From: Candidatus Sysuiplasma jiujiangense
GTDB taxonomy: Archaea > Thermoplasmatota > Thermoplasmata > Sysuiplasmatales > Sysuiplasmataceae
Direction: 5' to 3'
Assembly (NCBI GenBank): GCA_019721075.1
Contig: JAHEAD010000009.1
Coordinates: forward strand, 29,888 to 93,887
DNA length: 64,000 nt
Notes under the pieces: generated by a model
The model's database searches: none
What the model saw: the letters and a program-made list of their open reading frames with translations, nothing else
Told to the model about the DNA's origin: nothing
Program-made: the position numbers and the translations under genes
Shown here: positions 1 to 64,000 of the stretch, piece by piece
Layout of the letters: each line of letters opens with the position of its first letter
How positions within the stretch are numbered: the stretch's first letter is position 1

Positions 1-155
1 TCATTTTCCTGACTGGTATTTTCCTGACCGGTAAATTCATTATGTAATATTCAGTAAATAAAATATAGCCTGTCATTATGCCATCCGGGGATTCTCAGCA
101 TCACGCAGGGATAAGAAAAAACTCTCCTGCCGGCGAACAGCGCCTGCATAACCAT

Positions 156-761
156 TCAGCCGACGTTTTCAGCAATCCAGTTAAGTATGACGATACACTG
201 GTCAGAATGAAGACTCCTTTTGGAGATCGAAATCCTTTTCGGATCAACTGATTCAAGAAGTTTTTCCTCGCCTGGCGTCAAATCCCTGTGATCGCCGAGA
301 AAGGAAGTAAAAGGTATCGACAGCGACTGGACAGGCTGGCCGTCCTCCCTGAGATAGTACGGTGTGGTGGAGGCAGAGATGGATTTCAGCAGTACGGCGG
401 CTGGTGCGTTGATGAAATAAATACCGGGACTCGAAAAACCCTCCGTTGTTTTAACGGACCTGAGCAGTGCGTTTCTGAGCAACGATGCGGTTGATCTTTC
501 ATCAGGATTCAGATATCTTACAGTCGAACCGAAAATTATGATCTCCAGAGAGGTTTCAGCTTCGGCATTCAGTATGAATGCAACTGTTGCATCCTTCCGA
601 ATCATATTCGATGCAAGAAGAGCGGAGGTAAGGCACCTGGCGGCCACATCTGCTCTTCCGCCGCTACCCGGTAGATCATTAAGGCTGAAACTGCCGTCGC
701 GGGGGACATCATGCAGGAAAATTACAAAACGTTTGGACCCCAATGGAAGGGCGTCAGTCAT
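156..761 (-). CDS. trmY: tRNA (pseudouridine54-N1)-methyltransferase TrmY-like, SPOUT family
   Basis: Motifs SLNDLPGSGGRADVAARC, PDERS..LRNAL, SPGIYF and FLGDHRDL...KRISIS...HSDQCIVILN line up with remembered MJ1640/TrmY sequences. Confidence 0.7.
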   Translation of the reverse strand: MTDALPLGSKRFVIFLHDVPRDGSFSLNDLPGSGGRADVAARCLTSALLASNMIRKDATVAFILNAEAETSLEIIIFGSTVRYLNPDERSTASLLRNALLRSVKTTEGFSSPGIYFINAPAAVLLKSISASTTPYYLREDGQPVQSLSIPFTSFLGDHRDLTPGEEKLLESVDPKRISISKRSLHSDQCIVILNWIAENVG

Positions 762-2091
762 CAGTTGCCTTCTGCTCCTTCATCTGTTTCATCAGCTGTC
801 TCCTTATCTGCCTGTTTCCCAGGAAACCCTTGACGGCTCTGCGAGAGAGATTGTACTGCTTGAGCAATTCCCTCACATTTCTCTGCTCAACACCCGCCCC
901 CCTTGCAATGCGTATTATCCTGCTCGATTTGATGACTTTTGGATTGTCCAGCTCCTCGTTTGTCATTGAATCCATTATGACCCGGAACCGCTGCAGTTTC
1001 TGCTGCAGCTCGTCCGGGTCAATGTCCTTTTTCATACCCGGCATACCGGGCAGCATAGACATTATCTTCTTCAAAGGGCCGACATCAGCCATCATCTCCA
1101 TCTGCTCATACATTTCCCTGAGCGTGAAGTGGCCTGACATAATTTTGCGAGCTGTTTCTTCGGCCCTGTCCTCGTCTATCGTCTCCTTCATCTTTTCGAG
1201 AAGAGCATGTAGATCGCCCATGCCGAGCAGCCTGGAAATGAATCGTTCGGTGTCAAACGTTTCCAGGTCCTCCAGATGTTCCCCGGTTCCTATGAATATT
1301 ATCGGAGCCCCGGTATGACCTACGGCACTGAGTGCACCTCCGCCTTTCGCGGTCCCGTCCATTTTGGTGAGTATTACGCCGTTGACGTTTACAGCATCAT
1401 GAAATGCCTTTGCCTGTGCACCGGCCTGCTGCCCCACCGAGGCGTCCAGCACCAGTATCCTCTGCTCAGGTTTGACAAAATCCTCAATCCGCTTTATTTC
1501 ATCTATGAGATCCTGTTCGAGGGAATGCCGGCCGCTCGTATCTATAATCTTGACGTCGAGGGCCGAAAACTGCCTGATACCCTCCCTTACAATTTTCATT
1601 GCATCCTTTTCATTCCTGATGCCGAAAACAGGAACCTTGATCTCTTTGCCAATCTGTTCAAGCTGGTCATAAGCAGCCGGGCGGTGGACATCGGCCGCAA
1701 TGAGTCCCACGCTCAATCCCCTTTTGAACAGGAATCTGGCGAGTTTGCCGGCGGTCGTTGTCTTGCCCTGACCGTATAGACCCACGAGCATTATATTCTG
1801 CTTCTCCCGGGGAAGCTGTCTTGATTCACCGAGGATTGATGCCAGTTCCTCATAAATGATCTTTATAACATGCTCCTTGAGGCTCGCACCTGCCTGAAGC
1901 TTCTCGTTGAGAGCCCTCTCCTCCAGCTTCTTCGAAAGGGACAGCACAAGATTCACGTTGACATCGGCTTGCAACAGCGCTCTCTGGATGTCTTTCACAA
2001 TTTCCTTCAGGAATTTTTCATCAATGTTTGCAGAACCGGTTATCCTCTTGACAATCGAACGGAGCGATTCACCGAGACCTTCAAGAACCAG
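754..2091 (-). CDS. srp54: Signal recognition particle protein SRP54 (N, G and M domains). The longest canonical-start ORF is 754..1998 (GTG); homology extends upstream to 2091 with no ATG/GTG/TTG in frame.
   Basis: GLYGQGKTTT P-loop, DTSGR, TKMDG, and a Met-rich M-domain (MSMLPGMPGM). The N-terminus VLEGLGESLRS...FLKEIVKDIQRALLQADVNV matches archaeal SRP54 MVLDNLG...IKDIQRALIQADVNV. Confidence 0.85.
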   Translation of the reverse strand: MVLEGLGESLRSIVKRITGSANIDEKFLKEIVKDIQRALLQADVNVNLVLSLSKKLEERALNEKLQAGASLKEHVIKIIYEELASILGESRQLPREKQNIMLVGLYGQGKTTTAGKLARFLFKRGLSVGLIAADVHRPAAYDQLEQIGKEIKVPVFGIRNEKDAMKIVREGIRQFSALDVKIIDTSGRHSLEQDLIDEIKRIEDFVKPEQRILVLDASVGQQAGAQAKAFHDAVNVNGVILTKMDGTAKGGGALSAVGHTGAPIIFIGTGEHLEDLETFDTERFISRLLGMGDLHALLEKMKETIDEDRAEETARKIMSGHFTLREMYEQMEMMADVGPLKKIMSMLPGMPGMKKDIDPDELQQKLQRFRVIMDSMTNEELDNPKVIKSSRIIRIARGAGVEQRNVRELLKQYNLSRRAVKGFLGNRQIRRQLMKQMKEQKATDD

Positions 2092-2144
2092 AATACCACC
2101 TCAGAACTGACATCTCTTCCGCATGGACAGATATGTCACTATTT

Positions 2145-2169
2145 TTAGCTTTACAATTTAGCTTTACAA
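2145..2169. repeat. Tandem direct repeat (TTAGCTTTACAA x2) followed by a second direct repeat AGAA(A)GGGATGGG x2 (2178..2214), in the divergent srp54/psmB intergenic region next to a TATA-like TAAAAATA for srp54
   Basis: Seen directly; candidate regulator binding sites. Confidence 0.4.
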
Positions 2170-2545
2170 AAATCCCTTTAGAAAGGGATGGGCCAGTTTT
2201 GTCAGAAGGGATGGGATGCACTCTAACAACTAGCCCAAAACCCTGTCTTTTATCATAGAGACACTACTATTAAAACATTTCTGATTGTCTTTGCGTGAGG
2301 TGGAAGGAGGGGTTTGACAGTGCTTGCTTAATGCCGAGATTGCACATACATATCCAAGGCTTCGGTTCTAAAGAGACAGTTAGGTTTCAGGTAGTTCATG
2401 AACCGGCGACCCCTGAATTCAGATAATATATCAAAATCTGCCTGAAAAACAGATCCGCATGTCTTTTTTCTGTATAGACTTAAATACTTGTTTTCTCTTG
2501 AAAGAGATGAAAATCCTTTTTTTTAAGCTTGGCAGGGATTCGCTG

Positions 2546-3187
2546 ATGGAACTTTCAGAACTGAAGAAGGGAACGACGACCATAGGGATAGCGTGCAAGG
2601 ACGGAACAGTACTGGCCTCCGAAACAAGAGCCACCATGGGAAACCTGATCGCGCACAAGCATGCCGATAAAATTTACAAGCTTGATGACAACCTCGGAAT
2701 GACGACAGCGGGCCTTGTCGGGGACGATCAGGCTCTTGCGAGATACGTGAGGGCCGAGGTTGAGCTGCACAGACTGAAAAGCGCATCCTTCATGAGCGTG
2801 AAGGGCGCAGCAACGCTGACTGCAAACATTTTGCAGTCCAACAGATACATGCCTTTTTATGTCGGCCTGATCATAGGCGGTATCGACGGAGGCAAGTCCA
2901 GCGTATACGGTCTGGATGCGGCCGGCGGCATGACGGACGACGAATATGTTTCAATAGGATCAGGTTCGCCGTTCTCCCTTGGTGTACTGGAAGATCACTT
3001 TGAATCCGGCATGAATGTCAACGAGGCGACTGACATAGCAATAAGGGCCCTCCATTCTTCAATGGAAAGAGATTCCGCGAGCGGCGGAAAGGCTGTTGTT
3101 GTGAACATCACCTCCAAGGGATACGTAAAGCTTGACGAGAAGGAGATAGACAAGAGATGGTCCAGGATCCAGAAATCATCTCAATGA
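2546..3187 (+). CDS. psmB: Proteasome beta subunit with a 9-aa propeptide (MELSELKKG | TTTIG)
   Basis: Thr1 active-site context TTTIGIACKDGTVLASE, GLVGDDQ and GSGSPF, collinear with Thermoplasma PsmB. Confidence 0.9.
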   Translation: MELSELKKGTTTIGIACKDGTVLASETRATMGNLIAHKHADKIYKLDDNLGMTTAGLVGDDQALARYVRAEVELHRLKSASFMSVKGAATLTANILQSNRYMPFYVGLIIGGIDGGKSSVYGLDAAGGMTDDEYVSIGSGSPFSLGVLEDHFESGMNVNEATDIAIRALHSSMERDSASGGKAVVVNITSKGYVKLDEKEIDKRWSRIQKSSQ

Positions 3188-3280
3188 AACGGTTTAACTG
3201 ACATATTTCTCACATCAAAGCGATTTGGGATTTACTCTCATTGAACAGAGTTTCAAATGAATCCGGAAGGTAAGTAGCAG

Positions 3281-5206
3281 ATGAGTCTAGAAAGAATGCT
3301 TGAAGAAGTTAACGAAGCGGTAAAGAAAATTTTCCCTGCAGATATTGAGATTGCAAACATAGATTTCGAAGCTTCTGTGGTGGTAATATACATCAGGAAT
3401 TTCGAAAAATTTTCACAGAACACGGAACTGGTAAGACAGCTTGCCCAGTCTCTGAAGAGAAGAGTGGATATAAGGCCGGATCCATCATTGCTGGCAGACA
3501 AGGATGAGGTCGAAAAAAAGATCAGGTCAATTATACCGGACGAAGCACAGGTAATGGACATATTCTTTGACGATGAAACCGGCGAGGTTGTTATCGAGGC
3601 GATAAGCCCCGGTTCGGTGATAGGAAAGCAGGGGGCAGTTCTCAACGAGATCAAAAGAGAGACCGGCTGGGCGCCCAAGGTTGTTCGTGCTCCACCAATC
3701 GCATCCAAGACAATAAACGACATCAGGACATACATGAGGACGATATCAAACGAGCGGAAGGACTTTCTCAGGAAGGTGGGTAGACGACTTTACAGGGCCA
3801 GGATGGAAGGGGAAGGCTGGATACGCATAACATCCCTGGGAGGTTTCAGGGAGGTTGGAAGAAGCTCCACACTGCTCAGCACCAGGGAGAGCAAAGTTCT
3901 CATAGACTGCGGATTGGGAACATCGGATCAGGACAGCGGCGGGCCAAATGTTCCGGCGCCCTATCTCAGTGCACCTGAACTGCAGCCCATCGAATCGATT
4001 GATGCCGTCGTTATTACGCATGCTCACCTTGACCACACAGGCCTGCTGCCGGCGCTTTTCAAGTATGGTTATGACGGCCCTGTTTACTGCACCCCTCCCA
4101 CGCGCGATATGATGTCGATGCTCCAGCTTGATATGATCAAGGTTGCGTTCGGAGAGGGCAAGAAGCCTCCTTATGAATCATCCCATATCAGAAAGGAGGT
4201 CGCAAACTGCATAACACTGAAATACGGTGAAACTACAGACATAGCACCGGATATCAGGCTAACCTTCCAGAACGCGGGCCATATTCTAGGTTCTGCTGTA
4301 TGCCACTTCCACATAGGCGAAGGGCTGTACAACATAGCATTCAGCGGCGACATAAAGTACGAAAAGACATGGCTGTTCAATCCGGCAAACAACAAATTCC
4401 CAAGACTGGAGGCACTTGTTCTGGAGGCAACGTATGGCGGCTACAAGGACATACAGGCATCACGGCAGGAAGCTTCGATAGGTCTCAAGGAGATCGTAGA
4501 GAGGGTTCTCGGCAGGCAGGGAAAGGTCATAATTCCCGTTTTCGCAGTAGGCAGATCGCAGGAAATGATGCTAGTACTGGAGGAACTTATGAGAACCGGT
4601 CAGGTGCCGACCATTCCAGTCTGGCTCGACGGGATGATCTGGGAAGCTACAGCCATTCACACAGCCTATCCGGAATACCTTAACAGCCAGCTAAGAACGC
4701 AGATATTCCAGAATGGAGAGAATCCATTTCTCTCACCCATATTCCGAAGGGTCGACAGCAGTGAGACAAGAAACAGGATACTCAACGACACGGAACCCTG
4801 CATCGTCCTCGCCACATCGGGAATGATGAACGGCGGGCCTGTAATGGAGTACATGAAACACTGGGCAGACGATCAGAGAAATACGCTCATATTCGTCGGT
4901 TATCAGGCCGAGGGAACGCTTGGCAGAAAGATCCAGCGCGGTGCAAAGGAACTGCAGATGAGCGAGCATGGCCAGCAGATAGCGGTGCCCATAAACCTGA
5001 ATATCGAGACTGTAGACGGTTTCAGCGGCCATTCGGACAGAAGACAGCTGCTTAACTTTGTTTCCAGCATGGAGCCGAAGCCCAGCAGAATATTCCTTGG
5101 ACATGGCGAAGAGCACAAGTGCCTTGAGCTCGCGAGCACCATACACAAGAAATTCGGCATTGAAACTAAGGCGCCGATGAATCTGGAGACCGTCAGGCTC
5201 AGGTGA
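3281..5206 (+). CDS. fttA: aCPSF1/FttA: KH-domain beta-CASP metallo-beta-lactamase ribonuclease (transcription termination / RNA processing)
   Basis: N-terminal KH-like region, HAHLDHTG (HxHxDH), and C-terminal GFSGHSDRRQLLNFV beta-CASP motif C; 641 aa. Confidence 0.9.
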   Translation: MSLERMLEEVNEAVKKIFPADIEIANIDFEASVVVIYIRNFEKFSQNTELVRQLAQSLKRRVDIRPDPSLLADKDEVEKKIRSIIPDEAQVMDIFFDDETGEVVIEAISPGSVIGKQGAVLNEIKRETGWAPKVVRAPPIASKTINDIRTYMRTISNERKDFLRKVGRRLYRARMEGEGWIRITSLGGFREVGRSSTLLSTRESKVLIDCGLGTSDQDSGGPNVPAPYLSAPELQPIESIDAVVITHAHLDHTGLLPALFKYGYDGPVYCTPPTRDMMSMLQLDMIKVAFGEGKKPPYESSHIRKEVANCITLKYGETTDIAPDIRLTFQNAGHILGSAVCHFHIGEGLYNIAFSGDIKYEKTWLFNPANNKFPRLEALVLEATYGGYKDIQASRQEASIGLKEIVERVLGRQGKVIIPVFAVGRSQEMMLVLEELMRTGQVPTIPVWLDGMIWEATAIHTAYPEYLNSQLRTQIFQNGENPFLSPIFRRVDSSETRNRILNDTEPCIVLATSGMMNGGPVMEYMKHWADDQRNTLIFVGYQAEGTLGRKIQRGAKELQMSEHGQQIAVPINLNIETVDGFSGHSDRRQLLNFVSSMEPKPSRIFLGHGEEHKCLELASTIHKKFGIETKAPMNLETVRLR

Positions 5207-5256
5207 AAACTTCCCTTATCCTGACCTTTATCGCGGGAAAACAGGATTTCGGCGGC

Positions 5257-6249
5257 TCATGCAGTAACTTGTTTCCTTGCCCTGTTGTATCTTATTTCTT
5301 CCTCCACAGGTCTTTCAAGCCCCGGGAGCCATCTGTTTACGCCATCTCTTACCAGGAGAACGACGCGTGAATCCTCTCTCTCACTCTGAATCCGGTAATT
5401 TCCGAGGAGTTTTCCGAGCGTGTTTGCAAATCCCTTTATCTCCTCATGGGATGGCATGTTCCTTATCGACAGTCTTTCCCTCGAATAGCCGACGTGGACG
5501 TATCCCTTGGATTCGATGAAATGCGGCTTGGCAACGCTGTCCAGGGCAGCATATGTTTCCTCAAAACCCATTGTCCAGTCCTTTACCAGGGTATGCCTTA
5601 TTACTTTCCTGGTGTTGAGAGACGGTAGCAGCTCCAGTGTTTCCATGAGCTGCTCCCATGCATTCGATCGTATGGGAGCGCAGATCTTGGTGAAAATCTC
5701 CCTGGTGGGTGCCGCAACAGTGACATAAAGCTGGGTAGGCAGCGGGTTCAGTTTCCTCAGCACGTCCGGGTTGGTACCGTTCGTTACAAGAAAGGTAGTC
5801 ATTCCGTTTCTGTGGCATAGCTCAATGTACTCTCCGAGGCGCGAATAGGCCGTCGGTTCTCCAGTCAGGGAAATGGCAACATGCTTTGGCGACTGGGATT
5901 CCTCCCATTTCGTGAGCGTGCATCTCGGATCCCCCTTGTACCCGCTCATCAGTTTCTTCTGCGCCTCTATCGACTTTTCCAGTATGAACGACGGGTCATC
6001 CTCGACATCGATATGATCCTCCTGGAAATCCTGGAATCGCCAGCAGAACTGGCAGTTTTCCGAGCACTGGTTAACCGCAGGCGTCATCTGCATGCATCTG
6101 TGCGACGCAATGCCGTAAAAACTCTGCTTGTAGCACCCCCTGTCATGTATCATGCTCTCCCTGGTCCAGTGGCATACCTTTACAGCGCTGTGTTCACCCA
6201 CCACCTTGTAATGCTGCTTTTCAAGCACAGCCTTTCTTTGGGAATCCAT
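5257..6249 (-). CDS. taw1: tRNA wybutosine-synthesis radical-SAM enzyme TYW1/Taw1 (4-demethylwyosine synthase)
   Basis: Radical-SAM cysteine cluster CSENCQFC plus a second Cys cluster; the internal Met at MDSQRKAV gives the typical ~330 aa length. Confidence 0.8.
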   Translation of the reverse strand: MDSQRKAVLEKQHYKVVGEHSAVKVCHWTRESMIHDRGCYKQSFYGIASHRCMQMTPAVNQCSENCQFCWRFQDFQEDHIDVEDDPSFILEKSIEAQKKLMSGYKGDPRCTLTKWEESQSPKHVAISLTGEPTAYSRLGEYIELCHRNGMTTFLVTNGTNPDVLRKLNPLPTQLYVTVAAPTREIFTKICAPIRSNAWEQLMETLELLPSLNTRKVIRHTLVKDWTMGFEETYAALDSVAKPHFIESKGYVHVGYSRERLSIRNMPSHEEIKGFANTLGKLLGNYRIQSEREDSRVVLLVRDGVNRWLPGLERPVEEEIRYNRARKQVTA

Positions 6250-6400
6250 AACGCCGATATTGCGTCTTGATATTAGAGTATTGTGAGTTTTTGCTGCTTG
6301 CTGCCGAATCCGCGATCGTATTTCATGATTCCCGTCCTGCGAGGATGAACGTGGGCCCTCGTTGAATGATGAGGTAGGTTTTTGACCCTCCAATAAGAGG

Positions 6401-7723
6401 TCATTTTGCAGCCTGCATGACCTGCATTTTACCAAGAAGGCGCGAAATTCTTTCCGAGTCTTCCGGCTCGTCGATAAGGTTTGAAACGTCCTCAACCGTG
6501 AATGACAGCCTGCCTATCATCGAAAGTGCAAACTGGTCCGAGGATTTGAATGCGCTTCTGAAAAATGGAATCACATCATCCCTTGCATGGGCGATTGAAC
6601 AGTGGCAATAACCGGCGATCTTTTCCTCCATCGACGCCCTTGACCTGATCAGTGAATTTCTGTAGCCTATCCGCATTAGCATGTAAGGGAACCTGGGCAA
6701 TGGAGAATGGCTGCTGCCCCGTGCCGCATTGCTTGCGCCTATTCCCATCAGTTCGGAAGAATAAGACCAGAATTTATAGTAGCTCAGTCTCCCTGCTCTT
6801 TCCAGGAATTCCGTAGCAAGCGCCAGCATAGCATATCCGCCGGCCAGTCTGTCGATGTTTTCCACATAATACGGGAGATTTTCATCAATCCACAGGGATA
6901 TGTGTTCCGGATCCTCGTCGAACCTGCCTAGAATTTCCCTTACCTTTCCTGGGCTGTCCGACTTAAACAGGGTTGCGAGACCATCCCGCAACTCCACTGT
7001 TTTGTCCCGCTTCTTCATAGACAAAACGTCTTCAAGAGTTACGACTTTCCTGATCGAAATCGCCTGCAGATCATTGATTGCGGCCCGCGCATCGCCGGAT
7101 GACTGTTCGATCAGTTTGAGCGCAGCATCCCTGCTGATGGATATGCCTTCGGCATCAGCTATCCTGTGAATGATGGATGCAAGTTCGTACTCGCCGATAT
7201 TTTCGAATTTGATCACCTTCGATGACTTCTTTATGAATTCGCTCCTTTTTGTCAGGCTGAAAAGATCGTTCACTATCAGAACGACCGGCTGCAGGGTGTT
7301 CCGTATAAGATCGGACACAGCCGCAATTCCTCCCCTGTCCTCCCTGCTGTGTATATTATCAGCCTCATCGAGAATTATCAGATGGCGTTTGCCCTTCTCA
7401 ATTGAAAAATATTCTCCATTCTGGGCGAAGGTATTCGTGCCTGAACCCGGGATCACAACTCTCCGTATTTCCTTTTCGCCTCTCTTGTCCGATGCATTCA
7501 TCTCTATGAAATCCCATCCGAATTCCTTCGCAAGCGCGATCGCACTTGAAGTCTTTCCGACACCAGGCGGGCCTGAAAGTATGGCAGCGCGGATTTCCGG
7601 CGGCTCCCTGCCTGACCATGTTTCAGCCCATTTTTGAAGCGCAGCCTTAGCCTGCTTGTTCCCTGCAATTTCAGCCAGGGTTGAAGGCCTGTATTTTTCG
7701 CTCCAGGCGATCTCGTATTTCAT
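6401..7723 (-). CDS. rfcL: Replication factor C large subunit
   Basis: WSEKYRP start, Walker A ILSGPPGVGKTSSA, Walker B LIILDEAD and SRED-like region. Confidence 0.9.
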   Translation of the reverse strand: MKYEIAWSEKYRPSTLAEIAGNKQAKAALQKWAETWSGREPPEIRAAILSGPPGVGKTSSAIALAKEFGWDFIEMNASDKRGEKEIRRVVIPGSGTNTFAQNGEYFSIEKGKRHLIILDEADNIHSREDRGGIAAVSDLIRNTLQPVVLIVNDLFSLTKRSEFIKKSSKVIKFENIGEYELASIIHRIADAEGISISRDAALKLIEQSSGDARAAINDLQAISIRKVVTLEDVLSMKKRDKTVELRDGLATLFKSDSPGKVREILGRFDEDPEHISLWIDENLPYYVENIDRLAGGYAMLALATEFLERAGRLSYYKFWSYSSELMGIGASNAARGSSHSPLPRFPYMLMRIGYRNSLIRSRASMEEKIAGYCHCSIAHARDDVIPFFRSAFKSSDQFALSMIGRLSFTVEDVSNLIDEPEDSERISRLLGKMQVMQAAK

Positions 7724-8453
7724 CAGAATGAAGCAATGATATCCGCGCCTTAAATGCCTTTTTTGTTCAAGTCTCATATCGTTATATGTCTAATAGTTAG
7801 TAAATTATGCCATACATATACAAACAATAATTAAACACTAATATGCTATATTCGGCTAAATTGCAAAGCGTGCGATCAAATGGAGAAGGATCGACCTATC
7901 CATCCATGCAGAACTGATTATGCTCAAGCCTGAGTAAATAGCGATAAGAGAAATTGTTATCCGCGTAGACAGAAAATTACAAAACTCAAATAACGGGTCT
8001 CATGAACACTCAATTTTGATCTGAAGAGAACTTGAAAGGGATCTTCATAAACATGTCAGTTGAAATTCAGCATTGATTATGAATATTATTATTGGATTAT
8101 GCTCGTCTCATCAAATTATATGTTAAACATATAATAGCTCTGACTTCCTGGCCCAATATCTGAATTTATTCCCTGTAATACACTATCAAGCTAAATAATA
8201 ATAGGTATACACTGTATTGGATAAATTAATATTTGTCGATAGTTATTTTCACTGTACATCCATTTCCGTAAAGTCCTGTCAAGGCATTATACGGGGGATA
8301 TTCACAGAGAGCGGATCCAAAACCTGTTGTTTCCGCAATATCCGGCCCGATTGCCTGATCCGGTTTTCAGTGGATCGATGCATAGTGTGTCGGTTAATGC
8401 GCAATATCAGGGACTGTGGCGCCTGGAGAGGAATAAGACAATCCACGATCCGT

Positions 8454-8493
8454 ACATTCACGTAAATGTCGGTGAACCGATATTTACGTGAAT
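8454..8493. repeat. 13-bp perfect inverted repeat CATTCACGTAAAT / ATTTACGTGAATG around a 14-bp near-palindromic spacer, inside the AT-rich region downstream of the truncated serine recombinase
   Basis: Seen directly; candidate recombinase crossover or binding site. Confidence 0.5.
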
Positions 8494-8776
8494 GCGCAAT
8501 AATGTTCTTCAATTTCTTTTGTGCTCCACAAGATACCGCTGGAAATGCACGGAGCGGCGCCGCACGGATTTTAACATTGTGTATCGCGAAAGCAAATTTA
8601 TTCATTCATGTAATGGCACAACTGCAGGGGCACAACCGCCGTTTCACACATTTCAACATCAAGATGAATGGATAAATGATATGAGCAATTAGCATAGATC
8701 GAATATCGTGTCATTCACAGTTTGTCACGTCGCATGCTCTCAATGACCGTGATTTATGCGCTGCGTCATGCAATCG

Positions 8777-9658
8777 TCAGGCCGAGGCACATACACCGAA
8801 CTCGCCATTTACAAGCTTTTGAATCTGCATAATACGGCAGCTGTCGCCGCGACTCCTAAGTTGCCTGAGTCTCTGGGCCGCATTCCACTTTTCCTGATCT
8901 ACTATAGGTGTGTGTTTTCCTTTCCAGTAGAACAGGCTCCACCTGTGATATCCGGCGTAAAGCGGATTTGTCAGCACGTTGAGGACAGTCTGCCTCGTCC
9001 ACTCTTTCAAATTTTTTGTCTTAATGTCTTTCATGTTCATGCCTGTCGCTATGTCCTGGAGGCTATGCCCTTTCAGATATTCATCGTAAATCCGCTTCAC
9101 CACCATAGCTTCGCGATCCTCCACCTTCAGCCCGCCTTCCTCATAGCGGTAACCATATGGATGATTGAAGCCAAGAATACCGTTTCCCTCTTTAGCCTTC
9201 TGAAGCATTCCCATTTTCACTCTCTCGGCTATCATACCACGCTCAAACTCAGCCACACTGCCTAGCATATTAAAAATAAGTTTGCCTGCAGGAGTCGTTG
9301 TATCAAAGGGTTCGGTCGCACTCTTGAAATACACTCCGCTCTCATCCATTTCATGGACCAGGTTAGACAGATCCCTCATATTCCTGGAGAGCCTGTCCAG
9401 CTTGTAAACAAGTATCAGATCAAAATTCTTCTTTCTGAGATCCTCTCTCAACTTCAAAAAGGCGGGTCTGTTCAAATTGCCCCCGGAGAATCCGGCATCT
9501 TCGTAAATTTCGGAGAGCTCCCACCCCTGACTGACTATGTACGCCTTGAGCCTGTCCCGCTGGGCAGCAATGCTGTAACCCTCCTCGGCCTGTTCAGTGG
9601 TTGAAACCCTGAGATATATCGCTACCCGCATGTGCATCCGACGATTGTCAGACATCAA
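8777..9658 (-). pseudogene. Large serine recombinase (resolvase/invertase catalytic domain + start of recombinase domain), truncated; the Zn-ribbon/coiled-coil C-terminal half is absent
   Basis: Catalytic serine in MRVAIYLRVSTTEQ, then AGFSG, YKLDRLSRN and the first ~130 aa of the recombinase domain (GFNHPYGYRY...NPLYAGYHRW), then a stop. Downstream is ~1 kb of AT-rich DNA without ORFs. Confidence 0.6.
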
Positions 9659-9707
9659 CCTTCATGAATATAATTCTTTCAAATCAGCGAGGAGCAGCAT
9701 CAACACG

Positions 9708-10193
9708 ATGTTATTGGGACTTTCTAAATACATGAATGACCCTTTTTCAGTCGTGAACGAAGAAATAAAGAAAAAAATCGAACATTTTGGCGGCCTGCTG
9801 GATGAACAGACGGCAAAACTGCTGATCGATTACGAGAATGGAAAGTTTGACGAGGAGAGAAAGGAAAAATTGCGCGCAAAAATTTACAAATCACTCAACT
9901 CAAGGATCGAAGCGCTTGTACTGGAGGTACAAATGCCTCGGGAATACAGGAAAAAGAATGAAGAGACGGGAAAAATACTTTCCATAAAGGTATTTGTAAA
10001 TCAGAGAGAGGCATCGCTTACATTCTGGGACTCCCAGATAGAAAAAATCGATATCGGAAAATTTTCAGAGGGAAAGAAGATTGTCATGGTGAACTGCCAT
10101 CTAAGCGAGGGAAAATTCGGGCTACAGATTAACACAGGTAAGGGCGGGGTAATTTCAACAGAAACAGGTGAGTTGATATTCAGCGCATATTAA
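9708..10193 (+). CDS. Hypothetical OB-fold nucleic-acid-binding (RPA-like) protein
   Basis: The C-terminal segment ILSIKVFVNQREASLTFWDSQIEKIDIGKFSEGKKIVMVNCHLSEGKFGLQINTGKGGVI resembles ssDNA-binding OB folds (..TG.i.vtlWd...). The start was chosen at an internal Met to avoid overlap with the recombinase. Confidence 0.4.
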   Translation: MLLGLSKYMNDPFSVVNEEIKKKIEHFGGLLDEQTAKLLIDYENGKFDEERKEKLRAKIYKSLNSRIEALVLEVQMPREYRKKNEETGKILSIKVFVNQREASLTFWDSQIEKIDIGKFSEGKKIVMVNCHLSEGKFGLQINTGKGGVISTETGELIFSAY

Positions 10194-10379
10194 TTTAGCA
10201 CGCATATGTATTAGATAAAATTAATTATGTTCGACAAGAACTTCGGTGGCAATACGAAATCTGATTACGGATTAACGAGCAGGGATTGTGCATGCCTGCG
10301 AAACAACCTGACAGCTCTGATTCTTCAATCCTCACCCTGGCGGGATTGTCCGCATACAGAGATTTTCACACATATATAG

Positions 10380-10520
10380 ATATATGTCTATAAATCAAAT
10401 ATTAAAATGCATATAATTCAATATAACATTAACTACAATTTAATATTAATATAAAAGTTTTAAATTAACATAAAATATTAAATATAAATTAAATATATAT
10501 TGCCATATAACAGTGATTTA
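10380..10520. repeat. Extreme AT-rich low-complexity block with reiterated AATATTAAA/TAAATATA units, upstream of the GH15 gene
   Basis: Base composition and short degenerate repeats seen directly. Confidence 0.5.
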
Positions 10521-10636
10521 ACATATCCCCACAGTCACATAGGGAACGGAAATTCAGTCTCCGGTAGTGACAGATGTGCTGAAGCAGGTAATTCTCATCT
10601 CTGCAAACAGCATTAATAAGAGCGTGTTTTTACCGA

Positions 10637-12460
10637 TTGACAATGAAAACCTTCGTCGAGAATGAATTTGACGAGTACAGGATTGAAAATCACGGAATAA
10701 TCGGAGACACCTATACAGCGGCACTGATCACTGTTAAGGGCACGATTGACTGGTGCTGCTTTCCCATAATGGATTCGGATGCCGTTTTTTCGTCGTTGCT
10801 TGACAGGGATAAGGGAGGGGAGTTCAGAATCGACGTTTCCGGCGCGATATCGTATTCACAGCGCTATCTCAGGAACACAAATGTACTCGAAACCGCAATT
10901 ATTTCTGAAACAGGGAAAATGAAAATTGTTGATTACATGCCTGTCGAGCTCCACCACGAGCATTATCACAGCTTCATATATTCAAGGCGTGAAATACACA
11001 GGATCATCAGTGTCGCTGAGGGAAGCGTGAAGTTTAAGATTGTGTTCAGACCGGGATTTGGCTTCGGACTCCGCAAGGCTGCATTCAAAAGAGTTGGCGG
11101 TGGCATTGTTGCCTCACACGGGACTGAAACGTTTTCAATTTCCGGTATCGAAAAGTTGAAGGCTGAGAGGCTCTGCGGCTCAGCGGAAATTTCCATGAAA
11201 AAGGGCATGGAGAAAGCGCTAGTAATGAGATGGAACGAGTCTGACCCTGTACCGTTCAACCCTTCCGTCGCAAAAGATTACCTCAAAAATACCATATCAT
11301 TCTGGCGCAATTGGGTTTCCGGGTCCTCATACAGCGGTAAATGGAAAGACGAGGTTATGAGATCTGCACTCGTGCTGAAGCTGCTCACTTATTCTCCCAC
11401 CGGTGCCATCTGCGCTGCCGCGACGACAAGTCTGCCTGAATCAATCGGAGGTGAGCGTAACTGGGATTACAGGTATTCCTGGATTCGCGATTCATCCTAC
11501 GCCCTGAGCGCGTTCAACCTGCTCGGCCACAGGGAGGAAGAGGAACGCTACTTCATGTGGCTGCTTCATCTTCTCAGGGGGAGAGCGACGAGTCCCGAGA
11601 GATTGAGGGTAATGTATACTGTCGAGGGCGACAATGTGCAGGATGAGATTAGTCTGAATGCGCTCGCCGGTTATGAAAACTCGCGTCCGGTAAGGGTGGG
11701 AAACGGTGCGACAGACCAGCTGCAGATTGATATCTTTGGGCCTATCATCGACGCAATATATTACACATTTTCGACGCCGGAAGTCCTGCCGGATCTTCTG
11801 TGGCGCATCGTGAAATCTGTCGCCGGCTATGTGCTTCTCAACTGGAACAGACCGGATATGGGAATATGGGAAATGAGAAACGGAAAAAAACGCCATACGC
11901 ACAGTGCAGTTATGTGCTGGATCGCACTTGACAGGGCCGCGAAAATTGCAGAAACTGCCGGGAATACTCTTACAGCAGGGAAATGGCGCAGGGCAGCGGA
12001 TGCCATCAGGCGGACAGTGCTACGTGACAGTTATGTAAGCGAGGGAGGCTATGTTTCAGGCATACTGAATCAGGCGTGGCTCGATGCGAGCGTTCTGGTA
12101 ATGGCTGATGCAGGCATAATAGATGCAAAGGATCCTGTATTCTCGTCGACACTGGATATGGTATCGGCACATCTTATGAGGGACGGACTCGTCTACAGAT
12201 ATCTCGGAAAGGACGGCCTGAAAGGCAATGAAGGCGCATTTTTACTGTGCACCTTCTGGTACATCGAGGCGCTGTGCCTGGCAGGAAAGCGGAGGGAAGC
12301 TGAAAATCTTTTCAAACGCATGCTGCGCCGAAGCAACCACCTTGGGCTGCTTTCCGAAGAGATTGAACCTTCGGATGGAAGATTCCTCGGCAACTTCCCG
12401 CAGGCTTTCAGCCATCTCGGACTCATAAAATGCGCTTGCCGGCTTGCCGGCAGGGAATAA
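10637..12460 (+). CDS. Glycoside hydrolase family 15 (glucoamylase/glucodextranase-like)
   Basis: WDYRYSWIRDSSYALSAFNLLGH and the (alpha/alpha)6 barrel region are typical of archaeal GH15; 607 aa. Confidence 0.8.
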   Translation: MTMKTFVENEFDEYRIENHGIIGDTYTAALITVKGTIDWCCFPIMDSDAVFSSLLDRDKGGEFRIDVSGAISYSQRYLRNTNVLETAIISETGKMKIVDYMPVELHHEHYHSFIYSRREIHRIISVAEGSVKFKIVFRPGFGFGLRKAAFKRVGGGIVASHGTETFSISGIEKLKAERLCGSAEISMKKGMEKALVMRWNESDPVPFNPSVAKDYLKNTISFWRNWVSGSSYSGKWKDEVMRSALVLKLLTYSPTGAICAAATTSLPESIGGERNWDYRYSWIRDSSYALSAFNLLGHREEEERYFMWLLHLLRGRATSPERLRVMYTVEGDNVQDEISLNALAGYENSRPVRVGNGATDQLQIDIFGPIIDAIYYTFSTPEVLPDLLWRIVKSVAGYVLLNWNRPDMGIWEMRNGKKRHTHSAVMCWIALDRAAKIAETAGNTLTAGKWRRAADAIRRTVLRDSYVSEGGYVSGILNQAWLDASVLVMADAGIIDAKDPVFSSTLDMVSAHLMRDGLVYRYLGKDGLKGNEGAFLLCTFWYIEALCLAGKRREAENLFKRMLRRSNHLGLLSEEIEPSDGRFLGNFPQAFSHLGLIKCACRLAGRE

Positions 12461-12530
12461 AAAAAGAAGAGAAAGAGAAAACGGTTTGGGGGCCGCGCGC
12501 CTTCCGCGGACGGTTCTCCGCTTCTACCAG

Positions 12531-14207
12531 TTACATCATGCCTGGCGGCATACCGCCCATACCACCCATGCCGCCCATGCCGGGTGGCATTCCGCCTGCT
12601 CCTCCTGGTGGTGCGGCAGACTCCGAACCTCTCTTTGCAGCTATCACGTCATCTATACGGAGTATCATCACTGCCACTTCAGTCGCGGACGCAAGCGCCT
12701 GTTTCTTGACCCTCAGCGGCTCCAGAACCTTTGCCCTGACCATATCCTTGATCTTTCCGCCGTCCACTGAAATACCTTCGGTGTTGCTGGAATTCTTTGC
12801 GCTGTGCCTGGTCTTCAGCTCAAGTATTGTATCTATAGGATCAAGACCCGCATTTTCGGCAAGCGTCCTTGGTATGCTCTCAAGAGCCGAGGCAAAGGCT
12901 TCTACTGCAAGCTGTTCCCTTCCGCCGACTGTGGACGCATAATCTCTCAACTTGAGCGAAAGCGCTATTTCGACGGCACCGCCTCCGGGAAGCATCTTTC
13001 CGTCTTCCGTTGCTGCAGATACGACACGGATGGCATCGTTGAACGCTCTCTCAAGTTCCTCGACTACATGTTCGGTGCCGGCACGGAGCAGGACGGTAAC
13101 TGACTTGGGGTTTTTACATCCTGTTATGAAAGTCATGTCCTCGTCTGAAACCTTTCGCTGTTCCACCCTTGCAGAGTGTCCGAGATCTTTTGATGTAATA
13201 TCCCTGAGATTCGCAACAAGTCTTCCGCCGGTTGCCCTGGCGAGCTTTTCCATATCCGATTTCTTGGCCCTCTGGACTGCATAAATTCCCTGCTTGGAGA
13301 GGTAGTACTGGACACTTTCGGAAATGCCCTTCTCACAGATGACGACGTTTGCTCCTGCGTTTATTATCATGTCTGCCATTTCATGAAGGGATTTCTCTTC
13401 CTGATCAAGGAATTTCTGAATCTGCGACGGCTCCCTGATCTGGATACTTGACGAAACTTCAGTCTTCTTTATCTCCAGTGCCTGGCTGATAAGAGCGATT
13501 TTTGCACCGTCTACGTATTCCGGCATCCTCGAATGAACTCTTTCCTTGTCAATCACAATCCCCTGGATTAACTGCGAATCTGAGACAGCGGCGCCATGTT
13601 TCTTCTCCACCTTGATGTTTTCAGTGTCCGCCTTTACAACACCGTTCGACTCTTCAGTAACAGCCATGACGGCTTTGACTGCGAGATCTGCGATTATAGA
13701 CGGATTCCCGCCGACATTTTTGCCTGTTACAGCAGTCTCCGCAATGCTCTTCAATGACCTGGAATCCTTTCGGTCGAGTTCAATTGCCATCTTGTTCAGC
13801 AAAACCATTCCGTGCTCCTGGGCCATCTTGTAGCCGGCTGCGATTACAGTAGGATGCACATTTTTATCCACCAGTTCTTCCGATCTCTTGAGAAGCTCAC
13901 CGGCGAGCACGACTGCAGTTGTCGTGCCATCTCCCACTTCATTGTCCTGTGTCTTTGCGACCTCAACAAGCATCTTCGCAGCTGGATGCTCGACCTCGAG
14001 TTCCTTCATGATGGTAGCACCGTCATTTGTTATGACAACCTCTCCGAGGCTGTCAACGAGCATTTTGTCCATCCCGCTTGGACCGAGAGTTGATCGCACC
14101 GCCTCGGCCACCGCCACCGCGGCTGCAATGTTGTTGTGCCTTGCTGATTTGCCTGTATCTCTTTCCGTGCCTTCCCTGAGGATTATAACTGGCTGTCCTT
14201 GTAACAT
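12531..14207 (-). CDS. ths: Thermosome subunit (group II chaperonin)
   Basis: [15 protein letters not shown], the equatorial ATPase motif GDGTTT, and the C-terminal [14 protein letters not shown] tail. Confidence 0.95.
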
Positions 14208-14378
14208 CTTACACCTGATATAACCGATGAGCAGTTGATATTTAATCCTACTGAGTGAACAGGGTGAAACCGATATGGCAGGCTGCAGAAACGCGGTAAA
14301 GCTGAAATGCAGGCCTGCAGGTGCCGGAAATGTGTTCCCTGCACAAGCAGAACTCGCATACCGGAATTGCCTTAATTA

Positions 14379-15650
14379 TCAGAATTGATCGAGCCTTCTC
14401 TGCTCCCTGAAATTCCGGAGTACCTCACTGTGCGCCAGCCAGTCGTTCACCGGAATCTCAAGTATTCCGGAAGCATACTGAAGGGAGGCATCAAGTGTAT
14501 CAAAAGAAGAGGGCGTGCTCCTCAGGGTTTCCCTTACATGTTCCCTGACGTTCCAGACGCCCACAGGCATGATATAACCCGGATGGGCTTCCCGCAGTAT
14601 TACCGCACCGGCCTGTATCCTCTCCTTCCGGAGCAGTTCATTGACTGCGAGTCGGGCCGCATAGTAACATCCGCCGATTTCTGCATACTCCCTTCTTCCG
14701 CCGTAAAATTCGTGCGAGGAAATCATCCATATCTGCCTTCCGGAAGGGTTCCATGTGGTGTTGGGGTACCATGCTTCAATCAATTCGTAACGCCATGAGG
14801 ACGGCAGAAGTATGATAACCCAGCGATTGTCAAGAGCCGTGTATGAATAAACACGGAAATTCCAGAGCAGGTCGTTCTGCTTGTTTTCTGCCACAAGATG
14901 CTTCCCTATTAAATCGTCAACCGCCGTTATGCTCCACCTTGTCGGTACCATCTTCCTGTTTTTGCCCACACCGAGCACGCCGGCGCTGAAAGCACGCTGG
15001 ATGCCCGAAACCATGACATTTGAGTTGTAAAGACTCACCACACCTTCACCGGCAGGCAGATCAGTGTCGTAGAACGCCTTCTCTATTCTCGAATCGAACC
15101 TCCCCGATTCTGACTCGATTCTTTCTATTCTGCCAGATCGTCCGAATGGCTGAATATCGTCATCAAGGGCTATCACAACCTTTGGCTCTTTCCTGAATTT
15201 TACCTCCATCGAAGGTGAGCTGCCGGCCATTGAAATTTCCTGTACCATAGTGTAAATTTTATCCCCTTCCGGCCTGTCGATCCTTATGGAATGCTTCCCG
15301 CGTATAAGTGAAAATCTCATCTGTGTTATATCTTCAAGCTTCTTTCCAACCCACCTTTCGGGAGTGTCTAGGATGCTGACGTTTTCAGTCACGGGAGTGA
15401 TAAAAGGGCCAATGTCGACCTTCGGATATCCGAACCGCCCAATAAAGACACCAGGAGGGGACATTCCGTCCATCTCCGTTTGGGAGGTGAGTTTCCTGAC
15501 ACTGCTGTCTGCATAGTATTTGACAAGTATCGGGCAGACGGGTTTGCCGCATAGCATTTTCGTTCCCCTGCACCTGACGCAGATGGAAACTGCATAGGGG
15601 GTCCTGGGATTGGCAAATATATCCTCCGCTTCATGCAACTGATACTGCAT
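14379..15650 (-). CDS. Nre-family putative DNA repair protein (DUF650/DUF651-like)
   Basis: N-terminal Cys cluster CVRCRGTKMLCGKPVCP and ~420 aa length. Assigned by recollection of the family, not by a checked alignment. Confidence 0.45.
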   Translation of the reverse strand: MQYQLHEAEDIFANPRTPYAVSICVRCRGTKMLCGKPVCPILVKYYADSSVRKLTSQTEMDGMSPPGVFIGRFGYPKVDIGPFITPVTENVSILDTPERWVGKKLEDITQMRFSLIRGKHSIRIDRPEGDKIYTMVQEISMAGSSPSMEVKFRKEPKVVIALDDDIQPFGRSGRIERIESESGRFDSRIEKAFYDTDLPAGEGVVSLYNSNVMVSGIQRAFSAGVLGVGKNRKMVPTRWSITAVDDLIGKHLVAENKQNDLLWNFRVYSYTALDNRWVIILLPSSWRYELIEAWYPNTTWNPSGRQIWMISSHEFYGGRREYAEIGGCYYAARLAVNELLRKERIQAGAVILREAHPGYIMPVGVWNVREHVRETLRSTPSSFDTLDASLQYASGILEIPVNDWLAHSEVLRNFREQRRLDQF

Positions 15651-15705
15651 CTTCTCTCTGAATTCCAGAAACAGATATTTAAACAGAACAACGGGGTAGC
15701 CGAAA

Positions 15706-16683
15706 TCAGCCGGCCCAGGAGTTGACCTCGATCAGATTGTCATTGACCGGAATGCTGCCGCTGCGAAGCATTCTGATGTTTGTCCCCCTTAGGCTGTAAC
15801 CCGCCCTCCTGAGCATATCGAGCGCAGAACGGCTTCCGGTATAAAACCTGACATTCATCCTGTCGCGTTCACTCTCAATCGCAACATCCTCACTTGCATT
15901 CATAAGGCAGCCTGCTTCCGGGGATGACGGGTCGAAACCTGAAAGGAGGAGCAGTCTGATGGATGCGTTAGTGGATCCGTCGGAGGTGCTGTAGGTGTAA
16001 ATGAGCGAGAAACCTCTGACCTCCCCGTCCTTGGTAAGAAAGAGCGTTTCGCCTGTCTTATGTTTCATTGAAAAATCAACTTCCCTTGAATAGTCCAGTT
16101 CCGGCATAGACGCGGTTGACAGCCTTCTGACCGCGTTTAGGGCACTGTCCCTGCCGATTTCATCAAAGGTGAGAACCCTGCAACCTTCAGGTTTCGCCGG
16201 CTCCCTCTTCACACCGGTAAGCGGCTTTTCCATCAGATAAGTTATCCTGTCTGGCAGGAAACCAAGATTGGAATAGAGAATCACGTTCTTCAGCGTCTCT
16301 GGCATCGTTTCAAGACCGATAACCGAACAGCCTGATCTGTCAAGATAGGAAAGTGCATTTCCGATCAGCTGCTTACCAATACCAGAATTCTGAAAATTCG
16401 GAAGAACTTCGACGGGGCCGAACCATCCGACCTTTCCCCATACGTGGCAGAACACGTCGCCAACGATGCGACCGTCAGATTCAGCCACTATGCATCCGCC
16501 CGGCTCCTTGTCGAGATAAAAAACAATATTCTTCCTGCTTCGCTTTGGAACCTGAAAATTCTGATGAAATTCCTTGGAATATAGATCTGACCATGCATTC
16601 TGACCCACTACCCTGACATCTTCGATGTCGCCTTCGCACATAGGTCTCGTCTGAACAGTCATCTTCCTCGAGAAAAGTCTCAT
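15706..16683 (-). CDS. GNAT family N-acetyltransferase with a C-terminal extra domain
   Basis: Acetyl-CoA binding motif VEVLPNFQNSGIGKQLIGNAL. Confidence 0.65.
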   Translation of the reverse strand: MRLFSRKMTVQTRPMCEGDIEDVRVVGQNAWSDLYSKEFHQNFQVPKRSRKNIVFYLDKEPGGCIVAESDGRIVGDVFCHVWGKVGWFGPVEVLPNFQNSGIGKQLIGNALSYLDRSGCSVIGLETMPETLKNVILYSNLGFLPDRITYLMEKPLTGVKREPAKPEGCRVLTFDEIGRDSALNAVRRLSTASMPELDYSREVDFSMKHKTGETLFLTKDGEVRGFSLIYTYSTSDGSTNASIRLLLLSGFDPSSPEAGCLMNASEDVAIESERDRMNVRFYTGSRSALDMLRRAGYSLRGTNIRMLRSGSIPVNDNLIEVNSWAG

Positions 16684-16780
16684 TTAGACGCTCCCGGACT
16701 GATGTACAGATGCGTCATTTAAATAAATCAACTTTTCTGGTGTGCCTTGAAAGATTCGCATTCGCCTTCACCTTCACCTT

Positions 16781-17563
16781 TCATGCTTGTGCCGTCTCAT
16801 TTATATCACTGCCTGGTCTCCTTTTCGGACGACCCGCAAAAAGATTCATAATCGCGACAGCCGAAGCTGCCGCTCCGACACCGTTGTCTATGTTCACCAC
16901 CGTCAGACCGGGGATGCAGGATTGCAGCATTGACGTAATTGCCGCGATGCCGCTGCCGCCGAAACCGTAACCTGTGGATACAGGAACGCCAATGACCGGT
17001 ATGTCGACAAGTGATGTGATGACTGAAGCAAGCGCACCCTCCATCCCTGCGAACACTATTGCTACTGCATAATCACCGCGCTGCAGTTCTGCCGCCACTT
17101 CCACAGTCCTGTGAAGGCCCGCGATTCCGCAGTCAAAAAAGCTGTCGTGTTTGCATTGCAGGATTTCCAGAATCGCCTCTGTTTCAGCAGCCACTCTAAT
17201 GTCTGATGAGCCGCCAGTGACGATTGCCGCTTTCAGCGGGAGATCGGAAAAACTGCTTTTCCACTTAAGCGGCACTATTGACAAAATCTCCGCATCGCCC
17301 CAGTACTTTGGCTTAATACCGGGCGGTATCCTCTTCAGAACTGCTCTCGTGACTGCTGCGCTTCTGGATTTGCCGATTTTCGATACGATTACCGGTTCAC
17401 CCGATTCGACGACCCTGATGCATATCTCTGTCAGCTGCCTAACGCTTTTGCCGGAGGAAAAGACTATTTCGGGAAAACCTTTCCTGTAAAAACGCGAAAT
17501 ATCATATTTCACAGCTTTACCTATCGCAAGCGTGTAATCATTTAGATATCTGTTCTTCCTCAT
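16781..17563 (-). CDS. larB: LarB-like (PurE-related) nickel-pincer cofactor biosynthesis carboxylase/hydrolase
   Basis: PurE-like C-terminal half (AIVTGGSSD, GMEGALASV, PVIGVPVSTGYGFGGSGIAAITSM) with the LarB-type N-terminal domain. The ORF track's longer version overlaps the tRNA; it is trimmed here to the internal ATG. Confidence 0.65.
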   Translation of the reverse strand: MRKNRYLNDYTLAIGKAVKYDISRFYRKGFPEIVFSSGKSVRQLTEICIRVVESGEPVIVSKIGKSRSAAVTRAVLKRIPPGIKPKYWGDAEILSIVPLKWKSSFSDLPLKAAIVTGGSSDIRVAAETEAILEILQCKHDSFFDCGIAGLHRTVEVAAELQRGDYAVAIVFAGMEGALASVITSLVDIPVIGVPVSTGYGFGGSGIAAITSMLQSCIPGLTVVNIDNGVGAAASAVAIMNLFAGRPKRRPGSDINETAQA

Positions 17564-17585
17564 AACCTCAATCCTGATCCGCAAC

Positions 17586-17686
17586 TGGCGCCGAGGGGGA
17601 GATTTGAACTCCCGAGGTGCAGTGCACCAGTGGCTTTCACGACTGGGTCTCGAGGCCACCGCTTTACCGGGCTGAGCTACCTCGGC
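17586..17686 (-). tRNA. tRNA-Ser(CGA) with a predicted 13-nt intron at the canonical 37/38 position, a long variable arm, and encoded CCA
   Basis: Hand fold: acceptor GCCGAGG/CCTCGGC, discriminator G, T-arm GGGAG-TTCAAAT-CTCCC, anticodon stem GTGGC/GCCAC, anticodon loop CTCGAGA, variable-arm hairpin GGTGC-ACT-GCACC, 3' CCA. Confidence 0.7.
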
Positions 17687-17739
17687 CTGAATACAAAGAA
17701 TGGAAACGTGTTTAAAACATTGTTGCATAGCAGGTTTCC

Positions 17740-17952
17740 GTGGAAGTGCACGTAGAGCTTCATGGCAGGGAACGCAGAGACTTCGATATACAGATTTTTC
17801 CGGGAATGACAGTTCTCGAAATTATGAAGAAAATTTCGGTCAACCCGGAAGGAGTGGTTACATTCAGGGGCGATGTGCCGGTTCCGGTGGACCAGGAAGT
17901 AAACGACGGCGATGAATTTGTTTTCATAGAAGCGGCTAGCGGCGGCGTGTGA
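17740..17952 (+). CDS. MoaD/ThiS-family ubiquitin-like small protein (SAMP-like); C-terminus ..SGGV
   Basis: 70 aa with a beta-grasp-like pattern and a C-terminal di-glycine followed by one extra residue (V). Confidence 0.5.
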   Translation: MEVHVELHGRERRDFDIQIFPGMTVLEIMKKISVNPEGVVTFRGDVPVPVDQEVNDGDEFVFIEAASGGV

Positions 17953-18035
17953 AAAATATTTGTCAACCATACGTCTGCAGTTTACCGGACTGTGAGAGTG
18001 CCGATGTTTGCTGCCTGTTCGGAGGTTTGTTTCAG

Positions 18036-18869
18036 TTGCATGGAAGAACTGTAGGATTTCAGGGAGAAAAGGGTGCGTACAGCGAGCAGGCGGCCATTGA
18101 ATACTATGGGGCGGATGTAGAGACAGTTCCACTGAGAACGGTAAGCGACGTATTCCTGGAAGTGGAGTCAGGTGGCGTCGATTCAGGAATTGTTCCTGTA
18201 GAGAATTCAATCGGCGGCAACATTTATGAAACATATGACATGCTCTCCGAAACCAGCCTGAACATTGCAGGCGAGACAATTCTCAGAATCGAGCACTGCC
18301 TTATCGGTGCCCGCGGATCAAAACTCCCGGACATCAAAACAGTCTATTCGCATCCCCAGGCTCTGGAACAGTGCAGGAACTACCTGAAGAAACTGAAGGT
18401 TGAAATGGTGAGCACTTATGACACAGCGGGAAGCGTCAGGATGATAAAGGAAGGCAATATGAGGGACTGTGCGGCAATAGCTGCCGAAAGAAACGCTTCA
18501 CTGTACGGCCTCGAGGTAATCGCAAAGGGCATTGAGGGATATGCCGGCAGTTTTACGAGATTTTTGATCATGTCGAAAGACAGAGGAGAAAGGATCGGAC
18601 CTTACAAAACATCCCTTATGTTTGGCGTCGATCACTCGCCGGGCTCCCTCTACAGGGCGCTTGAACCATTTGCGGAACTGGGCATAAACCTGAGCAAAAT
18701 AGAATCCAGACCGAAAAAAGGATTTCCATGGGAATACTACTTCTTCATGGATTTCGAAGGCGGAACTGATGAAACGGAATGTGCTCTTGCTGTTTCGAGG
18801 CTTCGCGGCCTGACACAGTACGTGAAAGTGCTTGGCTCGTACCGCAGGGCAATGCCTCCAAAGAAATGA
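18036..18869 (+). CDS. pheA: Prephenate dehydratase with C-terminal ACT domain
   Basis: GEKGAYSEQAA, TVYSHPQALEQC, the ESRP motif (SKIESRPKK) and the ACT region. The likely TTG start is preceded by GGAGGT. Confidence 0.8.
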   Translation: MHGRTVGFQGEKGAYSEQAAIEYYGADVETVPLRTVSDVFLEVESGGVDSGIVPVENSIGGNIYETYDMLSETSLNIAGETILRIEHCLIGARGSKLPDIKTVYSHPQALEQCRNYLKKLKVEMVSTYDTAGSVRMIKEGNMRDCAAIAAERNASLYGLEVIAKGIEGYAGSFTRFLIMSKDRGERIGPYKTSLMFGVDHSPGSLYRALEPFAELGINLSKIESRPKKGFPWEYYFFMDFEGGTDETECALAVSRLRGLTQYVKVLGSYRRAMPPKK

Positions 18870-19143
18870 CGAAGGCACATGGATATCGGATTGCAGTCGT
18901 CATCGTAAAAACAGACAAAACCGCGGCAACCGCATCGTATGCCGTTTTTGTGAAAAGGATGCTGCAGTTTATGGAAACGTAAAGTCCGTGAATGGACCGG
19001 ATGCCTCATCTGAATGCTGTCAGAGAAAATTGTCTGTCCAGGGAGAGGTTTCGCTTATACCGCACAGCAAATGCAGATGCGGAAAGATTTTGGTAGCAGA
19101 TTTCAGATGAGGGAAAGGTTTATTAGGCACGCTACAATGTGGC

Positions 19144-19218
19144 ATGCCGATGATGGCATTCATAGCTGCATCGGCGTCTTTTATCCAGGATGATGCAGCC
19201 TTGCTTTTGCCGAACTGA
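19144..19218 (+). other. Candidate leader mini-ORF (MPMMAFIAASASFIQDDAALLLPN) ending in three consecutive Leu codons, upstream of leuA
   Basis: Seen directly: a 24-codon ORF ending ttg-ctt-ttg-ccg-aac-tga, a TATA-like TTTATTA ~20 nt upstream, and overlapping alternative hairpins. Functional interpretation is inference. Confidence 0.3.
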
Positions 19219-19313
19219 GATCGGTCCGCTGTTTTGCCCGGTCTCCATACATTCGTGGTGGTATTTTGAAATCAGAATATTCTTCAGTGGAAAAAGTCGT
19301 CGGTGTTCGAGGC

Positions 19314-20531
19314 ATGGACTCATATGCGAGAGCACCGCACAGGATAGTGAGTAACATCATTGAGCGGGATGCTGAATCCACAGCATATGTTAGAATACTC
19401 GATACTACTCTGAGGGATGGAGAACAGACACCCGGAATATCGCTCACTCCTGAGCAAAAACTGAAACTCGCTGGAATACTCAACGAGCTGGGCGTGGACA
19501 CAATCGAGGCAGGTTTTCCGGTCACCTCACGGGGGGAAGAGGAGGCTGTAAAGAAGATAGCCTCTTCTGCAACCGGTGCAAAGGTAATCTGTCTTGCGAG
19601 GGCGGAAAAGAGCGACATCGAGAAGGCTGCCGAATGCGGTGTTTCCAGTATTCACATATTTCTTGCCTCATCGGACATACACCTCGTGAACAAACTGAAA
19701 ATGACGCGCGGGGAGATGCTGCAGAAGGCTGCGGATGCCGTTGATTTTGCGGGAACACGCGGCCTTGAGGTTGAGTTTTCTGCAGAAGACAGCACCCGGA
19801 CTGAACCTGGTTTTCTCGCAGAGGTTGCCAGGACAGTGCATGACGCCGGGGCAACGGTATTCGACATTGCAGACACGGTAGGCGTTGCGACTCCCGAATT
19901 GATGAAGTGCCTGGTGAAATCGGTTTCCGGGACAGGCATAGAAGTCAGCGTGCACTGCCATAACGACTTCGGTCTGGCTGTTGCCAACAGCATAGCGGCA
20001 GTGGATGCGGGAGCGGCACAGGTCCATGCAACGCTCAACGGAATTGGGGAAAGGGCCGGAAACACTTCGCTTGAAGAGTTTGCAACGGCCGCAACATGGC
20101 TTTACGGCTACAGAACCAAAATCAGGTTTGAGATGATATCGCACGCATGCGAACAGGCTGCAAGCATTACCGGAATGCCAATACACGCAAACAAGCCAAT
20201 AGTAGGAAGCAACGCGTTCGGGCACAAGTCAGGGATTCACACTCACGGCATAATACGGAATCCGATTACATACGAGCCGTTTGATCCGCGTCTGGTCGGC
20301 AGAGGGCGATGGATGCAGGCTGGAAAGCACTCCGGTCGCCATGGTATAGAAGCGCAGCTAAAGGAACAGAACATAACGCTGGGAAGAGAGGAACTTGACA
20401 TGGTGGTAAGGATGGTAAAGCAGCGGGGAGATTCCGGAATGATCACGGCGGCAGACGAGCTCGCGAGACTGGCTGATATGGCAAGGAAATCGTCGCTGCA
20501 GCAGATCCCCGAGGCACGGAATGGTGAGTGA
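19314..20531 (+). CDS. leuA: 2-isopropylmalate synthase / (R)-citramalate synthase family (LeuA/CimA)
   Basis: ILDTTLRDGEQTPG, HCHNDFGLAVANS and the TIM-barrel DRE-TIM family. Confidence 0.85.
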   Translation: MDSYARAPHRIVSNIIERDAESTAYVRILDTTLRDGEQTPGISLTPEQKLKLAGILNELGVDTIEAGFPVTSRGEEEAVKKIASSATGAKVICLARAEKSDIEKAAECGVSSIHIFLASSDIHLVNKLKMTRGEMLQKAADAVDFAGTRGLEVEFSAEDSTRTEPGFLAEVARTVHDAGATVFDIADTVGVATPELMKCLVKSVSGTGIEVSVHCHNDFGLAVANSIAAVDAGAAQVHATLNGIGERAGNTSLEEFATAATWLYGYRTKIRFEMISHACEQAASITGMPIHANKPIVGSNAFGHKSGIHTHGIIRNPITYEPFDPRLVGRGRWMQAGKHSGRHGIEAQLKEQNITLGREELDMVVRMVKQRGDSGMITAADELARLADMARKSSLQQIPEARNGE

Positions 20532-21845
20532 ATGGGCTCTACCACGGTGGAAAAGATCGTGTCAAGGGCATGCGGGAAGGCTGTAAGTGCGGGGGAGAAG
20601 CTGGAATCCCTTCCTGTGGACAGGTTATATCTGAACGAAGTTGTTGCGCCACCAGCAATTATCAACTTCCAGAATGACTTCAGCAAGGTATTCAGGGACA
20701 CGCAATCGCCGAAGCAGGTGTTTGACAGATCCAGAGTAACATTTTTTGCAGATCACAGCGTGCCATCATGCTCCGAGAGTGTTAGCAGGGGGATTGCCCT
20801 GATGAAGACATTTTCGAATGAAACGGGCGTCAGAATGTACAAGGAAGGGGACGGCATAGAACATACTGTGGCTGGAGAAGAAGGTTCCGTGCTTCCCGGG
20901 GAAATAGTCGTGGCCACAGACTCGCACACATGCACGCAGGGTGCCCTGGGTGCACTTGCATTCGGAATAGGAGCAACGGAGGCTGAATATGCGATGGCGA
21001 ATGGTGAAATCTACTCATTCTCCGTTCCTGAAACGATTCGCTTTTCAATCGGAGGCGAGCTGTCCGATGGTGTTTTTGCAAAGGATCTGATTTTACACAT
21101 ACTGGGAATGATGGGACAGGACGGCTGTTCAAGAAGGATCGCCGAATTCGATGGCCGGTGCATCAGCTCAATGGACATGGACGGAAGATTTACGATGTGC
21201 AATCTCTCTGTGGAAATGGGTGCCAGAAGCGCCATCATCAATCCTGATGACTCCACTTCGGCATATATACGCGAAGCATTCGCCAATTCAGGAAAGAGTT
21301 TTGACGGCAGTGCACTAGATAAAGCGCGGCGAAGCGATTCGGATGCAGTGTTCTCGTCCGTGTTTGAAGTCGATGCCGCAGATGTCGAACCAACTGTGGC
21401 ACTGCCGCATTCGCCTGCCAATGCGAAGCCGGTGAGCGAAGTTGATGATGAAATTGACACCGTCTTCATAGGGTCATGCGCAAATGCCAGGAAATCCGAT
21501 CTTGAAATAGCTGCCAGGATACTAGGCGGAAGAAGGATCAGCCGAAGGGTTAACCTTATCGTAATCCCGGCGAGCAGGAGGATCTACAACTGGGCTGCCT
21601 CTAACGGCATTCTTTCCCGGCTGGCAGAGGCAGGGGCGAATATAGAATCATCTAACTGCGGTCCCTGTTTCGGAAAGCACATGGGTGTCCTGGGGCCAGG
21701 TCAGCGTTGCGTGAGCACGAGTAACAGGAATTACAGGGGCAGAATGGGATCTCCGGATGCAATGATTTACCTGGCATCTCCTGCAGTGGCCGCTGCCTGC
21801 GCAATCGAAGGAAAAATCGCAGATCCGAGGAAGTATCTGAGGTGA
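20532..21845 (+). CDS. leuC: 3-isopropylmalate dehydratase (or homoaconitase) large subunit
   Basis: Aconitase-family Cys ligands (DSHT, GSCANAR, CGPCFG). Confidence 0.9.
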
Positions 21846-21849
21846 GGAG

Positions 21850-22374
21850 ATGAAGATAGCAGGGAATGTCAGGAGAAAATTCGGGGATGACATAAACACC
21901 GACTACATCATACCGGCTCATCTTCTCCAGGAAAGCTGGGATCCGCATTTTTTTGCGGCTCATGCCTTTGAAAAATTCGATCCGCTTTTCAGGGAAAAAT
22001 GTCAGGCGGGCGACAGCAACATTATTGTGGCCGGGCGCAACTTCGGCTGCGGAAGTTCGCGTGAGCAGGCCGTCTATGCCCTGAAATACAACGGCGTCGT
22101 GGCAGTCGTGGCGGAATCGTTTCCCGATATCTTCTACCGGAATGCGCTGAACAACGGCCTCCTTCCTGTCAGGACACCACGCGCCGGGGGTATTCAGGAG
22201 GGTGATTCTGTAACGATAGACGTTTCTGCCGGCACAATGATTGTCAATGAGACCGGCAGCGCCATCATGCTTCCGGATCTTGATGATTACGCCGGTGTCA
22301 TGTCGAAAGGCGGAATGCTCGGACTTGCACAGGAGCGGTTACGTGAGAGGCTTATGCGTGCAGGAGGGGATTAG
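21850..22374 (+). CDS. leuD: 3-isopropylmalate dehydratase small subunit
   Basis: Aconitase swivel domain: [23 protein letters not shown]. Confidence 0.9.
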
Positions 22375-22396
22375 CCTGGGTTTCAGAATCGCCGTA

Positions 22397-23401
22397 ATGG
22401 AGGGGGACGGTGTCGGAAAGGAGGTGGTATCCGCGGCTATTGAGGTGATTTCTGCGGTCGAAAGGAAATTTGACATCGGTTTCTCGTTTGAGAACGCTCC
22501 GGCCGGCGATGAGCTGCTCAGAAGAGATGGCAGCCCCTTCCCGCGATCATCGTTCAACGCAATAGAGGAAGCAGACGCGACACTGAAAGGTCCGCTAGGA
22601 TGGAGTGCAAAGGACGTAATCGTCAGGCTCAGGCGTGATCTTGACCTTTTTGCCAACATACGGCCGGCCAGGACACTATATGGTGCCGTAAGTCCGGCGA
22701 AACCCATAGACCTTGTCATTGTCAGGGAAAATACCGAAGACCTCTACAGTGAAATTGAATTCGATCTTGGAGACGGCGCGATAGCAATGAAGGTCATCAC
22801 AAGGCAGGCTACTGCAAGAATAGCAGAATATGCGGCAAGGGTTGCGATGAACAGAAATAAGTCAATGAAGGTTACATGCGTTCACAAATCGAATGTTCTG
22901 CAAAAGACCGACGGCTTGTTTTCAAATATATCGCGCGATGTGATTTCAAATTACCCTGCCATTCGTTTCGAAGAAATGCTTGTGGACGCCGCCGCCATGA
23001 ACCTGATACGCAATCCGCAGGATTTCGATGTTATTCTGACATCCAACCTATATGGAGACATACTTTCTGACGAAGCTGCGCAGATCGCCGGCGGGATAGG
23101 TTTCGCACCCTCAGCCAACATCGGCCGGGATCATGCCATATTTGAACCTGTGCACGGGGCGGCATTTGACATAGCGGGCGGCGGTGCGGCCAATCCGGCG
23201 GGCATGATACTTTCTGCCGCAATGATGCTCCGTTACCTCGGAGAGGGACACGGCAGCAATGAGTGCATGATTGCCGCTGCAGCTGTTGAGAGGGCGGTGG
23301 AAGATGCACTTTCGAGGGGGGTGGTGACTGCAGATTCAGGCGGAACGGCCAGCACTTCAGATTTCGGCAGATACGTCTCCAGAAGCATACTGGCTCAATG
23401 A
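22397..23401 (+). CDS. leuB: 3-isopropylmalate dehydrogenase (or isocitrate/homoisocitrate DH family)
   Basis: IAVMEGDGVGKEV N-terminus, NLYGDILSDEAAQIAGGIG and HGAAFDIAG motifs. Confidence 0.85.
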   Translation: MEGDGVGKEVVSAAIEVISAVERKFDIGFSFENAPAGDELLRRDGSPFPRSSFNAIEEADATLKGPLGWSAKDVIVRLRRDLDLFANIRPARTLYGAVSPAKPIDLVIVRENTEDLYSEIEFDLGDGAIAMKVITRQATARIAEYAARVAMNRNKSMKVTCVHKSNVLQKTDGLFSNISRDVISNYPAIRFEEMLVDAAAMNLIRNPQDFDVILTSNLYGDILSDEAAQIAGGIGFAPSANIGRDHAIFEPVHGAAFDIAGGGAANPAGMILSAAMMLRYLGEGHGSNECMIAAAAVERAVEDALSRGVVTADSGGTASTSDFGRYVSRSILAQ

Positions 23402-23407
23402 CAGCGG

Positions 23408-24652
23408 TCATGCGCCGTACTTCTTATTCCGCTGGGCATATCCCTTCAGCAGCGGCATGATGTCGAGCCCTCTGAGGCCGTTGAGCGAACCGCGGGCCGC
23501 ACTTATTTCGTCGAACGAGGAAATTCCGTCGGAGCGAAGCCCCTTCGAATAAATCATAAGCGGCACCGGATCGCAGGTATGTTCCTTCGCCGAAACAGGC
23601 GTTGAATGGTCGGCAGTCATTGCAAACACAACATTTTCATCCAACTCAGCGAATATGTCGTTAAGCATTGCATCCACACGCTCGATTATTGATACCTTGC
23701 CGGCTGCATTGCCGTCATGCCCGGCAATGTCTGTAGGCTTCACATGGATGAATACAAAATCGTTCGTGTCAAGCATCTTCAGCGCAGCCTTTCCCTTTGA
23801 TCCAAGGTTGGTGTCCATCCCTGCAGTGGCGCCGGCCGGAGTTACAACATCTGCCCCGAGTGCAAGGCAGATGCCCTTTATGAGTCCCTCCGCGGCAATT
23901 GCACCGAAGGACATGCCGTGCTTTACACTGAAAGGCTGAAGCTCGGGATACATTCCCCCGCTCCTCGCAAGAATTGTATTGGCAGGCGGAAGATTTCTTT
24001 GAATCCTCTTCCTGTTGACTTCGGAACCGGCAAGAATCTTCGAAGCCTGAAAAGTAAATTTATTGAGTACCTCGGCAGTCCTCGCGGAGTGCCTGTCGAG
24101 CGGTCTTGACTGGAGAACCGGACTTCCTGTCTCGCCAGGATCCGTGTCGCTGACGTTTGCTCCCAGATCCTTCCCGCTCAGCACCAGGACGCATCTGTGT
24201 TCCGTGCTTTCCTTGAATGTTACACTTACATCATCTATACGCATGTTTGATACAAGCGAGGCGAGCTCGGCGGTTTCCGGCTCCCTGATACGCCCTGCTC
24301 TCCTGTCCACTATTTTTCCTCCGGAATCGACCGTCGCGAAATTGCATCTGAACGCTATATCCCCCCGTGAGAGATGCAATCCTGCCCCGAGTGCCTCAAA
24401 CGGTCCGCGCCCCGTATAAAATTCAGCAGGATCATAGCCGAGTATGGAAAGATGCGAGGTATCGCTTCCAGGAATAAAACCTGGTTTTATCGTGTAGAGG
24501 AGTCCGTGCATGGCGGATGACGCAATCCTGTCAGTTGCTGGCTTCCTTGCGGCCTGCAATGGAGTCCTGCCGTGCAGTTCCTCTACTGGCCTGTCTCCAA
24601 GACCGTCGCATATCAGAAGAAGTATCTTCCGTTCACTCATTTCAGCATACAC
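23408..24652 (-). CDS. apgM: 2,3-bisphosphoglycerate-independent phosphoglycerate mutase, archaeal type
   Basis: N-terminal LLICDGLGDRP, the phosphopentomutase/iPGM metal-binding core, ~414 aa. Confidence 0.85.
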   Translation of the reverse strand: MYAEMSERKILLLICDGLGDRPVEELHGRTPLQAARKPATDRIASSAMHGLLYTIKPGFIPGSDTSHLSILGYDPAEFYTGRGPFEALGAGLHLSRGDIAFRCNFATVDSGGKIVDRRAGRIREPETAELASLVSNMRIDDVSVTFKESTEHRCVLVLSGKDLGANVSDTDPGETGSPVLQSRPLDRHSARTAEVLNKFTFQASKILAGSEVNRKRIQRNLPPANTILARSGGMYPELQPFSVKHGMSFGAIAAEGLIKGICLALGADVVTPAGATAGMDTNLGSKGKAALKMLDTNDFVFIHVKPTDIAGHDGNAAGKVSIIERVDAMLNDIFAELDENVVFAMTADHSTPVSAKEHTCDPVPLMIYSKGLRSDGISSFDEISAARGSLNGLRGLDIMPLLKGYAQRNKKYGA

Positions 24653-24658
24653 CTCTGT

Positions 24659-25033
24659 TCAATGATGCTCCCATGCGTCCAGGGGCAGCTCGTCATATAC
24701 ATTTGTGTCCGCAGTCTTTTCCTCTTTTTTAGACAGTATGTTGCGTATCTGATTTACATTGAGCTGCCAGTAATAAATTCGCCACAGCCTGCCGTTGGGC
24801 AGGAGGGACTCTTCCCAGTCGCTAGAAAGTATACCTGTATCGTGCAGTTCATAGAATATCTTTCTGTCATCGGGATCAAGTGCGTTATCTATAACCTGAA
24901 GATCAAAACCGAAATACGACATGACTGTTTCCGCCACTGTCTTTGCCTCCCCTGGACTCAAGCCAAGCTTGAGCACTATCGCCGAGGCCAGCGTCTCGAC
25001 ATCGACAAGATCCAATTTGCCCGAATCTGTCAT
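24659..25033 (-). CDS. Hypothetical protein, 7 nt upstream of apgM (probably co-transcribed)
   Basis: 124-aa ORF on the same strand as apgM with a 7-nt gap; no recognisable motif. Confidence 0.4.
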   Translation of the reverse strand: MTDSGKLDLVDVETLASAIVLKLGLSPGEAKTVAETVMSYFGFDLQVIDNALDPDDRKIFYELHDTGILSSDWEESLLPNGRLWRIYYWQLNVNQIRNILSKKEEKTADTNVYDELPLDAWEHH

Positions 25034-25101
25034 CCGGAATATACACCCTGTCCCACTCTATCGTAAATAAGCAATTAAACCTAGTTACTATCAGCATCCG
25101 G

Positions 25102-26247
25102 GTGTTTTCATTGAAGGAAAGGACGGAGCGCACTATCGGGCTGATAACCAACCCGATCGCTGGACTCGGAGGGAGCAAGGCGCTCAAAGGAACAGACGGC
25201 GAGCTGGCCCGGCGTGCCATTTCAATGGGTGCAGGTGGGAACGCTGTCAGGAGGACTTTCGAGGCACTTGCATCCCTGATAGATATTCTGGATGACAACG
25301 ACATTGATCCGCCTAAGATACTCAGCTGCCATGGGCCAATGGGGGAAGCGGCCCTGCTCCGCTCACGATATCCGAATTACTCAGCGGTTTACTCATATGA
25401 GGGCAAAACATCCTCTGGTGAAGATACCAGACTCGCGGCAGCCGTGATGGAGGCAATGGGGGCATCCATCATTGCGTTTGCAGGCGGTGACGGAACGCTG
25501 AGGGATGCGTCAGGAGGCATTAGAAGGAGGACACCGTTAATCGGTATTCCCTCCGGCGTAAAGATGTATTCCGGAGCGTTTCTACGTAAACCTGAATTGT
25601 TTGGTCAATCCATCCTGGGCTGGTTTGAGTCCGGCTGCCCTACAAAGAGTGTAAATATGCTGGATTTCGAGGACATTGCTGAAGGAAACATCAGCGTCTC
25701 AAACTATGGAACCGTCATCTCACCAATGCTGGAGACCGTCCAGCAGTCCAAGGAAGAGACGATCGGTGATGAGGATAGTAAGCAGGATATTGCAGAATAT
25801 TTCATCAGTACGATGGACGATTCCTTGACATACCTGATGGGTACCGGCTCTACTGTGAAGGAAATAGTGAAAGAAATGGGGTACAGGACGCATGTCCTGG
25901 GAGTCGACGTGTTCATGGGAAGGAAGATGGTATGCGCCGATGCCACAGACAGCATGATTGCACAGGCTGTTGAAAATGCGGGTCCAGGTAAGGTGCGGAT
26001 AGTTGTCACGCCGACAGGCGGCAGCGGATTCCTGTTCGGAAGGGGAAACCAGCAGTTTACACCGGAAATGCTGAAGGAAATTGGCAGAGAGAACATAATC
26101 GTGCTCTGCACTCCGCGCAAACTGGAATCCATCGGAACAATCAGGATCGACACGGGTGACAGGGAGGTGGACAGGACGCTCAGCGGAAACTATGAAGTAA
26201 TAAAAGGCTTCGGCATAAGGAGGATAACACATATAGGCAGCGAGTGA
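25102..26247 (+). CDS. ATP-NAD kinase-like protein (COG3199-type predicted polyphosphate/ATP NAD kinase)
   Basis: AGGDGTLRDASGGI (GGDGT) diacylglycerol/NAD-kinase-like motif; ~380 aa. Confidence 0.5.
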   Translation: MFSLKERTERTIGLITNPIAGLGGSKALKGTDGELARRAISMGAGGNAVRRTFEALASLIDILDDNDIDPPKILSCHGPMGEAALLRSRYPNYSAVYSYEGKTSSGEDTRLAAAVMEAMGASIIAFAGGDGTLRDASGGIRRRTPLIGIPSGVKMYSGAFLRKPELFGQSILGWFESGCPTKSVNMLDFEDIAEGNISVSNYGTVISPMLETVQQSKEETIGDEDSKQDIAEYFISTMDDSLTYLMGTGSTVKEIVKEMGYRTHVLGVDVFMGRKMVCADATDSMIAQAVENAGPGKVRIVVTPTGGSGFLFGRGNQQFTPEMLKEIGRENIIVLCTPRKLESIGTIRIDTGDREVDRTLSGNYEVIKGFGIRRITHIGSE

Positions 26248-26253
26248 GATGCG

Positions 26254-26739
26254 ATGTCGCCAAAAAGTCAGCCAGCAGGAAAAGTCGGCGAAATAAGGTG
26301 CTGGGCAATATGCCATTCTACAGAAGATGAGCATAAAGTCGAAATGGCGCTCCGAAATGTGGTTGGATCTGAAGCCGCGATTGAGCATGTTCGTACTGAA
26401 ACGCACTTCGGGCAGCCGATGTCAATTATCTCATGCAGATTAAGCGGCGGAAAGAAATTTTCCGAAATTTTGAGCAGGTTCTCCGCTGAAGATATTGAAA
26501 CACTCCTAGGGCAGCTCGAGGAAAGGCTTGACAGTGACAATACATTTCACATCAGGCTTGATAAACAGCAGACATATGAAGGCGAGCCGAAACTGTCATG
26601 CAGCTTTGATCCAGTGACGCGCAAGAAGAGGGACAGCATAGATCTCGATATACACTTCACCACGTATCCGTCCAGGAGAGAAAATGCAATCAGGTTCATA
26701 GAATCGCTGTTGAGAAAAAATGATTTGGAGCAGGGGTAG
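26254..26739 (+). CDS. Hypothetical RNA-binding-like protein (COG1325-like, predicted exosome-associated)
   Basis: 161-aa ORF 6 nt after the previous gene. Its stop codon lies inside the first 10 nt of tRNA-Leu. Confidence 0.45.
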   Translation: MSPKSQPAGKVGEIRCWAICHSTEDEHKVEMALRNVVGSEAAIEHVRTETHFGQPMSIISCRLSGGKKFSEILSRFSAEDIETLLGQLEERLDSDNTFHIRLDKQQTYEGEPKLSCSFDPVTRKKRDSIDLDIHFTTYPSRRENAIRFIESLLRKNDLEQG

Positions 26740-26814
26740 CCCAGCTTGGCCAAAGGCGCAAGGCTTAGGACCTTGTCCAGCAGTGGTTCGCCGGTTCAAA
26801 TCCGGCCCCCTGCA
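26730..26814 (+). tRNA. tRNA-Leu(UAG), class II with long variable arm; CCA not encoded
   Basis: Hand fold: acceptor GCAGGGG/CCCCTGC, discriminator A, anticodon stem CAAGG/CCTTG, loop CTTAGGA, 14-nt variable arm, T-arm GCCGG-TTCAAAT-CCGGC. Confidence 0.85.
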
Positions 26815-27748
26815 CTGGGACGATTGTTCGACCTGTTTAGAAGCGGTTAATCCCTCACTGATATTTGGATCATCATTGGCTTTTTTGAACTGATGAACGA
26901 ACTGGAGTTGCATCAGGATACCGGTTCTACGTAATCATGATGCAAGGAAGAGTGTGACGGAGAGATTAAAGGCTCTTCAGGACAGTCGAATGACGACAGT
27001 CGAACTCAAGATGCCCGTCATTGACGGAATACGCACAAAGGATGTGAACAAAGTGGCACCGCTTAAGGGTTCATGGCGACATCATCGATCGCAAAACCGC
27101 TCTTCCTCGAAGGACTGGTGAAGCTGCCCGGTGCAAAGCTGACATTCGGCGGCGCGGTCAGCAAGGCAGGGCTGCGGAGGTTCGTGATCTCGATATGGTC
27201 GACCGTTGAATTGAAGAACTGCCCCGAGGATACGTTGCATTATCGTAGCGTTCGCAGGCTTGTAGAAGAAGCAGTTGATGGCACATTCACCAGCTACTCC
27301 AGCGTAACGCACGGCAGCAGGGATTAGTTTCAGATAGCACTGAGATACGGCCAAAAAACGAGTCCAGTGCTCGTGCCTGTGTATCAGTCGTATGCTCTCG
27401 AAATCATTGAACTTGATGTCACAACCTGAAAGCAGAGCCTGTGCTATCTGTCCCTGTTGATCAATACTCCTGATCTTCTCCGGACAGCTTACCGATGGTT
27501 CCGATTGCCCTGGAGGTATCCGGGTCCATCGTTGACAGGCACTCTTAGATGAAAACCGCGAGCATCATCAGCAGTTCTTTGAATGCGCGCAAATAGCGTT
27601 TAGTGAGATTTCAACTATCACAACAGAACAACGCATTTTATCTTCCTTCCTCACCATTACCTGCGCGATCGGTTTTGCGACGGATTCACGGGCGCATCAC
27701 GAAGAGATGTGCCTGGTTTCGGCTCAAGCGCAACTGAAAGCAGTTAAA

Positions 27749-27774
27749 TATAGGTATGTAAATACTTACTACTA
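27749..27774. promoter_or_regulatory. Perfect 26-bp palindrome AATACTTACTACTAGTAGTAAGTATT ~50 bp upstream of the RHH-fusion gene; candidate RHH operator or centromere-like site
   Basis: Verified base by base as its own reverse complement. Confidence 0.6.
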
Positions 27775-27824
27775 GTAGTAAGTATTAAGTAATTAGCTAT
27801 CACTGATCATTACCGGCGATTTCC

Positions 27825-28346
27825 GTGAATGAAAAGGTAAGCATATCCCTTGATGAAAATATAATCAAACTCATAGATGCCGAAAGGGGAGATGTACCCA
27901 GAAGCAGGTACATAGAGAACCTGCTCAAGACTGCCGGCTCGCTTTTTGAGGCTCTGTGGATATTTTCAGACGAATTTGAAAGTGTTACAAAAATGGAGAG
28001 ATGGCTCGCAGCTCACGCTTCGCAGCCACTGGGGAGACCGCTGCACAAGCATGAAGGGTACCTCTCCGTTACGGATAATGCACTGCGCTTTTATAACGAT
28101 AAAATGGATCTTCTGTTTATTATCGAAAAGCGTTCAATCCTGAATATGAGCGTGAGTTACGATGAGCAGTTCAAAAGATTCAGAGACTCGCGCGGACTCA
28201 TACCGCCGCTCAAGCTGGAGCTCGATAACAGGATTGTGTATCTCTTCACCAAGACCATAGGCAGGAAACGGCTGGGAGGGGGGTGGATGTTCAGAGGAGA
28301 GAATGAAGCTCTGGAAATGTGGTTTAAGGGCTTTCCGCAGCGCTGA
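27825..28346 (+). CDS. Ribbon-helix-helix (CopG/Arc-like) DNA-binding domain fused to a ~130-aa uncharacterised C-terminal domain
   Basis: N-terminal beta-strand then two helices: VSISLDENIIKLIDAE...RSRYIENLLK. The C-terminal part has no recognised motif. Confidence 0.55.
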   Translation: MNEKVSISLDENIIKLIDAERGDVPRSRYIENLLKTAGSLFEALWIFSDEFESVTKMERWLAAHASQPLGRPLHKHEGYLSVTDNALRFYNDKMDLLFIIEKRSILNMSVSYDEQFKRFRDSRGLIPPLKLELDNRIVYLFTKTIGRKRLGGGWMFRGENEALEMWFKGFPQR

Positions 28347-28685
28347 ACTGTTCGGTTCTGCCGCGGCGGAGTTATTACGCTGCAATGAAGAGTACATACT
28401 GATCGGCAAAGGAACAAGACCGGCCCATAAGTCGTCAGCTCGTCAGCGCCACCGCAACATTTGTGCTGCCTGGCAACGGCGCAGTGAGAGGCTCACACAC
28501 TGTCTATTGGAAAAACGGCAAATTCATCCATGCGTCAGAATGCCACCTGCACCTGTCAGGGCAACAGCAGACAGGTTGTCGATTTCACAGACAGCATATT
28601 CAGGTGCTGAATGAGATCAAACCGGTTTGCTCCCTGCCTGCTTAGCGGGGATAGGGTTTCGCCCTACCCGGATTCAATACCTGAT

Positions 28686-29450
28686 TTACTGGAAATTGAA
28701 ATATGGACCGCCGATTGTGAAGAGCGAGGCCTGCATGAATCCGGATTCCTGCTGGGGGGGCGTCAGCGTGACGTCTGCTTCCTGCTGCACATTTCCCATT
28801 GAAAGGATATCGTAACGGAGTTCCTCCGCTATGTCCGAACTGAAGTACTGCGTAATCTGGTCGTTTATGTGCCTGCAGACGGAGAGTATTATCTTGGATA
28901 TTCCCTCCTGGACTATTCTGAAACCGTCCTCCAGCGTGATTTCATCCGAAAGCTCGGTGAGTTTATTGTTGTCTATGACAACAATCGCATCCGAGATGGA
29001 TTTCAGTTCAGCAATTGTCTTCTCGCACTGCGACCTGGACTCCTCGACAAACGGTCTTATACCAATCGAGACAACAGTGATATCCATTTCCTTTGCCGCC
29101 CTTGCCACGACAGGCGCAACACGTGAGCCGAAGGTTCCACCGAGGCCGGTTACAACAAATATGATACCTGCGTTGACTATCTTTGCCTTTATTGCCTCAA
29201 GGTACAGCTCTTCGACAGCGTCAATATCCTCCGGCCTGATCAGGAGCGCAGAACTGCAGGCGACAGAGCAGAGTCTGTCCTGATTGTCATTGACTGCGAC
29301 TGTCTCAATATCGGGGTGTTCCCAGTACAGCCGTTCAGCAATGTTCGTTCCGGCGCCGCCGCAGCCGACGACGCTCACTCTAGGTTCTCCGATTCCGCCC
29401 ACAATGGATACATCCATCCCTTCCTGGGTGAAGTCACCGAATTCAGACAT
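28686..29450 (-). CDS. FtsZ/tubulin-superfamily GTPase, minimal form (GTPase core through the T7 region, no C-terminal domain); FtsZl1- or TubZ-like
   Basis: T1 loop VVGCGGAGTNIAERL (cf. FtsZ VIGVGGGGNNAVNRM), degenerate tubulin signature VTGLGGTFGSRVAPVVARAAKE (cf. GMGGGTGTGAAPVIA), VVSIGIRPFVEESRSQCEKTIAELKSISDAIVVIDNNKL (cf. VVTKPFSFEGRKR...LIVIPNDKL), and a T7-like INDQ. It ends ~60 aa later at 254 aa. Confidence 0.8.
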   Translation of the reverse strand: MSEFGDFTQEGMDVSIVGGIGEPRVSVVGCGGAGTNIAERLYWEHPDIETVAVNDNQDRLCSVACSSALLIRPEDIDAVEELYLEAIKAKIVNAGIIFVVTGLGGTFGSRVAPVVARAAKEMDITVVSIGIRPFVEESRSQCEKTIAELKSISDAIVVIDNNKLTELSDEITLEDGFRIVQEGISKIILSVCRHINDQITQYFSSDIAEELRYDILSMGNVQQEADVTLTPPQQESGFMQASLFTIGGPYFNFQ

Positions 29451-29562
29451 TTGTCTCCTCCTTGATCTTGCGGATATGCTCTGGAGAAACCGTTTCCCTG
29501 TTCAGTAACTGTTCGTGCATCCCATCCCTTCTGACAGCCGCCAAACCTTTCCATGTCCACTA

Positions 29563-29964
29563 CTAGTGCTCGCGGTCCACTTGCACCAGTCTTTCCCTGG
29601 AGTCGCATATGGAATCAATGGTTTTGTCGAGCCTGCTGTCCTTATTTATGGTGTGGTTCTTCAGAATGAAGTATGCAGCCTCATTCTCATCCACGAAGTA
29701 CCCTCCTCTCACCATCTCTTGGAGGACATGCATGACTGCAGGCGCGGCAACAATCTTGATCACTCTTCTGTTCTCAGGCGCCTCGTTCGCAGTGCCTGCG
29801 ACGCTACCATCTTCTTCGAAGATAAAGCGCCTGATCGCCTCTCGAGCTAAATGAGATCTGCTCGCAAATTCCGTGTGCGATTCAAGGAATTTGTCGATTG
29901 TCTTTATCTCATTGTCGTCGAGACGAAGAGAAATCCTGTTGTCCACCATTGTGCCCTTCTCCAT
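29563..29964 (-). CDS. Ribbon-helix-helix (CopG-like) DNA-binding protein with a ~70-aa C-terminal extension, immediately upstream of the FtsZ-like gene
   Basis: RISLRLDDNEIKTIDKFLE...SRSHLAREAIRRFI RHH pattern; 112-nt gap to the FtsZ-like gene on the same strand. Confidence 0.6.
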   Translation of the reverse strand: MEKGTMVDNRISLRLDDNEIKTIDKFLESHTEFASRSHLAREAIRRFIFEEDGSVAGTANEAPENRRVIKIVAAPAVMHVLQEMVRGGYFVDENEAAYFILKNHTINKDSRLDKTIDSICDSRERLVQVDREH

Positions 29965-30010
29965 CGGATATTCGCAGGGATGACATAACCTTCAATTTAT
30001 ATTTAATACT

Positions 30011-30040
30011 TTTGTCATGCGTCGTACGAAGTATGACAAA
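30011..30040. promoter_or_regulatory. Extended imperfect palindrome TTTGTCAT-GCGTCGTACGAAGT-ATGACAAA upstream of the RHH/FtsZ-like operon (just beyond a TATA-like TTAAATATAAA on the minus strand)
   Basis: 9-bp perfect arms flanking a CGTACG-centred core. It sits in the intergenic region between the ECF S-component 3' end and the RHH gene start. Confidence 0.45.
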
Positions 30041-30071
30041 CAGACCGAAAACGGAGAACACAAATTCCGAA

Positions 30072-30827
30072 TCAGTCAATGTATTCGACGGTAAATCTTT
30101 TTCTATATCTCTCCAGTATTTTTATCGTGTACGCACCCAGAAAAACAGTGAAGAGCAAATTTGCCATGGCGTCTATCAGGTTGAAGGGTATTCCCGCAAC
30201 CATTATCGGTATGAGCGGCGCTTCGCCGTTGTAGCTCAGCCAGGTAAAGAAATCAAGCGGCATTCCGAATATGAATCCCCAGGCGAAATTATACGCGGAC
30301 AGAGTCTCGACGGAAATAGTGCCAAAACGTTTTCTGATGGCACCGCCTGACCAGCCCGCTATGGCCCACATAAGCATCTGCCAGACAGTCCATGGACCCT
30401 GCCCCAGAAACATGTTGGAAATGGCAGGTGTGAGAATGCCGACCATAACACCGGCCTCTGGACCGAAGACGTATCCGGTTATCACTATTAGGAAGGTGCA
30501 GGGTTTGAAATTGGGAATTGGAATCACGAGGCGAGAAGCTGCAGAAAGCGCCGCAAGCGTTCCGATTACAGCAATCTCCTTAGTGCCGCTCTGCCTCCTT
30601 TCATACCTCATGACGATCGACAAAACGAGAAGGGCGGAAACTACGAACGAAATTGCGGAGTAATATATCACAACATTGATATTGTGCAGACCGGCAAAAC
30701 TGAGTGAATTCGGGTTGAAAGAGAGCATCACAGAAACAACGACCAGACCGAGGGAAAGAGCCGCGGCCACCGGCCATAGCCGTTCGATGGCGTGCCTTTT
30801 CTCTTCAGCATCTGCAGTGCTCTGCAT
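30072..30827 (-). CDS. ECF transporter substrate-specific (S) transmembrane component
   Basis: Multi-TM hydrophobic protein directly downstream of EcfA-A' and EcfT. The start was trimmed to an internal Met; the longer ORF overlaps ecfA. Confidence 0.6.
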   Translation of the reverse strand: MQSTADAEEKRHAIERLWPVAAALSLGLVVVSVMLSFNPNSLSFAGLHNINVVIYYSAISFVVSALLVLSIVMRYERRQSGTKEIAVIGTLAALSAASRLVIPIPNFKPCTFLIVITGYVFGPEAGVMVGILTPAISNMFLGQGPWTVWQMLMWAIAGWSGGAIRKRFGTISVETLSAYNFAWGFIFGMPLDFFTWLSYNGEAPLIPIMVAGIPFNLIDAMANLLFTVFLGAYTIKILERYRKRFTVEYID

Positions 30828-32313
30828 CACATCGATCCTCCGGAGTTGTCTCCACAATTTTACCCTCTTCCAATCTGTAAACCCTGTCAGCATAGGAATG
30901 AAGCAGGAACCGATCGTGCGTCGTCATGAGCACAGACTTGGCGTACCCTGATGAGAGTCCTTCAAGAAAGGTCATGAATTTCTCTTTTTTCCAGTAATCC
31001 ATGCCTCTTGTCGGTTCATCAAGCAGGACGATTTTTCTGCCGCCCACTAGTGTGCAGGCTATTGCCGCAATTTCCCTTTCGCCGCTGCTAAGTTCCCTGG
31101 GAAAACGTTCCATCATCGACTGTATTCCCAGTGATGAGGCGACAGCAGCTGCTTTCTCCTTCAGAAATCCTTGATCGGAGGCGGACATACCTGAATATTT
31201 TGCTGAAAATATCAGTTCTTCGAGAAGTGTCTGATGGAAAAGATATGAAAGCGGGTTGTGACCGAGATATGCCACATGTTTCGAAATGTCAAGCGGTGTG
31301 AGATGTGTGACATCCATGCCGTCAACGCCGATTGCTCCGCGTTGCCTTGGTATGAAATTCATTATAGACTTGAGCAGAGTCGTCTTTCCTGATCCGTTCT
31401 TACCTGTAAGCATGGCCAGTTCACCACCGGCAACACTGAAAGTTACACCGTCGAGAATGCGCAGCCCTTCTATATCAACGACAAGATCTTTCACTGAGAG
31501 CATCGCTCTATCTGAAAAAATGCTGCGATGGCCTTGACCGCGGTTACTGACAGGTCTGAAAAGACTGATGCCCCTTTCCCCATACCACCGTTCAGTCTCA
31601 CCCATCTTCCCGTCGACCTCTATTTTCCCTCCATTCATGACTAGGAAGCGGGAACAGTATTTTGCAACCCTTTCGATTCTGTGCTCCGATATAATGATGG
31701 TATGCCCGGCCCTTTTCAGGCCCAGAAGTATCTTCATCAGGGACTCCGTGCCCTGATCGTCCAGCTGGGATGTGGGTTCGTCCAGAAGAATATATTTTGT
31801 CCTGGAAGCGGCTACAGATGCAATTGCAATTCTCTGCTTCTGCCCCGCGGAGAGTTCGACTACGCTTCTCTCAAGCAGGTTCCCCGCCTCCACTAGAGAC
31901 ACGACTTCAGCTATGTCCGCCCTGATCTCCTCCTCTGTCCTTCCCCTGTTCCTCAGGTTGAATGCAACCTCTTCGCCTGCTGAGAGCATTATGAACTGGT
32001 TTTCAGGGTCCTGAAATACGGTGCCTACCGCCGAACTGAGTTCATAGGGGGTAGCGTCCCTCGTATCAATTCCATCCACGATGACATGACCGCCGAACTG
32101 CCCGCCGTAAAAATTTGGAATCAGTGAATTTAGGCATCTGAAAAGGGTCGTCTTGCCGGAACCGGTAGGTCCGCAGACGAGCACCATTTCCCCTTCAGAT
32201 ATGTCAAGGCTGTCTATGCTCAGAGAGATCCTTTCTGCATCGCTATACCGGAACTTCAGATCCCTGATTTGCAGCAACTTTTGACCTCCCGTTAAACACG
32301 AAGAAGGGAACAT
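30805..32313 (-). CDS. ecfA: ECF transporter duplicated ATPase (fused EcfA-EcfA')
   Basis: Two ABC cassettes: GPTGSGKTT...LSAGQKQR...LLDEPTSQLD and GKNGSGKTT...LSSGEREI...LLDEPTRGMD. Confidence 0.9.
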   Translation of the reverse strand: MFPSSCLTGGQKLLQIRDLKFRYSDAERISLSIDSLDISEGEMVLVCGPTGSGKTTLFRCLNSLIPNFYGGQFGGHVIVDGIDTRDATPYELSSAVGTVFQDPENQFIMLSAGEEVAFNLRNRGRTEEEIRADIAEVVSLVEAGNLLERSVVELSAGQKQRIAIASVAASRTKYILLDEPTSQLDDQGTESLMKILLGLKRAGHTIIISEHRIERVAKYCSRFLVMNGGKIEVDGKMGETERWYGERGISLFRPVSNRGQGHRSIFSDRAMLSVKDLVVDIEGLRILDGVTFSVAGGELAMLTGKNGSGKTTLLKSIMNFIPRQRGAIGVDGMDVTHLTPLDISKHVAYLGHNPLSYLFHQTLLEELIFSAKYSGMSASDQGFLKEKAAAVASSLGIQSMMERFPRELSSGEREIAAIACTLVGGRKIVLLDEPTRGMDYWKKEKFMTFLEGLSSGYAKSVLMTTHDRFLLHSYADRVYRLEEGKIVETTPEDRCDAEHCRC

Positions 32314-33139
32314 TGACTATCAGCACCGACAACATCCCAATCAGAGAATAGCCGGCATATATCGATGTTACTGAATAATAATCAGCTTCCCCAATTCCGT
32401 AAAGGGAAAGAACTGTGAAAGTGAGAACGGAAAAGACGCTCGCAGCGATCTGGAACAGATCGAATCGGGTTAAGATTTCCTTCTTATGCTTCCACCGGGA
32501 AGGGAATCCCCTCGTCTCCATTGCTTCAGCAACAGCTATTCCCCTGTCCATCGAACTATAGAGCATAGGATACAGGACATGAGACGCTGCCCTTACTCTG
32601 TCGAGCATCCTGCCGCTCCTCAGTGGAACGCCGCGTGCCTCAAACGCCTGCAGAATTTCATCGCCTTCATTGCTCATCACCGGCATGAGCCTGGTGGAGA
32701 TGAGGAGTGCACCTGCCGTCTTCCTGCTCAGGCGGGATAAAATTGACATGACTGAATCTGGATCGACTGTGAGCAGAAGCATTTCGAATGACATAACAGA
32801 ACTTACAAGTCTGATGGTCATGGATATTGAAAACAGTACCGGTGAAATGGTTACAGATATGAAACTGATGCTGTAGATTATTCTTCCTCCGGGACCGAAA
32901 ATAACGGAGATTACGGCAAGGAATGCCGACATGTACACTATAAAACGTGAGAAATAAAACGCTTCTCTGAGAACACCCGCAAGACATGCAGTAATGATAA
33001 TCAGGAAGAGTACAGCCATCTGAATCTCTATGCTGGAGAACAGGATGGAGAGATAGAAGAGAGCCGATAGATATGCGATTCTGGCCCAGGGATTCAGGTT
33101 GTAGAATGAGGTTTCCCTTCTCCTGTATGCAAATTTCAT
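32243..33139 (-). CDS. ecfT: ECF transporter transmembrane (T) component, CbiQ family
   Basis: Polytopic membrane protein with a CbiQ-like profile, overlapping the ecfA start. Confidence 0.75.
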   Translation of the reverse strand: MKFAYRRRETSFYNLNPWARIAYLSALFYLSILFSSIEIQMAVLFLIIITACLAGVLREAFYFSRFIVYMSAFLAVISVIFGPGGRIIYSISFISVTISPVLFSISMTIRLVSSVMSFEMLLLTVDPDSVMSILSRLSRKTAGALLISTRLMPVMSNEGDEILQAFEARGVPLRSGRMLDRVRAASHVLYPMLYSSMDRGIAVAEAMETRGFPSRWKHKKEILTRFDLFQIAASVFSVLTFTVLSLYGIGEADYYSVTSIYAGYSLIGMLSVLIVNVPFFVFNGRSKVAANQGSEVPV

Positions 33140-35208
33140 TTTTGCTTTCTCTTCCTATGGGACATTACAGCATAAACAGCAGACACTGCAACTACCAGCA
33201 CTACGATCCCGATTACAAGATAAAGATAGGGGCCCGGGAAACTCTGTTTCTTGGAGGGAGCAACTGTTTTCACGACATGGACGACAGAATTTACGATCAC
33301 CTGGCCTGAATAGTAGGCGGTGGTGTTATTCGAGTATATGACGGTCAGCGTCACGGGATATGTACCGTTGGCGGTGTAGGTGTGCTCAGCAGTCTGTGAA
33401 TAGGAGTACTGACCGTTACCGACATACCATGTATAGTTCAAGACGGGCGATGCCTCCTGAATAATGTTTGCGTTGAGCGTCACTGTTCCGTTCACCTGGG
33501 AATAAGTGAAATTGGCTACCTGAAGGTGCTCGAACGAGAATAACTGGCCTGCATCGTTTCCCCAAACCATCGCCGTCCCGTTGTATGATGGTGATGAAAG
33601 CGAGTAGCTGCCGCTTACAGGATCTGTGAAATTCCAGATGAGATGGCCGTTGTCAGACAGTACGAAGACTGATGCATTCGACGAGTCCTCTGAAACAAGT
33701 AAATACTTCTCGAATGCGAACGGAGACGGACTTCCGTATTCGTTATTCAAACTCATTTTCCACAGAACAAAGGAGGTTGAATTCGATGCTGAAGTGTTGA
33801 CGGATATAAGCTCGCTGCCGTCAGAAAAGATTGCCTGATGGCCCATTGGCAGGACGCTCGATGGAAATGAGTTTGAGACGCCGACTGAATAATTTGCGGC
33901 AAAGGAGCCAGTAACGGCATTCAATTCAGTGAGTTCGACGCTGCCGTACGTGGAGGTTCCGGTGGATTTTTTTGCCTGGGTGAGATATACCATTCCGCCG
34001 TAGACAGCGGGTGTATCGTAAATCAGGCCGGAAATTCCGCGCTGCCAGAGAACATGCGGCCTGACGCTCGCATTCGGAACAGAGAGTGCTGTAACCCTGC
34101 CTGCACCATTCAAATTCGAGGCAACGTAGAGGGTGCTGCCGGAAAAGGAGGGGGAACTGTAATAAGACTGCGCTCCGAGCATAAAATTCCAGTACTCCGT
34201 ACCGTTAAACGAGAAATAGAAAATGCCTCCCGTGTCGTTCAGGACAAAATAGCCCTGCGGTCCAAGGACCGGAGAGCTCGTGATACCTGCGGAAGAATTG
34301 AGATTCAACCTGTAAACCAGGCTGCCGTCGGCCGCATTGAAGGCATAAAGATAGCCGTTAGTACTGGCTACGATCAGCATGCCGCCGGCGGCAAGGGGGG
34401 CAGCCAGTTCGTATCCGGAACTGCCCAGAGTGTTGTTCCATACCTGATCTCCATAGAAATTAAAGGCGAAAATGCCTGCCTTCCCGCCGTTTGACGGACC
34501 GTCGGTAAGGACGTAGACAAGACCGTTGTATTCAATCGGCTGTGAATCTATGCCGCCAAAATCAGTTGTGTTGATCCTTGCAGTCCATGACGGCGCTGGA
34601 ACGGGCGGAAGAAACGGCAGATTGGAATGCGGACTGCTGTAACCGGTACCTGCCGAAACAGCCCGGACCTGGTAGACCGGATACGGATCTACCGGCGTCG
34701 GAACCGGAGCGTACAGTGGTGCCGAGAAGTTTGATGTCCAATATGAGTAACTCAGTGCAATCGACAGGTTGCCGTTCATCGAGATACTTCCGATGCCAAC
34801 GGGAGAAACAGACCACTGATTCAGTGAGTTGTTCCAGATCCAGAGAGACCAGGACGGGTTGAATGTGGTATTGTTCTTCCAGACCCCGCCAATCATGTTG
34901 ACTAACGTGCCGAAACTGTAGTTTGTATAATTGAACGCCATGCCGTAATAGCCGACTGATGCAGCAGTCAGGTTAAAACCGTTGCCGTACCTGCCGTGCT
35001 GGGCGTAGTACCAGTAATATGAGCCGTTCTGAAAATAAATGAGCACAGAGTTCATCCCCTGCCCGATCAGGAAGTGCGCTGCGCCCTGAACAACCGTGTT
35101 TCCGTCATACTGCGTGACTTTCGTAGCCGGGGAATCATTTTGAAAAGCAGCACCTGCAAGAAGAAGCACCGAAACGACCGATATCACCAAGACAAAGTTC
35201 GCATTCAT
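33136..35208 (-). CDS. Cell-surface glycoprotein: signal peptide, PQQ-like beta-propeller repeats, PKD domain, C-terminal TM anchor with basic tail
   Basis: N-terminal MNANFVLVISVVSVLLLAGAAF; repeated YLYAFNAADGSLVY-type blades; PKD-like NYTWYVGNGQYSYSQTAEHTYTANGTYPVTLTV; C-terminal LYLVIGIVVLVVAVSAVYAVMSHRKRKQK; many NxS/T sequons. Confidence 0.75.
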   Translation of the reverse strand: MNANFVLVISVVSVLLLAGAAFQNDSPATKVTQYDGNTVVQGAAHFLIGQGMNSVLIYFQNGSYYWYYAQHGRYGNGFNLTAASVGYYGMAFNYTNYSFGTLVNMIGGVWKNNTTFNPSWSLWIWNNSLNQWSVSPVGIGSISMNGNLSIALSYSYWTSNFSAPLYAPVPTPVDPYPVYQVRAVSAGTGYSSPHSNLPFLPPVPAPSWTARINTTDFGGIDSQPIEYNGLVYVLTDGPSNGGKAGIFAFNFYGDQVWNNTLGSSGYELAAPLAAGGMLIVASTNGYLYAFNAADGSLVYRLNLNSSAGITSSPVLGPQGYFVLNDTGGIFYFSFNGTEYWNFMLGAQSYYSSPSFSGSTLYVASNLNGAGRVTALSVPNASVRPHVLWQRGISGLIYDTPAVYGGMVYLTQAKKSTGTSTYGSVELTELNAVTGSFAANYSVGVSNSFPSSVLPMGHQAIFSDGSELISVNTSASNSTSFVLWKMSLNNEYGSPSPFAFEKYLLVSEDSSNASVFVLSDNGHLIWNFTDPVSGSYSLSSPSYNGTAMVWGNDAGQLFSFEHLQVANFTYSQVNGTVTLNANIIQEASPVLNYTWYVGNGQYSYSQTAEHTYTANGTYPVTLTVIYSNNTTAYYSGQVIVNSVVHVVKTVAPSKKQSFPGPYLYLVIGIVVLVVAVSAVYAVMSHRKRKQK

Positions 35209-35217
35209 CAAATCACG

Positions 35218-35234
35218 TTGGATAATATATCCAA
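35218..35234. promoter_or_regulatory. Inverted repeat TTGGATA-ata-TATCCAA with an embedded AT-rich TATA-like core, 10 bp upstream of the surface-protein start codon
   Basis: 7-bp perfect arms seen directly. Confidence 0.4.
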
Positions 35235-35548
35235 CGGAATACTGAATTTGTATTTAAGCATAGCTGGAGTGTCCAATGACGGACATAGACTTCCAGCCCG
35301 GTTCCTGATTATGAACTGCAACAGGCATCGCTGGATTCAGCTGCTGCGGGCAGTGCTTGCAGTATGTCCATTTTGACTCAGGATGCAATATCAGTTACAC
35401 GCCCCAGAATTCCGATAACTCATTTCCGCTGCCTGTGAGCGCCTTCAGCTTCAGAATCGTGTTCATGCCTCAAATCATGAGAACGATTCAAATGCAGGCT
35501 GTTCCGGTTGTCCGGGCAAAGGAGCAGAGCTTCACCCTGTTTGACAAT

Positions 35549-36154
35549 TCAGACAACAGTCAGCGCAGCAAAGAAGGCCGCCTGTTCCGAAATTTCAGGC
35601 GAGTCGGCCGATGTCAGAATCACAGCATCCTCTTCTGAGCCGAGAAGTCTGCCGAATACAGCCGATTCGGCTTCAGCATCGGTGACTGGTTCCATCATGG
35701 GAGGAATGAGCAGCTTCCCTTTCATTATGAGCAGTGTCACCGCGCCAGCGGCACCGTGCCTGACTGCCTCGTCCCTCTGGAGAATCCCGTTGGTTATTTT
35801 TGGCGCTGCCTTCCTCGCAAGGGCGGCAGTGGTAAAACTTCCAAGCGAGAGTCCGCACCGTTTCACCGGACAGGTGTTGACAGGAAAGGACGACAACGTT
35901 TTCTGCGCCTTTCGCGTGAGTACAATACCGGAGTTGTTTCTGCGTATGAAACCTGCGTCTTCAAGCTCGTCCAGGAGAGTCCTGATGCTCCCCTCGCCTA
36001 TTCCCAGTTCTGAAGAAAGGCGGGCCCTGCCCGTCCTTCCTTTTTCGCTCAGAACTGAAAGTGCCTTGTAGTAGTGGAACGGTCCGAATTTTCTCCCCGG
36101 ACCGTGTGGCGACAGTTTCGGAAGGCCCGCTAAATCAGAAAACCGAGAGTTCAT
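35549..36154 (-). CDS. Winged-helix transcriptional regulator with a C-terminal putative sensor domain; its start overlaps the 3' end of metK by ~20 nt
   Basis: wHTH-like KALSVLSEKGRTGRARLSSELGIGEGSIRTLLDELEDAGFIRR. The long antisense ORF 35508..36071 was judged spurious. Confidence 0.5.
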   Translation of the reverse strand: MNSRFSDLAGLPKLSPHGPGRKFGPFHYYKALSVLSEKGRTGRARLSSELGIGEGSIRTLLDELEDAGFIRRNNSGIVLTRKAQKTLSSFPVNTCPVKRCGLSLGSFTTAALARKAAPKITNGILQRDEAVRHGAAGAVTLLIMKGKLLIPPMMEPVTDAEAESAVFGRLLGSEEDAVILTSADSPEISEQAAFFAALTVV

Positions 36155-37334
36155 TTCTAATTACTCTCTGAGTAACATATTTATCTATGTTATCGAGGTA
36201 ATCAGCTAAAATATTTTCTGCCTCTGATTTGTACCTGTTAAGTTTGACTCCGTCCGACATGATGATATCAATATTGCTGGAAAGCGGTTCAGATACCGGC
36301 TTGCCAATCTGAGAAAGTATTCGCACGCTGACTTCCTGTATGTCTCCCTTGCCCAGTTCATAAACCTTCTCTGCCACCTGCATGGAAAGCAGATTGTACA
36401 GCTTTCCCACATGTGTCACAGGATTCTTTCCCGCGGCAGCTTCAAGGCTCATGGGCCTGAACGGTGTGATTAGACCGTTGACCCTGTTTCCTCTTCCGAC
36501 AGATCCGTCGTCTCCGTTTTCCATGGACAGCCCAGTTACGGTGTTGTAATAAATGCCACTCTCATAATCGTCAGCGGTGTTTATGTATACAGTCACTTCC
36601 CTGTCTGTGTATTTTGAAGCATGTTCCAGTATCTTCTCGCTCATCTCCTCCTTCACGCTCATATAGTGATCCCTGTCAGGAATGCGTTTTCCGATCATTG
36701 CAATGGCACAGGTAACGGTAATCTTATCTCCCCTCCTGGAGGTCATTACCTTCACATCCTGTCCTGATTCGGGTATTTCTTTTTTCATTTCGCCGTTGAT
36801 AAATTTTTCAGTTTCCTTCGTAATTGTCTCCGCTTCGCTGAACGGCGCAAAACCGACACCGAAACTGGTATCGTTGGCAAGATATTTCTGTGTCTCGTAG
36901 AGACCCCTGAGATCCACGGAGCCCTGTCCGATCTTGGTTTCCAGTCTGACATTCCTGTCGGCTTCAAGATCCGGAAATGTATTCCTCAGGTAATTTATCG
37001 CAGCTTCTTCAGCGATTTCTCTGAAAGGAATATCCCTCTCACTTACCCTCGTTGTGGCTCTGCCCACAAGGAGGATATAAATCGGCTCTGAAACGACGCC
37101 GCCGCCAAAAGCCGGGGTTGCCTGACCTCCCACAATCTGGCATTCGTCCGTATTGTGATGCAGGACGCGGTCGAAGTGCTTTAGATAATATCTGCACAGT
37201 CCCCTGCTTACCTGCTCGGCTATTCCATCCGCAACACTGTCCGGATGCCCGATACCTTTTCTCTCAACCATTTCAGTTTCTGTCTTTTCGATTGGATCTG
37301 ATCTTAAATCTTTGACTGTTATGTTCTTGGCCAA
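36135..37334 (-). CDS. mat: S-adenosylmethionine synthetase, archaeal type
   Basis: [20 protein letters not shown] and ~400 aa archaeal MAT architecture. Confidence 0.9.
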
Positions 37335-37460
37335 CGTGACTACCTCGATGAAGTATTCATTCTTGCCATATTATTGTGGTTAATATCTGTTTGGCACCAA
37401 TATATTCCAGTAGGAATATTATATCACAATCGTGTGAACTGCTTCCACGTGAAAAACTGA

Positions 37461-38369
37461 TCAGCCCGACGGTCTCAGGCGATAACGAAGGAAATCCCTT
37501 GCAACGTAGGTTCTTTCAAATAATGCCCTGGCCTCATCGCGCAGCAGTTTATCGGTTTCATAACGGCCGCTGATATGTGTGAGATAGAGTCTGCGGGCGC
37601 ATGCCTTCCTTGCAACCGTTGCCGCCTCAGCGCTGGTTGAATGCATTGTGTAACGGGCCCTGGATTTGAGAGAGGAATCGAAGGTTGAATCAAACACAAG
37701 GACATCGACACCGCGAACAAGCCTGACTATTTCCCTGGTCGGCCTGGTATCCACGGCATATCCTACCGATAGACCGGCCCTTGGTTTTCCCAGTACCATT
37801 TCCGGCGTAATCCTTTTCCCTCCTACAATTATTTCCTTCCCTTTCTGCAGGACACCAAATGCCGGACCGGGCGTTACGCCGAGTTGTATTGCTTTTGCCG
37901 TATTGAACCTGCCCGGTCTGTCGTTTTCCTGGAGTCTGTATGCAAGGCATTTCACGTTGTGCTTCGCATTGTCGCAGGTGAGCCTGTATTTTTCAAAATC
38001 GAATGATGTATCTCGTGAAAGTTCCACAGGTATTATTCTGAACGTGTTGGTAAGCATCCGCATTTCAAGCAGAGACATAAGAAAGCCTGACAGACCCTCA
38101 GGCCCAATGACGTACAGCTCCCTCTTCCGACCGGAAAGCTGCATAGACTGGACGAGGCCGGGTATGCCGAGAACATGATCACCATGAAAATGCGAAAGAG
38201 CTATCCAGTTTACCTTCATGTAGGAAATTCCGGCGAGCATCATCTGCCGCTGGGTTCCCTCACCGCAGTCAAAGAGAAACGTACCTTCATCGAGTATCAC
38301 TGCGCATGAAGAAACATTCCTCTTTGTTGATGGCAGGGTAGCCGCAGTTCCGAGAAAAAGCAGTTCCAA
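37461..38369 (-). CDS. rnz: Ribonuclease Z (tRNA 3'-processing endonuclease)
   Basis: MELLFLGTAA N-terminus and LSHFHGDHVLGIPGL (HxHxDH), ~300 aa. Confidence 0.85.
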   Translation of the reverse strand: MELLFLGTAATLPSTKRNVSSCAVILDEGTFLFDCGEGTQRQMMLAGISYMKVNWIALSHFHGDHVLGIPGLVQSMQLSGRKRELYVIGPEGLSGFLMSLLEMRMLTNTFRIIPVELSRDTSFDFEKYRLTCDNAKHNVKCLAYRLQENDRPGRFNTAKAIQLGVTPGPAFGVLQKGKEIIVGGKRITPEMVLGKPRAGLSVGYAVDTRPTREIVRLVRGVDVLVFDSTFDSSLKSRARYTMHSTSAEAATVARKACARRLYLTHISGRYETDKLLRDEARALFERTYVARDFLRYRLRPSG

Positions 38370-38426
38370 TAAACCATCCTCACCTGGCTTCGAGTATGCA
38401 TTAATCAGCAGATGCTCCTGTACAAT

Positions 38427-38720
38427 TCACCAGGTGAGACGATCTAGTTCGCGTTCCGATCTGGTCGTCTTCTTGAAATCCCTGTAATGTTTCTTGCAAA
38501 GGTGGGCCCTGCCGCCGTTGTCCGGTTTTATCGACATTTTTGCTTTGCCTATTGCATCCCTGGCAGGGACAGACCTTACAGATTTCTCACTGCATGATAT
38601 GACGGAACACAGTTCTTCAGATGCATGCCTCACTGCATGTCTTTCAGCCATTGAAATCTGGATAGAATGGCTGGATAAATAAATTGATTCCTCCGAAATG
38701 ACCGGCGTGCGTCCAGACAA
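38427..38720 (-). CDS. Hypothetical small Cys/His-containing (possible Zn-ribbon) protein
   Basis: ELCSVISCSEK...HLCKKHYRD pattern; no family assigned. Confidence 0.3.
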   Translation of the reverse strand: MSGRTPVISEESIYLSSHSIQISMAERHAVRHASEELCSVISCSEKSVRSVPARDAIGKAKMSIKPDNGGRAHLCKKHYRDFKKTTRSERELDRLTW

Positions 38721-38763
38721 AGTTATTAATTCGCTTCACTTAGAGGCCTCCGGAGAATTCAAT

Positions 38764-39411
38764 TTGGCAAGAATATCACCATCGATACTTTCAAGCGATT
38801 TCGGGGATCTCAGGCGAGAGATCCTGAAAGTTGATAAGGCAGGCGCTGACAGCATACACATAGATGTCATGGACGGGCATTTTGTACCGAATCTTACTTT
38901 CGGACCGGCTCTTATCAAATCGATAAGGAGCGCCTCAAAGCTCAGGTTCGACGCCCATCTCATGATAGAACGGGCTGACATGTTTGTGGATAAATTCTCG
39001 GAAGCCGGGGCAGATCTGATCATCATACATCCGGAGGCAAAGCACAGCACAGCTGATGTTATCAGAAACATCAGCGGTATCGGGAAATCGAGCGGGCTGG
39101 CATTGAATCCTGAAACGCCTTTCCATACGGCGGAAAAATTTATGGGCGACATCAGTCTCCTGCTGATCATGACAGTCCACCCCGGATTTGGCGGGCAGCA
39201 GTTTCTGCCGGAGGTTCTTCCGAAGATCAGGGAAGCGAGGAATTACATCGACAGGGAAGGCATTAAGGTTTCAATTTCCGTGGACGGTGGCATAACGCCG
39301 GAGAATGCTGTTGATGCGCTGAAGGCCGGTGCCAGCGAGCTGGTAGCCGGAAACGCCATATTCAAATCGGAAGACGCTGAAGCGGCCATAAAGTTCTTTA
39401 AAAAACTGTAA
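38764..39411 (+). CDS. rpe: Ribulose-phosphate 3-epimerase
   Basis: ISPSILSSDF, IHIDVMDGHFVPNLTFGP, VHPGFGGQ. Probable TTG start (the ORF track begins upstream at 38698). Confidence 0.85.
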   Translation: MARISPSILSSDFGDLRREILKVDKAGADSIHIDVMDGHFVPNLTFGPALIKSIRSASKLRFDAHLMIERADMFVDKFSEAGADLIIIHPEAKHSTADVIRNISGIGKSSGLALNPETPFHTAEKFMGDISLLLIMTVHPGFGGQQFLPEVLPKIREARNYIDREGIKVSISVDGGITPENAVDALKAGASELVAGNAIFKSEDAEAAIKFFKKL

Positions 39412-39686
39412 ATCTGAAATTTCAACTTCGGTTGGAACAGCGAATCCTGCCTGATCTCCGATACTGTTGGCACCAGTCGCCCGGCGGTGGCAAAAGCATT
39501 AATAACCCGATACAAATAGATGATAACGGGCAGACAGCTATGGAATCGATCCTGACTTTCATAAATTCACATCGTATGGGTTTCAAACCGTTGAACCGGA
39601 TGCGCAGCGTTGTGTGACAAAGGGCTAGATTGTTTTCCTCAAATGCTGGTTGCGCCCTGAAACCAAAAACAAAAGAAGTGAAAGAG

Positions 39687-41018
39687 ATGGCAAATAATGA
39701 ACACATCAATATTGACCCGTCGACAACAAAATACCTTATACAGGCACGGCTGAATGCCGACGGAATAGTCGAGAAGCCGGATGTCGTTGGCGCGATATTC
39801 GGCCAGACAGAAGGACTGCTCGGAGAGGAACTTGATCTGAGGGATCTGCAGAAAGGGGGAAGGATCGGAAGAATTGAAGTGGACGTTACTTCAAAGATGG
39901 GTAAATCGGAAGGCACCGTCCTGATACCATCAAGCCTTGACCAGATTGAGACGGCAATACTCGCATCTTCCCTTGAAACAATAGATCGGATAGGTCCGTG
40001 CAAGGCGAAGATTGCGGTTGAATCGCTCGAGGACGTAAGAATATCAAAAAGGAACAAGATAATTGAAAGATCAAAGGAACTGCTCACACAGATGTCCAAA
40101 CAGTCCAAAACCAGCGGACTCGACCTGCTTGAGGCCGTCAGACAGAACATAAAAACAGAAGAACTCACCTACTTCGGAAAGGAACGGCTTCCTGCCGGGC
40201 CCAATGCCACGGATTCCGACGCAATAATAATCGTCGAGGGAAGATCAGACGTAATTAACCTGCTTAAGAGCGGCATAAGGAATACAATAGCGGTAGAGGG
40301 GACAAACGTCCCCAAGTCCATTCAGGACATTTCAAAAGAAAAGGTCGTGACTGCTTTCGTCGATGGCGATCGCGGCGGTGAACTCATATTGAAAGAGCTT
40401 CTCCAGGTTGCGGAAGTCGATTTCATTGCCAGGGCTCCCAAAGGGCAGGAAGTGGAGGAACTCACCCAGAAACAGATAATGAAGTGCCTCCGGAATAAGA
40501 TGCCGGCCGAGCAGTATGTCGAAATGTACGGTATCAACGTACAGACACCCGACCAGCGTGAACAGCGGGAACGCGAGGCCGGACACAAGAGAAGGGAGGA
40601 CAATCATCACCCCAAGCAGTTGGAGGTTGTCGAGAAGAGGGTCAGACCGGACGAAGCACAGCAGGAAGAAAATGACAGCAGGCAGGCGGCACAGCCTGTC
40701 AGACCGGAGCATCTGCTTTCGGACGTACAGGAAAATCTTAAGGAAATACTCAATTCACTGGCCGGAAATTCGAAAGCTGTCCTTCTCGATGATTCGGGAA
40801 ATCGACTGGTCGAAGTTCCGGTAAGGGAGCTGGTAAACAACCTGAGGGAACAGGAGGCCGGAAAGGTCAGCAGCGTTGTCTTTGACGGCATCATCACTCA
40901 GCGCATACTGGATATTGCCTCCGAAAAGAAAATCGGCACGCTTGTTGCAAGCAAACTGGGCAGCATAACAAAACAGCCTGATAACGTGGGCATATGGGTT
41001 AAAGAGGAGTTAAGTTAA
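39687..41018 (+). CDS. dnaG: Archaeal DnaG-type primase (TOPRIM; exosome-associated)
   Basis: TOPRIM motifs IIVEGRSDVINL and VDGDRGGELI, ~440 aa. Confidence 0.85.
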   Translation: MANNEHINIDPSTTKYLIQARLNADGIVEKPDVVGAIFGQTEGLLGEELDLRDLQKGGRIGRIEVDVTSKMGKSEGTVLIPSSLDQIETAILASSLETIDRIGPCKAKIAVESLEDVRISKRNKIIERSKELLTQMSKQSKTSGLDLLEAVRQNIKTEELTYFGKERLPAGPNATDSDAIIIVEGRSDVINLLKSGIRNTIAVEGTNVPKSIQDISKEKVVTAFVDGDRGGELILKELLQVAEVDFIARAPKGQEVEELTQKQIMKCLRNKMPAEQYVEMYGINVQTPDQREQREREAGHKRREDNHHPKQLEVVEKRVRPDEAQQEENDSRQAAQPVRPEHLLSDVQENLKEILNSLAGNSKAVLLDDSGNRLVEVPVRELVNNLREQEAGKVSSVVFDGIITQRILDIASEKKIGTLVASKLGSITKQPDNVGIWVKEELS

Positions 41019-41056
41019 TTAAGCGTGAAGAAGAGTTGATGTACGCGGGTCTGTAG

Positions 41057-42577
41057 ATGCAGGAAAACAAGCAACAGCTGATTTCGGAGATAAGCACTAC
41101 ACAGGATATTTCAATACCGCAGGATCCGCTTGAAAGGGTAATAGGACAGGACGAGGCAGTCAATCTTGCCAGGGTTTCGGCAGTGCAGAGAAGAAACCTT
41201 CTCCTTGTAGGACCCCCCGGGGTAGGAAAGAGCATGATTGCCCGCGCGCTTTCCCTTCATCTTTTGCCGCCTACACAGGAGCTTCGTGTCGTTCACAACC
41301 CGGAAAATCCTGAAAGACCCACAGTAGAGGTGAAACGCGGGGAAGACACGGAGGCTGAAAAGGCCAGCAGGGAGTATGCCGGGGGCGAAGTGATAGATCC
41401 GACAGAGGCACCGATTACGGTGGCCGAACGTCTCGGTTACAGGTGCAGAAGCTGCGGAACGTACTCCTCCCCGAGAGAGGTCTACTGCCCAAAATGCCAG
41501 AAATCGAAAATGCTGGGAACCTTTCAGGGCCAGGGGAATCCGTTCAGCGATATATTCGGAAACCTGTTCGAAATAACGATGGGACAGGGCTTTGGCACAG
41601 ACAGAGTGACGACAACCAGAAAGAGATTTGACAAGGAGGAGGTCGTCGTCTATGAACGGTTCGGGGACAACATAAGGGTTCTGGACCAGAAGGCTCTTGA
41701 GAAGAGAAGGACAATAGAAAAGCAGAGTCCTCACAAAGTCATAGTTCCTTACAGGAGAAACAATTTCATAATGGTGGCCGGAGCGAGCGAAACCGAACTT
41801 CTCGGGGATGTGAGGCATGACCCTTACGGAGGGCACAGTCAGCTTGGCACACAGCCCTATGAGAGGGTGATACCCGGCGCAGTACACGAAGCGCACGAAG
41901 GCGTCCTCTATATCGATGAATTGCCTCACCTTGGCCAGCTGCAGAGGTATATACTCACTGCGATGCAGGAAAAGGTCTTTCCGATAGAAGGGCACAATCC
42001 TCAGAGCGCAGGTGCTGCTGTCCGCGTCGACAATGTACCGTGCGATTTCATACTTGTAGCATCGTGCAACATACAGGATCTGCAGCAGATTATCTCTCCG
42101 CTGCGTTCGAGGATCGTAGGGACCGGCTATGAGGTGCTGCTTGAAACGACAATGAAAGACACGGAGGAAAACCGTGCCAAGATAGCCCAGTTTGTCGCCC
42201 AGGAGATACAGAAGGACGGCAAAATACCGCACGCGACGCCCGAGGCTCTGGCTGAACTGATAAAGGAGGCGTCCAGGCGTGCCAAATCCATTGACGGTAA
42301 GGACGATGCACTTACACTCAGGCTCAGGGAACTCGGAGGTGTTGTGAGGGCAGCCGGAGATATAGCGGTGATGGACGGAAGCACCCTCATGGAGGAAAGG
42401 CACATCAGGCTGGCCCTCAAGAGAGCGCGGCCGGTTGAGGAGCAGATCAAGGACAAATACGGCTATTTCTACAAAGCAGTAAATGACGAGATGACAGCCG
42501 CGCAGCGGCATGCAGGAAACGACTACTGGTATGAAAACGAAGTTTCCCAGGAAAACAACAAACCCGGATATGGCTGA
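41057..42577 (+). CDS. LonB-like AAA+ ATPase with a Zn-ribbon insert; no transmembrane segment or protease domain detected
   Basis: Walker A LLLVGPPGVGKSM, Walker B VLYIDEL, LonB-like sensor region GHNPQSAGAAVRVDNVPCDFILVASCN. The insert CRSCGTYSSPREVYCPKCQ sits between Walker A and B. It ends at 506 aa without an S-K protease dyad region. Confidence 0.65.
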   Translation: MQENKQQLISEISTTQDISIPQDPLERVIGQDEAVNLARVSAVQRRNLLLVGPPGVGKSMIARALSLHLLPPTQELRVVHNPENPERPTVEVKRGEDTEAEKASREYAGGEVIDPTEAPITVAERLGYRCRSCGTYSSPREVYCPKCQKSKMLGTFQGQGNPFSDIFGNLFEITMGQGFGTDRVTTTRKRFDKEEVVVYERFGDNIRVLDQKALEKRRTIEKQSPHKVIVPYRRNNFIMVAGASETELLGDVRHDPYGGHSQLGTQPYERVIPGAVHEAHEGVLYIDELPHLGQLQRYILTAMQEKVFPIEGHNPQSAGAAVRVDNVPCDFILVASCNIQDLQQIISPLRSRIVGTGYEVLLETTMKDTEENRAKIAQFVAQEIQKDGKIPHATPEALAELIKEASRRAKSIDGKDDALTLRLRELGGVVRAAGDIAVMDGSTLMEERHIRLALKRARPVEEQIKDKYGYFYKAVNDEMTAAQRHAGNDYWYENEVSQENNKPGYG

Positions 42578-42595
42578 TACTGCATCGCCTGACAG

Positions 42596-43051
42596 TCAGA
42601 GCTGGCGCACCATCCGATAGCCGTCCTCCATATCCGAATAATACCTGCTCAGCACGCCGGCAATCTGGAAGCCGAATTTTTGGTAGAAGCGGATTGCGCC
42701 GATGTTGCTCTTTCTGACTTCAAGCGTTATCCTCCTGACCCCACGGACAGCGGATCTCTTCATGAAGTCGAGCATCATCATTGACCCGATGCCCCTGTTC
42801 CGGTATGGCGTCTCCACGGCAAACATGAGTATCCTTGATTCGGATCGTCCCTCGAGCGCGCCCAGGAGCATGGAAATAATCCTTCCCCCCTCCTCCGCCA
42901 CCATGAAACCTTCATTCCACTGTCGGGATTTTTCCAGATAGAGTGTTCTCGGATAGAATTCTCCCAGTGAACCAAGGACGAGTTCTGAGACGCTTTCGAC
43001 GTCCTCGGAGCGGAATTCCCTGATTTCTGCCATTTTCGTGATTGCAAACAC
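42596..43051 (-). CDS. GNAT N-acetyltransferase (RimI-like)
   Basis: LGALEGRSESRILMFAVETPYRNRGIGSMMM acetyl-CoA binding motif; 151 aa. Confidence 0.7.
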   Translation of the reverse strand: MFAITKMAEIREFRSEDVESVSELVLGSLGEFYPRTLYLEKSRQWNEGFMVAEEGGRIISMLLGALEGRSESRILMFAVETPYRNRGIGSMMMLDFMKRSAVRGVRRITLEVRKSNIGAIRFYQKFGFQIAGVLSRYYSDMEDGYRMVRQL

Positions 43052-43243
43052 ATTCGCTTTTATTTTCTTTTTGAATCGCCTTCAGCGCGCAATATACACC
43101 GCCGCAGCGCCCAGGGACGGCTGATATTCACACTGGCACTCCGGAGCTATGGTTATAAATAATCAATGCAATAGCCTCGCCATCAGGGAATAACAGTATG
43201 CGGCAGACACATGTGATGGTTAACGAAGGAGTTCGCTGATAAA

Positions 43244-44431
43244 ATGGGAATGAATTATGATGTTGTCGTTGTCGGCGCCGGTCCCGGCGGGAGCGTTGCC
43301 GCAAAATACGCCGCCAAATCGGGTTGCTCTACCCTTCTGATCGAGAAGAGGCAGGAGATAGGAACACCTGTCAGATGCGGGGAGGGCATAGCAAAAAGGT
43401 GGCTTGATGACGTTGGAATAGAGCCCAGCAGCAAGTGGATAGCCAATGAGGTTGACGGCGCGCGCATAATTTCACCCAACGGAACAGTGCTGACAGTGGA
43501 CGAAAGCCGCGCCGGAAACGAGTGCGGCTACGTCATACACAGGGACGTGTTTGACATGACTCTTGCGCAGCATGCTGCCGCCGCAGGCGCTGAAGTGATG
43601 GTCAAGACTTCTGCAACGGGCATCATCAGGGAGGATGGTATGATCAAAGGGATCAGGGCCCGCTCCATGGGAAAAGAATTCAGCATAAGGAGCAATGTGG
43701 TGATAGCTGCGGATGGTTTCGAGTCGCAGGTGGGAAGATGGGCCGGCCTCAACACAAATCTGAAACCGAAGGACGTTGATTCCTGCTATGAATACACACT
43801 CGTGGACGTCGACATCGACCGGCGCTATACAGACTTCTTTATCGGAAACATTGCACCGGGCGGCTACATTTGGATGTTTCCGAAGGGCGATGACGTCGCG
43901 AACGTCGGTATCGGTGTTCAGACAAGCAAAATCAGGGGTCCGGGTGAGGCAAAGATGTACCTTGACAGGTTCATCGAAAAACATCCGGAATTCAGAAAAG
44001 GAAAACCGATCATGGAGATAGCCGGGGGTGTTTCCATCAGTCCACCGCTTGAAAAAACAGCACTTCCCGGATTCATGCTCGTGGGGGATGCTGCCAGGAT
44101 GATAGACCCAGTGACCGGGGGCGGAATCTACAACGCGTGCGTCGCAGGCAGGATAGCGGGTGAGGTTGCGGGAAGAGCTGTTGAGCGCAACGATTTCAGC
44201 CAGCAGATGATGGACGCCTACGAAACCGGATGGCGCGAAAGGATGGAGGAACACCTTTACAGAAACTACCTGATGAAGGAGAAGATAGCAAAACTTGACG
44301 ATGAAACATTCGACAAGCTTGTAGATGCAATGACGAAAGTGGACATGAAGAGAATGACCACGCTCGACATACTCAGGGCAATACAGCAGAAATATCCCGA
44401 ACTTGTAAAGGAGTTTGAAGAGTTTCTCTGA
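43244..44431 (+). CDS. ggr: Geranylgeranyl reductase (digeranylgeranylglycerophospholipid reductase)
   Basis: FAD motif YDVVVVGAGPGGSVAAKYAAKSG, GDAAR and PVTGGGI. Confidence 0.9.
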   Translation: MGMNYDVVVVGAGPGGSVAAKYAAKSGCSTLLIEKRQEIGTPVRCGEGIAKRWLDDVGIEPSSKWIANEVDGARIISPNGTVLTVDESRAGNECGYVIHRDVFDMTLAQHAAAAGAEVMVKTSATGIIREDGMIKGIRARSMGKEFSIRSNVVIAADGFESQVGRWAGLNTNLKPKDVDSCYEYTLVDVDIDRRYTDFFIGNIAPGGYIWMFPKGDDVANVGIGVQTSKIRGPGEAKMYLDRFIEKHPEFRKGKPIMEIAGGVSISPPLEKTALPGFMLVGDAARMIDPVTGGGIYNACVAGRIAGEVAGRAVERNDFSQQMMDAYETGWRERMEEHLYRNYLMKEKIAKLDDETFDKLVDAMTKVDMKRMTTLDILRAIQQKYPELVKEFEEFL

Positions 44432-44506
44432 GACACGGCATTAGCCATGCCGTGGAAACACAGGATATAAATGCAAGCATATTCTGCACTCTTACGGTGT
44501 GCCTGA

Positions 44507-45811
44507 TTGCCTTCAATATCAACTTCTGATACGATAAGCGCCGAACTCGACGGGAGAGAAGTTAAAATTGGCGGATGGATTGAAGACATCAGGGATCTTG
44601 GCGGAATATCGTTTTACATCGTGAGAGACGGATACGGTGCGGTGCAGGTCACTGTAGTCCGGAGGAATGCGCCAGCGGAAGTCATCTCGGCGCTTGAGGG
44701 CGTCCAGAGGGAAAGCGTAATAGAAGTCAGAGGGAAGATAAGGAAATCAGAAAAGGCGGGAAGGGGCTTTGAGCTCATACCTGATGAGATAACTGTTCTT
44801 TCCGCAGCCGGAGCCCCACTTCCGCTGGGAGTTGTCGACAGGGTCGGAACTGAAGCCGAAACACGCTTCGACAACAGATTCCTTGATCTCCGTAAGGAAG
44901 AGAAGAGTGCGATATTCAGGGTCAGGGCTGAAATGTCGTACAGAATGCGTGAAAAGCTCAGGGAGATGCGTTTTGTTGAGGTTTTCACTCCGAAGGTCGT
45001 TTCCGAAGGCGCGGAGGGTGGAGCAACGCTGTTCAGGGTTGACTATTTTGGAAAGAAGGCATTCCTGGCGCAGAGTCCACAGCTCTACAAGCAGATACTC
45101 ATGTCTACAGGCCTCAACAGGGTTTATGAGATTGCGCCCGCCTACAGGGCGGAGCTGTCCGACACGGTGAGGCATACATCCGAATTCGTCTCATTCGACG
45201 CAGAGATTGCTTTCATCGACGGCCTTGAGGACGTGCTGAACACGCTGCAGGAGCTGATGGTCTACACAATTTCCAGGACGGCCGAATTCATCAGGGAGCG
45301 CTTTCCATCCCGTTTCACTCCGGAAATACCGAAGACTCCCTTCCCGCGTCTCAGGTACAGCGAATGCCTCGACTTGCTTGCTTCGGAGCACAAGGAAATA
45401 CGGGAAGGAGAGGATCTCGACTCGGAAAGCGAGAAACTGATTGGCAGGATAATGAAAGAGAAGGGCTATTCGATGTATTTCATCACAATGTATCCGGCTT
45501 CGATCAAGCCGTTTTATGTAATGGAGGACGGCAACGGCATGTCCTTCTCATTCGATCTTGAATTCGACGGGACTGAGATGGCTTCCGGAGGGCAGAGGGA
45601 GCACAGGTACGACAGGCTTGTATCGAGAATGAAACAGAAAAATCTTGAAATCAGCGCGTTCGAGTTTTATCTCAAAGCTTTCAGATTCGGGATGCCGCCG
45701 CATGGGGGCTGGGGTCTCGGATTTGACAGACTCGTAAACTCATACCTGAAACTGGGAAACATAAGGGAGGCAATTCTTTTTCCAAGGGACAGGACCAGGC
45801 TGGCACCCTGA
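44507..45811 (+). CDS. aspS: Aspartyl-tRNA synthetase, archaeal type
   Basis: N-terminal OB anticodon-binding domain, class II motifs (FRVR, GGATLF, GLGFDRL). Confidence 0.9.
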   Translation: MPSISTSDTISAELDGREVKIGGWIEDIRDLGGISFYIVRDGYGAVQVTVVRRNAPAEVISALEGVQRESVIEVRGKIRKSEKAGRGFELIPDEITVLSAAGAPLPLGVVDRVGTEAETRFDNRFLDLRKEEKSAIFRVRAEMSYRMREKLREMRFVEVFTPKVVSEGAEGGATLFRVDYFGKKAFLAQSPQLYKQILMSTGLNRVYEIAPAYRAELSDTVRHTSEFVSFDAEIAFIDGLEDVLNTLQELMVYTISRTAEFIRERFPSRFTPEIPKTPFPRLRYSECLDLLASEHKEIREGEDLDSESEKLIGRIMKEKGYSMYFITMYPASIKPFYVMEDGNGMSFSFDLEFDGTEMASGGQREHRYDRLVSRMKQKNLEISAFEFYLKAFRFGMPPHGGWGLGFDRLVNSYLKLGNIREAILFPRDRTRLAP

Positions 45812-46135
45812 ATGTACACTCGGTCATATCTGCAAATTGGGAGGCATTGGCAGGCATGTTCATGTACACGCGGCGGAAGACGGCAGCTGCAGGGGACATA
45901 CATTTTACAGATGCTGCTATCTGGAGCATGTTACAAACAATGGGAAGACACCTTATGCCACTGCCGTGCACATAGGTCAGTCATCTTTTCACGGCATGAA
46001 GACGCACGAAAGGTGTGAAGATCGCAGGCGGCCGCGGAAATTGGCAGAGGCATGTTGCCTGAGAAAAACTGCGGGCCTTGGCAACTGAAAGTGATGGCAA
46101 GATAATATATTTAAAAACACATAACGCGACTGAAG

Positions 46136-46654
46136 ATGGGAGATACATACGAAAGAGAGCTGAAAGGGATCCTCGGCGGGGAGGGGGCCTTCATCGAGAG
46201 GATATCCAGGACCCTTCCTTCTGCGGAAAGGGAGTCATACCAGAAGCTCAGAAGAAAGCACTTTCTTGTGATACGGGCTGCAGGATCCTTCGGCGTTGAT
46301 CTTCTGGCCGTAAGGGGAAATTTTGCATTCCCCATAGAAGTCAAGAGCTCAAGGAGCGATGTTTTCCGTTTCAGCCGGAGTGAAAAGCTTGCTTTCCAGG
46401 CAGCACGCATGAGGGAACTCTGCGAACAGTCGGCACTCGTTCCTGCATATGCATACAGGCTGAAAAACGCCGATTCTGATCCATGGAGGCTCTTCACGAT
46501 TCAGGATTCATCCGACGGCCTCAAGGGAATACAGGCACTCCTGTTCAGGAAGCTTCCCAAAATCGGAATGACGGAGGACGGGAACGGAATTATGAAATGG
46601 TCAGAGGGGATGAAGTTGAGTTCGTTTGTAGATTACTTCAGCGAAATGATGTGA
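46136..46654 (+). CDS. hjc: Holliday junction resolvase Hjc-like, with a ~30-aa insertion
   Basis: YERELKGIL, VIRAAGSFGVDLLAV, IEVKSSRSD match Hjc (ERELIKLL, VVRSAGS..DLVA, IEVK). Confidence 0.55.
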   Translation: MGDTYERELKGILGGEGAFIERISRTLPSAERESYQKLRRKHFLVIRAAGSFGVDLLAVRGNFAFPIEVKSSRSDVFRFSRSEKLAFQAARMRELCEQSALVPAYAYRLKNADSDPWRLFTIQDSSDGLKGIQALLFRKLPKIGMTEDGNGIMKWSEGMKLSSFVDYFSEMM

Positions 46655-47124
46655 TCGCGGGCTGCTACAGGGTCCGGCAGCAATCCGCGGCGGGGTGCAT
46701 GCGGGCGGTTGCGGCGTGGTATTTATGAGCATGGTCCCTAAAATCAATTAAATAATCCTTCGGCAATACACCCTCGAGGCTCAGACGGGGATTGGTTCAT
46801 CTTTGTTGAACTGTGTCAGGCAGTGCTATGCATCATTTGGAGCGTTTTTGCACTGGGCGATTCCCGAGGGGTGCTACATTTGATACTGAAAAATCCACAG
46901 GAAATGACAGGCGACAGCGAATGCATTACAGAATGTGAACCCTGGCCCGGGTTCCTGGAGAACGATTTGAATCTGCCCTTATCTGTCCCGGTAACAGGCA
47001 CGATGCATGAAGGGAAGAGCGAAGTTGCGAAGATCTGAATCCAAGGTGTATGAAGATGGAATTTCTTTCAGCCATTCCGGTTTCGCAGCGCGCGGCCATG
47101 CTTGTGCGGGCTCTGGTGGAATAG

Positions 47125-47670
47125 ATGGCTGAGGTGGTCAAAATAGGGCTAACCGGCCTTCCGGGCTCAGGAAAGACCAGCACCCTCCTGAAACTTGTGG
47201 AAATGCTGGAGGAGGAGGGGAAGACCGTCGGCGGCATGGTTACCGAGCCGATTGTGGAAAACGGCAGAAGAAAGGGCCTCCGCATATACAACAAAATGAC
47301 AGGTGAAAGCGGAACGCTTGCGCATGTAGACATCGAGTCGAGATACATGTATGAGAAATTCGGAGTCGATCTCACCGTTCTTGAGAGCATAGGGGTAAAG
47401 GCACTGGCGGATGCGGAGGAGAAGGCGGACGTCATAATCGTCGACGAGGTCGGAAAGCTCGAAGTTGAAAGCGAGAAGTTTGTCGACGAGGTCAAGAACG
47501 TGCTGGATCTTGACAAGCCTGTCATACTTACGCTGCACAAGAAGTCGAGAAACCCGCTTTTGCAGGATATAAGGAAGAGGGATGACATACGGATACTCGA
47601 GGTTACGCCGATCAACAGAAACCTCCTTCCTTACAAGGTGATGAAGCTCATGAAAGGTCAGCTATGGTGA
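47125..47670 (+). CDS. Nucleoside-triphosphatase THEP1 family
   Basis: IGLTGLPGSGKTS P-loop and IIVDEVGKLE Walker B; ~180 aa. Confidence 0.8.
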   Translation: MAEVVKIGLTGLPGSGKTSTLLKLVEMLEEEGKTVGGMVTEPIVENGRRKGLRIYNKMTGESGTLAHVDIESRYMYEKFGVDLTVLESIGVKALADAEEKADVIIVDEVGKLEVESEKFVDEVKNVLDLDKPVILTLHKKSRNPLLQDIRKRDDIRILEVTPINRNLLPYKVMKLMKGQLW

Positions 47671-48815
47671 AAAATGACGATTTGCGCGAAGTCACCGAAG
47701 GGAAGGTTAACTACTTCGTTCCCTCGGACTACAATTTAAACGGCCCCGGCAGCATAACAGGAAGCGCGTTCTACAACAGGCAGATGGAGTTCAACAGGGA
47801 CGTATGCATCGCATTCCTTGCGGGCACAGCCTCCGACGGATTCAGGGTACTCGACGCAAACGGCGCAACAGGCATACGATCCGCGAGAATTGCGATTGAA
47901 ATACCGCTCCGTCTCAGGATTACCTGCAACGACACTGAAAAGAACGCCACTTCCCTGATGAGGGAGAATTTCAGAAGGCTTGGCCTCGACGGCATCAGGA
48001 TTACTTCCAGGAGGGCTCAGGCACTGCTTGCCGAGGAACATTTCGACTACATCGACATTGATCCGTTCGGCACCCCTGCCGGCTACATACCGGCGGCGGT
48101 ACAGTCGGTTAGCGGCGGCGGGATTATGGCAATCACGGCCACCGATGCGGCAGTCCTGTGCGGCTCGGCCCGCGGCTCTGAAAGAAGATATCTATGCAGG
48201 GCAGGGAGATGGCCGTTCATGCATGAGGTCGGCCTGAGGAATCTGACAGGTTATGTCGTGCGGATGGCAGCATCATATGACAGGGCCGCATACCCTCTTC
48301 TTTCCTATTATGCCGACCATTATTTCAGGATTTATTTCAGGTTCGCGGATGGGGGGACAAGAGCTGAAAAGCAGCTCGAGTCAATCGGCTACGCGCATTA
48401 TGACAGCAGGACGGGCGAGAGGAGGGTGGACCTGGAGTATGATGCCAGGGCCGCAGGACCGATGTGGATCGGACCCCTGCACGACAGAAATACGTTGAAC
48501 TCACTCAGTGTCCCTGACGGGTCAGGCACAGGAAAGAGACTGGCGAAATGGATTGATATGTGGAAGAATGAATGTGATGCGCCGCCGTTGTTTTACAGAA
48601 TGGACGAGATTGCATCGATGCTCAGGATCAGCATGCCGAAAAGGGAAGAACTGCTCGGGCTTCTTTCTACCGAGACCCCCGCAGTCAGGACGCACTTCGA
48701 CAGCAAGGGTTTCAAAACACGGTTGACCATGGGTGAAATACGCCATAAACTCCTCGATATTTACGGAAAAACGGATGTATCAGACACCCGCGGACAAATA
48801 CCAAATACGGGATAG
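47664..48815 (+). CDS. trm1: tRNA (guanine26-N2)-dimethyltransferase Trm1
   Basis: FYNRQMEFNRD, DIDPFGTPA and the C-terminal Trm1 domain. Confidence 0.85.
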   Translation: MVKNDDLREVTEGKVNYFVPSDYNLNGPGSITGSAFYNRQMEFNRDVCIAFLAGTASDGFRVLDANGATGIRSARIAIEIPLRLRITCNDTEKNATSLMRENFRRLGLDGIRITSRRAQALLAEEHFDYIDIDPFGTPAGYIPAAVQSVSGGGIMAITATDAAVLCGSARGSERRYLCRAGRWPFMHEVGLRNLTGYVVRMAASYDRAAYPLLSYYADHYFRIYFRFADGGTRAEKQLESIGYAHYDSRTGERRVDLEYDARAAGPMWIGPLHDRNTLNSLSVPDGSGTGKRLAKWIDMWKNECDAPPLFYRMDEIASMLRISMPKREELLGLLSTETPAVRTHFDSKGFKTRLTMGEIRHKLLDIYGKTDVSDTRGQIPNTG

Positions 48816-48839
48816 CCGTTCCAACCGCGGCAGCAGGGA

Positions 48840-49829
48840 ATGACCTCACTGAAAGTAACAAACGGGAACGGAATTGAAGTCGAGACGGGAGATTCGTCGT
48901 ATCTCCTCGATCCGAAGAAAACTGTTGACGGAATAGTCAATGTGATATCCCATGCCCACTCTGACCATCTGCCGAGGGGAGGAAGCGGCAGAAAGGTCAT
49001 TTCGACCTCAGAGACAATTGAGCTTGCATATCACAGGACAGGGAAGAGGTATTATCCTGCCGAGGATGACACCGTCGAAATTGTCGAGGCAGGGCATATT
49101 CCAGGATCCGTTATGACGCTGATCCGCGGCGATTCCAGCTTCCTCTATACGGCGGATTTCTGCACAAGGCAGAAGGTTTATCTGAAGCCGGCGGAACCGA
49201 GAAAAACAGACTGTCTCGTGATTGAGACAACGTACGGCCGTCCCGATTACGTTTTTCCCGATCCGGTGGAACTCTCGGGCGTTATAAGGGACTGGGTTTC
49301 GGACTCCATAAGTCACTCGATTCCAGTCTTCTTTTCGCTGTATCCGCTGGGCAAGGCGCAGGAAATCGAAGTGATTTTGAAGGGACTGCCGCTCTATGCC
49401 GACGAAACTGTCCGGTCACACAACAGCATTATTTTCGGCGACACACCGTGGATCGGCAGCATGGAGGAAGCGCATTCGGCGGAATCTGTCTTCATCTGCT
49501 CCTCGAGGAAGTCCCTTTCGGCGGTGAGACCCTCTGTCAGGAGGAAGCTCCTGACGGCAACTGTTTCCGGATGGGCACTCGGCAATGGTTTCCGGCATGG
49601 GGGAGGTTACGACGAGGCTTTCCCGCTTTCAGATCACTGCGACTACAACGACCTGATGAACTTTGTCGAAAAGTGCGGACCCGAAATCGTGTACACTGTC
49701 CACGGTTTCACGGACGATTTTGCAGCTTCGGTGAAAAGCGAGCTTGGAATAGAGGCAATGCCTCTGAAAAGCGCGCGCGTTGCGCGCAGAAGGATGCAGA
49801 GCCGGATTGACAGTTTCAGGCCAAGATAG
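48840..49829 (+). CDS. Short beta-CASP family metallo-beta-lactamase nuclease
   Basis: ISHAHSDH (HxHxDH) and C-terminal LSDHCDYNDLMNFVEKCGPEIVYTVHG, parallel to FSGHSDRRQLLNFV of aCPSF1; 329 aa. Confidence 0.6.
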   Translation: MTSLKVTNGNGIEVETGDSSYLLDPKKTVDGIVNVISHAHSDHLPRGGSGRKVISTSETIELAYHRTGKRYYPAEDDTVEIVEAGHIPGSVMTLIRGDSSFLYTADFCTRQKVYLKPAEPRKTDCLVIETTYGRPDYVFPDPVELSGVIRDWVSDSISHSIPVFFSLYPLGKAQEIEVILKGLPLYADETVRSHNSIIFGDTPWIGSMEEAHSAESVFICSSRKSLSAVRPSVRRKLLTATVSGWALGNGFRHGGGYDEAFPLSDHCDYNDLMNFVEKCGPEIVYTVHGFTDDFAASVKSELGIEAMPLKSARVARRRMQSRIDSFRPR

Positions 49830-49848
49830 GCCGCAGGGGAGTGCCGCA

Positions 49849-50844
49849 TCATGGCTTCCGTCTGAATCCGGGATAGGTCCCATGCCTCATAAGGACACGG
49901 AGCGTATCGGAGGCAATGCCGGACGCAGAGCTGGATATGGAATCGCCGGACATGAGTGCCCTTGCGATTGCCACGCCCTCGCCCTTTTCAGTCAGGAGCG
50001 CAATTACCGAGCCCCGTCTTACTGTTCCGTTGATCCGCCTTACTCCCTTCACGGTGAGATCGGCGCCATGGCAGATGCTGTCGACAGCGCTGTCCTTCAG
50101 CACTATTGACGGAAGCGCCGACAGTATTTCCTCATATGGAACGAGTATTTCGCGCAGCCGCGTTTCATCGCCTTTCCTCCAGTAATAGACGGCGTCCTCG
50201 AGCTGGTGAAGCGTTACGGCCCTGTCCTCACCGAACGGTCCCGCCCTTGTCCTCCTCAGCTCTTCCATCTGTGCGCCTGTGCACAATGCCTTTCCGATAT
50301 CGACGCAGAGTGTCCTGATATAAGTGCCTGCCTCGCATTCAACACGGAAGAGGAAGCGCCTCTCTCTTGATTCCAGCAGCTTCAGCGAGCGTATTTCCCT
50401 TGTCCTTCTTTCTCTCTTTACAGCGGATCGCACGGGCGGCACCTGGAAAATGCTGCCTGTGAATTTGGAAAAAATCCATTCTACCTCACGCTGCGGAACA
50501 TCCGAATGAAAACGCAGGACACCGACGTACTCCTTTGTGAGGTAGTTCATGACATCAAGAGCCCTCAGCGCGTAACCGGTGCCGATGGGCAGAACGCCTG
50601 TCACTGCGGGATCGAGCGTACCGCTGTGCCCTGTTTTCTCCACGCCGAGTATGTCTGAAACCCATGAGGTAACCTGATGGCTCGTGGGACCGCTTGGCTT
50701 GTCCAGAACAATGATGGAGGATGTCAGCTTCTCCTGCAGCGTGCGCTGCGACGGACTTTTTCCGTAGGCTGCGGAGGAACCGCCGTCGGCATCCACAGGA
50801 TCACTCCCTGTAAAGACGGCGCATAACGTTCTCTGCCAGTTCAT
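49849..50844 (-). CDS. cbf5: H/ACA RNP pseudouridine synthase Cbf5 (TruB family with PUA domain)
   Basis: LDKPSGPTSHQVTSWV, GHSGTLDPAVTGVLPIG, C-terminal PUA. Start trimmed to an internal Met; the longer ORF overlaps cmk. Confidence 0.85.
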   Translation of the reverse strand: MNWQRTLCAVFTGSDPVDADGGSSAAYGKSPSQRTLQEKLTSSIIVLDKPSGPTSHQVTSWVSDILGVEKTGHSGTLDPAVTGVLPIGTGYALRALDVMNYLTKEYVGVLRFHSDVPQREVEWIFSKFTGSIFQVPPVRSAVKRERRTREIRSLKLLESRERRFLFRVECEAGTYIRTLCVDIGKALCTGAQMEELRRTRAGPFGEDRAVTLHQLEDAVYYWRKGDETRLREILVPYEEILSALPSIVLKDSAVDSICHGADLTVKGVRRINGTVRRGSVIALLTEKGEGVAIARALMSGDSISSSASGIASDTLRVLMRHGTYPGFRRKP

Positions 50845-51331
50845 CGGGGAGCATGGCGGTAGAGTCGAGGACAGCGTCGTAACAGGACATGTCATCCCTG
50901 TCTATGCCGTAAATTTTGAGATACCGCCTCTTCTCGCTCTCCTCCCTCATCAATGTCTGCCTTACCGCCTCTTCATACGTGATGCCGTCTCTCTCCGAAA
51001 TTCTCTCCATTCTTGTGCCGAAAGATGCATCGAGAAAGACAGACAGTGCAGAGAGACCGGCGCGTTTTATCATGTGGCACGAAAGCCTTCCCTCAACAAC
51101 ACAGTCCGCCTGCCTGGCGGCTTCCGCAACAACCCTCTTGTCAAGCGCAATGTCTATCTCGTAGTCGCTTTCAGCCAGCAGATTCATCTCCACGACACCA
51201 ATTCCCCTCTCCGATGCAATCTGCCTGAATATCGAGCCGGTGGATATGAGTTTATAGCCCAGCTTCCCTGAAATCAGGGAGGCGAGCGTTGTTTTGCCGC
51301 TTCCTGCCGGACCGCTCACTGTTATGATCAT
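50801..51331 (-). CDS. cmk: Cytidylate kinase, archaeal type
   Basis: MIITVSGPAGSGKTT P-loop; ~175 aa. Confidence 0.85.
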   Translation of the reverse strand: MIITVSGPAGSGKTTLASLISGKLGYKLISTGSIFRQIASERGIGVVEMNLLAESDYEIDIALDKRVVAEAARQADCVVEGRLSCHMIKRAGLSALSVFLDASFGTRMERISERDGITYEEAVRQTLMREESEKRRYLKIYGIDRDDMSCYDAVLDSTAMLPDELAENVMRRLYRE

Positions 51332-51460
51332 CCGGGATGTTAAATGCAATCTCTATAAAAACAGATTGCCGGTGCAGCCATTCCTGCCCGGTCCGTAATA
51401 GTCCGTGCAGGCCCGAACATACTGTCCCGGAATGCAGGGCGGCGCGTGCGGACCGGCAAT

Positions 51461-52159
51461 TCAGCTGTTCTCGGCGGGCTTTTTCATTGCGGCCGTATTC
51501 AACCGTTCAAGTCTTCTCTTCAGTATGAAATAGCGCAGAAAACGCTGATACACGATTGTGAACGGAAGACCGAGAAGTCCGTAAAGGAACACCCACGCCG
51601 GGAAAAAGATGATCGACTGGCCGAAATACACCCTGGCTGCCCACGGAACAGCGAAAACAGGATATGGAAGCGCAAGGAGAAATACGCTGAGCCAGGCGAA
51701 CAGGGGGAAAATGACTATTATCGTTATTGGCATTACCTTGAACTGCCTGTTCATCTGCTGCGTGTTTTCCATCATGTAGGAACCCTGAATCTTCTGAATC
51801 TTCTTCAGCTTCACCTGATCCCTTTCCTTCATCGCCTGCCTGTGGTGGATGCGCAGTGCTGCAAGATGTTTCTGGATCCTTGCCTGCTGGATGAAATCAG
51901 TGTAGATGACACGGAGCGATGTTCCAAGCAGGACGACAACCAGTTCGGCAAACATGATCGTGATTGTAGGATAAAGGCCGCCGAAACCGATGAGCGGATC
52001 GAGCACGTCGCCCGTGACCCTTACGGCAACCGCCCGTACGGAGGGGTTGAGGAAGGCAAACAGCATCACAAGCATGAATATCATGACAATGAACATCTGT
52101 CCCGTTCCCTGCGGCATCTGCTGCGGCGGCTGCCTGCTCTGCGCTGATGCCATGCTCAT
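51461..52159 (-). CDS. DUF106 family membrane protein (archaeal YidC/Oxa1/EMC3-like insertase homolog)
   Basis: Three-TM architecture with a coiled-coil/basic cytoplasmic loop and the typical secY-adjacent position. Confidence 0.65.
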   Translation of the reverse strand: MSMASAQSRQPPQQMPQGTGQMFIVMIFMLVMLFAFLNPSVRAVAVRVTGDVLDPLIGFGGLYPTITIMFAELVVVLLGTSLRVIYTDFIQQARIQKHLAALRIHHRQAMKERDQVKLKKIQKIQGSYMMENTQQMNRQFKVMPITIIVIFPLFAWLSVFLLALPYPVFAVPWAARVYFGQSIIFFPAWVFLYGLLGLPFTIVYQRFLRYFILKRRLERLNTAAMKKPAENS

Positions 52160-53778
52160 CCCCCGAAGAACTGTCTCAGCACAGGATGCATCTCCATCAT
52201 CTGTTCCTGGCCTATGGCGTCATAAAACTGGATGAGTATGCCGGTGGTCAGCAGCAGTCCTACGCCCGTGGCGTTGCCCACAGTGCCGATCAGATCAGCA
52301 CCTACCGCCAGGAAACCCACCAGTGCTCCGCTCAGAACGGTCACTGTCGGTATGTAACGCTCAAGCACTCTCTTCATGACACGGGGGTCCCTCCTGAAAC
52401 CGGGAATCTGCATGCCGCTGCTTTCAATCTGCTCCGCAACGGCCTGCGGTCCCATGTTGGTTGTCTCTATCCAGAACTTGGCGAAAAGTATCGACCCCAG
52501 GACGTAGACAAGCGTGAATGCGCCTATCCAGGCAGCAAACTGTATGAATGTATGCCCCTCCAGCTGCGGACTTCCGTTGGCGTATACCGGGCTTATCATC
52601 GGAAGCAGCCAGTCGGAAAGGCCGTTGACATTGCTGACATACCATGCGATACCGCCTGTCGGCGTTGTGCTGCCCGCGGCATATGTTCCCAGCCATGCCT
52701 GGTGGCCTATAAGGGGTATCTTCATCATTGCGGGGTTCGTCCAAAGTAGGTAGCTGAACATGCTGACGTTCGCAAGAAGCGCAGCAACTAGTATTACCGG
52801 TATGTTCGAAGCGTAGATGAGTTTTATCGGATACCTGCCTCTCGCTCCCTTGGCTGTTTCATGCGCAAGCGGTAGTTCAATCCTTGTCGATTCGGTCCAG
52901 GCAACAATGAGGAAGATCGCTATCGTCCCGATAAGTGCCGTCACCGGATTGGGCTGGCCCAGCATCAGCGTTTCAAAACCGCTGCTGCTCAGCTGGCCGG
53001 CCGGGACGTTGAACAGCACGTATATTATTTTAGGGATCGTCCCGACCGGTGCACTTGCGAACGGTCCCGTTGCGACAATACCGTTGGATGCGGCCGGGGC
53101 AGGATACCAGTTGAGTGCGCCGGTAAATATCTGCTGCGACACGCCGGCTGCAATGAACATCGAGATGCCGCTTCCAATCCCCCATTTTGATACTATTTCA
53201 TCCATGAGGAATATCAGGTATGACCCGACAAAAAGCTGCCCGATGATTATGATCTGCGAAAGGGACTTGCCGCTGTCCAGGAGCGGATATACGCCCAGCA
53301 CCGATATCCTTGAGGCGGCAGCGCCTATATTGTGGACGAATGTGGGCGAGGGGGAAAGATATCCGAAAACCTGCGGTATCGCCTCCACAAATATCATTAT
53401 GAGCACGACGAACTTCTGTGTGCTCTGGTAAACGGCCTTGTCCTCGTCGTCAGTGAGGTCCAGATTGATTATCTTGGCGCCAGTGAACAGCTGCATCACT
53501 ATGGACCCCGTGACAATCGGGCCTATTCCCAGCTGGAGTATTGAACCGGAGGCACCTGCAATGATTGCCCTGTACTGCGCGAAAAGATCGATGGTGGTCG
53601 CCCTGTCGAGACCGTAGATATAGACATTTGTCATGACGAAGTAGAGGAATATGATCAGTATGACCCAGAGCATTTTTGTCCTGAAATGGACATGCCCCTC
53701 CGGCTTTGTTATTGCCGGCAGCCTGTCTGTAAAGGGCTTAAGCTTGTAAAGAAGACTTTTTTTCTCCTCGTTCGCCAT
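52156..53778 (-). CDS. secY: Preprotein translocase subunit SecY
   Basis: 10-TM SecY architecture immediately after uL15. Confidence 0.95.
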   Translation of the reverse strand: MANEEKKSLLYKLKPFTDRLPAITKPEGHVHFRTKMLWVILIIFLYFVMTNVYIYGLDRATTIDLFAQYRAIIAGASGSILQLGIGPIVTGSIVMQLFTGAKIINLDLTDDEDKAVYQSTQKFVVLIMIFVEAIPQVFGYLSPSPTFVHNIGAAASRISVLGVYPLLDSGKSLSQIIIIGQLFVGSYLIFLMDEIVSKWGIGSGISMFIAAGVSQQIFTGALNWYPAPAASNGIVATGPFASAPVGTIPKIIYVLFNVPAGQLSSSGFETLMLGQPNPVTALIGTIAIFLIVAWTESTRIELPLAHETAKGARGRYPIKLIYASNIPVILVAALLANVSMFSYLLWTNPAMMKIPLIGHQAWLGTYAAGSTTPTGGIAWYVSNVNGLSDWLLPMISPVYANGSPQLEGHTFIQFAAWIGAFTLVYVLGSILFAKFWIETTNMGPQAVAEQIESSGMQIPGFRRDPRVMKRVLERYIPTVTVLSGALVGFLAVGADLIGTVGNATGVGLLLTTGILIQFYDAIGQEQMMEMHPVLRQFFGG

Positions 53779-53801
53779 TCTAAATCACATAAAACGCCAA
53801 G

Positions 53802-54227
53802 CTATTTAAGTGTCACACTTCCGCCTGATTTTTCAATATGCTGCTTTGCCTTTGGAGTCGCAGCCGCGACGGCGACATGAATTGCCGAGTGAATCCTGCC
53901 GTCAGAAATGAGCTTGTCGTAGCCTGCTGCACCGAGATCGACAGTAATTTTGCCGTCCTGTTCCTTCGCAAAGCCGTCGGAAACCAGCCGGGGCAGAACG
54001 GATTCCAGTACGGTTGTGGTTATCGCCCTCTTCTCGTCAAGCATCTTCAGGGGGCGCTTGAATCCACGCGGTCCGAAGTGGCCGGGATCGTATTTCAGCA
54101 TATGCATGAACTTGTGCTTGTGCAGGCCCGCATTTCCCCTGCCGCCATGTATGCCTGCCCCCCTTCCCGACTTCTTTCCCCTGCCGTGCGTCCTTGAGCC
54201 CCTGAACTTACTCGTTCTGCTTACCAT
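53802..54227 (-). CDS. rpl15: 50S ribosomal protein L15 (uL15)
   Basis: Basic Gly-rich N-terminus and operon position. Confidence 0.9.
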   Translation of the reverse strand: MVSRTSKFRGSRTHGRGKKSGRGAGIHGGRGNAGLHKHKFMHMLKYDPGHFGPRGFKRPLKMLDEKRAITTTVLESVLPRLVSDGFAKEQDGKITVDLGAAGYDKLISDGRIHSAIHVAVAAATPKAKQHIEKSGGSVTLK

Positions 54228-54705
54228 TTCCGTTCACTCCTCCCATTGGTATCATGCGCCCTATGAGCGTGTTTATCTCCCCGCCCCTGTAACCGAGGGA
54301 GCCGCCGGTCGCATAGTCCTTCTTGACAGCCTCCCATCCCTGCCTCGGGGGATGGAGCCGCACGACCTTCTTGAGCTTCAGATCCGGCAGGCGTTTGCTG
54401 CCTTCGGAGAGGGACCGGACGAGCGATTGCCTGTCCATCCCGGAAGCTTTCTCGATCTCACCCGGCGATGGTTTCCTGTCCCCTTCAAGCCGGAATGCTG
54501 AATTCATCAGTTTTTCGATGCTCTCCCCGCTGATCTCTCCCCAGGTGACATAATCCTTGACTATCTGGAGCATCCTCCGCGTCGTTTCCGTTTCAGGAAG
54601 AAGAACCATGTGGTTGACCCTGCTCAGATGCATCTGTTCCAGTGTCACAACTGCCTTGCGCTTTATCTTTCCGTGACCCCTGACTCGTATGACCGCATAC
54701 ATCAT
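54208..54705 (-). CDS. rpl30: 50S ribosomal protein L30 (uL30)
   Basis: MYAVIRVRG N-terminus and position. Confidence 0.85.
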   Translation of the reverse strand: MMYAVIRVRGHGKIKRKAVVTLEQMHLSRVNHMVLLPETETTRRMLQIVKDYVTWGEISGESIEKLMNSAFRLEGDRKPSPGEIEKASGMDRQSLVRSLSEGSKRLPDLKLKKVVRLHPPRQGWEAVKKDYATGGSLGYRGGEINTLIGRMIPMGGVNGNGKQNE

Positions 54706-55406
54706 TCAGCACCCTCCGTGCCCGCCGGCGGTATTTCCGTCTCGACGACATGGACCCTGCTTATCCCGGACCTTATCTTCAGCCTTTCGAGCTGGTCTGA
54801 AGACACACGGTAGCTGACGGTCTTCTTCAGCGCATCAAACGCCGCATACGTGAAGTTGAGCGTTGTCTTCGAGTGACCGTTGGTAAATCCCCAGGCATCA
54901 GATATGCCTGCGAGCGAGATTACAGTCTTTGCGACGTTCCCGACCGCAAGGCCAACGCCCCTGGGGGCCGGCCTGAGCGAAAGCGTGACCGAACCGGCCC
55001 TCCCTTCCACCCTGAACGGAAGGGTATGCGCGGTCAGGCAGCCGCACTGCCATGAGCCGCATCCTCTCCTTATTTCGATGATATTGAGCTTTGCATCCTG
55101 TATTGCGTTTCTTATCGTCGGTCCCACTTCCCTGCCCTTGGCGCGGCCGACGCCGACGATTCCGTCCCTGTTACCGACAACACATGTAATGGCAAACCTG
55201 ACCCTTCTGCCGCTGTCCGTCATACGCTGGACCATCTTTACATCGGCAACCTCGTCCGCCATGTCCGGAACAAGCATGTCGACGATTTCCGGTTCCCTGA
55301 GAGGGAGCTTTGAACCGAGCGCCTGTGATATAGAGGTAATCTTTCCTTCATAAACAAGCCTGCCGAGTTTTGTTTTCGGCGTCCATGGCAATGTCTCATT
55401 CTGCAA
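54702..55406 (-). CDS. rps5: 30S ribosomal protein S5 (uS5)
   Basis: dsRBD-like + S5 C-terminal domain (VGNRDGIVGVG). Confidence 0.9.
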   Translation of the reverse strand: MQNETLPWTPKTKLGRLVYEGKITSISQALGSKLPLREPEIVDMLVPDMADEVADVKMVQRMTDSGRRVRFAITCVVGNRDGIVGVGRAKGREVGPTIRNAIQDAKLNIIEIRRGCGSWQCGCLTAHTLPFRVEGRAGSVTLSLRPAPRGVGLAVGNVAKTVISLAGISDAWGFTNGHSKTTLNFTYAAFDALKKTVSYRVSSDQLERLKIRSGISRVHVVETEIPPAGTEGAE

Positions 55407-55407
55407 C

Positions 55408-55893
55408 TCATTTCACCAGCTTTGTCTTGATTTCAGATATATTTCCATGACCTGCCGAAAGCGCCTCGATACGTGCCGCCGGCACAACAATCGAGTCGTC
55501 ATGCGGTATCTCCACCCCGCCTTCAAGCATGCCGCTGAGTGCGGCATACATGTTGCCGTTCTTCCGGGGGTTAATCATGCCGACATCGAGGATGGCCTCG
55601 CTTACACCATGCTTTTTTGCCCTCGCCGCCGCCAGCATACCGGTCAGGAAGGCTGCGGCGCCGTTTGAGGCTGCGCCGCTCCAGCCATACTTCCTGAGTT
55701 CAATGCTGTTCGCCGTCGCAATGACCCTGTCTCCGGAAGGATCAAAACTGATAAACTGAACAGTGAAGTACCTGTTGCTGCAGCGGACAACCGCCCTCGG
55801 GCTTCCCGACTTGAGCAGACGGAGTCTGTGGGAATAATCTGTGATTCCCTCCCTTCTTCTCCTGAACGGTACCTTGTAACGCGGTCCTGTCAT
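55408..55893 (-). CDS. rpl18: 50S ribosomal protein L18 (uL18)
   Basis: PRYKVPFRRRREGITDY N-terminus. Confidence 0.9.
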   Translation of the reverse strand: MTGPRYKVPFRRRREGITDYSHRLRLLKSGSPRAVVRCSNRYFTVQFISFDPSGDRVIATANSIELRKYGWSGAASNGAAAFLTGMLAAARAKKHGVSEAILDVGMINPRKNGNMYAALSGMLEGGVEIPHDDSIVVPAARIEALSAGHGNISEIKTKLVK

Positions 55894-56357
55894 TTCACTT
55901 CCTCCCTGAGCAGACCTTCACCCTTGAGGTGCTCTTCAAGGTTTCTTCTGCCCTTGAACATGCCTCCCTTGGTGAGCCTGTAAAATTTCCTGTAGGTGGA
56001 GCGGTCGATTCTCCCGCCGTCGCGGTACGATTTGAGCTGTTCCCTCATCGCCCTTATTGTTTTCTTCCATCTCTGCTTCTTCGGTGCGCGTGTATTGAAC
56101 GTACCCTTCTTCGATCCCCTGCCGCTCTGCCTTCCCTTCATCTTCTGCTCCAGATTGCTGTTGATCCTTCCCCTGGAGTTGCCTTTCCGCGGAACGGCAT
56201 AGATGCTGCCGGACTGGATTGCTGTCCTGATGTCCGCCCTGGTGATGGCATCGGCGACGTCTGAAATCCTGTTGGGGTTTATCTTTACACGAGAACCGCC
56301 GCACTTCAATATGCCGGCAGCCATCCTTTTCTGATTTTTCAGATCCATTGATATCAC
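55890..56357 (-). CDS. rpl19e: 50S ribosomal protein L19e (eL19)
   Basis: MDLKNQKRMAAGILKCG motif. Confidence 0.9.
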   Translation of the reverse strand: MISMDLKNQKRMAAGILKCGGSRVKINPNRISDVADAITRADIRTAIQSGSIYAVPRKGNSRGRINSNLEQKMKGRQSGRGSKKGTFNTRAPKKQRWKKTIRAMREQLKSYRDGGRIDRSTYRKFYRLTKGGMFKGRRNLEEHLKGEGLLREEVK

Positions 56358-57022
56358 CCGTTGAGAACCCTTATCTGCAGCCTTTCGGCCTCTGCAACAA
56401 TTTCATTCCTCTTCCTGGTGCCGACGGAGTGGGCAATCCTCACTGCTGTTGTTTTCGGATCAACGCCTTCCAGCTCACCGGCGTTATGAACAATCTTTTC
56501 GGCAAAGCCTGAGGGGTGCAGATGCCTCGCCATTGCCGGGGAACCGTAGCCTGCGGATGCCAGCTTCGGCCTGTAGTAGACCGCAAGCCTCATCTTGCCC
56601 TGGTTTCCCCTCGGCCTCCTCCACTTGAGACCGATCCTGTCCGCCTTGTAATATTCGGCGCGGTGGAATGCCGGCCTTCTTGCGGCTGTCTCCGCTCTCT
56701 TCCTGAGCGCGTCCCTGAGCGCCGGTGTGAGTGAAGGTTTCCGGTGCGGATGGTATTTGCCTTCCTCCTCGAGTTTTGAAGTTTCGGCGACAACAGTTTC
56801 CTTTTCCTCGGCTGCTTCCTCTTCGGCGCCGTTCGCTTCAATGCCGAGTTTTTCCTTCCAGGAATTCAACTCTGCATCCGATGCGCCGATGCTGGTCTGA
56901 AGCTCGGCCGCCTTCTCTTCATCCTCGAGCCGCTCGGCGAGAGCACCTTCATCCGTGATGCCTGCGTCGGAGAGCTTTTTCAGCATTTCGCTGTCCTGTC
57001 CAACAATCTCCTCAAGCTTCAT
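56354..57022 (-). CDS. rpl32e: 50S ribosomal protein L32e (eL32) with a ~90-aa N-terminal acidic/helix-hairpin-helix-like extension
   Basis: C-terminal core FHRAEYYKADRIGLKWRRPRG...; N-terminal LKKLSDAGITDEGALAE extension as in halophile L32e. Confidence 0.85.
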   Translation of the reverse strand: MKLEEIVGQDSEMLKKLSDAGITDEGALAERLEDEEKAAELQTSIGASDAELNSWKEKLGIEANGAEEEAAEEKETVVAETSKLEEEGKYHPHRKPSLTPALRDALRKRAETAARRPAFHRAEYYKADRIGLKWRRPRGNQGKMRLAVYYRPKLASAGYGSPAMARHLHPSGFAEKIVHNAGELEGVDPKTTAVRIAHSVGTRKRNEIVAEAERLQIRVLNG

Positions 57023-57570
57023 GATACCGCCTTCCCTGCCTTCGACACAATATATATTCCATCCTGGAACACGCGCTTATCATAGTTTTTGATCCTCGTG
57101 GCGCGCTCTATGTTGGCGGCAGTCTGGCCCGCATGCTCGATATACGGTGAAGAAACAGTGACCTGATCTCCCGATATGCTGACCTTCGCACCGCCGACAA
57201 TGGCTGCCCTCCTCGGATGCCTCTCGCCAAGGAAGTTTTCAATCATTACCTCCGGGCCTTTCACCTGAACCTTAATCGGGAAATGGGCATAGACAATCCT
57301 GAGTCTGTATTCGAATCCCTTGGAAACGCCTTCAATCATGCTCCTTATCTCGGATGTTATGGTGTTGAGATTTGCAAGCTCCAGCTTTGAGGGCATTTCA
57401 ATGCCTAGCTTCAGTGTCTTTCCGGAAATACTGGCATCCACCCTGCCGAAATTCACCTTCCTGGCTATTTCGCCTGCCTTCCCCTTTGAGGTTACGGCAT
57501 CCGGGCTGATTGACAGCTTTACATCGTCCGGTATCTGTATTTCATTCTCCGCTCTGCCGATTACTGCCAT
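57019..57570 (-). CDS. rpl6: 50S ribosomal protein L6 (uL6)
   Basis: Two-domain uL6 pattern and position. Confidence 0.9.
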   Translation of the reverse strand: MAVIGRAENEIQIPDDVKLSISPDAVTSKGKAGEIARKVNFGRVDASISGKTLKLGIEMPSKLELANLNTITSEIRSMIEGVSKGFEYRLRIVYAHFPIKVQVKGPEVMIENFLGERHPRRAAIVGGAKVSISGDQVTVSSPYIEHAGQTAANIERATRIKNYDKRVFQDGIYIVSKAGKAVS

Positions 57571-57580
57571 CGATTACACC

Positions 57581-57970
57581 TCAGTAGACGTACGCCAGGA
57601 GCTTTCCTCCCACACCAAGCTCCTTTGCCTTGAACTGCGAAATGACACCGTTTGTGGTCGTCATTATAAGAAGGCCGAAATCCTGTGCGGGAAGGTATCT
57701 TGACTCGTACTGCTCGATATCCATCTTCCTCACAGAATGGCGGGGCTTCACCACACCGCAGTTGTTTATTCTCTTTGCAAGGACGACCCTGAAGATTCCG
57801 GCCCTGCCGTCGTCAACGAGCTCAAACTGGCGGATATAGCCGTTCTCTGCCATGACTTTCAGCACATGCCCTATGAGCTTTGATGCCGGGCGTATCACGC
57901 ATTCGTCCTTACCCCTTTCCTCCGCGTTCTTTATTGTCGACATTGCGTCATTTAATGGATCAGATTGCAT
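57581..57970 (-). CDS. rps8: 30S ribosomal protein S8 (uS8)
   Basis: MQSDPLNDAMSTIKNAE start; the ORF track's upstream extension overlaps S14. Confidence 0.9.
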   Translation of the reverse strand: MQSDPLNDAMSTIKNAEERGKDECVIRPASKLIGHVLKVMAENGYIRQFELVDDGRAGIFRVVLAKRINNCGVVKPRHSVRKMDIEQYESRYLPAQDFGLLIMTTTNGVISQFKAKELGVGGKLLAYVY

Positions 57971-57980
57971 ACTGTTCACC

Positions 57981-58127
57981 TCAGGAATATTTCCTGAACT
58001 CAAGCTGCGGGGCAATTTCCCTGAAGCACTGTCTGCACAGGTGCAGCCCGTATCTTCTCACTATGCCCCTCTTCCTTCCGCATCTCCTGCATCCCGCCTT
58101 CCTGCCGAATTCCTTCCTGGGCTTCAT
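57981..58127 (-). CDS. rps14: 30S ribosomal protein S14 type Z (uS14, zinc-binding); absent from the ORF track because it is under 60 aa
   Basis: Translated by hand: [48 protein letters not shown] (CxxC...CxxC). Its ATG overlaps the L5 stop (ATGA). Confidence 0.85.
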
Positions 58128-58633
58128 TCAAGCACCTCCAAGCTGAAATGCTCCTTCAGGTATGCAACCGCTTCCGTCAGTGTCATGCGGTGTCTGGCAG
58201 GTATGCTCCTCCGTTTTGTCTGGCGACGTGCAATCCTGTATCCCTTCCTTTTCAGGGAGACGCTTATATCCATCCCGAAAACACCTATTTCAGGATCGTA
58301 CTTCATTCCCTCGAAATCTGTATAGTCCGGTATGCCAAATGAAAAATTACCGTCGCTGCTGAACGAATAGAGACTCACCCTGTTTTCCTTCACCCAGAGG
58401 GCCTTCCTGAGGAATGTCATTGCCCTTTCTCCCCGGAGTGTTGTCTTGCATCCGATATTCTGTCCCTTTCTGATGCCGAAATCACGGTTGGTCCGCCTGG
58501 AATAGGTGACGGCTGCCGACTGGCCAGTAACCATTTCAAGCACTTTCTGTGCCTTGAGAAGGCGCTCGCCCGCTTCCCCTACACCTATATTGACAACGAC
58601 CTTGTCAATTGCCGGTGCCCTCATCGGATTCAT
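58124..58633 (-). CDS. rpl5: 50S ribosomal protein L5 (uL5)
   Basis: uL5 fold motifs and position. Confidence 0.9.
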
Positions 58634-59337
58634 AATGCCGGCACCTCCACAGCCTTTATTGAAGAGACCTCATCCCCGGCAACAAACACGTTTCTCCATA
58701 CCGTGGAGAAACCTTCCTTGAAATAGACCAGATTTGGAGCCGGATTTCTCCACTTTTCGAATTTTGAGACTGTGGCTATTTCCCCCACATGGGAACCGCC
58801 GGTGACGAGTGCCTTTGCCCCGGGCTTAAGCTGCATCACGTCGACAATCTTCTGTTCCGGCAATCCGATCCTCACCGCGTCGCCGGTCTTGACTGATATG
58901 TCGGAAAGGATTGTCCTGCCGTCATGCAGCAGGATCTGCGGCCTGCCTCCGGGGAGCGTCCTCCTTCCCTCCACCCTGCATATCTTCCAGCTGCATTCCT
59001 CGGGCGGTATGCGCACAAGATGCAGTTTCTTCCTCCTGTCTATAATCATCCTGTATCCGCCTTCCTCGCCCTTTACCGTCAGCACATCCATCAGGCCGAC
59101 GGGGTATCTGTAATCCTTTCTGATTCGCCCGTCGACAGAGAATGCCCCCGCGTTGATCAGGGCTCTGGCCTCCCTTGCATTGTTGCACAGCTTCAGCGTG
59201 TCCCTGACAACCATGAGAAGGGGAAGAGAAAATTCCGTCTCATGCGGTCCGGCTGAGGGTTTGACTATCCAGTAGTCGGTTTTCCGCTTAAGCGGCCATC
59301 GCTGCGGCGCCGCCATCCTCTTGATCCTTCCGGACAT
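58630..59337 (-). CDS. rps4e: 30S ribosomal protein S4e (eS4)
   Basis: RIKRMAAPQRWPLKRK N-terminus, KOW-like region. Confidence 0.9.
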   Translation of the reverse strand: MSGRIKRMAAPQRWPLKRKTDYWIVKPSAGPHETEFSLPLLMVVRDTLKLCNNAREARALINAGAFSVDGRIRKDYRYPVGLMDVLTVKGEEGGYRMIIDRRKKLHLVRIPPEECSWKICRVEGRRTLPGGRPQILLHDGRTILSDISVKTGDAVRIGLPEQKIVDVMQLKPGAKALVTGGSHVGEIATVSKFEKWRNPAPNLVYFKEGFSTVWRNVFVAGDEVSSIKAVEVPAL

Positions 59338-59338
59338 T

Positions 59339-59692
59339 TCAGCTCTCCTCCCTTGAAATATTTCTTTTCTGGTCAACCGCCAGAGCGATGATCATCAGGT
59401 TTGAATATGCCAGCGGTCTTGCAGCCTGTTTTCCGTCTGCCTTGGCAATCGTAACGCCGTCAACAAGGATCTTCCGCCTGCGTGTGTCGACCTTTGACAC
59501 CTTGCCTTCAAGCCCGCGTATGTCGCTGTCTCCCTTGACGACGACAACGGTGTCGCCCTTTCTGACCGGCACCCTGCTTATGTTCCGCTGCTTCCTCAGC
59601 TCCTCGCTCAGCGGCAGGACCATCTGCTTCCTCCTTGCCGTAACATGGGCGGTGAATATACGTTTCCTCTGCAATCTCCTGTTCTCCGTCAT
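59339..59692 (-). CDS. rpl24: 50S ribosomal protein L24 (uL24)
   Basis: KOW motif VRKGDTVVVVKGD. Confidence 0.9.
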   Translation of the reverse strand: MTENRRLQRKRIFTAHVTARRKQMVLPLSEELRKQRNISRVPVRKGDTVVVVKGDSDIRGLEGKVSKVDTRRRKILVDGVTIAKADGKQAARPLAYSNLMIIALAVDQKRNISREES

Positions 59693-59699
59693 ATTTGCA

Positions 59700-60098
59700 T
59701 CACACTATCATTGAGGCGACAGCCGCGATTCTCGGCCAGCGTTCCGCAGCTTCTCTCGCGACGGGGCCCTTGATATCTGTTCCCTTGGCCTCGCCTGTTT
59801 CGGTCGTTATGACTGCCGCATTGTCCTCAAACTGGACCATCGTCCCGTCTGATCTCCTGAAAGGACGTCTCTGCCTTACTATCACTGCATACAGAACCTG
59901 TTTCCTTATTTCCGGCGTCCCCTTTTTGACCGTGACAACAACGATGTCACCGATGCCTGCTCTCGGATAACGCCTGATTGTGCCGTGATATCCGGGAACG
60001 GCAATTATCTGTGCCATCTTGGCGCCCGAATTGTCTATGACTGAAAGTATTCCGCCGGTGTTCATTCCCCTCATCTGCTTTCCGGCAAGTCCCTTCAT
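59700..60098 (-). CDS. rpl14: 50S ribosomal protein L14 (uL14)
   Basis: [12 protein letters not shown] motif; start trimmed to abut S17. Confidence 0.9.
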
Positions 60099-60427
60099 GC
60101 TGATCCGCTCCTCTCTATGACGACAAAGCTCACTGTTTTGCTCAGAGGTCTGCACTCCATTATCCTTACTTCATCCCCTTCCCGGATCTGGATGCACCCC
60201 GGGAGATGGGCAGGATACCGCCTTCTCCTCCGCTCATACCGCTCATACTTGTGACTGAACTTCCTGTGCTCATTCTCGACAATGACGGTGCCCTTCATCT
60301 TTGCCGAAACCACCCTGCCGATTATCGACTGGCCCCTCACGGACAGTCTTCCATGATAGGGGCACTTGCTGTCGCTGCATTCTGCAGCCGGCTTCCATTT
60401 TGTTACGCCTATATCCCTTGTTACCAT
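60095..60427 (-). CDS. rps17: 30S ribosomal protein S17 (uS17)
   Basis: OB-fold uS17 pattern ([14 protein letters not shown]). Confidence 0.9.
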
Positions 60428-60688
60428 TCATCTCAGCCTCTTTATCCTGTCCTCGGGTCTGAACGCTATCTTTGCACCTTCCACCACTGCCCTGCCGTTC
60501 TCCGTCTGAAAGATGAACATGTGCCCCTTCTTGGAAAATTTCCTTTCAGGATTGCCGATATGCACCATGTTCTTTGTTTCCCAGACGACAGTTCCTCTCG
60601 CCATCTCTTTCATGCTGCTGTCGCAGACGACAACACTTTCGCCTATGAATTCGCCCCTGAGAAAACCTCTTTCTTTCAGATTAATCAC
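60428..60688 (-). CDS. rnp1: Ribonuclease P protein component 1 (Rpp29/Pop4)
   Basis: Small Sm-like protein ([12 protein letters not shown]...[13 protein letters not shown]) in the conserved slot between L29/SUI1 and S17. Confidence 0.75.
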
Positions 60689-60984
60689 CTGACAGTGGCA
60701 TTGAAACCCATTTCATCCAGCGTTTCCTTGACCCTTCTTTTATGATCTCCCTGAAGTTCAATCCTGCCGTCCTTGACAGTTCCGCCGGACGCACATTTCA
60801 TCTTCAGCTTCTTCGCCAGAGCCTCGATATCTATGTCTGAAGTGTTGAATCCTTCAACCACAGTCACGACCTTGCCATAGCGCCGGTTGTCTGTGTAAAC
60901 GACTATAGACTGCTGTTCTCTTGCTATCTGCTCGCACATGCACAGTTCTTCGGGTAAACCACACGTTGGACATATTCCTGCCAT
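60685..60984 (-). CDS. sui1: Translation initiation factor SUI1 (aIF1)
   Basis: VTVVEGFN...[26 protein letters not shown]1 motif. Confidence 0.85.
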
Positions 60985-61184
60985 TAACTTTCTTCCTCCC
61001 TTTCCACCGTGAGTATGCGCGCTATCTGCTTCCTCAGCGCCCTTATCTTGCCCGGGTCTGCGGGCGCACCACCCATCGCGGAAAGACCTCTCTCTGTCAT
61101 CAGCTCATCCCTGAGCTGCTTCAGCTTCTGAGCCCTTTCTTCCTTCCTCATGGCTCTGACTTCCTTTGCCTTCACAAGACTCAT
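60984..61184 (-). CDS. rpl29: 50S ribosomal protein L29 (uL29)
   Basis: Small helical protein, conserved position. Confidence 0.85.
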
Positions 61185-61903
61185 TTAGGCTCTTCACCCC
61201 CGTTTTCATGCCCGTCTGCGGTCGCAGGCGGTGTCTCCGCCGCAGTTTCGGCCGCAGCCTGCTCTGCAACGGGCGGCTGCTCGGCCGGCACCTCAATTCC
61301 CACCTTTCCAGGCTCGCTGATCGTGATCTCATCGGGCAGTTTTGCATCGGGAGCCATTATCTGCACCTTGACGCCTATGATGCCCAGTTTCAGCTTTGCA
61401 GCGGCAAAACCTTCCCTGATGAACAGGCGTTTCGGCTCGCCGCAGTATTTAATATGCCCCTCCTTGAACTTTTCAGTCCTGTGGCGCTGGCCGGTGAGTT
61501 TTCCCGATATGATGACCTGGCATCCCCTTGCGCCTGAATCCATTATACGTCTTACCGTAGAATGACCGGCTCTCCTGAAATGCCATCCGCGCTCCAGTGC
61601 AAATGCAAGCTTCTTTGCCATAATCTGGGCATTGAGGTTGGGATTCTGGTCTTCCTGGACCTCTATCTGCGGATTGTCGAAATCAAAGAGCTCCTCCATC
61701 TGCCTGGTAAGCGACTTGATCACGCCGCCCTTCCTTCCGATGACCAGTCCCGGACGCTCTGTCACAAGCGTGACACGTGTGCCCAGAGGCGTTCTCTGAA
61801 TGTCTATACCACCGAAGCCCGCCCTGTCAACCTCCTTCATCATGTACTCCTTCAGCAGTACGCGTCTCGTGTTTTCATTGATGAACTTTCTCTCTCCACT
61901 CAT
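61181..61903 (-). CDS. rps3: 30S ribosomal protein S3 (uS3) with an Ala/Glu-rich C-terminal tail
   Basis: KH domain GRKGGVIKSL and uS3 C-terminal domain. Confidence 0.9.
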   Translation of the reverse strand: MSGERKFINENTRRVLLKEYMMKEVDRAGFGGIDIQRTPLGTRVTLVTERPGLVIGRKGGVIKSLTRQMEELFDFDNPQIEVQEDQNPNLNAQIMAKKLAFALERGWHFRRAGHSTVRRIMDSGARGCQVIISGKLTGQRHRTEKFKEGHIKYCGEPKRLFIREGFAAAKLKLGIIGVKVQIMAPDAKLPDEITISEPGKVGIEVPAEQPPVAEQAAAETAAETPPATADGHENGGEEPK

Positions 61904-61912
61904 CTGTCTTCC

Positions 61913-62359
61913 TCATTTGATTTCTTCAAGTATTACCTCTATGATCACGCGCTGCCTCTTCCACTGCCCGCTCCTCCCGAATGCGCGCGGCCTGAAAAAG
62001 TCGAACGGCTGGCCCAGGTGAGAGCTTATTGTGTGTATGCGCATGCTGTCCGAATCGAGTCCCTTGTATTCTGCGTTGTGCTGTGCTTCCTCTATCGCCC
62101 TTTTCACGAATTTAGCAGCCTTCACAGGAAACCTTCCTGGTCCGATGCCCTTCTTGTGGGTCACCTGCTTCTTGAAACGCCTGAAGGGCACCGCCTTCCT
62201 CAATTCGATGATGTCGTCGAGATATCCGAGCGCTGTGTCCACCTTCTTTCCTCTCAGCGAGCGGCAAATTTCGCGCGCATGCTTGGGTGAAATGTCAATG
62301 TCCTTCACAAGCGCTCTGGATGTTGTATCCGGATCTGTCTGCTGTGTATAACCTGACAT
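61913..62359 (-). CDS. rpl22: 50S ribosomal protein L22 (uL22)
   Basis: uL22 pattern and position. Confidence 0.9.
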   Translation of the reverse strand: MSGYTQQTDPDTTSRALVKDIDISPKHAREICRSLRGKKVDTALGYLDDIIELRKAVPFRRFKKQVTHKKGIGPGRFPVKAAKFVKRAIEEAQHNAEYKGLDSDSMRIHTISSHLGQPFDFFRPRAFGRSGQWKRQRVIIEVILEEIK

Positions 62360-62368
62360 TTTCTTACC

Positions 62369-62827
62369 TCATTTGAGCGGCAGGAATTTGGAGCCTCTGG
62401 TCGCACCGACACCCGGTCCCGAATGCTTCGTGAAACGCCTGGTCTGCGCAAATTCTCCAAGTGCATGGCCTATCATTTCGGCCTTGATTTCAACTTCCTT
62501 GAATTCCTTTCCGTTGTAGACTGCAACCTTTTTGCCGACAAAGTCCGGAAGTATGAATATCTCCCTCCGGTGTGTCTTCACTGCCTCGCCGTTCGATGAT
62601 TTCAGCCTGTCCACGAATGACTGCTGTTCCCTGTTGAGACCCCTCTTATAGGAACGCCTTGCCCTGGCAGGAAGGATCGGCAGAATTTCCGCAAGTGTCA
62701 TGCCGAGCATTTCCTCCAGCGAGTGTCCGCGGTAAGTGAATTCCTTCTTTCTTCTGACTGTGACCTTGGACCTCTTCTTCCCTGTCCTCTTCTTGGCCAG
62801 CTTGCTTTCGAGTGTTTCTTCAGCCAT
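62369..62827 (-). CDS. rps19: 30S ribosomal protein S19 (uS19)
   Basis: uS19 motif (HRREIFILPDFVGKKVAVYNGKEF). Confidence 0.9.
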   Translation of the reverse strand: MAEETLESKLAKKRTGKKRSKVTVRRKKEFTYRGHSLEEMLGMTLAEILPILPARARRSYKRGLNREQQSFVDRLKSSNGEAVKTHRREIFILPDFVGKKVAVYNGKEFKEVEIKAEMIGHALGEFAQTRRFTKHSGPGVGATRGSKFLPLK

Positions 62828-62831
62828 TTAA

Positions 62832-63530
62832 TCACTCCTTCTTCTTCCTTTGAGGCGACAGCCTGCCAACCTTCTGCCCGGGCCTTGCGCCGCGCGGAAC
62901 TGTACTCGGTCTGCCGACATGAGGATGTGAACCGCCGCCAAACGGATGGTTGACGGGATTCATTGAAACGCCGCTCACCTTAATGTGTGTCTTTGCCTTG
63001 GAAGAAAGAGCGTGATACTTTTTGCCGGCCTTGGCGTACGGCCTGTCAATCCTGCCGCTGCCCGCGGGAACACCGATTGCGGCATAGCACCTGTTGTTTA
63101 TCCTCTTGAAGCCGCCCGAAGGAAGCTGGACTGTTGTCTCGGTCCCATGGCTGATCACGGTCGCCGACGTACCCGCTGTCTTGACAAGCTTCCCGAGATC
63201 TCCCGGTTTCAGCTCTATGTTATAGATGAGAGTCCCTTCCGGGATGGAGCCTACGGGTATTATATTTCCCCTCTCAATCGGTGCCTCCTGCCCCACCGCA
63301 ATTTCCTGGTCAACAAACGAGCCTTCGGCAGCAATGAGATATTCCTTCTGTCCGCCGAAATCGACAAGCATCAGGGGCGTGCTCCTTCCCGGCGCATGCA
63401 GTATGTCCATGACCTTTCCCTTGCCCTCCCTGATCTGGGGATGCCTTCCGGGCGCGAGATGCCTGAAACTGGGTGACCTGTAGTTCGGAGAACCCTCGCC
63501 TCTTCTCTGCGTTCTTAATCTCTTTCCCAT
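62832..63530 (-). CDS. rpl2: 50S ribosomal protein L2 (uL2)
   Basis: GGGSHPHVGRPSTVPRGA signature. Confidence 0.95.
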   Translation of the reverse strand: MGKRLRTQRRGEGSPNYRSPSFRHLAPGRHPQIREGKGKVMDILHAPGRSTPLMLVDFGGQKEYLIAAEGSFVDQEIAVGQEAPIERGNIIPVGSIPEGTLIYNIELKPGDLGKLVKTAGTSATVISHGTETTVQLPSGGFKRINNRCYAAIGVPAGSGRIDRPYAKAGKKYHALSSKAKTHIKVSGVSMNPVNHPFGGGSHPHVGRPSTVPRGARPGQKVGRLSPQRKKKE

Positions 63531-63540
63531 TTCAACTACC

Positions 63541-63843
63541 TCATATTACGCCAATTCTCACGCCTATGTCCTCCGCGGAGTAGCCTTCCTTCAGCAGTAT
63601 TATCGCATGTTTGCCGTCCGAGCGGATCTTGACATTCACCTTTTCCACCTTAACCTCAAACCTTTTCTCGAACGCCTGCTTTATTTCCTGCTTGGTCGCA
63701 TCTGTCCTGACAACAAACTCCAATCTGTTGCCGTCCCTGAGATTCTGTCTTGATGTCCCGGACATCGCGTTCATTGTCTTTTCTGTCACATACGGATGCA
63801 CGAGAACCGTGTACTCATCAGTGATCTTCCGCTCCTTCGGCAT
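63541..63843 (-). CDS. rpl23: 50S ribosomal protein L23 (uL23)
   Basis: MPKERKITDEYTVLVHPYVTEKTM start overlapping the L4 stop. Confidence 0.85.
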   Translation of the reverse strand: MPKERKITDEYTVLVHPYVTEKTMNAMSGTSRQNLRDGNRLEFVVRTDATKQEIKQAFEKRFEVKVEKVNVKIRSDGKHAIILLKEGYSAEDIGVRIGVI

Positions 63844-63845
63844 GC

Positions 63846-64000
63846 TACTTCCCTCCCAGATTCTGCAGTGCTTTCCTGGAAAATATGACAAGCCTTCCCG
63901 CATCCCCGCCTGGAGCAAGCATCTCTGTACTGAGCTGGCCAGGAGTGATCACATCGACACCTGCAAGATTCCTGGCACTCCTTGCGAGTGCGACATCGGG
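63846..64000 (-). CDS. rpl4: 50S ribosomal protein L4 (uL4), C-terminal fragment (5' end of the gene lies outside the window)
   Basis: Hand translation of the minus strand gives ...PDVALARSARNLAGVDVITPGQLSTEMLAPGGDAGRLVIFSRKALQNLGGK*. Confidence 0.75.

Follow-up and report, generated by a model that had tools for sequence, protein, structure and literature searches.

Large serine recombinases (LSRs) such as TP901-1 Int, A118/LI Int, Bxb1, SPbeta SprA and phiC31 have a zinc ribbon and a coiled coil that read the outer motif of the att site and control both the selectivity of attP x attB recombination and its direction. Integrase-type serine recombinases can also serve their hosts, and these enzymes (SpoIVCA, XisF and CcrA/B/C) are full length at 440-560 aa, have both the zinc ribbon and the coiled coil, and act on two different sites that flank an element. 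The small serine resolvases (Tn3/gamma-delta, Sin, beta, RK2 ParA) have as their natural substrates two directly repeated copies of one site. Synapsis and directionality depend on accessory sites in the known serine resolvases and on the coiled coil in LSRs. The Xer proteins are tyrosine recombinases, which work at central regions of 6-11 bp through Holliday-junction chemistry, and they have an established connection with the terminus and, in bacteria, with FtsK. We know of no chromosomal dimer-resolution system that is built on a serine recombinase. In the archaea, serine recombinases have been noted only in transposons and were "never fully investigated" (PMC8371274).

The locus considered here, from Candidatus Sysuiplasma jiujiangense, consists of a short serine recombinase gene and a palindromic DNA site beside it, and literature searches found no description of such a module. 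The window is the whole stretch of DNA that was analysed, 64,000 nucleotides (64 kb) in length. With the LSRs the recombinase has in common the catalytic domain, the alphaE helix and the recombinase domain (RD), and its site is also LSR-like in having dyad symmetry, a 2-bp asymmetric dinucleotide where crossover is predicted, and conserved bases that fill positions 1-13 of the RD footprint. Unlike the LSRs, it is without the zinc-ribbon domain and the coiled coil, a single symmetric site stands in place of the attP/attB pair, and there is no mobile element, the gene being a vertically inherited gene of an archaeal host. SpoIVCA, XisF and CcrA/B/C, with which it makes its best NCBIfam matches, all of them partial, differ from it in their length, their additional domains and their pair of unlike sites.

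The small serine resolvases are of a similar size class (~200-300 aa), their genes also lie beside their own site, and their substrates are of the kind that the multimer-resolving role proposed below would require. They differ in having an HTH_7 domain where the recombinase here has an LSR-type RD, in their length (~180-210 aa as against 284-286 aa), in having accessory sites II/III, of which none was detected here, and in the position of the site, which lies in their promoter and not downstream of the gene; the system described here is, in addition, chromosomal and archaeal. Transposases of the IS607/ISC1904 type share the serine catalytic domain and archaeal hosts, but the DNA-binding domain of IS607 TnpA is N-terminal, it has no RD, and it is multicopy and mobile, whereas the gene here is single-copy, syntenic and immobile. 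The nearest parallel in logic is provided by the Xer modules (XerS/difSL and XerH/difH) and archaeal XerA/dif, in which a chromosomal gene lies beside one dyad site (PMC5357621). The enzyme here is a serine recombinase, so that the analogy is functional only, and no link to the terminus or to FtsK, as known for Xer, is known for it.

Organisation of the locus

The initial annotation of this DNA described a truncated large serine recombinase and an OB-fold gene in AT-rich surroundings between rfcL and a GH15 gene, and read them as a decayed integrated element. The neighbouring genes are as it had them, and the features are the following.

6401-7777, minus strand: rfcL, the replication factor C large subunit (Pfam AAA, Rad17 and RFC1 lid)
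7778-8451: non-conserved spacer from the site to rfcL, defined by composition and by relatives that are similar only at the site
8452-8497: 46-bp site with dyad symmetry, at which the neighbouring recombinase putatively recombines or binds
8498-8776: non-conserved spacer from the recombinase stop to the site
8777-9637, minus strand: short serine recombinase, intact (Pfam Resolvase and Recombinase)
9638-9707: divergent intergenic region of 70 bp between the recombinase and the RPA-like gene
9708-10193, plus strand: RPA-like single-OB-fold gene, 161 aa (NCBIfam)
10361-10520: extreme AT block, between the RPA-like gene (upstream) and GH15 (downstream)
10637-12460, plus strand: GH15 gene

The promoters of the recombinase and the RPA-like gene are presumed to lie in the 70 bp between them, and that of rfcL probably lies within the 7778-8451 spacer. 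The OB-fold gene next to the recombinase matches the N-terminal region of replication factor A (NCBIfam, E 1.7e-12). The ~1 kb before the recombinase, which had been called AT-rich and ORF-free, is without a conserved ORF across the 999-bp spacer 7778-8776 (its ORFs, of 54-108 aa, have no Pfam match and are unconserved in relatives), but it is strongly AT-rich only over 7780-8250 (30-33% GC), the remainder, 8250-8776, having 44-46% GC. Among relatives this spacer varies in length from 416 to ~1000 bp. The second extreme AT block is real; at 8-11% GC, the DNA around 10361-10520 is the lowest in GC anywhere in the window, and no conserved sequence was found in it. AT blocks of 100 bp at 9-12% GC occupy the same place in three related loci (L001, L002 and L006) and are absent from three others (L010, L013 and L019). 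No tRNA was found near the recombinase locus, where an Rfam scan of the whole window at gathering thresholds gave nothing (its two tRNA matches lie elsewhere) and a scan of 7600-10700 at permissive thresholds gave chance-level matches only.

A short recombinase that is complete

Counted from the ATG at 9637 the recombinase has 286 aa. Comparison with the orthologues points instead to the ATG 6 nt further on as the start, which would give 284 aa and place the nucleophile at Ser10, as in the initial annotation. The domain order is catalytic domain, long alphaE helix, RD and a conserved tail of 25 aa, and the Pfam matches are to Resolvase (PF00239, 6.6e-46) and Recombinase (PF07508, 5.1e-23). Since the latter is matched over positions 2-100 of 102, the RD is complete, and the description of the protein as truncated, some way into this domain, was mistaken; the orthologues end likewise, and alignment shows that in all of them the C-terminus coincides with the start of the zinc-ribbon domain in the full-length enzymes. 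As first annotated, the protein has no zinc ribbon (PF13408), which Pfam detected neither in it nor in any orthologue; a coiled coil is likewise absent, and there is no HTH_7 domain by Pfam, the RD being present instead. Tblastn of 7700-8900, with the C-terminal regions of 78 full-length LSRs as queries, gave a best E of 0.17, which is noise, and all three minus-strand frames downstream of the recombinase are dense with stops; the downstream frames thus hold no remnants of a longer C-terminus.

In alignments that reach down to 39% identity the catalytic residues R10, S12, D81, R82 and R85 never vary, and the C-terminal tail carries a conserved motif, LQ[IV]xxLxxGEFG[IV]. An AF2 model of the protein (pLDDT 83) has its best Foldseek matches in the SPbeta, Bxb1, TP901-1, phiC31 and A118 integrases. 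The TP901-1 NTD superposes on the fold at an rmsd of 2.0, the catalytic domain is 50% identical to that of TP901-1 across 133 aligned positions, and the RD matches the A118 and phiC31 RD structures. The NCBIfam matches, to SpoIVCA, XisF and CcrA/B/C-type families, extend over the N-terminal halves only and score far under the family cut-offs (176 vs 900 bits).

About 20 orthologues were found in acidophilic archaea of Ca. Sysuiplasmatales/Thermoplasmata, at 56-99% identity and all of 282-295 aa. Clustering at 50% gathers them into one cluster, and the next matches, 42-48% identical, are mostly LSRs of 450-550 aa. The gene order thermosome-GH15-(x)-RPA-like-recombinase-spacer-rfcL-TYW1/CPSF/proteasome is kept in all sufficiently long Sysuiplasmatales loci, and the divergent pairing of the recombinase with the RPA-like gene is kept both across these loci and in the most distant orthologue, L019, where rfcL is ~3 kb off. 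The RPA-like orthologues at this position have 144-175 aa, the L019 version being longer, at 280 aa, with an OB domain (PF01336). All Sysuiplasmatales loci, and also the P0034 lineage at 39% identity, have rfcL beside the module of recombinase and site. Every related locus compared carries the recombinase gene, with housekeeping genes on both flanks. A dN/dS of 0.036 against the nearest relative (31 nt and 4 aa differences) indicates that the gene is under strong purifying selection. The recombinase is, in short, a naturally short and intact protein, with orthologues in synteny.

A conserved palindromic site

The 13-nt perfect inverted repeat that had been noted in the spacer is real, its arms lying at 8455-8467 and 8482-8494, one base away from the 8454..8493 first given. 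The palindrome extends to arms of 19 nt with one mismatch (95% complementary) and is the sole palindrome of such size in the window; 60 Markov simulations gave none. Its invariant 26-bp core, 8462-8487, reads GTAAATAT-CGGT-TC-ACCG-ACATTTAC on the minus strand, and the consensus of the core is GTMAA-NNT-CGGT-TC-ACCG-ANN-TTKAC. At its centre is an asymmetric dinucleotide, 8474-8475 (GA on the plus strand, TC on the minus strand), which is non-palindromic throughout (TC or CT; never TA, AT, GC or CG), the rest of the site being symmetric. The invariant positions of the half-site, 2-6 and 9-13, fall in the RD contact area of the A118 integrase-attP structure, which spans 13 bp and in which alphaH makes major-groove contacts at positions 9-11 (PMC3783163). 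There is a weaker outer motif at positions 17-23, where the zinc-ribbon domain would bind in a protein that had one, and additional conservation at -26 to -31 on one side only. A repeat search and a PWM scan of the window found no accessory repeats or half-site-like repeated motifs near the site.

In every relative the site alone, of all the spacer, is conserved; its information content is 1.05 bit per position within +/-23 as against 0.10 beyond +/-30, and in a comparison of two near-identical strains the site shows 98% identity where the surrounding spacer is 76-91% identical. A regular-expression search of all loci found CGGTNNACCG exactly once in each, downstream of the recombinase gene every time. 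The core lies 82-124 bp past the recombinase stop in five sister lineages, ~100-125 bp in three more, 298 bp here and 528 bp in L019, the stop-to-site spacer here exceeding that of most relatives by ~190 bp. Homologous sites lie downstream of distant homologues as well (AGTCAACGTCGGACTACCGAAGTTAACT in L027, GTGGCTTTCGGTCTACCGATAGCCAC in L029 and GAACAACGGTAGACCGTCGTTC in L032, whose module is carried by CP070751.1), and the site thus accompanies the gene in ~40%-identical homologues from different genomic contexts. This comparative evidence strongly supports the earlier proposals that the palindrome is built like a serine-recombinase crossover site and that the neighbouring recombinase binds it.

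No second copy of the inverted repeat, such as an attL/attR pair would provide, was found in the window or in the loci compared. The window yields none with 3 mismatches allowed, and a PWM from which its own lineage had been left out scores the site at 48 bits and the next best position at -0.3. These searches cover 8 kb on one side of the site and 55 kb on the other in the window, and 10 kb in any locus. Loose matches to CGG[TA]NNACCG at 51563 and 55784 were rejected, being without the flanking motifs. In five Thermoplasmata genomes the 26-bp pattern has one match per genome, each beside the recombinase, a count that refers to the exact pattern in incomplete MAGs, where a diverged second site would escape it. 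Two further matches, in bacterial genome contigs, have no recombinase nearby and were taken as chance. There were 0 matches in 2.9 million viral contigs, and among JGI metagenome contigs the L016 contig alone matched, with nothing outside the home locus. Plasmid and phage collections contained only full-length integrases at 35-45% identity and no close relative of the protein.

Strain divergence beginning at the crossover, which would be a footprint of site-specific exchange, was considered and rejected, as divergence follows noncoding DNA. Between the window and strain L001 it begins inside the recombinase gene; 8498-8776 is only 74-84% identical to L001, which elsewhere is 100% identical.

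Proposed mechanism and role

In Ca. Sysuiplasmatales (Thermoplasmata) the locus is very probably a module, kept by the host, of a recombinase and its single cognate site. It is also probable, at a lower level of confidence, that the recombinase still catalyses recombination there, because the conserved catalytic residues and the always non-palindromic central dinucleotide point to catalysis over mere binding. A recombinase dimer would bind the two 13-bp half-sites, with the alphaE/linker region contacting TCGGT at positions 2-6 and the RD helix-turn-helix contacting TTKAC at positions 9-13. Two dimers would then synapse, both strands would be cut at the asymmetric central TC, and the strands would be exchanged by subunit rotation.

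The biological role can be proposed only tentatively. With a single site per genome, the site would naturally recombine with another copy of itself, such as arises on a chromosome dimer or multimer or on a sister copy, which makes the resolution of multimers, by analogy with XerS/difSL-type modules and with plasmid resolvase/res systems, the most likely role. The favoured reading as a whole, that of a domesticated, zinc-ribbon-less serine recombinase with a single cognate site and multimer resolution as its most likely function, is a tentative one. In single-recombinase Xer systems and on large plasmids the recombinase gene likewise adjoins its own site as a module (PMC5357621). A functional XerA/dif is present in Thermoplasma acidophilum (PMC8371274), and if XerA also occurs in Sysuiplasmatales a second resolution system would be less needed. 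A scan of 20 other ORFs, a part of those in the window, found neither a tyrosine recombinase nor orc1/cdc6, and cumulative GC skew in the window tracks gene orientation and is uninformative for an origin or terminus. That a serine recombinase should take the place of Xer/dif, or work beside it, in resolving the chromosome multimers of an archaeal order, using only a catalytic domain and RD on two identical 26-46-bp sites and without zinc ribbon, coiled coil or accessory sites, is less likely than not.

Synapsis, or a bias towards resolution, in an enzyme that has neither zinc ribbon nor coiled coil, at a site near which no accessory repeats were found, is a difficulty for the resolution reading. 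The outer motif at positions 17-23 is another point against it, given that the protein has no zinc ribbon to bind there.

Alternative explanations

The recombinase descends from an integrase (TP901-1-like) lineage, and it might be a host-encoded integrase whose site is an attB-like landing site, at which circular DNAs with a matching site (plasmids, viruses or cassettes) are captured and released. The DNA past the site is hypervariable among lineages and strains, five metagenomic contigs terminate 130-430 bp past it, and DNA on the rfcL side is rearranged in the L010-L012 lineage. We nevertheless consider this unlikely, as no locus has an insertion split by two half-sites, the flank just past the crossover is colinear between lineages, the onset of strain divergence is not at the crossover point, and the viral contigs and the JGI metagenomes hold no match beyond the home locus. 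The site is, moreover, equally symmetric in all lineages, and so looks unrecombined.

It is rather improbable that the recombinase has lost recombination and persists as a domesticated DNA-binding protein, its dimer on the palindrome acting as a regulator, an architectural protein or a replication-linked factor, for example for rfcL or the RPA-like gene. The module does have a replication gene on either side and stays linked to rfcL in lineages as distant as 39% identity, the conserved tail could be a partner-binding peptide, and the locus contains the three most AT-rich stretches of the window. Such a protein would not explain why all catalytic residues are invariant across deep divergence, or why the central dinucleotide is kept asymmetric, a feature that is relevant only to strand exchange; the site also lies downstream of the recombinase gene, 0.3-0.7 kb from rfcL and not at a promoter, and neither rfcL nor RPA accompanies the module in L029 and L032.

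The partial NCBIfam matches to XisF and Ccr recombinases raise the prospect of a diverged partner site far away on the chromosome, with which the site would form a large inversion switch or excise a big segment in the manner of SpoIVCA/XisF. Near the locus, the block TYW1-CPSF-proteasome has opposite orientations in L013 and L006, and L011 contains an inverted fragment of rfcL, but these inversions have no site at the breakpoint; with no second site in the distances searched and the exact pattern occurring once per genome, this explanation has a low probability.

A role for the palindrome that is unrelated to the recombinase, as a nucleic-acid hairpin (terminator, stability element or cruciform) or as part of a replication origin with the AT blocks for unwinding, is very improbable. 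The RNA hairpin of the window is very stable (-28.4 kcal/mol, z -6.2), but that of relatives is weak (z -2.1, -2.3 and -0.1) and their motifs are nonetheless invariant; at the variable positions 7, 8, 11 and 14-16 only 2-6 of 10 lineages have complementary bases, column shuffles give pairing that is at least as good, and there is no Rfam match. Extreme AT blocks and replication genes are close by, as at an origin, but no ORB-like repeats were found at the locus and the ORFs scanned include no orc1/cdc6. Under either version, it would be unexpected for the site to follow the recombinase into unrelated contexts.

The decayed integrated plasmid or provirus of the initial annotation, with an LSR truncated by mutation and the palindrome as a leftover att site, has the low-GC DNA around the gene and the phage and plasmid integrases that are its nearest full-length relatives in its favour, but is refuted by the length and position of the gene, intact and constant in all relatives at 56-99% identity, which is what the initial annotation itself had named as grounds for rejection, by the dN/dS of 0.036, by the absence of C-terminal remnants, of a second att copy, of cargo genes and of any viral match, by the housekeeping flanks and by the selection on the site itself.

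Significance

A vertically inherited, strongly conserved recombinase and the DNA site beside it form a ready enzyme-substrate pair for testing. For annotation, such short recombinase genes should not be marked as prophage remnants or pseudogenes. If the reading as a multimer-resolution system is true, the module would offer a Cre-like tool that is compact, possibly bidirectional and derived from a moderately thermophilic acidophile. If the protein recombines, it would represent a small recombinase with a short symmetric site, and would show how an integrase-type enzyme can work without the zinc-ribbon/coiled-coil module that is thought to control synapsis and direction. If, further, it resolves multimers, a job known only for tyrosine recombinases would be extended to a serine recombinase.

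Organisation of the locus

The window is archaeal; the site-bearing contigs that carry the recombinase are named Ca. Sysuiplasma, Sysuiplasmataceae or Thermoplasmata. Gene, domain and composition checks bear out the anatomy described in the initial annotation, which runs from rfcL through an ORF-free spacer, a serine recombinase, an OB-fold gene and an AT-rich block to GH15:

6401-7777, minus strand: rfcL, flanking the spacer
Between rfcL and the recombinase: 999-bp spacer, no conserved ORFs
8455-8467 and 8482-8494: inverted repeat; its full arms are 19 nt long, with a single mismatch, around a 2-bp centre
8777-9658: serine recombinase ORF, likely CDS 8777-9637 or starting 6 nt further in
9708-10193: small OB-fold gene, matching the N-terminal part of replication factor A/RPA (E 1.7e-12)
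~10361-10520: extreme AT block, 8-11% GC, the minimum of the whole 64 kb
10637-12460, plus strand: GH15, the flank on the other side

The 13-bp inverted repeat is real, although it had been placed one base off, and it is the sole palindrome of such quality in the window (0 in 60 Markov simulations). The spacer, described as AT-rich throughout, is strongly so at 7780-8250 but not over the rest.

Of all stretches in the window, the three lowest in GC belong to the recombinase locus. In three or four lineages with ~50% GC genomes, the RPA-like gene is directly followed by a block of 100-160 bp at 8-12% GC (window 10361-10520; L002 ~5031-5130; L006 ~9091-9190; L001 ~9137-9236). It has no conserved sequence among these lineages, is absent from loci L010, L013 and L019, and is possibly an unwinding element or a strong terminator or promoter region. 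Elsewhere in the window, a 98-nt tRNA at 17589-17686 (minus strand), called by Rfam and unreported by ARAGORN, is probably an intron-containing archaeal tRNA.

A naturally short recombinase

The recombinase gene is not truncated. A search of 5.8 billion proteins recovered ~20 orthologues (56-99% identity), all of 282-295 aa with Resolvase and Recombinase domains and none with a zinc ribbon; full-length integrases (450-550 aa) appear only at ≤38-48% identity. In a 50%-identity library the orthologues form one cluster (447 bits), separated by a large gap from the next match (227 bits). The break once placed inside the recombinase domain does not exist, PF07508 being matched over 2-100 of its 102 positions, and in alignments the short proteins stop where the zinc-ribbon domain of full-length enzymes starts, carrying in its place a conserved tail, LQ[IV]xxLxxGEFG[IV]. 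Catalytic R10, S12, D81, R82 and R85 are invariant, even in homologues at 39-42% identity. The AlphaFold model (pLDDT 83) comprises the catalytic domain, a long alphaE helix and the recombinase domain (RD); its best PDB matches, also found at sequence level, are the SPbeta, Bxb1, TP901-1, phiC31 (N-terminal catalytic domain and RD) and A118 (RD) integrases. Against the nearest strain (L001) the gene has 31 nucleotide but only four residue differences (dN/dS 0.036). No remnant of a lost C-terminus was found when the C-terminal parts of 78 full-length large serine recombinases were compared with the DNA downstream of the gene (best E 0.17), where the three minus-strand reading frames are full of stops.

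Conserved synteny

All Sysuiplasmatales loci of sufficient length share one gene order: thermosome, GH15, a few variable genes, the RPA-like gene (divergent), the recombinase, a spacer of 0.4-1.0 kb, rfcL, and TYW1/CPSF-like nuclease/proteasome. The most distant orthologue (L019, 56%) retains the RPA-like neighbour, with rfcL ~3 kb off, and a homologue only 39% identical (P0034, locus L027) also lies upstream of rfcL-TYW1. Since relatives carry this arrangement with an intact short gene, the outcome that the initial annotation had set as its own refutation, the proposal that the locus is a decayed integrated plasmid or provirus is refuted. The near-equal length of the orthologues, the low dN/dS against L001 and the absence, among the loci compared, of cargo, att duplication and patchy presence also count against it.

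Local rearrangements do occur. In L010-L012 (the P0002 lineage) inserted genes for an amino-acid permease and an aminotransferase separate the recombinase from the RPA-like gene, and small ORFs and a 197-aa rfcL-like fragment on the opposite strand lie past the site; the breakpoints are not at the site. The TYW1-CPSF-like nuclease-proteasome subunit block beside rfcL is inverted between sister lineages (L006/L016 vs L013/L014).

A conserved site accompanies the gene

All-against-all blastn of spacers from 14 loci returned a single common block, the palindrome. Each of 19 loci has its core, CGGTNNACCG, exactly once, and the core invariably follows the recombinase stop: 82-124 bp past it in five sister lineages, ~100-125 bp in three more, 298 bp in the window and 528 bp in L019. 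The consensus of ten independent lineages is GTMAA-NNT-CGGT-TC-ACCG-ANN-TTKAC, in which half-site positions 2-6, 9, 10, 12 and 13, counted outward from the centre, are invariant or nearly so, and a weaker outer motif (CATT.. / AATGTAC) occupies positions 17-23. Mean information is 1.05 bit within ±23 of the centre versus 0.10 beyond ±30, and two nearly identical strains agree at 98% of the site block and at 76-91% of the surrounding spacer.

A PWM that leaves out the window's own lineage gives 48 bits at 8452-8497; nowhere else in the 64 kb does it exceed -0.3. Among 185,579 species searched, the 26-bp pattern has one match in each of five Thermoplasmata genomes, always beside the recombinase; two bacterial matches, with no recombinase nearby, were taken as chance. 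Viral contigs gave no match and JGI metagenomes only the home locus. The second, att-like copy envisaged initially is thus missing from the PWM scan of the window and from those five genomes. Distant homologues from three lineages, set in different genomic surroundings, have their own version of the site directly after the gene:

L027: AGTCAACG-TCGGA-CT-ACCGA-AGTTAACT
L029: GTGGCTT-TCGGT-CT-ACCGA-TAGCCAC
L032: GAACA-ACGGT-AG-ACCGT-CGTTC

These versions following the gene are the most telling evidence for the palindrome as its conserved partner.

A hairpin was considered as an alternative, and the RNA fold is very stable in the window (z -6.2) but weak in relatives that keep the motif (z -2.1, -2.3 and -0.1); Rfam has no family match at the site. 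In register, 70.8% of cells pair, versus 32-40% when the dyad is slid, but column shuffles do as well (68.5%), so the dyad reflects two copies of one motif, not compensatory change. At the variable positions 7, 8, 11 and 14-16 the two halves complement each other in no more than 2-6 of ten lineages. Sequence variation thus points to a protein site, not a hairpin.

L001 is ~100% identical from 12437 down to ~9540, but over window 8351-9540 its identity falls, first to 93-95% across the gene's 3' half and then to 74-84% between stop codon and site; the sharp boundary inside the gene probably marks where a tract of homologous recombination between strains ends. Five independent metagenomic contigs (L001, L003, L005, L009, L012) end 130-430 bp past the site, in non-conserved spacer, which could reflect strain heterogeneity, structural variation beside the site, or only AT-rich low-coverage DNA.

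Mechanism and possible role

A non-palindromic central dinucleotide gives a serine-recombinase site its polarity. The crossover-site geometry recognised at the outset is strongly supported: every lineage has such a 2-bp dinucleotide at the centre (CT in three, TC in the others), and the invariant bases 2-6 and 9-13 coincide exactly with the RD footprint, which fits a protein with an RD and without a zinc ribbon. In the A118 integrase-attP structure the RD covers 13 bp adjoining the crossover and touches the major groove at positions 9-11, and the zinc-ribbon motif lies at 16-24 in attP and 11-19 in attB (PMC3783163). The tail (~residues 262-286, window 8777-8850), modelled with low confidence and lacking a canonical PIP box, is found in Sysuiplasmatales orthologues and is absent from P0019/P0020 and distant clades; its role may be to bind a partner or to recognise the outer motif. 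It is a candidate reader of positions 17-23 because L019, a single lineage, lacks both tail and outer motif.

A non-catalytic regulator tied to the replication genes is a less likely alternative: because the central dinucleotide is conserved and the catalytic residues are invariant, the sequences argue that strand exchange, not binding alone, is under selection. TC runs in the gene direction in eight of ten lineages and is flipped in L016-18 and L025 (L016 10970; L025 1211-1236). Site-specific recombination cannot produce such a flip, so either the centre mutated or the near-palindrome underwent a small local inversion. Because the TC direction varies, site orientation relative to neighbouring genes seems free, which fits a system in which two site copies need only be oriented with respect to each other.

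With one site per genome, the site would have to pair with another copy of itself, on a dimeric or multimeric chromosome or on a sister copy, and we therefore tentatively favour chromosome multimer resolution as a possible role. A recombinase gene likewise lies beside its site as a module in single-recombinase Xer systems (XerS/difSL, XerH/difH) and on large plasmids (PMC5357621); T. acidophilum has XerA (PMC8371274). A host integrase with its landing site, recombination with a distant partner and an origin are further, less likely alternatives.

Other archaeal short Resolvase-plus-RD recombinases occur as tandem pairs (L034-L036, P0042, 258 aa + 279 aa; L032-L033, P0058, 309 aa + a 234-aa protein with a Pfam Recombinase-domain match only), the L032 pair being followed by a CGGT-AG-ACCG dyad; together they make up a broader uncharacterised family of zinc-ribbon-less serine recombinases. 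Archaeal serine recombinases have been seen in transposons and never fully investigated (PMC8371274), and no description of the gene-plus-site module was found in the literature searched. A serine site-specific recombinase with its site is of a known kind; what is unusual here is the minimal architecture, vertical inheritance in archaea and the single symmetric site. The locus offers a clean, testable enzyme-site pair.

Follow-up and report, generated by a model that had tools for sequence, protein, structure and literature searches.

Does the DNA ahead of a leu operon in an uncultured archaeon encode a leucine sensor that is read by the ribosome? In Bacteria, where transcription and translation are coupled, leader-peptide attenuation is the textbook result of that coupling, and Archaea couple the two as well. 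A sequence-only reading of the window, by which we mean the whole stretch of 64,000 nucleotides analysed here, had pictured a promoter-proximal mini-ORF with stacked Leu codons and a hairpin at its stop codon, ahead of a leuA-type operon in an archaeal host. This core picture was borne out, and archaeal markers (thermosome, Nre, archaeal AdoMet synthetase, and FttA) are encoded in the window. The same reading held that leader-peptide attenuation has not been established in archaea; our full-text literature search found neither a report of it nor of any amino-acid-sensing leader peptide in archaea, and a review dedicated to archaeal transcription-translation coupling does not mention attenuation. 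Judged by its sequence, the element described below makes a strong candidate for an archaeal leucine sensor that works through the ribosome. All coordinates refer to the window, and all features lie on its + strand.

We compared the window with 10 further loci from an uncultured Thermoplasmata clade, all of them metagenomic sequences, whose LeuA-type proteins are 57–84% identical. The taxonomic placement was taken from named homologues of the thermosome. The sequence-only reading had named conservation of a Leu-rich mini-ORF upstream of leuA in relatives as a check, and such a mini-ORF is conserved in all 10. A covariance model of the element found exactly one copy per locus and no other in the window, and a scan of about 270 kb for a TATA box followed after 22–25 nt by an ATG mini-ORF found amino-acid runs only in these leaders. 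Among the matches listed, a scan of archaeal contigs that was saturated by a generic motif found only relatives of 47–56% identity, and metagenome pattern scans with the conserved Leu-run/stop block gave no matches. At the sequence level, the comparison shows a promoter, an ORF, a rare-codon Leu run, and a hairpin that are conserved among these loci in a fixed geometry.

The element begins with an archaeal-type promoter at 19111–19126, assigned by consensus and conservation only. It consists of a purine-rich BRE-like stretch, GGGAAAGG (19111–19118), and the TATA 8-mer TTTATTAG (19119–19126), which includes the TTTATTA noticed earlier at 19119–19125. A TATA 8-mer with a purine run on its 5' side occurs in each of the 11 loci, in the forms TTTAAGAA, TTTAATAA, TTTAAAAA, TTTATTAA, TATATTAG, CTTATCTA, and CTTATGTA. 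Its end precedes a conserved ATG by 23 nt in eight loci and by 24 nt in three. The block between them (19127–19149) is itself conserved and includes TGGCA at 19140–19144; TG(G/T/C)CA or TCGCA occupies the identical offset, positions −10 to −6, in every locus, and locus L087 has a perfect dyad, TGACA-N5-TGTCA, between TATA box and start. The usual archaeal spacing, with the TATA centre at about −26/−27, predicts a transcription start at about 19148–19150. Because the BRE/TATA element ends only 23–24 nt before the conserved ATG, the mini-ORF is probably leaderless. Several other genes in the window have a TATA-like box that begins 28–34 nt ahead of the ATG, which suggests that the organism uses leaderless mRNAs. 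Inspection of the window sequence between the hairpin and the downstream synthase gene revealed no second promoter-like element.

The leader ORF, uORF1, spans 19150–19218 and comprises 22 codons and a TGA stop, encoding MMAFIAASASFIQDDAALLLPN. The mini-ORF proposed earlier, 19144–19218, does exist, running from an ATG at 19144 to the TGA at 19216–19218 and encoding MPMMAFIAASASFIQDDAALLLPN, but the conserved start is the ATG at 19150. The ATG at 19144 is found in the window and in L081 only and follows the TATA box by 18 nt, so close that it would not be transcribed; we therefore prefer 19150. In 11 of 11 loci, the ORF lies between the BRE/TATA element (19111–19126 in the window) and the synthase start (19266) and is exactly 22 codons long from ATG to TGA. 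Frame 0 is free of stops in the 10 loci compared, whereas frame +1 is interrupted in nine of them and frame +2 in seven, and shuffled versions of the leader are open only about half the time per sequence. The frame is kept uninterrupted even though codons 2–15 are near-random between groups, with 17–38% identity across the major groups. Mean nucleotide identity is 41% over nucleotides 4–45 of the ORF and 82% over nucleotides 46–69. A programmed frameshift that would join leader and synthase was considered, as the −1 frame is open in the window, and was rejected because the relative frame of the two ORFs varies among the loci.

The conserved end of the ORF is where the leucine codons lie. The three consecutive codons TTG CTT TTG noted earlier at 19201–19209 are codons 18–20 of uORF1, and all 11 loci have three or four Leu codons (LLL or LLLL) at codons 18–21. 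Codon 20 is invariably TTG, and the other positions of the run switch between TTG and CTG and between CTT and CTC. TTG makes up 6% of the Leu codons in 24 genes of the window and 0–9% in the genes of the relatives, as against 26 of 40 in the leader runs. This use of a rare codon fits the sensing of tRNA charging. The conserved length, the frame, and the C-terminal peptide segment A-A/S-L-L-L-(L) might also point to a product with a function of its own: a micropeptide of 22 residues, hydrophobic at its C-terminus, that would act in trans or on the enzyme instead of serving as a regulatory leader. We hold this to be very unlikely, because 16 of the 22 residues are essentially unconstrained and range from charged to hydrophobic, the conserved part of 5–6 residues is too short for a membrane helix, and rare codons would be unexpected where a peptide must be made efficiently.

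Three hairpins had been proposed around this ORF, and only one of them is well conserved. Hairpin A (GCCGATG at 19147–19153 with CATCGGC at 19169–19175) is present in the window but not conserved in relatives. Hairpin B, a perfect 8-bp inverted repeat within the leader ORF formed by GCTGCATC (19165–19172) and GATGCAGC (19192–19199), is present as described, and its 3' strand continues into the Leu codons. The proposal that A and B form a mutually exclusive pair fails because hairpin A is not conserved: its 3' arm, CATCGGC, does not occur in L081, in L083, or in any of the remaining relatives, and its 5' arm straddles the predicted transcription start. An ORF-internal hairpin comparable to B is predicted in most relatives in a different register, and folding of the ORF gives a mean z of −1.75, with three loci near 0. 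Support for the predicted hairpin B is moderate.

Hairpin C, at 19217–19245, pairs GAGATCGG (19217–19224) with CCGGTCTC (19238–19245) as described earlier, contains one G-U pair, and begins within the stop codon. Of the 11 loci that were folded (10 complete loci and the partial L093), 10 have a hairpin that starts 1–5 nt past the U with which the stop codon opens. The exception is L088, in which the lowest-energy fold differs and a GGAC.../...GUCC stem in the register of hairpin C is an alternative. The hairpin C stem is also seen in L096, as judged by eye. Folding of hairpin C gives a mean z of −2.6 and is negative in 10 of 10 loci. Stem positions 5–15 show three to five different standard pair types each, with many compensatory changes. 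A column-wise covariation test across all groups, blind to the structure, was set aside because MAFFT puts the 3' arm one column out of register in both the window and L081 and fails to place group 2; the formal pairing count was therefore restricted to a MAFFT-aligned subgroup of four sequences, in which 92.9% of the cells are paired, compared with 39–48% when the partner is slid.

This comparison also decides whether the arrangement could be coincidence, as the sequence-only reading had allowed. A chance LLL mini-ORF with accidental hairpins in an intergenic spacer would be in keeping with the window taken alone, whose leader (19140–19320) folds with z = −1.08, a value equalled by 30 of 200 shuffles. 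Such mini-ORFs are also not scarce: 14 of the 857 ATG mini-ORFs of 10–40 codons in the window contain LLL (11 distinct stops), a frequency of about one per 6 kb, and 9 of the 80 distant archaeal leuA loci obtained from the contig scan have some LLL mini-ORF within 500 nt upstream. In the cases examined, those distant mini-ORFs were rejected as leaders, as they lie inside the ilvN coding sequence or are not leaderless-like beside a TATA-like box. That 11 loci keep the element at a fixed length and spacing, and that its stem covaries, contradicts coincidence, and we regard this explanation as effectively refuted by the comparative data.

What the conserved sequence constrains is a separate question. 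Within group 1, the subgroup of the window, the block GCAGCCTTGCTTTTG(Y)(Y)GAACTGA is kept at the nucleotide level, even at synonymous positions. The conservation of GCAGCCTTGCTTTTG may stem from a constraint on the RNA or on protein binding and not from the identity of its codons. The region might then be a structured cis-regulatory RNA or DNA element that is bound by a protein or a small molecule, the ORF being incidental; the YTGCTYTTG block or hairpin C could be the target of an RNA-binding regulator, or the TGGCA motif and the dyad that of a transcription factor. Hairpin C covaries as protein- or ligand-binding stems do, the motif at −10 to −6 is present in all loci, and the dyad in L087 is perfect. 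The actinobacterial LEU element also contains an ORF with Leu codons, yet mutation data opposed classical attenuation (PMC1262725). However, a bound element leaves unexplained why the ATG, the frame, the 22-codon length (11 of 11), and the TGA persist while codons 2–15 drift near-randomly, and why the run is enriched in rare TTG with switching between TTG and CTG and between CTT and CTC. There are also no conserved unpaired nucleotides of the ligand-pocket type outside the coding block, and there is no Rfam match. We therefore consider it rather unlikely. The sequence signature is that of a candidate for bacterial-style leader-peptide amino-acid sensing, of which the conserved TTGCTTTTG block and hairpin C would be part.

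Downstream of hairpin C, the spacer CATACATTCGT (19246–19256; consensus CAT(Y)NTTTC-like) leads to the initiation region of the synthase gene at 19257–19268, with a Shine-Dalgarno-like (SD) GGTGGT (19257–19262), ATT, and a TTG start (19266–19268). The absence of a T-tract directly after hairpin C, pointed out earlier, was confirmed, as it is this spacer that follows. Together, the 3' arm of hairpin C and the spacer comprise 21–30 nt across the loci and are 48–73% pyrimidine. Every sequence in the alignment has GGTGGT or GGTGAT and then TTG or GTG, and the N-terminus M-x-S-E-Y-S-(S/T)-x-E is kept with synonymous changes, for example, TCA GAA TAT TCT versus AGT GAA TAC TCA. The ATG at 19314 was rejected as the gene start, given the conserved upstream M-x-SEYS extension with GGTGGT ahead of it; TTG 19266 is the most likely start. 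In L087, L088, L089, L092, and L096, the downstream frame is itself an ORF of 36–40 codons whose stop overlaps or abuts the ATG of the synthase (ATGA).

These features invite an explanation by translational coupling or re-initiation, with no part for leucine sensing. Ribosomes would be recruited to the 5' end by the leaderless mini-ORF, and hairpin C would place its stop codon close to the SD sequence and the weak TTG or GTG start, where terminating ribosomes or subunits could initiate anew. The Leu run would in that case matter in some other way, as peptide or as RNA. The downstream frame never starts with ATG, the SD sequence lies 10–19 nt past the foot of the hairpin, and the overlapping or abutting 36–40-codon ORFs in five loci are a typical coupling arrangement. 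On the other hand, re-initiation gives no reason for the invariant Leu run, for the rare Leu codon, or for the link to a leu operon without an allosteric domain, and the distance of 38–48 nt from the stop to the SD sequence is long for re-initiation. We regard a pure coupling device as unlikely.

The gene that follows (19266–20531) is of the 2-isopropylmalate-synthase (IPMS) type. Its 421 residues contain HMGL-like and HCS_D2 domains and match PF00682 (1.2e-81) and PF22617 (8.6e-24), corresponding to an HMGL-like TIM barrel and a post-HMGL subdomain. The rest of the operon (20532–23401) encodes an aconitase-type large subunit (20532–21845), an aconitase-type small subunit (21850–22374), and an isopropylmalate/homoisocitrate-type dehydrogenase (22382–23401), in an order identical in all relatives. 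The assignment to leuA in the sequence-only reading can be kept as a LeuA-type synthase: among the NCBIfam models, IPMS subfamilies score best (462 bits), followed by homocitrate synthase (335–342 bits) and citramalate synthase (182 bits), and the best PDB match is the IPMS 3rmj. It needs qualification in that the start is 19266, the allosteric domain is missing, and the scores lie below the cut-off for every NCBIfam equivalog and subfamily model. The allosteric LeuA_dimer domain (PF08502) is absent from the window synthase and from P0001–P0012, and all leader-bearing synthases are without it, whereas the next-best homologues (P0013 onward) mostly carry it. With PF08502 absent and the scores below cut-off, we infer the substrate specificity; because the equivalog cut-offs are not reached, the gene could encode a homocitrate or citramalate synthase and not LeuA. 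As the synthase has lost the allosteric leucine-binding domain that its nearest relatives retain, a cis-acting leucine sensor would fill a regulatory gap.

How could such a sensor act on the operon? The sequence-only reading supposed that a ribosome stalled on the Leu codons would occlude the 5' arm of hairpin C, but, given the standard dimensions of a ribosome footprint, a ribosome on the Leu run would reach no more than the lowest 0–4 of the 8 positions in the stem, and it is a ribosome at the stop codon that would cover the entire 5' arm. RNAalifold found no consensus alternative structure across the leaders, and folds in which the ribosome-covered bases were masked gave no common alternative fold and no shared re-pairing of the 3' arm of hairpin C. 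Pairing of this arm with downstream sequence was likewise rejected, as nothing was common to the loci. A switch that sequesters the SD sequence was discarded because the accessibility of SD and start codon predicted from the masked folds is unchanged by the ribosome position. A duplex between the Leu run and the initiation region downstream was also dismissed, its energy having a mean rank of 0.58 against 150 control windows per locus, and the corresponding duplex in group 1 is no better than those of shuffled tracts. Isolated complementarity between the Leu run and the initiation region was seen in L087 and group 2, and it is not significant overall.

No conserved terminator or antiterminator was found among the loci, and not all lineages have a canonical archaeal terminator of the oligo-T kind in the interval from hairpin C to the gene. 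The nearest T-run (T4–T7) lies about 20 nt past hairpin C, at the start codon, and in group 1 only. Archaeal RNA polymerase is not known to rely on hairpin-dependent intrinsic terminators, and our literature search found no precedent for hairpin-dependent or FttA-dependent attenuation in archaea. No Rfam covariance model matched the region at the gathering threshold; at E ≤ 10, there were only two C/D-box matches at chance level, scoring 17.7 and 14.5 bits where the cut-offs are 48 and 40. A C/D-box sRNA or k-turn, to which GATGATG...CTGA in the window might point, was rejected: the boxes lack conservation, and the Rfam scores fall far short of the threshold. An RNA motif named 'leuA-Halobacteria' has been described; it was not found in our full-text search, and no Rfam model matched the region.

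We judge it probable, though well short of certain, that the region, as the 5' leader of the leu operon in an uncultured lineage of Thermoplasmata, serves to sense leucine through the ribosome. Given the fixed distance between TATA box and ATG, transcription would start at, or within about 2 nt of, the ATG at 19150, and the mRNA would thus open with a leaderless ORF of 22 codons. This ORF would present the ribosome with Leu codons at positions 18–21, mostly the rare TTG, and with a stop that abuts hairpin C, itself about 10–19 nt upstream of the SD sequence and the weak TTG or GTG start of the downstream frame. When charged tRNA-Leu is scarce, the ribosome might stall on the Leu run with its leading edge at the foot of hairpin C only, so that hairpin C would stay folded. 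When leucine is plentiful, the ribosome would reach the stop codon and unwind the whole 5' arm, transiently exposing the pyrimidine-rich 3' arm and the spacer. In our preferred reading of the output, the exposed RNA would favour premature termination, by FttA/aCPSF1 or at a U-rich stretch, or otherwise lower downstream expression, and the folded hairpin with the parked ribosome would allow expression. We infer translation of the ORF, its response to leucine, and the level at which control would be exerted, transcriptional or translational.

Comparison with known systems places this candidate close to, but apart from, the bacterial leaders. The attenuators of the E. coli and Salmonella leu, his, phe, thr, and trp operons, as described by the Yanofsky model, share with it a short 5' ORF with a run of end-product codons near the 3' end, followed by one or two codons and the stop (hisL, pheL). 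They also share a peptide in which only the run is conserved, a hairpin adjoining the stop codon, and a rare codon used for the run. The run of the E. coli leu leader uses the rare CUA. Unlike these attenuators, the element described here has an archaeal host, an apparently leaderless ORF, no terminator hairpin with a U-tract, no conserved antiterminator that we could find, and no sequence or structure match to the Rfam leader families.

The mycobacterial polycysteine leaderless sORFs (Canestrari et al., bioRxiv 10.1101/834739) resemble the archaeal leader, itself probably leaderless, in that a short ORF is the first cistron of the cognate amino-acid operon, with the codon run at the 3' end of the sORF and no classical terminator. 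Ribosome stalling has been proposed there to control the downstream gene, and it is with the SD region of the following gene that the tract of Cys codons pairs (bioRxiv 10.1101/834739). In our loci, by contrast, pairing between the Leu run and the initiation region is not above control, the predicted SD accessibility is independent of the ribosome position, and the conserved hairpin is distinct from both the ORF and the SD sequence, between which it lies. The LEU element upstream of actinobacterial leuA (Seliverstov et al. 2005, PMC1262725) also combines a candidate Leu-run ORF with a conserved RNA structure and has no obvious terminator. It forms a pseudoknot in which the Leu codons and the SD sequence of leuA make up the base stem, and the mutation data argued against leader-peptide control (PMC1262725). 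The archaeal element has no such base stem and no sequence relation to LEU, and it belongs to a different domain of life. The Corynebacterium ilvBNC leader, as cited in PMC13158618 and PMC11857589, controls a branched-chain operon through a leader peptide translated from a leaderless or RBS-less start, as would be the case here; it has a three-hairpin terminator/antiterminator, whereas none was found in our loci.

Putting these features together, we propose only tentatively, and with rather less confidence than an even chance would warrant, that this is the first amino-acid-sensing leader peptide in Archaea, in which a leaderless ORF of 22 codons reads the charging of tRNA-Leu via the rare TTG and the state of the stop-abutting hairpin gates a leu operon without allosteric feedback. 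The gating may use the access of FttA or a U-tract signal to the pyrimidine-rich stretch, and, if so, its output mechanism would be unlike that of bacterial terminator hairpins. FttA has been hypothesized to be a regulated terminator (PMC11616081), and the candidate bears on whether FttA serves in such a role and not only in quality control. It likewise bears on sensory uORFs carried by leaderless archaeal mRNAs and provides a concrete sequence on which to ask whether the ribosome, in archaea, exerts control in cis over RNA polymerase or over initiation downstream. The arrangement of a TATA box, 23–24 nt, an ATG, a short ORF with a rare-codon run, and a hairpin at the stop codon could serve as a search template for other archaeal operons. 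For this lineage, the findings suggest an evolutionary trade, with the allosteric leucine domain lost from the synthase and a sensor in cis acquired by the operon.

The window is archaeal DNA, encoding a thermosome, Nre, an archaeal-type AdoMet synthetase, geranylgeranyl reductase, SecY with a Sec61 plug and the termination factor FttA/aCPSF1. Among named homologues, the thermosome is closest to those of "Thermoplasmata archaeon" MAGs (83% identity) and of a Methanomassiliicoccales MAG (66%). Downstream of the leader lies a cluster of four genes for an isopropylmalate-synthase-type enzyme, the large and small subunits of an aconitase-type dehydratase, and an isopropylmalate/homoisocitrate-type dehydrogenase. 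The synthase scored best with isopropylmalate synthase (IPMS) models (462 bits), followed by homocitrate synthase (335-342 bits) and citramalate synthase (182 bits). Because it stays below every curated model cut-off and a domain search did not find the C-terminal LeuA_dimer allosteric domain, "leuA" is a reasonable but unproven name for the gene. Beyond the clade, its nearest homologues (55-57% identity) are LeuA proteins of Nitrososphaerota, full-length and with this domain present. A tRNA-Leu gene with anticodon TAG (26730-26815, + strand), about 3.3 kb downstream of the operon, decodes CUA/CUG-type codons, not the TTG that dominates the leader. A 98-nt tRNA at 17589-17686 on the - strand (Rfam match, 45.2 bits), missed by ARAGORN, is probably an intron-containing archaeal tRNA.

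The sequence-only reading had proposed a leucine leader peptide with alternative hairpins, and every element it listed is present: a TATA-like TTTATTA (19119-19125), a mini-ORF from ATG 19144 to TGA 19216-19218 encoding MPMMAFIAASASFIQDDAALLLPN, the Leu codons TTG CTT TTG (19201-19209), hairpin A (GCCGATG/CATCGGC, 19147-53/19169-75), hairpin B (19165-72/19192-99), which is a perfect 8-bp inverted repeat, and hairpin C (19217-24/19238-45), which appears in all predicted folds of the leader. By itself, the leader region is unremarkable in the window: the fold of 19140-19320 has z = -1.08, and LLL occurs in 14 of the 857 ATG mini-ORFs of 10-40 codons in the 64 kb (11 distinct stops). The finding therefore rests entirely on the comparison with relatives.

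A search of 5.8 billion proteins returned only twelve close synthase clusters (P0001-P0012, 57-99% identity), all twelve of them devoid of PF08502, the LeuA_dimer domain. DNA was obtained for ten of the twelve (L081/82, L083/84, L085/86, L087, L088, L089, L090, L091, L092, L096 and the truncated L093), giving eleven complete loci, the window and ten relatives. Despite proteins only about 60% identical, the upstream regions are strikingly conserved. In all eleven, a purine-rich stretch is followed by a TATA 8-mer whose end lies 23 or 24 nt upstream of a conserved ATG (19150 in the window); that ATG begins an ORF of exactly 22 codons, closed by TGA, with Leu codons at positions 18-20 or 18-21 (19-21 in L088). 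The predicted peptides are MMAFIAASASFIQDDAALLLPN in the window, MKAFGAAATPLLSDEAALLLPN in L081, MIEHRTALTVLASPDAALLLLN in L083, MNKRRAALPVLNSPDAALLLLN in L085, MKERRTALPVFASRRAALLLLN in L090, MNNCTTGSAVFVSHDAALLLLN in L091, MKATADQMDVFSSLSAALLLLN in L087, MEQRMLQSDLLEKTAAGMLLLA in L088, MKQSCDSNKILALQSSALLLSA in L089, MKQSTARRNFLAQSASALLLLS in L092 and MKESCDCNKILAIQLSALLLLA in L096. Conservation of a Leu-rich mini-ORF, by which the sequence-only reading had proposed to judge its own idea, thus extends to 11/11 complete loci, and chance is excluded as an explanation by this conservation. The start it had assigned, ATG 19144, occurs only in the window and L081 and lies 18 nt past the TATA box; with the usual archaeal spacing, in which the TATA centre is at about -26/-27 from the transcription start, it would be too near the box to be transcribed.

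Several observations support the ORF as a genuine reading frame. Among ten loci, nucleotides 4-45 of the ORF have a mean identity of 41% and are near random between the major groups (17-38%), and nucleotides 46-69 reach 82%. Frame 0 is interrupted in none of ten loci, with stops in frame +1 in nine and in frame +2 in seven; when nucleotides 4-45 are shuffled, the frame stays open in only 36-59% of shuffles per sequence. The ATG-to-TGA length is invariant, whereas the distance from the stop to the Shine-Dalgarno-like (SD) motif varies between 38 and 48 nt. Since 16 of the 22 residues drift freely, a functional micropeptide is unlikely. TTG accounts for 26 of the 40 Leu codons in the leader runs, a count from sequences of shared ancestry and not of independent events; its share of Leu codons is 6% in 24 window genes and 0-9% in neighbouring genes of eight relatives. 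Codon 20 is invariantly TTG, and the other run positions alternate between TTG/CTG and CTT/CTC. Runs of rare codons are the classical route to tRNA-charging sensitivity in leader peptides, as with the rare CUA codons of the E. coli leu leader. An element bound by a protein or ligand, in which the ORF is incidental, would agree with how the Leu block is conserved at the nucleotide level and with the TGGCA kept at -10 to -6, but it leaves the preserved frame and length as well as the codon bias unexplained, and we consider it improbable.

The stretch between TATA and ATG is itself conserved: every locus has TG(G/T/C)CA or TCGCA near positions -10 to -6 (window TGGCA 19140-19144, within 19127-19149), and L087 carries a perfect dyad, TGACA-N5-TGTCA (1197-1221). 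A transcription factor may bind this block as an operator that overlaps the start site, which would add a second layer of control. Farther upstream, within the spacer 18870-19118, a 16-nt inverted repeat (19004-19019/19097-19112, 88% complementary, 77 nt apart) lies directly upstream of BRE/TATA; the pheA-leu spacer as a whole has a fold z of -2.67. In L081, the closest relative, the spacer is much shorter (211 nt vs about 396 nt) and the repeat is missing, so the repeat looks like an insertion particular to the window. About 50-80 nt past the pheA stop, a small hairpin (ACAAAACCG/CGTTTTTGT, 18915-18951) with a terminal T5 run looks like the pheA terminator, so the organism would have ordinary oligo-T signals.

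Among the eleven loci folded (ten complete and the partial L093), hairpin C, starting 1-5 nt past the U of the stop codon, was the selected fold in ten; in L088 the lowest-energy fold differs and a GGAC.../...GUCC stem in the same register is an alternative. Hairpin C is also visible by eye in a further locus, L096. The region folds better than dinucleotide shuffles in 10/10 loci (mean z -2.6). At stem positions 5-15, 3-5 types of standard pair occur, a tally from per-sequence MFE pairing and hence circular as a covariation test. In a structure-blind MAFFT alignment of a four-sequence subgroup, 92.9% of cells are paired, a share that falls to 39-48% once the partner is slid, and two pairs changed on both sides. 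The pair count is confined to this subgroup because MAFFT misregisters the window, L081 and group 2. Searched with a covariance model built on the subgroup, each locus yields exactly one copy, and the window contains no other. A "leuA-Halobacteria" RNA motif exists in the literature, and no Rfam model matched the leader region. Hairpin B, within the ORF and with its 3' strand extending into the Leu codons, is predicted in most loci in differing registers (mean z -1.75, three loci near zero), and its support is moderate.

Downstream of hairpin C follow a spacer of 10-19 nt, GGTGGT or GGTGAT, and TTG or GTG. In the window's group this codon opens the synthase, with a conserved N-terminus M-x-S-E-Y-S-(S/T)-x-E whose codons vary synonymously between loci (e.g. 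TCA GAA TAT TCT vs AGT GAA TAC TCA). This synonymous variation shows the extension to be translated, and the gene start accordingly moves from ATG 19314 to TTG 19266. In L087, L088, L089, L092 and L096 the same codon opens a separate ORF of 36-40 codons (L087 ~1343-1456; L088 4894-5004; L089 ~4882-5004; L096 ~1382-1513), and its stop codon either overlaps the synthase ATG or directly adjoins it (ATGA). Window 19266-19313 is the counterpart of this ORF, fused in frame as the N-terminal extension (M-x-S-E-Y-S). These weak start codons and the ATGA overlap agree with a coupling device with no part in leucine sensing, which we regard as quite improbable given that it leaves the Leu run unexplained. 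An AU-rich local hairpin around the start codon (19257-19285), built from the SD, the TTG start and the first codons (GGTATTTTGAAATCAGAATATTC), is possible in the window and L081, and GTATT/AATAC can pair in a like manner in other group-1 loci; such a hairpin could tune initiation.

Promoter, ORF, rare-codon Leu run and hairpin are conserved, in a fixed geometry, and leucine sensing by the translating ribosome is our preferred reading. The footprint of a bacterial ribosome extends about 15 nt past the first base of the P site, a value assumed here for the archaeon. A ribosome holding the last Leu codon in its A site would extend over only the lowest 0-4 of the 8 stem positions of hairpin C in the window (at most about 6 in the relatives); one that has the stop codon there would cover the 5' arm completely. 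Stalling would thus leave hairpin C folded, an arrangement closer to segment 2 of the trp leader than to the occlusion first proposed. Unimpeded translation would unwind the hairpin and briefly expose its 3' arm and the spacer (21-30 nt, 48-73% pyrimidine). Among the loci we found no shared alternative pairing of this RNA, no change of predicted SD accessibility with ribosome position and no universal oligo-T tract. Speculatively, we prefer premature termination on the exposed RNA, by FttA or at U-rich stretches, with the folded hairpin protecting against it; other possible outputs include translational control and stabilisation of the mRNA via a ribosome parked at the 5' end. FttA, the archaeal transcription termination factor invoked here, is encoded at 3281-5206 (+ strand; KH_TffA, metallo-beta-lactamase, Beta-Casp and RMMBL domains), and its policing of transcription-translation coupling has only been hypothesised (PMC11616081).

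The leader shares its logic with bacterial leader-peptide attenuators, but the terminator/antiterminator hairpins that define those were looked for and not found. The closest analogues in design are the mycobacterial leaderless poly-Cys sORFs (bioRxiv 10.1101/834739) and the actinobacterial LEU element (PMC1262725), whose defining codon-tract/SD pairing is likewise absent, no pairing of the Leu run with the initiation region being found. Full-text literature searches turned up no description of a leader peptide that senses an amino acid in an archaeon; a haloarchaeal ribosome-profiling study reported uORFs and no attenuation. No comparable leader occurs at eighty distant archaeal leuA loci, two metagenome pattern scans gave zero matches, and a sister lineage has no pheA-leu cluster at the syntenic position. 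In a related lineage (L094 4940-6499; L095 1-838; thermosome 71% identical), neither pheA nor a leu operon lies between the kept flanks thermosome-Nre-GNAT-AIRC-SAMP2 and apgM-DUF6015-NAD kinase, and a resolvase/recombinase gene is nearby.

Of the original interpretation, the conserved Leu-run mini-ORF with a hairpin at its stop stands; the A/B switch, whose hairpin A is not conserved among relatives, and the occlusion of hairpin C by a stalled ribosome are not supported. The output mechanism is a speculative proposal. As far as seen, the element appears confined to a narrow, uncultured clade, where this leader is, by comparative genomics, a strong candidate for a ribosome-mediated leucine sensor in Archaea.

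Follow-up and report, generated by a model that had tools for sequence, protein, structure and literature searches.

Relics of an MCM-clade ATPase gene beside an archaeal tRNA-Leu gene, in a decayed islet probably left by a small cryptic integrative element

Cryptic integrated elements, among other integrated mobile elements, are known from the tRNA genes of archaea (Krupovic et al. 2019, PMC6563490). Archaeal integrated elements carry MCM-type or other AAA+ replication proteins together with RHH or wHTH cargo, and they integrate at tRNA 3′ ends, the site that archaeal integrases classically target; MCM helicases and the AAA+ ATPases related to them count among the usual replication proteins of mobile elements in archaea (PMC6563490). 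The islet described here lies in a 64-kb stretch of DNA from an uncultivated Thermoplasmata lineage, referred to below as the window. It is likewise small, is located exactly at a tRNA 3′ end, contains an MCM-type AAA+ ATPase and RHH and wHTH regulators, and is present in some related genomes and absent from others. Unlike the described elements it has neither an integrase nor an att direct repeat, its ATPase is a pseudogene, and it includes a Hint-domain surface-protein fragment that is not typical mobile-element cargo. Because of these three differences, the islet is at best a remnant of such an element.

Two further systems invite comparison. Intact homologues of the ATPase relic resemble the MCM proteins of archaeal mobile elements (2010 work cited in PMC6563490) in having an MCM-type AAA+ P-loop (PF00493) and in being found in accessory regions of variable content, where integrases are among the neighbouring genes. 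They differ from MCM in being only about 320–350 aa long, with an N-terminal wHTH replacing the N-terminal OB-fold/zinc domain, and in matching the P-loop profile at positions 125–180 of 224 only; their helicase or replication role is a prediction. The ‘dark matter islands’, as outlined by Makarova et al. (2014, PMC4158269), consist of narrowly distributed, fast-evolving, mostly unannotated genes and debris in a conserved neighbourhood, as does the islet. By comparison with them, however, the islet is very small (1.9 kb) and mostly dead, with one gene left. It is an ordinary kind of genomic scar, and leaves general views unchanged.

The locus was compared with eight related Thermoplasmata loci. 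Homology to L001, L003 and L005 (blastn and tblastx) stopped at 26814/5 and resumed at about 28685, the stop codon of the FtsZ-like gene. The slot between these points was empty in L003 and L012, where about 300 bp separate the tRNA from the FtsZ-like gene. It was filled with a DNA methyltransferase and a GNAT acetyltransferase in L001, a wHTH protein, a CopZ-like protein and four small ORFs in L005, an FMN-binding protein and small ORFs in L009, and an RHH-PH gene and an FMN-binding protein in L016. The tRNA gene itself is 100% identical in L007. The variable part is 26815–28685 only, a small flexible islet between the 3′ ends of the tRNA-Leu and FtsZ-like genes (Table 1). A first-pass annotation of the window had proposed an insertion-type island covering 26815–30071. 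That proposal holds for 26815–28685, which is variable by synteny, and has to be withdrawn for 28686–30071, which is core: the island ends at about 28685, since the RHH and FtsZ-like pair is syntenic in all relatives. Its placing of the tRNA-Leu(UAG) end at 26814 agrees with ARAGORN and Rfam, and the positions that it gave for the RHH and FtsZ-like genes, followed by an ECF S-component at 30072, were confirmed.

Table 1. Features of the islet and its flanks, in window coordinates
Feature	Position	Strand	Basis or remark
tRNA-Leu(UAG), anticodon TAG	26730–26814/5	+	ARAGORN; Rfam RF00005, 52.8 bits; left edge of variable slot
Decayed spacer, tRNA to first ATPase relic	26815–26980	.	No ORF, Pfam or Rfam match
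55-aa ORF	26954–27121	+	ORF list
Relics of wHTH and MCM-clade AAA+ ATPase pseudogene	26981–27189	+	tblastn of P0071
84-aa ORF	27073–27327	+	ORF list
90-aa ORF	27082–27354	-	ORF list
Relic of Hint-like autoprocessing domain, P0072-like surface protein (residues 580–599)	27177–27236	-	tblastn of P0072
Deletion junction, single GTTCGTGA	27180–27187	.	8-mer flanks the extra 1.77 kb in L007 (12286–14059)
Decayed remainder	27237–27750	.	0.83 identity to L007; indels of 1, 1, 11 and 1 nt
Putative operator/promoter of RHH-PH gene	27761–27788	.	Palindrome and A/T-rich box
RHH and PH-like gene, 173 aa	27825–28346	+	Sole intact island gene
Spacer between convergent genes	28347–28685	.	0.86 identity to L007; seven indels of 1–9 nt; holds right boundary of slot
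FtsZ-like, N-terminal domain only, 254 aa	28686–29450	-	PF00091, E=7e-17; core, outside island
RHH protein, 133 aa	29563–29964	-	Directly upstream of FtsZ-like gene; core, outside island
ECF S-component	starts 30072		As placed by the first-pass annotation

Nowhere else in the window is there so long a run of DNA lacking an ORF of 100 aa or more as at 26914–27824 (911 bp); the runner-up is 501 bp. Besides the ORFs of 55, 84 and 90 aa, 26815–27824 contained a few of 42–44 aa, and these short ORFs overlap one another. The ORF list and the record stretch bear out the earlier description of about 1 kb (26815–27824) without a convincing ORF, and the overlapping 84- and 90-aa ORFs and the 44–56-aa possible peptide that it mentioned are all in the list. 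The gap gave no Rfam match at E≤1 and no match to a PHROG family, and the best Pfam match of its ORF fragments (E=0.017) was well under the curated cut-offs. Base composition did not mark the island as foreign (GC 0.489, against 0.509 ± 0.038 in windows of 500 bp).

A concatenated query of the island ORFs retrieved P0071, an MCM/AAA protein, and tblastn of P0071 detected two pieces of a wHTH and MCM-clade ATPase gene in the gap. The first, 26981–27052, corresponds to P0071 residues 74–97 in the wHTH (54% identity over 24 aa, E=0.002). The second, 27085–27189, corresponds to residues 176–210 in the Walker A region (85.7% identity over 35 aa, E=2e-14), where the window has SSIAKP and P0071 has PPSTAKS. 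About 200 nt are absent between the pieces and everything beyond residue 210 is deleted; an intact ATPase frame with Walker A, Walker B and arginine finger is absent from the window, in which residues 74–97 and 176–210 remain. The same two pieces make up the 44–56-aa peptide noticed earlier and the N-terminus of the 84-aa ORF. P0071 residues 171–350 were also matched in L007 (tblastn), but with two in-frame stops and a frameshift. As the gap holds ATPase relics within a variable segment, the first-pass annotation was right to call any element likely degraded. Judging from the lengths of family members, the spacer between the tRNA and the first piece may represent what decay has left of the 5′ end of that gene.

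The second relic derives from a surface protein related to P0072, in which CarboxypepD_reg domains are followed by a poly-Gly linker and then by a ‘CVLYG...’ segment. Its Hint-like domain was recognised in the window at 85% identity over 20 aa (tblastn, E=2e-7), and L007 retains P0072 residues 576–653 at 91% identity. The decayed remainder to the right may be more debris of the same surface-protein gene; the sole hint of its origin is a faint match in L007 to P0072 residues 482–516 (37%, with in-frame stops, E=0.01). The gap after tRNA-Leu is a pseudogene graveyard, the wreck of foreign genes (an MCM-like ATPase and a surface-protein fragment), and this reading accounts for an odd 1-kb hole in a compact archaeal genome.

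L007 represents a sister lineage with about 91–93% nucleotide identity to the window (the window is 99.7% identical to GCA_019721015.1), and it holds 1.77 kb extra of both the ATPase and the Hint relics. When the two were aligned by blastn, the two matching blocks shared just the 8 nt GTTCGTGA, and the junctions could be read directly. In L007 the homology to P0071 and P0072 continues without a break through the two junctions, and in the window it stops at the junction. The extra segment of L007 is flanked by GTTCGTGA, of which the window has one copy only; the window has therefore undergone a microhomology deletion. The deleted allele was also found in L024, L025 and L026. The gap as a whole was 0.74–0.83 identical to L007, with indels of 1, 1, 1, 1, 11 and 1 nt, that is, not multiples of three. 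Identity over 26815–27179 (0.74) was under the codon-position-3 identity of the flanking genes (0.84); codon-position-3 identity was 0.84–0.92 in most neighbouring genes, which carry no indels. On these alignments the gap diverges at or above the synonymous-site rate and drifts neutrally.

The ATPase fragment of the window was not significant on its own against PF00493, and a reconstructed ORF gave E=0.11; the intact homologue P0071 matched this MCM family at E=3.8e-14 (52.8 bits, cut-off 23.3). The wider family has 1,104 cluster representatives, mostly of 300–335 aa, and a PF00493 match was obtained for 34 of 35 aligned members. The best solved structures for the family profile in the PDB were MCM AAA+ domains (E=1e-19). 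These short wHTH and MCM-clade ATPases have no curated family of their own. Their neighbour genes are not conserved between loci and for the most part have no mobile-element annotation; the commonest recognisable family among them is Phage_integrase (5 of 138 ORFs at 32 loci), and two relatives of the ATPase lie on IMG/VR viral contigs. A tRNA was near the gene at just 3 of 83 loci, so that linkage to tRNA genes is not tight, and the sole intact close homologue (L027) is on a 2.9-kb contig showing neither tRNA nor integrase. Given the weak tRNA linkage and the neighbours mostly without mobile-element annotation, the mobile-element status of the family is statistical rather than proven.

Among the marks of a tRNA-targeting element of the tyrosine-recombinase type are a boundary at the tRNA 3′ end and empty sites in relatives, and both were found here. 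No ORF or fragment matched Phage_integrase or any recombinase, be it from the island of the window, from that of L007 or from the other filled slots. With up to three mismatches allowed, the window has a single copy of the 22-nt tRNA 3′ end, and when the tRNA plus 25 nt was compared with each of seven slots by blastn-short, only chance matches of 7–12 nt appeared (7–8 nt in the window island). The profile matches of the window ORFs and the search for att-like repeats in the window and related loci thus agree with the earlier observation that an integrase and a duplicated tRNA 3′ segment are lacking. Because neither was found, site-specific integration is inferred rather than observed. We nevertheless consider that 26815–28685 is a decayed islet that probably originated as a small cryptic integrative element and later suffered a deletion.

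In the history that we propose, foreign DNA would have entered at the tRNA 3′ flank, most likely with a small cryptic integrative element whose replication-type gene, encoding the wHTH and MCM-clade AAA+ ATPase, would have started right beside the tRNA. The ATPase was inactivated before the window and L007 lineages split, since both share the internal loss of about 200 nt; the L007 pseudogene has the frameshift and two in-frame stops in addition. In the window lineage, the 1.77 kb between two copies of GTTCGTGA was then deleted; the loss took in the ATPase pseudogene over its 3′ 60%, a gene for a 246-aa membrane protein and the greater part of the Hint-domain gene fragment, and it fused the remains into a neutrally drifting stretch of about 0.95 kb. 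Any integrase and att repeat would also have been lost. The locus thereby offers a clean and datable case of islet decay in an uncultivated Thermoplasmata lineage, with inactivation first and microhomology deletion second.

The islet could also have formed without an integrative element, if the convergent gap between tRNA-Leu and the FtsZ-like gene tolerates insertions and gains and loses DNA by illegitimate or microhomology-mediated recombination, the ATPase being one more accessory gene. Such an origin is consistent with the lack of integrase and att repeat in all eight loci, with a heterogeneous and partly metabolic or regulatory cargo, with the unremarkable GC content, and with the fact that the sole reconstructable rearrangement is a microhomology deletion. 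However, the left boundary coincides with the tRNA 3′ end to the base in all comparisons, the tRNA is abutted by a gene of an MCM-clade family that has a tyrosine integrase as its commonest identifiable neighbour, and a relative of the RHH-PH gene lies directly after another tRNA. We regard an origin without an element as unlikely, though deserving serious weight. The slot cargo consists in part of ordinary accessory genes (the surface-protein fragment, the FMN-binding protein and CopZ), and for this reason the islet, even if an integrative element was involved as we favour, may be a mosaic of several events rather than one element.

The sole intact gene of the island codes for a protein of 173 aa, with a putative RHH-like DNA-binding part at its N-terminus and a PH-like domain at its C-terminus. 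Its N-terminus matched an NCBIfam MazE-type RHH model at E=2.7e-4 (21 bits, cut-off 65), and Pfam gave just DUF6364 (E=0.17). Helices 11–21 and 26–36 follow a low-confidence N-terminal segment in the AF2 model, and the C-terminal domain is a seven-stranded beta-sandwich with a C-terminal helix cap, as in the PH-like fold. Upstream of the gene is a perfect 26-nt palindrome, AATACTTACTACTAGTAGTAAGTATT (27761–27786), the 3′ half of which overlaps an A/T-rich box, AAGTATTAA (27780–27788). This region is 100% conserved in L007, and the core CTACTAGTAG and the box AAGTATTAA recur at equal distance upstream of homologues in L016, L018 and L021, where the surrounding DNA is otherwise unrelated; the putative operator is conserved in five contexts. 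A conserved palindrome in this position would fit a dimeric DNA binder, and suggests an operator through which the gene may repress itself. The gene and its own palindromic operator would form a self-contained cassette, the one surviving functional unit of the islet. Homologues occur in another accessory region (L018–20) and directly 3′ of tRNA-Val (L021–23), where they are surrounded by small ORFs, an IS element and a methyltransferase. Between the window and L016, which has its copy in the same slot, the protein is 85% identical, whereas the flanking core proteins reach just 45% and 67%. A more speculative and rather improbable suggestion from these sequences is that the short wHTH and MCM-clade ATPases act as replication or initiator proteins of undescribed tiny archaeal integrative elements, and that the RHH and PH-like cassette settles time and again in islets beside tRNA genes (tRNA-Leu in the window and L016, tRNA-Val in L021–23) without a recombinase of its own.

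It is very unlikely that the gap is functional non-coding DNA, be it as an ncRNA, as an origin of replication or as a long leader that regulates the RHH-PH gene. The palindrome at its 3′ edge is conserved, and the RHH-PH homologues in L018 and L021 also have 640–760 bp of gene-free DNA upstream, but the upstream regions of the homologues share just the operator/promoter of about 25 nt, and L016 has just about 180 bp between the tRNA and the RHH-PH start. Moreover, the recognisable sequence in the gap is mostly protein-gene debris, the gap diverges at least as fast as synonymous sites and with small indels, a 1.77-kb presence/absence polymorphism lies in its middle, and it has no Rfam match at the threshold used. 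Even less probable is that the short ORFs are real small-protein genes, although the 84-aa ORF is annotated in two public assemblies (L024 and L025). Its first 38 residues are the ATPase Walker A region and the rest runs antisense to the Hint relic across the junction, and its frame is broken in L007 by a 1-nt indel; the 84-aa ‘gene’ of the public assemblies is likely a mis-annotation, a chimera of two pseudogene scraps. The 55-aa ORF is about 56% identical to L007 in protein (counted from the alignment) at about 74% nucleotide identity, a pattern that gives no hint of purifying selection, and its best Pfam match (E=0.017) falls short of the cut-off.

To the right of the islet, every relative examined has the RHH (126–133 aa) and FtsZ-like (243–255 aa) pair at this site and between the same flanks, even where FtsZ-like identity falls to 50%, and with or without the ECF operon. 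Being conserved in all relatives the pair is core, an old, vertically inherited locus, and with the island boundary now set it is not to be taken for mobile DNA. Least credible is the reading of 26815–30071 as one plasmid-like insertion with the pair as a TubR/TubZ-type partition module. An RHH and a tubulin-family protein superficially resemble a type III partition cassette and there is a weak PHROG match to PhuZ (E=8e-4), but synteny of the pair extends to all relatives, also to those whose slot is empty, its best structural matches are FtsZ rather than TubZ or PhuZ, and its identity to L007 (0.97–1.0) is above that of neighbouring genes. A TubZ/TubR module is contradicted by best structural matches that are all FtsZ and by the chromosomal, syntenic position of the locus.

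The FtsZ-like protein matched FtsZ GTPase domains in Foldseek (E=2e-14) and the NCBIfam ftsZ model at E=2e-26 (equivalog, 93 bits against a cut-off of 295); it lacks an FtsZ_C domain and a T3-loop segment, and its tubulin signature is degenerate. The 133-aa RHH protein scored below the cut-offs of both RHH_1 (E=0.035) and CdrS (E=0.0057, 16.6 bits against 100). The pair resembles the cdrS-ftsZ2 locus of Euryarchaeota (Darnell et al. 2020, PMC7439475) in that a small RHH gene immediately precedes an FtsZ homologue on the same strand and in that the arrangement is conserved across relatives. It differs from that locus in the length of the RHH protein (133 aa, against about 60 aa for the CdrS model) and in the truncated FtsZ homologue with its degenerate signature; the CdrS score and the missing FtsZ_C speak against a CdrS orthologue paired with a full-length FtsZ2. 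The short MCM-like ATPases and the FtsZ proteins consisting of the N-terminal domain only are two families that may be worth separate study.

Syntenic loci were collected from the contigs of relatives of the FtsZ-like protein (seven independent loci) and, through a relative of the 173-aa RHH-PH protein, from an eighth contig (L016). The FtsZ-like protein has about a dozen (~14) close relatives among 5.8 billion proteins, and one source gives the organism as 'Thermoplasmata archaeon'. The same gene order was found in all eight loci: an RHH gene (126-133 aa), the FtsZ-like gene (243-255 aa), a variable slot, tRNA-Leu(UAG) and a gene for a PF01877 RNA-binding protein. The ECF CbiQ-ABC-S operon lies ahead of the RHH gene, except in L009 and L016, where it is absent, and most loci continue beyond the PF01877 gene with an NAD-kinase-like gene, then DUF6015 and phosphoglycerate mutase genes. 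As this order holds down to 50% FtsZ-like and 38% PF01877 identity to the window, the RHH gene (133 aa) and the FtsZ-like gene form a vertically inherited core locus. A single big element including the FtsZ-like gene is contradicted by this synteny.

When the window was compared with L001, L003 and L005 by blastn and tblastx, homology was lost exactly at the tRNA 3′ end (26814/5) and regained at ~28685; the island is therefore 26815-28685, ~1.87 kb. The first-pass annotation had extended it to 30071. Its proximal part, 26815-28685, is indeed variable, but 28686-30071 is no insertion and is syntenic with conserved flanks. The genes placed by that annotation downstream of the gene-poor gap are present where it put them.

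The content of the slot between tRNA-Leu and the FtsZ-like gene differs in almost every lineage. It is ~300 bp long and empty in L003 and L012; in L001 it holds a DNA methyltransferase with a GNAT acetyltransferase, in L005 four small ORFs besides a wHTH and a CopZ-like protein, in L009 five small ORFs besides an FMN-binding protein, and in L016 a homologue of the 173-aa gene together with the FMN-binding protein. An all-against-all tblastx comparison of the slots showed the RHH-PH gene (window, L007, L016, L018 and L021), an FMN-binding gene (L009 and L016) and one methyltransferase similarity (L001/L021) as common cargo, and no other. Taken as a whole, the slot is a hotspot of recombination whose content is mosaic.

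The report of about 1 kb without a convincing ORF after tRNA-Leu was borne out. All ORFs in the gap are short and overlapping, a few of 42-44 aa completing the six-frame list, and the next credible gene starts with GTG at 27825. Nowhere else in the 64 kb are ORFs of 100 aa or more missing over as long a stretch as the 911 bp at 26914-27824, the runner-up being 501 bp. No Rfam family matched the gap at E≤1, and the best Pfam match of its ORF fragments (E=0.017) was well below curated cut-offs. A known RNA (SRP RNA, RNase P RNA, intron or riboswitch) was rejected, as Rfam in E-value mode returned only the tRNA from 20-36 kb. Foreign base composition was not seen in the island, its GC content being 0.489 against 0.509 ± 0.038. 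Rfam in gathering mode added to the whole window only a second tRNA at 17589-17686 (minus strand; 98 nt, 45 bits, above the gathering score), which was missed by ARAGORN and probably contains an intron.

Selection in the gap was assessed against L007 (JGI 3300017831), a sister lineage with 89-93% nucleotide identity to the window and an FtsZ-like protein that is 99% identical. Because the gap has diverged at or above the synonymous rate, it is drifting debris. The same divergence pattern contradicts its reading as a functional RNA and the reading of its ORFs as small proteins.

Features at and near the gap, with nucleotide identity and indels between window and L007
Feature	Position	Strand	Source	Identity	Indels
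tRNA-Leu (anticodon TAG)	26730-26814/5	+	ARAGORN and Rfam agree	1.00	none
Gap, first part	26815-27179			0.74	1, 1 nt
ORF, 55 aa	26954-27121	+	six-frame ORF list		
P0071 residues 74-97 (wHTH)	26981-27052	+	tblastn		
ORF, 84 aa	27073-27327	+	six-frame ORF list		
ORF, 90 aa	27082-27354	-	six-frame ORF list		
P0071 residues 176-210 (Walker A region), 86% identity	27085-27189	+	tblastn		
P0072 residues 580-599 (Hint-like relic)	27177-27236	-	tblastn		
Gap, second part	27188-27750			0.83	1, 1, 11, 1 nt
Codon position 3: NAD-kinase-like, PF01877, 173-aa, FtsZ-like, ECF-S genes				0.84-0.92	none

The island in L007 is the same but longer by 1.77 kb (L007 12286-14059). Exactly 8 nt, GTTCGTGA, fall in both window/L007 alignment blocks; the window has a single copy of this 8-mer (27180-27187), and L007 has it at each end of the additional segment. 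Two proteins were found with a query made of the concatenated L007 island ORFs and an ORF reconstructed across the junction. P0071 (352 aa) matches the MCM P-loop family PF00493 (E=3.8e-14). P0072 (655 aa) has CarboxypepD_reg domains, after which come a poly-Gly linker and a segment that begins 'CVLYG...'; from these features we read its C-terminus as a Hint-like domain. Fragments of both lie in the gap; the 44-56-aa possible peptide of the first-pass annotation (~26955-27125) exists as an ORF and is explained by the wHTH relic of the ATPase. By tblastn, the P0071 match extends in L007 as far as residue 350, the frame being broken by one frameshift and two stop codons, and P0072 residues 576-653 are kept there at 91% identity. 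In L007 both homologies continue without a break over the junctions, and in the window each ends at the junction; L007 therefore retains the earlier arrangement, and the window has undergone a deletion between two microhomologies of 8 bp. Both lineages lack ~200 nt from the stretch between residues 97 and 176 of the ATPase, whose gene was therefore already inactive before they separated. Three other samples also have the deletion allele (GCA_019721015.1, L024, which matches the window at 99.7% identity over 17.4 kb; L025; and L026). The 84-aa ORF annotated by gene callers in these samples is a chimera: its N-terminus, 38 residues, is the Walker A region of the ATPase, and the Hint relic, read in antisense, makes up the rest. 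A transposon origin of the 1.77-kb segment was rejected: by eye its ends lack terminal inverted repeats, and no ORF matches any transposase family.

P0072 is encoded by an intact surface-protein gene on contig L110. The Hint-like domain (L007 12175-12585, L110 2490-2866; 81% nucleotide identity) is the sole part shared, the first 570 residues of the protein and the genes that follow being unrelated to the L007 island, which suggests that a C-terminal cassette is swapped between surface-protein genes.

An exhaustive HMMER search for ATPase relatives gave 1,104 cluster representatives at E≤1e-3, mostly of 300-335 aa. The MCM P-loop profile matched 34 of 35 aligned members, and the family profile retrieved MCM AAA+ domains first among solved structures (E=1e-19). 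Relatives are encoded at eighty metagenome loci and on two IMG/VR viral contigs. At 32 loci, 138 ORFs that are 170 aa or longer and lie no more than 5 kb from the ATPase gene were scanned, and Phage_integrase was the commonest Pfam family (five ORFs); PriX, IstB and MT-A70 also occurred, the remainder were single host-type families, and neighbours were almost never homologous between loci. A tRNA lies near the ATPase gene in just 3 of 83 loci (L049, L062 and L092); no integrase was found at these three, their neighbours being a methyltransferase, an EVE-domain protein, an IS transposase and a tRNA-splicing endonuclease. Scans of genome contigs with P0071 and with the NAD-kinase-like protein found nothing, as did a viral scan with P0071 alone. 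A defence-system origin was rejected, PADLOC giving no match for the ATPase, RHH-PH, FtsZ-like or RHH133 proteins. MCM and other AAA+ proteins are typical replication proteins of archaeal integrated elements, whose commonest target is tRNA 3′ ends (PMC6563490). Taken together, these observations make it likely, though not proven, that the ATPase gene came from a mobile element. On the short contig L027, where the element of P0071 is out of view, the intact P0071 gene is preceded by a 37-aa ORF (207-320, plus strand) with two Cys pairs, a zinc ribbon by eye, and followed on the opposite strand by unannotated ORFs of 138 and 141 aa. This uncurated family of short MCM-like ATPases is possibly worth separate attention.

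The RHH-PH gene (27825-28346) is intact and 0.96 identical to that of L007, with no indels. Its product has 34 homologues, all from Thermoplasmata/Thermoplasmatota where an organism is named. A perfect 26-nt palindrome lies at 27761-27786, 39 nt upstream of the start; its core, CTACTAGTAG, recurs with AAGTATTAA after it upstream of the homologues in L007, L016, L018 and L021, and the surrounding DNA in these loci is unrelated. We infer that the palindrome is an operator overlapping the promoter, through which the RHH-PH gene would repress itself. The L016 homologue occupies the same slot, ~180 bp after tRNA-Leu, and is 85% identical to the window's copy, against just 45% and 67% for the flanking core proteins. 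In L021-23 the gene lies among small ORFs, an IS element and a methyltransferase, in a run that begins directly after tRNA-Val, and in L018-20 in an accessory region with helicase, PadR, TetR and VapBC genes. Judged by this distribution, the RHH-PH gene behaves like mobile cargo; a viral scan with the RHH-PH alignment did not find it on viral contigs. Directly after tRNA-Val in L021 (5243-5268) lie two tandem copies of the 12-mer CCCATACTATAT, separated by 3 nt; a longer tRNA-Val repeat was not found in the 16.5 kb covered, and the island extends past the end of the locus.

The first-pass annotation had proposed a degraded integrated-element remnant, for which the gene debris and the variable slot speak, but not the search for an integrase or att site. 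It had seen neither integrase nor duplicated tRNA 3′ segment, and we found neither in any of the eight loci. On balance we favour, with some reservation, the following course: a small cryptic integrative element would have entered at the tRNA-Leu 3′ end, its recombinase and att repeat would have disappeared and its ATPase gene decayed, a later microhomology deletion would have compacted the remains, and the RHH-PH cassette would have survived. That integrase and att sequences are wholly absent from all eight loci keeps alive the main rival, which we consider rather unlikely, namely the same recombination hotspot without any site-specific element behind it. An SSV-type split integrase overlapping the tRNA was rejected, as the tRNA-crossing ORFs (57 aa on the plus strand, 105 aa on the minus strand) match no family and there is no tRNA repeat either. 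Decayed islets beside tRNA genes are well known, and this is a new, well-resolved example from an uncultivated lineage.

The FtsZ-like protein adjoining the island (254 aa; gene pair at 28686-29964, minus strand) comprises just the FtsZ N-terminal GTPase domain and helix H7 (Foldseek against FtsZ, E=2e-14; model confident over residues 21-200). The 12 closest members lack the FtsZ C-terminal domain and a 12-residue T3-loop segment, and their tubulin signature is GLGGTFGS, compared with GGGTGTG in FtsZ. The protein may be a lineage-specific FtsZ derivative, perhaps GTPase-dead. The RHH gene of 126-133 aa that always precedes it matches CdrS weakly (E=0.006), and the layout of the pair is similar to that of cdrS-ftsZ2. 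This pairing of an RHH gene with a protein that has just the N domain of FtsZ possibly merits separate attention.

Elsewhere in the window, a low-GC stretch at 7778-10636 (0.33-0.38 in 500-bp windows, against a mean of 0.51) lies between RFC-large-subunit-like and glucoamylase-like genes, named by eye from their translations. It encodes a 293-aa serine recombinase (8777-9658, minus strand; Resolvase E=7e-46, Recombinase E=5e-23) and is a separate candidate mobile island, better marked than the one at tRNA-Leu.

Follow-up and report, generated by a model that had tools for sequence, protein, structure and literature searches.

A perfect 26-bp palindrome in a Thermoplasmata archaeon, probably the autoregulatory operator of a gene for a 173-aa RHH/PH-like protein

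The locus described here raises the question of what a perfect 26-bp palindrome is doing ahead of the gene for a 173-aa protein, and which protein, if any, binds it. It might serve as an operator, either for the product of that gene or for another factor, as a centromere-like site for a nearby gene pair, or as a structural element. The window, by which we mean the whole 64-kb stretch that was analysed, is chromosomal DNA of a Thermoplasmata archaeon and carries housekeeping genes.

The palindrome and its departure from chance

The initial annotation had placed the palindrome at 27749-27774. The exact self-complementarity of AATACTTACTACTAGTAGTAAGTATT was confirmed, but those coordinates lay 12 nt too far to the left, and the single copy of this sequence in the 64-kb window occupies 27761-27786. 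It belongs to neither strand, is made up of two 13-nt arms, AATACTTACTACT and AGTAGTAAGTATT, and is not extendable, being flanked by an A on either side (27760 and 27787). An ATG at 27825 had been given as the start of the gene, ~50 bp away. The dyad centre does lie 51 nt upstream of that position, with 38 nt between the 3' edge of the palindrome and the start codon, but the codon at 27825 is GTG, and a nearby ATG, at 27829, does not share the frame of the 173-aa ORF.

By sequence and shuffle statistics, the 26-bp palindrome is not a chance product. Among the other perfect palindromes of the 64 kb, arms reach 7 nt at most. Over 300 shuffles that preserved dinucleotides, the longest arm ranged from 6 to 12 nt and never reached 13 nt (0/300), and the analytic expectation for such a palindrome is 0.001-0.0016 per window. 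The tetranucleotide at the dyad centre, CTAG, is depleted ~10-fold in the window (25 observed vs ~250 expected), and the palindrome therefore runs contrary to the compositional bias of the genome. Further copies were absent from the 64-kb window even with up to 3 mismatches allowed. A search for the half-site had been proposed from the outset; run within the window, it found TACTTACTAC only inside the palindrome, together with one overlapping match with 1 mismatch. Strain-level contigs of the same lineage (L057-L059) carry an identical palindrome.

Across the whole window, GTAC and TTAA were each under-represented ~2.3-fold while GATC and TCGA were not, and the scarcity of CTAG, GTAC, and TTAA may reflect restriction-modification pressure or a repair bias. 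Inverted repeats were also observed elsewhere in the window. The one at 8455-8494, which sits in a long intergenic region, has 19-nt arms (CATTCACGTAAATGTCGGT and ACCGATATTTACGTGAATG) that are 95% complementary and separated by a 2-nt spacer, and a very AT-rich intergenic stretch at 10360-10510 contains several overlapping imperfect inverted repeats with arms of 17-36 nt.

Conserved units and the core promoter

Orthologous loci from Thermoplasmata and co-occurring archaea were drawn from collections of genomes and metagenomes or located through exact-protein look-up, and 23 non-redundant orthologous promoters were compared in an anchored alignment. The alignment contained one conserved block of ~37 bp, with a mean of 1.06 bits per column compared with 0.09 upstream and 0.32 downstream and with the consensus AGTAGTAA-TA-TTACTACT-AGTAGTAA-AAGTATTAAT. 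The block contains an inverted pair of units, TTnCTACT/AGTAGnAA, often a third AGTAGnAA unit, and, abutting the pair, a BRE/TATA-like box, AAGTATTAAT. When a unit with at most 1 mismatch over 7 scored positions was counted as kept, the left inverted unit (TTnCTACT; in the window TTACTACT at 27766-27773, plus strand) was retained in 17 of the 23 promoters and the right unit (AGTAGnAA; AGTAGTAA at 27774-27781, plus strand), which is the one next to the box and the best conserved, in 18. The distal AGTAGnAA unit was present at 9 of the 23 loci, where it precedes the right unit by 18 bp; in the window, GTATGTAA at 27754-27761 on the plus strand, degenerate and out of register, resembles it weakly and may be its remnant. 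The centres of TTACTACT and AGTAGTAA are ~8 bp apart in inverted orientation, which fits at least 2 subsites at a spacing of ~7-11 bp. Mirror-symmetric covariation at position +/-6, looked for as a sign of constraint on the dyad, held in only ~6 of 11 core-bearing loci. Farther upstream, over 930 bp compared all-against-all with blastn, nothing was found in common between lineages.

The specificity of these units was assessed in 469 kb of sequence, comprising the 64-kb window and 3-10 kb around each ortholog; additional targets, amounting to a regulon, may lie elsewhere in the genomes. Single AGTAGNA 7-mers occurred there at the chance rate (203 observed vs ~229 expected), all 26 clusters of at least 2 such units within 22 bp (26/26) were at promoters of the 173-aa-gene family, and the core CTACnnGTAG was found only at promoters of that family in the sampled sequence. 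The element follows the 173-aa gene even though the neighbouring genes vary at almost every locus. The initial annotation had allowed that the palindrome might prove to be a generic repeat unrelated to RHH genes; it did not behave as one in the 469 kb sampled, since the window holds no other copy and the clusters are restricted to the family's promoters. The motif was absent at homologs without the RHH N-terminus. GTAG units were also missing at the more distant RHH-bearing homologs L014, L015, L017, L019, L024, and L037, so the link between motif and gene is not traceable across the whole family.

The palindrome might instead be a structural nucleic-acid element, such as a hairpin terminator, a stem-loop in the 5' leader, or a cruciform or recombination site. 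A hairpin of 11 bp could form at the palindrome (DNA minimum free energy -7.3 kcal/mol, z-score -2.5), and one ortholog carries an IS607-like insertion close to the site, but the stem is weak and AT-rich with no T-tract, no terminator was predicted at the site, and there was no Rfam match. Decay of the left unit in the L031-L036 clade has removed the pairing there, while the right and distal direct units persist; it is therefore the short sequence units, and not the pairing potential, that have been conserved. Compensatory changes preserving the stem were not seen in the ortholog alignment, and the site keeps a set distance from the start codon that follows it, not from any upstream gene. A structural role is accordingly one that we regard as very unlikely.

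The units are closely tied to the predicted core promoter of the regulator's own gene, which the site overlaps. The BRE/TATA-like box of the window, AAGTATTAAG (27780-27789, plus strand; ortholog consensus AAGTATTAAT), overlaps the right arm of the palindrome. The palindrome had been described as a promoter element, and it does lie within the promoter, but it is not a separate one, as its right arm (AAGTATT) forms part of the putative core promoter. The box is kept in nearly all orthologs, and its distance to the start codon is fixed among them. In the L031-L036 clade, AAGTATTAAT begins 31-32 nt ahead of the ATG, a leaderless geometry, and elsewhere it begins 38-45 nt before the start codon, with a short leader containing a GGTGA or GAGG Shine-Dalgarno sequence. 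Genomes of Thermoplasmata are assigned to the leaderless type (PMC6028130). The box contains a TTAA(A)T core that is also found ahead of other genes in the window. The form it takes here, TATTAAG, differs from the local TTAAATA type. A second TATA-like string, GTTAAATATAG (27743-27753, plus strand), resembles the TTAAATA-type boxes of the window and is a candidate alternative promoter from which transcription, if the string were used, would start near the dyad centre. It is not conserved in L026, the nearest ortholog.

The 173-aa protein and its predicted control of its own promoter

The gene downstream of the palindrome (27825-28346, plus strand) encodes a protein that belongs to no Pfam family and has a probable RHH domain at about residues 1-39 and a PH-like domain at about residues 40-170. 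A set of 5.8 billion proteins contained 34 homologs, and the annotation of a Thermoplasmata MAG includes a protein with 99% identity. A HMMER scan of 1.84 billion cluster representatives gave 147 matches at E <= 1e-3, but many of the low-scoring ones were long repeat proteins sharing only an HKH motif and were treated as spurious, which leaves a small true family. The viral contigs of IMG/VR yielded no relatives, and a viral or plasmid origin was rejected on that basis.

The N-terminal sequence, KISISLDENIIKLIDAERGDVPRSxYIENLL, is probably an RHH, with every assignment falling below curated thresholds. Pfam RHH_1 matched 6 of 23 family members below threshold (best E 0.015) and RHH_3 matched 2, and a profile of the N-terminus compared with the PDB found the RHH antitoxin Rv0298 (E 0.012) and NikR (E 0.82). 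The NCBIfam model of a MazE-family antitoxin aligned with residues 4-36 (E 2.7e-4) at 21 bits, compared with a cutoff of 65. Alignment of the same profile by hhalign to an approximate CopG sequence gave a probability of only 11.7%, and a PDB profile search with the whole protein returned marginal matches only. In the AF2 monomer (mean pLDDT 73), helices at residues 11-21 and 26-39 follow an unmodelled N-terminal strand region, with the N-terminus poorly modelled (pLDDT 42-62).

The C-terminal domain has a PH-like fold and contains the invariant, His-rich motif AHxSQPxGKPLHKHEGY, also written AH(T/A)SQPxGKPLHKHEGY. In the Bathyarchaeota homologs (L023, L025, and L052-L055) the RHH is replaced by an AbrB/MazE head (PF04014; 34.8 bits vs a cutoff of 24.7), and in others (L018, L020-L022, and L042-L049) the PH-like domain stands alone. 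One-component regulators typically swap small dimeric DNA-binding heads in this way while the attached domain is conserved, and the alternative heads support a putative role in DNA binding for the N-terminus of the 173-aa protein. A literature search combining RHH, PH-like, and archaea found no paper, and a regulator family joining an RHH or AbrB head to a PH-like domain appears to be undescribed.

Taken with the conservation of the units, these features suggest that the palindrome is, with fair probability, the operator through which the 173-aa RHH/PH-like protein controls its own promoter, and that this control is probably negative. The initial reading of the palindrome as an RHH operator is in this respect supported by comparison, with the core and the box fixed upstream of the orthologs and a product that is probably an RHH protein. 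From sequence we infer that the gene's own product binds, in what stoichiometry and with which effect on transcription, and that AAGTATTAAG acts as BRE/TATA. A two-stranded beta-ribbon from each RHH dimer would enter the major groove of a single GTAG-type unit. Two such dimers, associated as a dimer of dimers, would cover the inverted pair TTACTACT/AGTAGTAA, and the distal AGTAGnAA unit of other lineages would take a third. Occupation of the right unit would hinder the binding of TFB/TBP and so repress the gene (negative autoregulation), and repression is expected because the right unit abuts, and in the window's genome overlaps, the BRE/TATA-like AAGTATTAAG. The PH-like C-terminal domain may serve in oligomerisation and/or in receiving input from a ligand or partner.

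The sign of this regulation is uncertain, because archaeal activators also use sites upstream of BRE. Under autoregulatory activation, or a dual switch, a weak TATA box would depend on the regulator, bound just ahead of BRE, to bring in TFB/TBP. The conserved units do lie upstream and not downstream of the TATA-like box, from where sites often activate, as with Ptr2, TFB-RF1, SurR, and TrmBL1, and the departure of TATTAAG from the local type would suit a weak box. However, the right unit abuts the box and overlaps it in the window's genome, a 2-bp deletion has altered the helical phase with the gene retained, and the characterised autoregulating RHH proteins repress (PMC5569661). The tolerance of this lineage for a 2-bp shift between operator and TATA would fit occlusion better than stereospecific activation, and we consider activation or a dual switch unlikely.

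Negative autoregulation of this kind would have precedents among archaeal RHH regulators. SvtR (SIRV1), F55 (SSV1), and ORF56 (CopG) of pRN1 each bind inverted or tandem repeats in the promoter of their own gene and repress it (PMC5569661; PMC3869888). Their repression operates through competition with TBP/TFB, and, as at the present locus, their repeats adjoin or overlap the BRE/TATA/start region just upstream of the RHH gene (PMC5569661; PMC3869888). These three are RHH-only proteins of 50-60 aa from viruses and a plasmid, whereas the putative regulator described here is chromosomal, 173 aa in length, and equipped with a PH-like C-terminus, and the AGTAGnAA repeat unit of the site predicted here is unrelated to the SvtR, F55, and ORF56 repeats.

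The comparison with bacteria is similar. Bacterial RHH operators, in the account that Schreiter and Drennan reportedly gave in 2007 (cited in PMC5569661), have inverted or direct subsites of 7-9 bp whose centres are ~8-10 bp apart, are bound cooperatively, and overlap the promoter. Like the operators of Arc, MetJ, CopG, and omega, the present site has at least 2 short subsites, each expected to take one RHH dimer. Unlike in those cases, the occluded factors would be TFB/TBP rather than sigma-70 RNA polymerase, and the arrangement of a distal direct unit, 10 bp, and an inverted pair differs from those of bacterial RHH operators. The protein recalls NikR in joining an N-terminal RHH to a folded C-terminal domain that possibly senses a ligand and holds dimers together, but its C-terminus is PH-like and not the ACT-like NikR_C, a metal-binding domain that was looked for in the 173-aa protein and not found, and its half-sites are adjacent whereas those of NikR are ~16 bp apart. 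Type II antitoxin genes as a rule have a palindromic operator in their promoters. The 173-aa protein is like them in that its N-terminus best matches RHH antitoxins and its relatives carry AbrB/MazE, and unlike them in having a conserved, folded C-terminal domain of ~130 aa and not a short toxin-binding tail. No conserved toxin-like partner gene was found up- or downstream of the 173-aa gene, which is monocistronic and stands in variable contexts.

As a cis element the palindrome is ordinary, probably one more palindromic RHH-type autoregulatory operator of a known class. What makes it valuable is that a sharply footprinted site comes together with an uncharacterised regulator family whose RHH and AbrB heads are interchangeable. 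To our knowledge, almost no transcription factor-operator pairs have been described from the largely uncultured archaea of acid mines and hot springs. The site and the 173-aa protein are small enough for direct testing in vitro, and the pair would offer Thermoplasmata a well-delimited case of control exerted where BRE and TATA begin.

Neighbouring genes and the growth of the palindrome to 26 bp

Upstream of the palindrome are genes for phosphoglycerate mutase, DUF6015, NAD kinase, and an RNA_binding-domain protein, and a tRNA-Leu (26730-26815), from which the palindrome is separated by a 945-bp stretch (26816-27760). Neither a credible ORF nor an Rfam match was found in this spacer, and its folding was ordinary (z = 0.15); the last two results led to the rejection of a divergent non-coding RNA within it. 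An att site at the tRNA-Leu was likewise rejected, as the 3' end of the tRNA is not repeated near the palindrome. In L026, the only ortholog locus with the synteny of the window, the matching interval is ~115 bp and the 945-bp stretch is absent. The minus strand of the spacer has a 22-aa ORF whose ATG, near 27636, is preceded by a strong Shine-Dalgarno-like string, GGTGAGGAAGG. The intergenic regions upstream of orthologs in other genomes are also unusually long (420-760 bp), and the NAD kinase gene (25102-26247 in the window) is missing from the corresponding place in L026.

On the other side, the downstream neighbour of the 173-aa gene is convergent and follows after a gap of 340 bp. This is a short FtsZ/tubulin-family gene (28686-29450, minus strand) encoding a GTPase domain only, of 254 aa. 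Upstream of it is the 133-aa RHH gene (29563-29964, minus strand), beyond which lie ECF transporter genes. From comparison with L026, the second ATG (MVDNRISL..., ~128 aa) appears to be the true start of the 133-aa gene. The 133-aa protein matches CdrS weakly (E 0.0057), and by sequence the pair looks like a cdrS-ftsZ2 locus, a conserved cell-division operon of archaeal chromosomes (PMC7439475). The promoter of the 133-aa gene has a palindrome of its own at 30003-30040, TTTGTCAT-N14-ATGACAAA, which differs from the 26-mer and is directly followed by AAAGTATTAAATAT (BRE/TATA-like AAAGTATTAAAT). Both RHH genes of the window thus share one layout, a palindrome and then immediately a BRE/TATA-like box. 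In L026, an FMN_bind_2 gene (7549-8166 of L026, against 28347-28685 of the window) lies between the genes for the RHH/PH-like and FtsZ-like proteins.

The initial annotation had offered, as another possibility, a centromere-like site for this adjacent cassette. The cassette would then be a partition system similar to TubZRC or ParR/parC. A short tubulin/FtsZ-family gene and an RHH gene do lie nearby, both on the minus strand, but the proposal is contradicted by synteny, by the palindrome that the pair itself possesses, and by the likeness of the pair to cdrS-ftsZ2 (PMC7439475). The FtsZ-like/133-aa pair is adjacent to the site only in the species of the window, with its strain-level copies, and in L026, whereas more than 20 other loci keep the palindrome with the 173-aa gene alone. 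There is moreover one small site without an iteron array and with no more copies in 64 kb, and the context is that of chromosomal housekeeping genes and not of a plasmid. A centromere-like function has, in our view, hardly any likelihood.

The same neighbourhood raises the possibility that the palindrome is an operator at the promoter of the 173-aa gene but is bound by another factor, either the CdrS-like 133-aa RHH protein or a global regulator. The 173-aa protein scores as an RHH only below threshold, and a second RHH gene is 1.7 kb away. On the other hand, the motif cluster is confined to promoters of the 173-aa gene in the 469 kb, across unrelated neighbourhoods, it is missing at homologs without an RHH domain, and the 133-aa gene has its own, different palindrome. 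Binding by another factor, although possible, is less parsimonious than binding by the gene's own product, and we judge it improbable.

Comparison of the promoters indicates that the conserved dyad is ~16 bp with an optional third unit, and that the perfect 26 bp are a lineage-specific elaboration. In L026, which has 85% identity, the site reads AATAGTTACTACT/AGTAGCAAAAGTATT, and nucleotide homology between it and the window resumes 5 nt before the palindrome. Relative to L026 and all outgroups, the window has lost two A residues from the gap that separates the box from the right unit, and relative to L026 it has two substitutions, G to C on the left and C to T on the right. The 2-bp deletion and both substitutions all raise the symmetry, and because of them the box now contributes its first seven bases to the right arm, with a mirror copy in the left (AATACTT/AAGTATT). 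This perfection may have arisen by selection, for tighter or extended binding or for a mirrored promoter, or by chance. The mirrored AAGTATTTAC on the minus strand is another candidate for an alternative promoter.

A wider and more speculative proposal, to which we give a minority chance, is that the RHH/PH-like proteins, the AbrB/PH-like proteins of Bathyarchaeota, and the PH-like-only proteins form one undescribed family of one-component regulators, in which the PH-like domain would sense a ligand or partner and the GTAG-unit operator would be autoregulatory. In the lineage of the window, the 26-bp dyad might under this proposal act as a symmetric, bidirectional promoter-operator that also fires into the 945-bp spacer.

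To the right of the dyad, at 27774-27801, the sequence falls into 7-bp periods (AGTAGTA/AGTATTA/AGTAATT/AGCTATC) that recall the heptad iterons of omega-type RHH proteins; because it stems from the 2-bp deletion, this periodicity is confined to the lineage of the window. An IS607-like element comprising a serine resolvase and a 480-aa TnpB/MJ0013-like gene was observed in a 69% ortholog (L028, 5317-7325, and L029), where it has inserted downstream of the TATA-like box and ahead of the start codon. L030 represents the uninterrupted allele, in which the operator is intact and reads ATTGCTAC-AA-GTAGCAAT.
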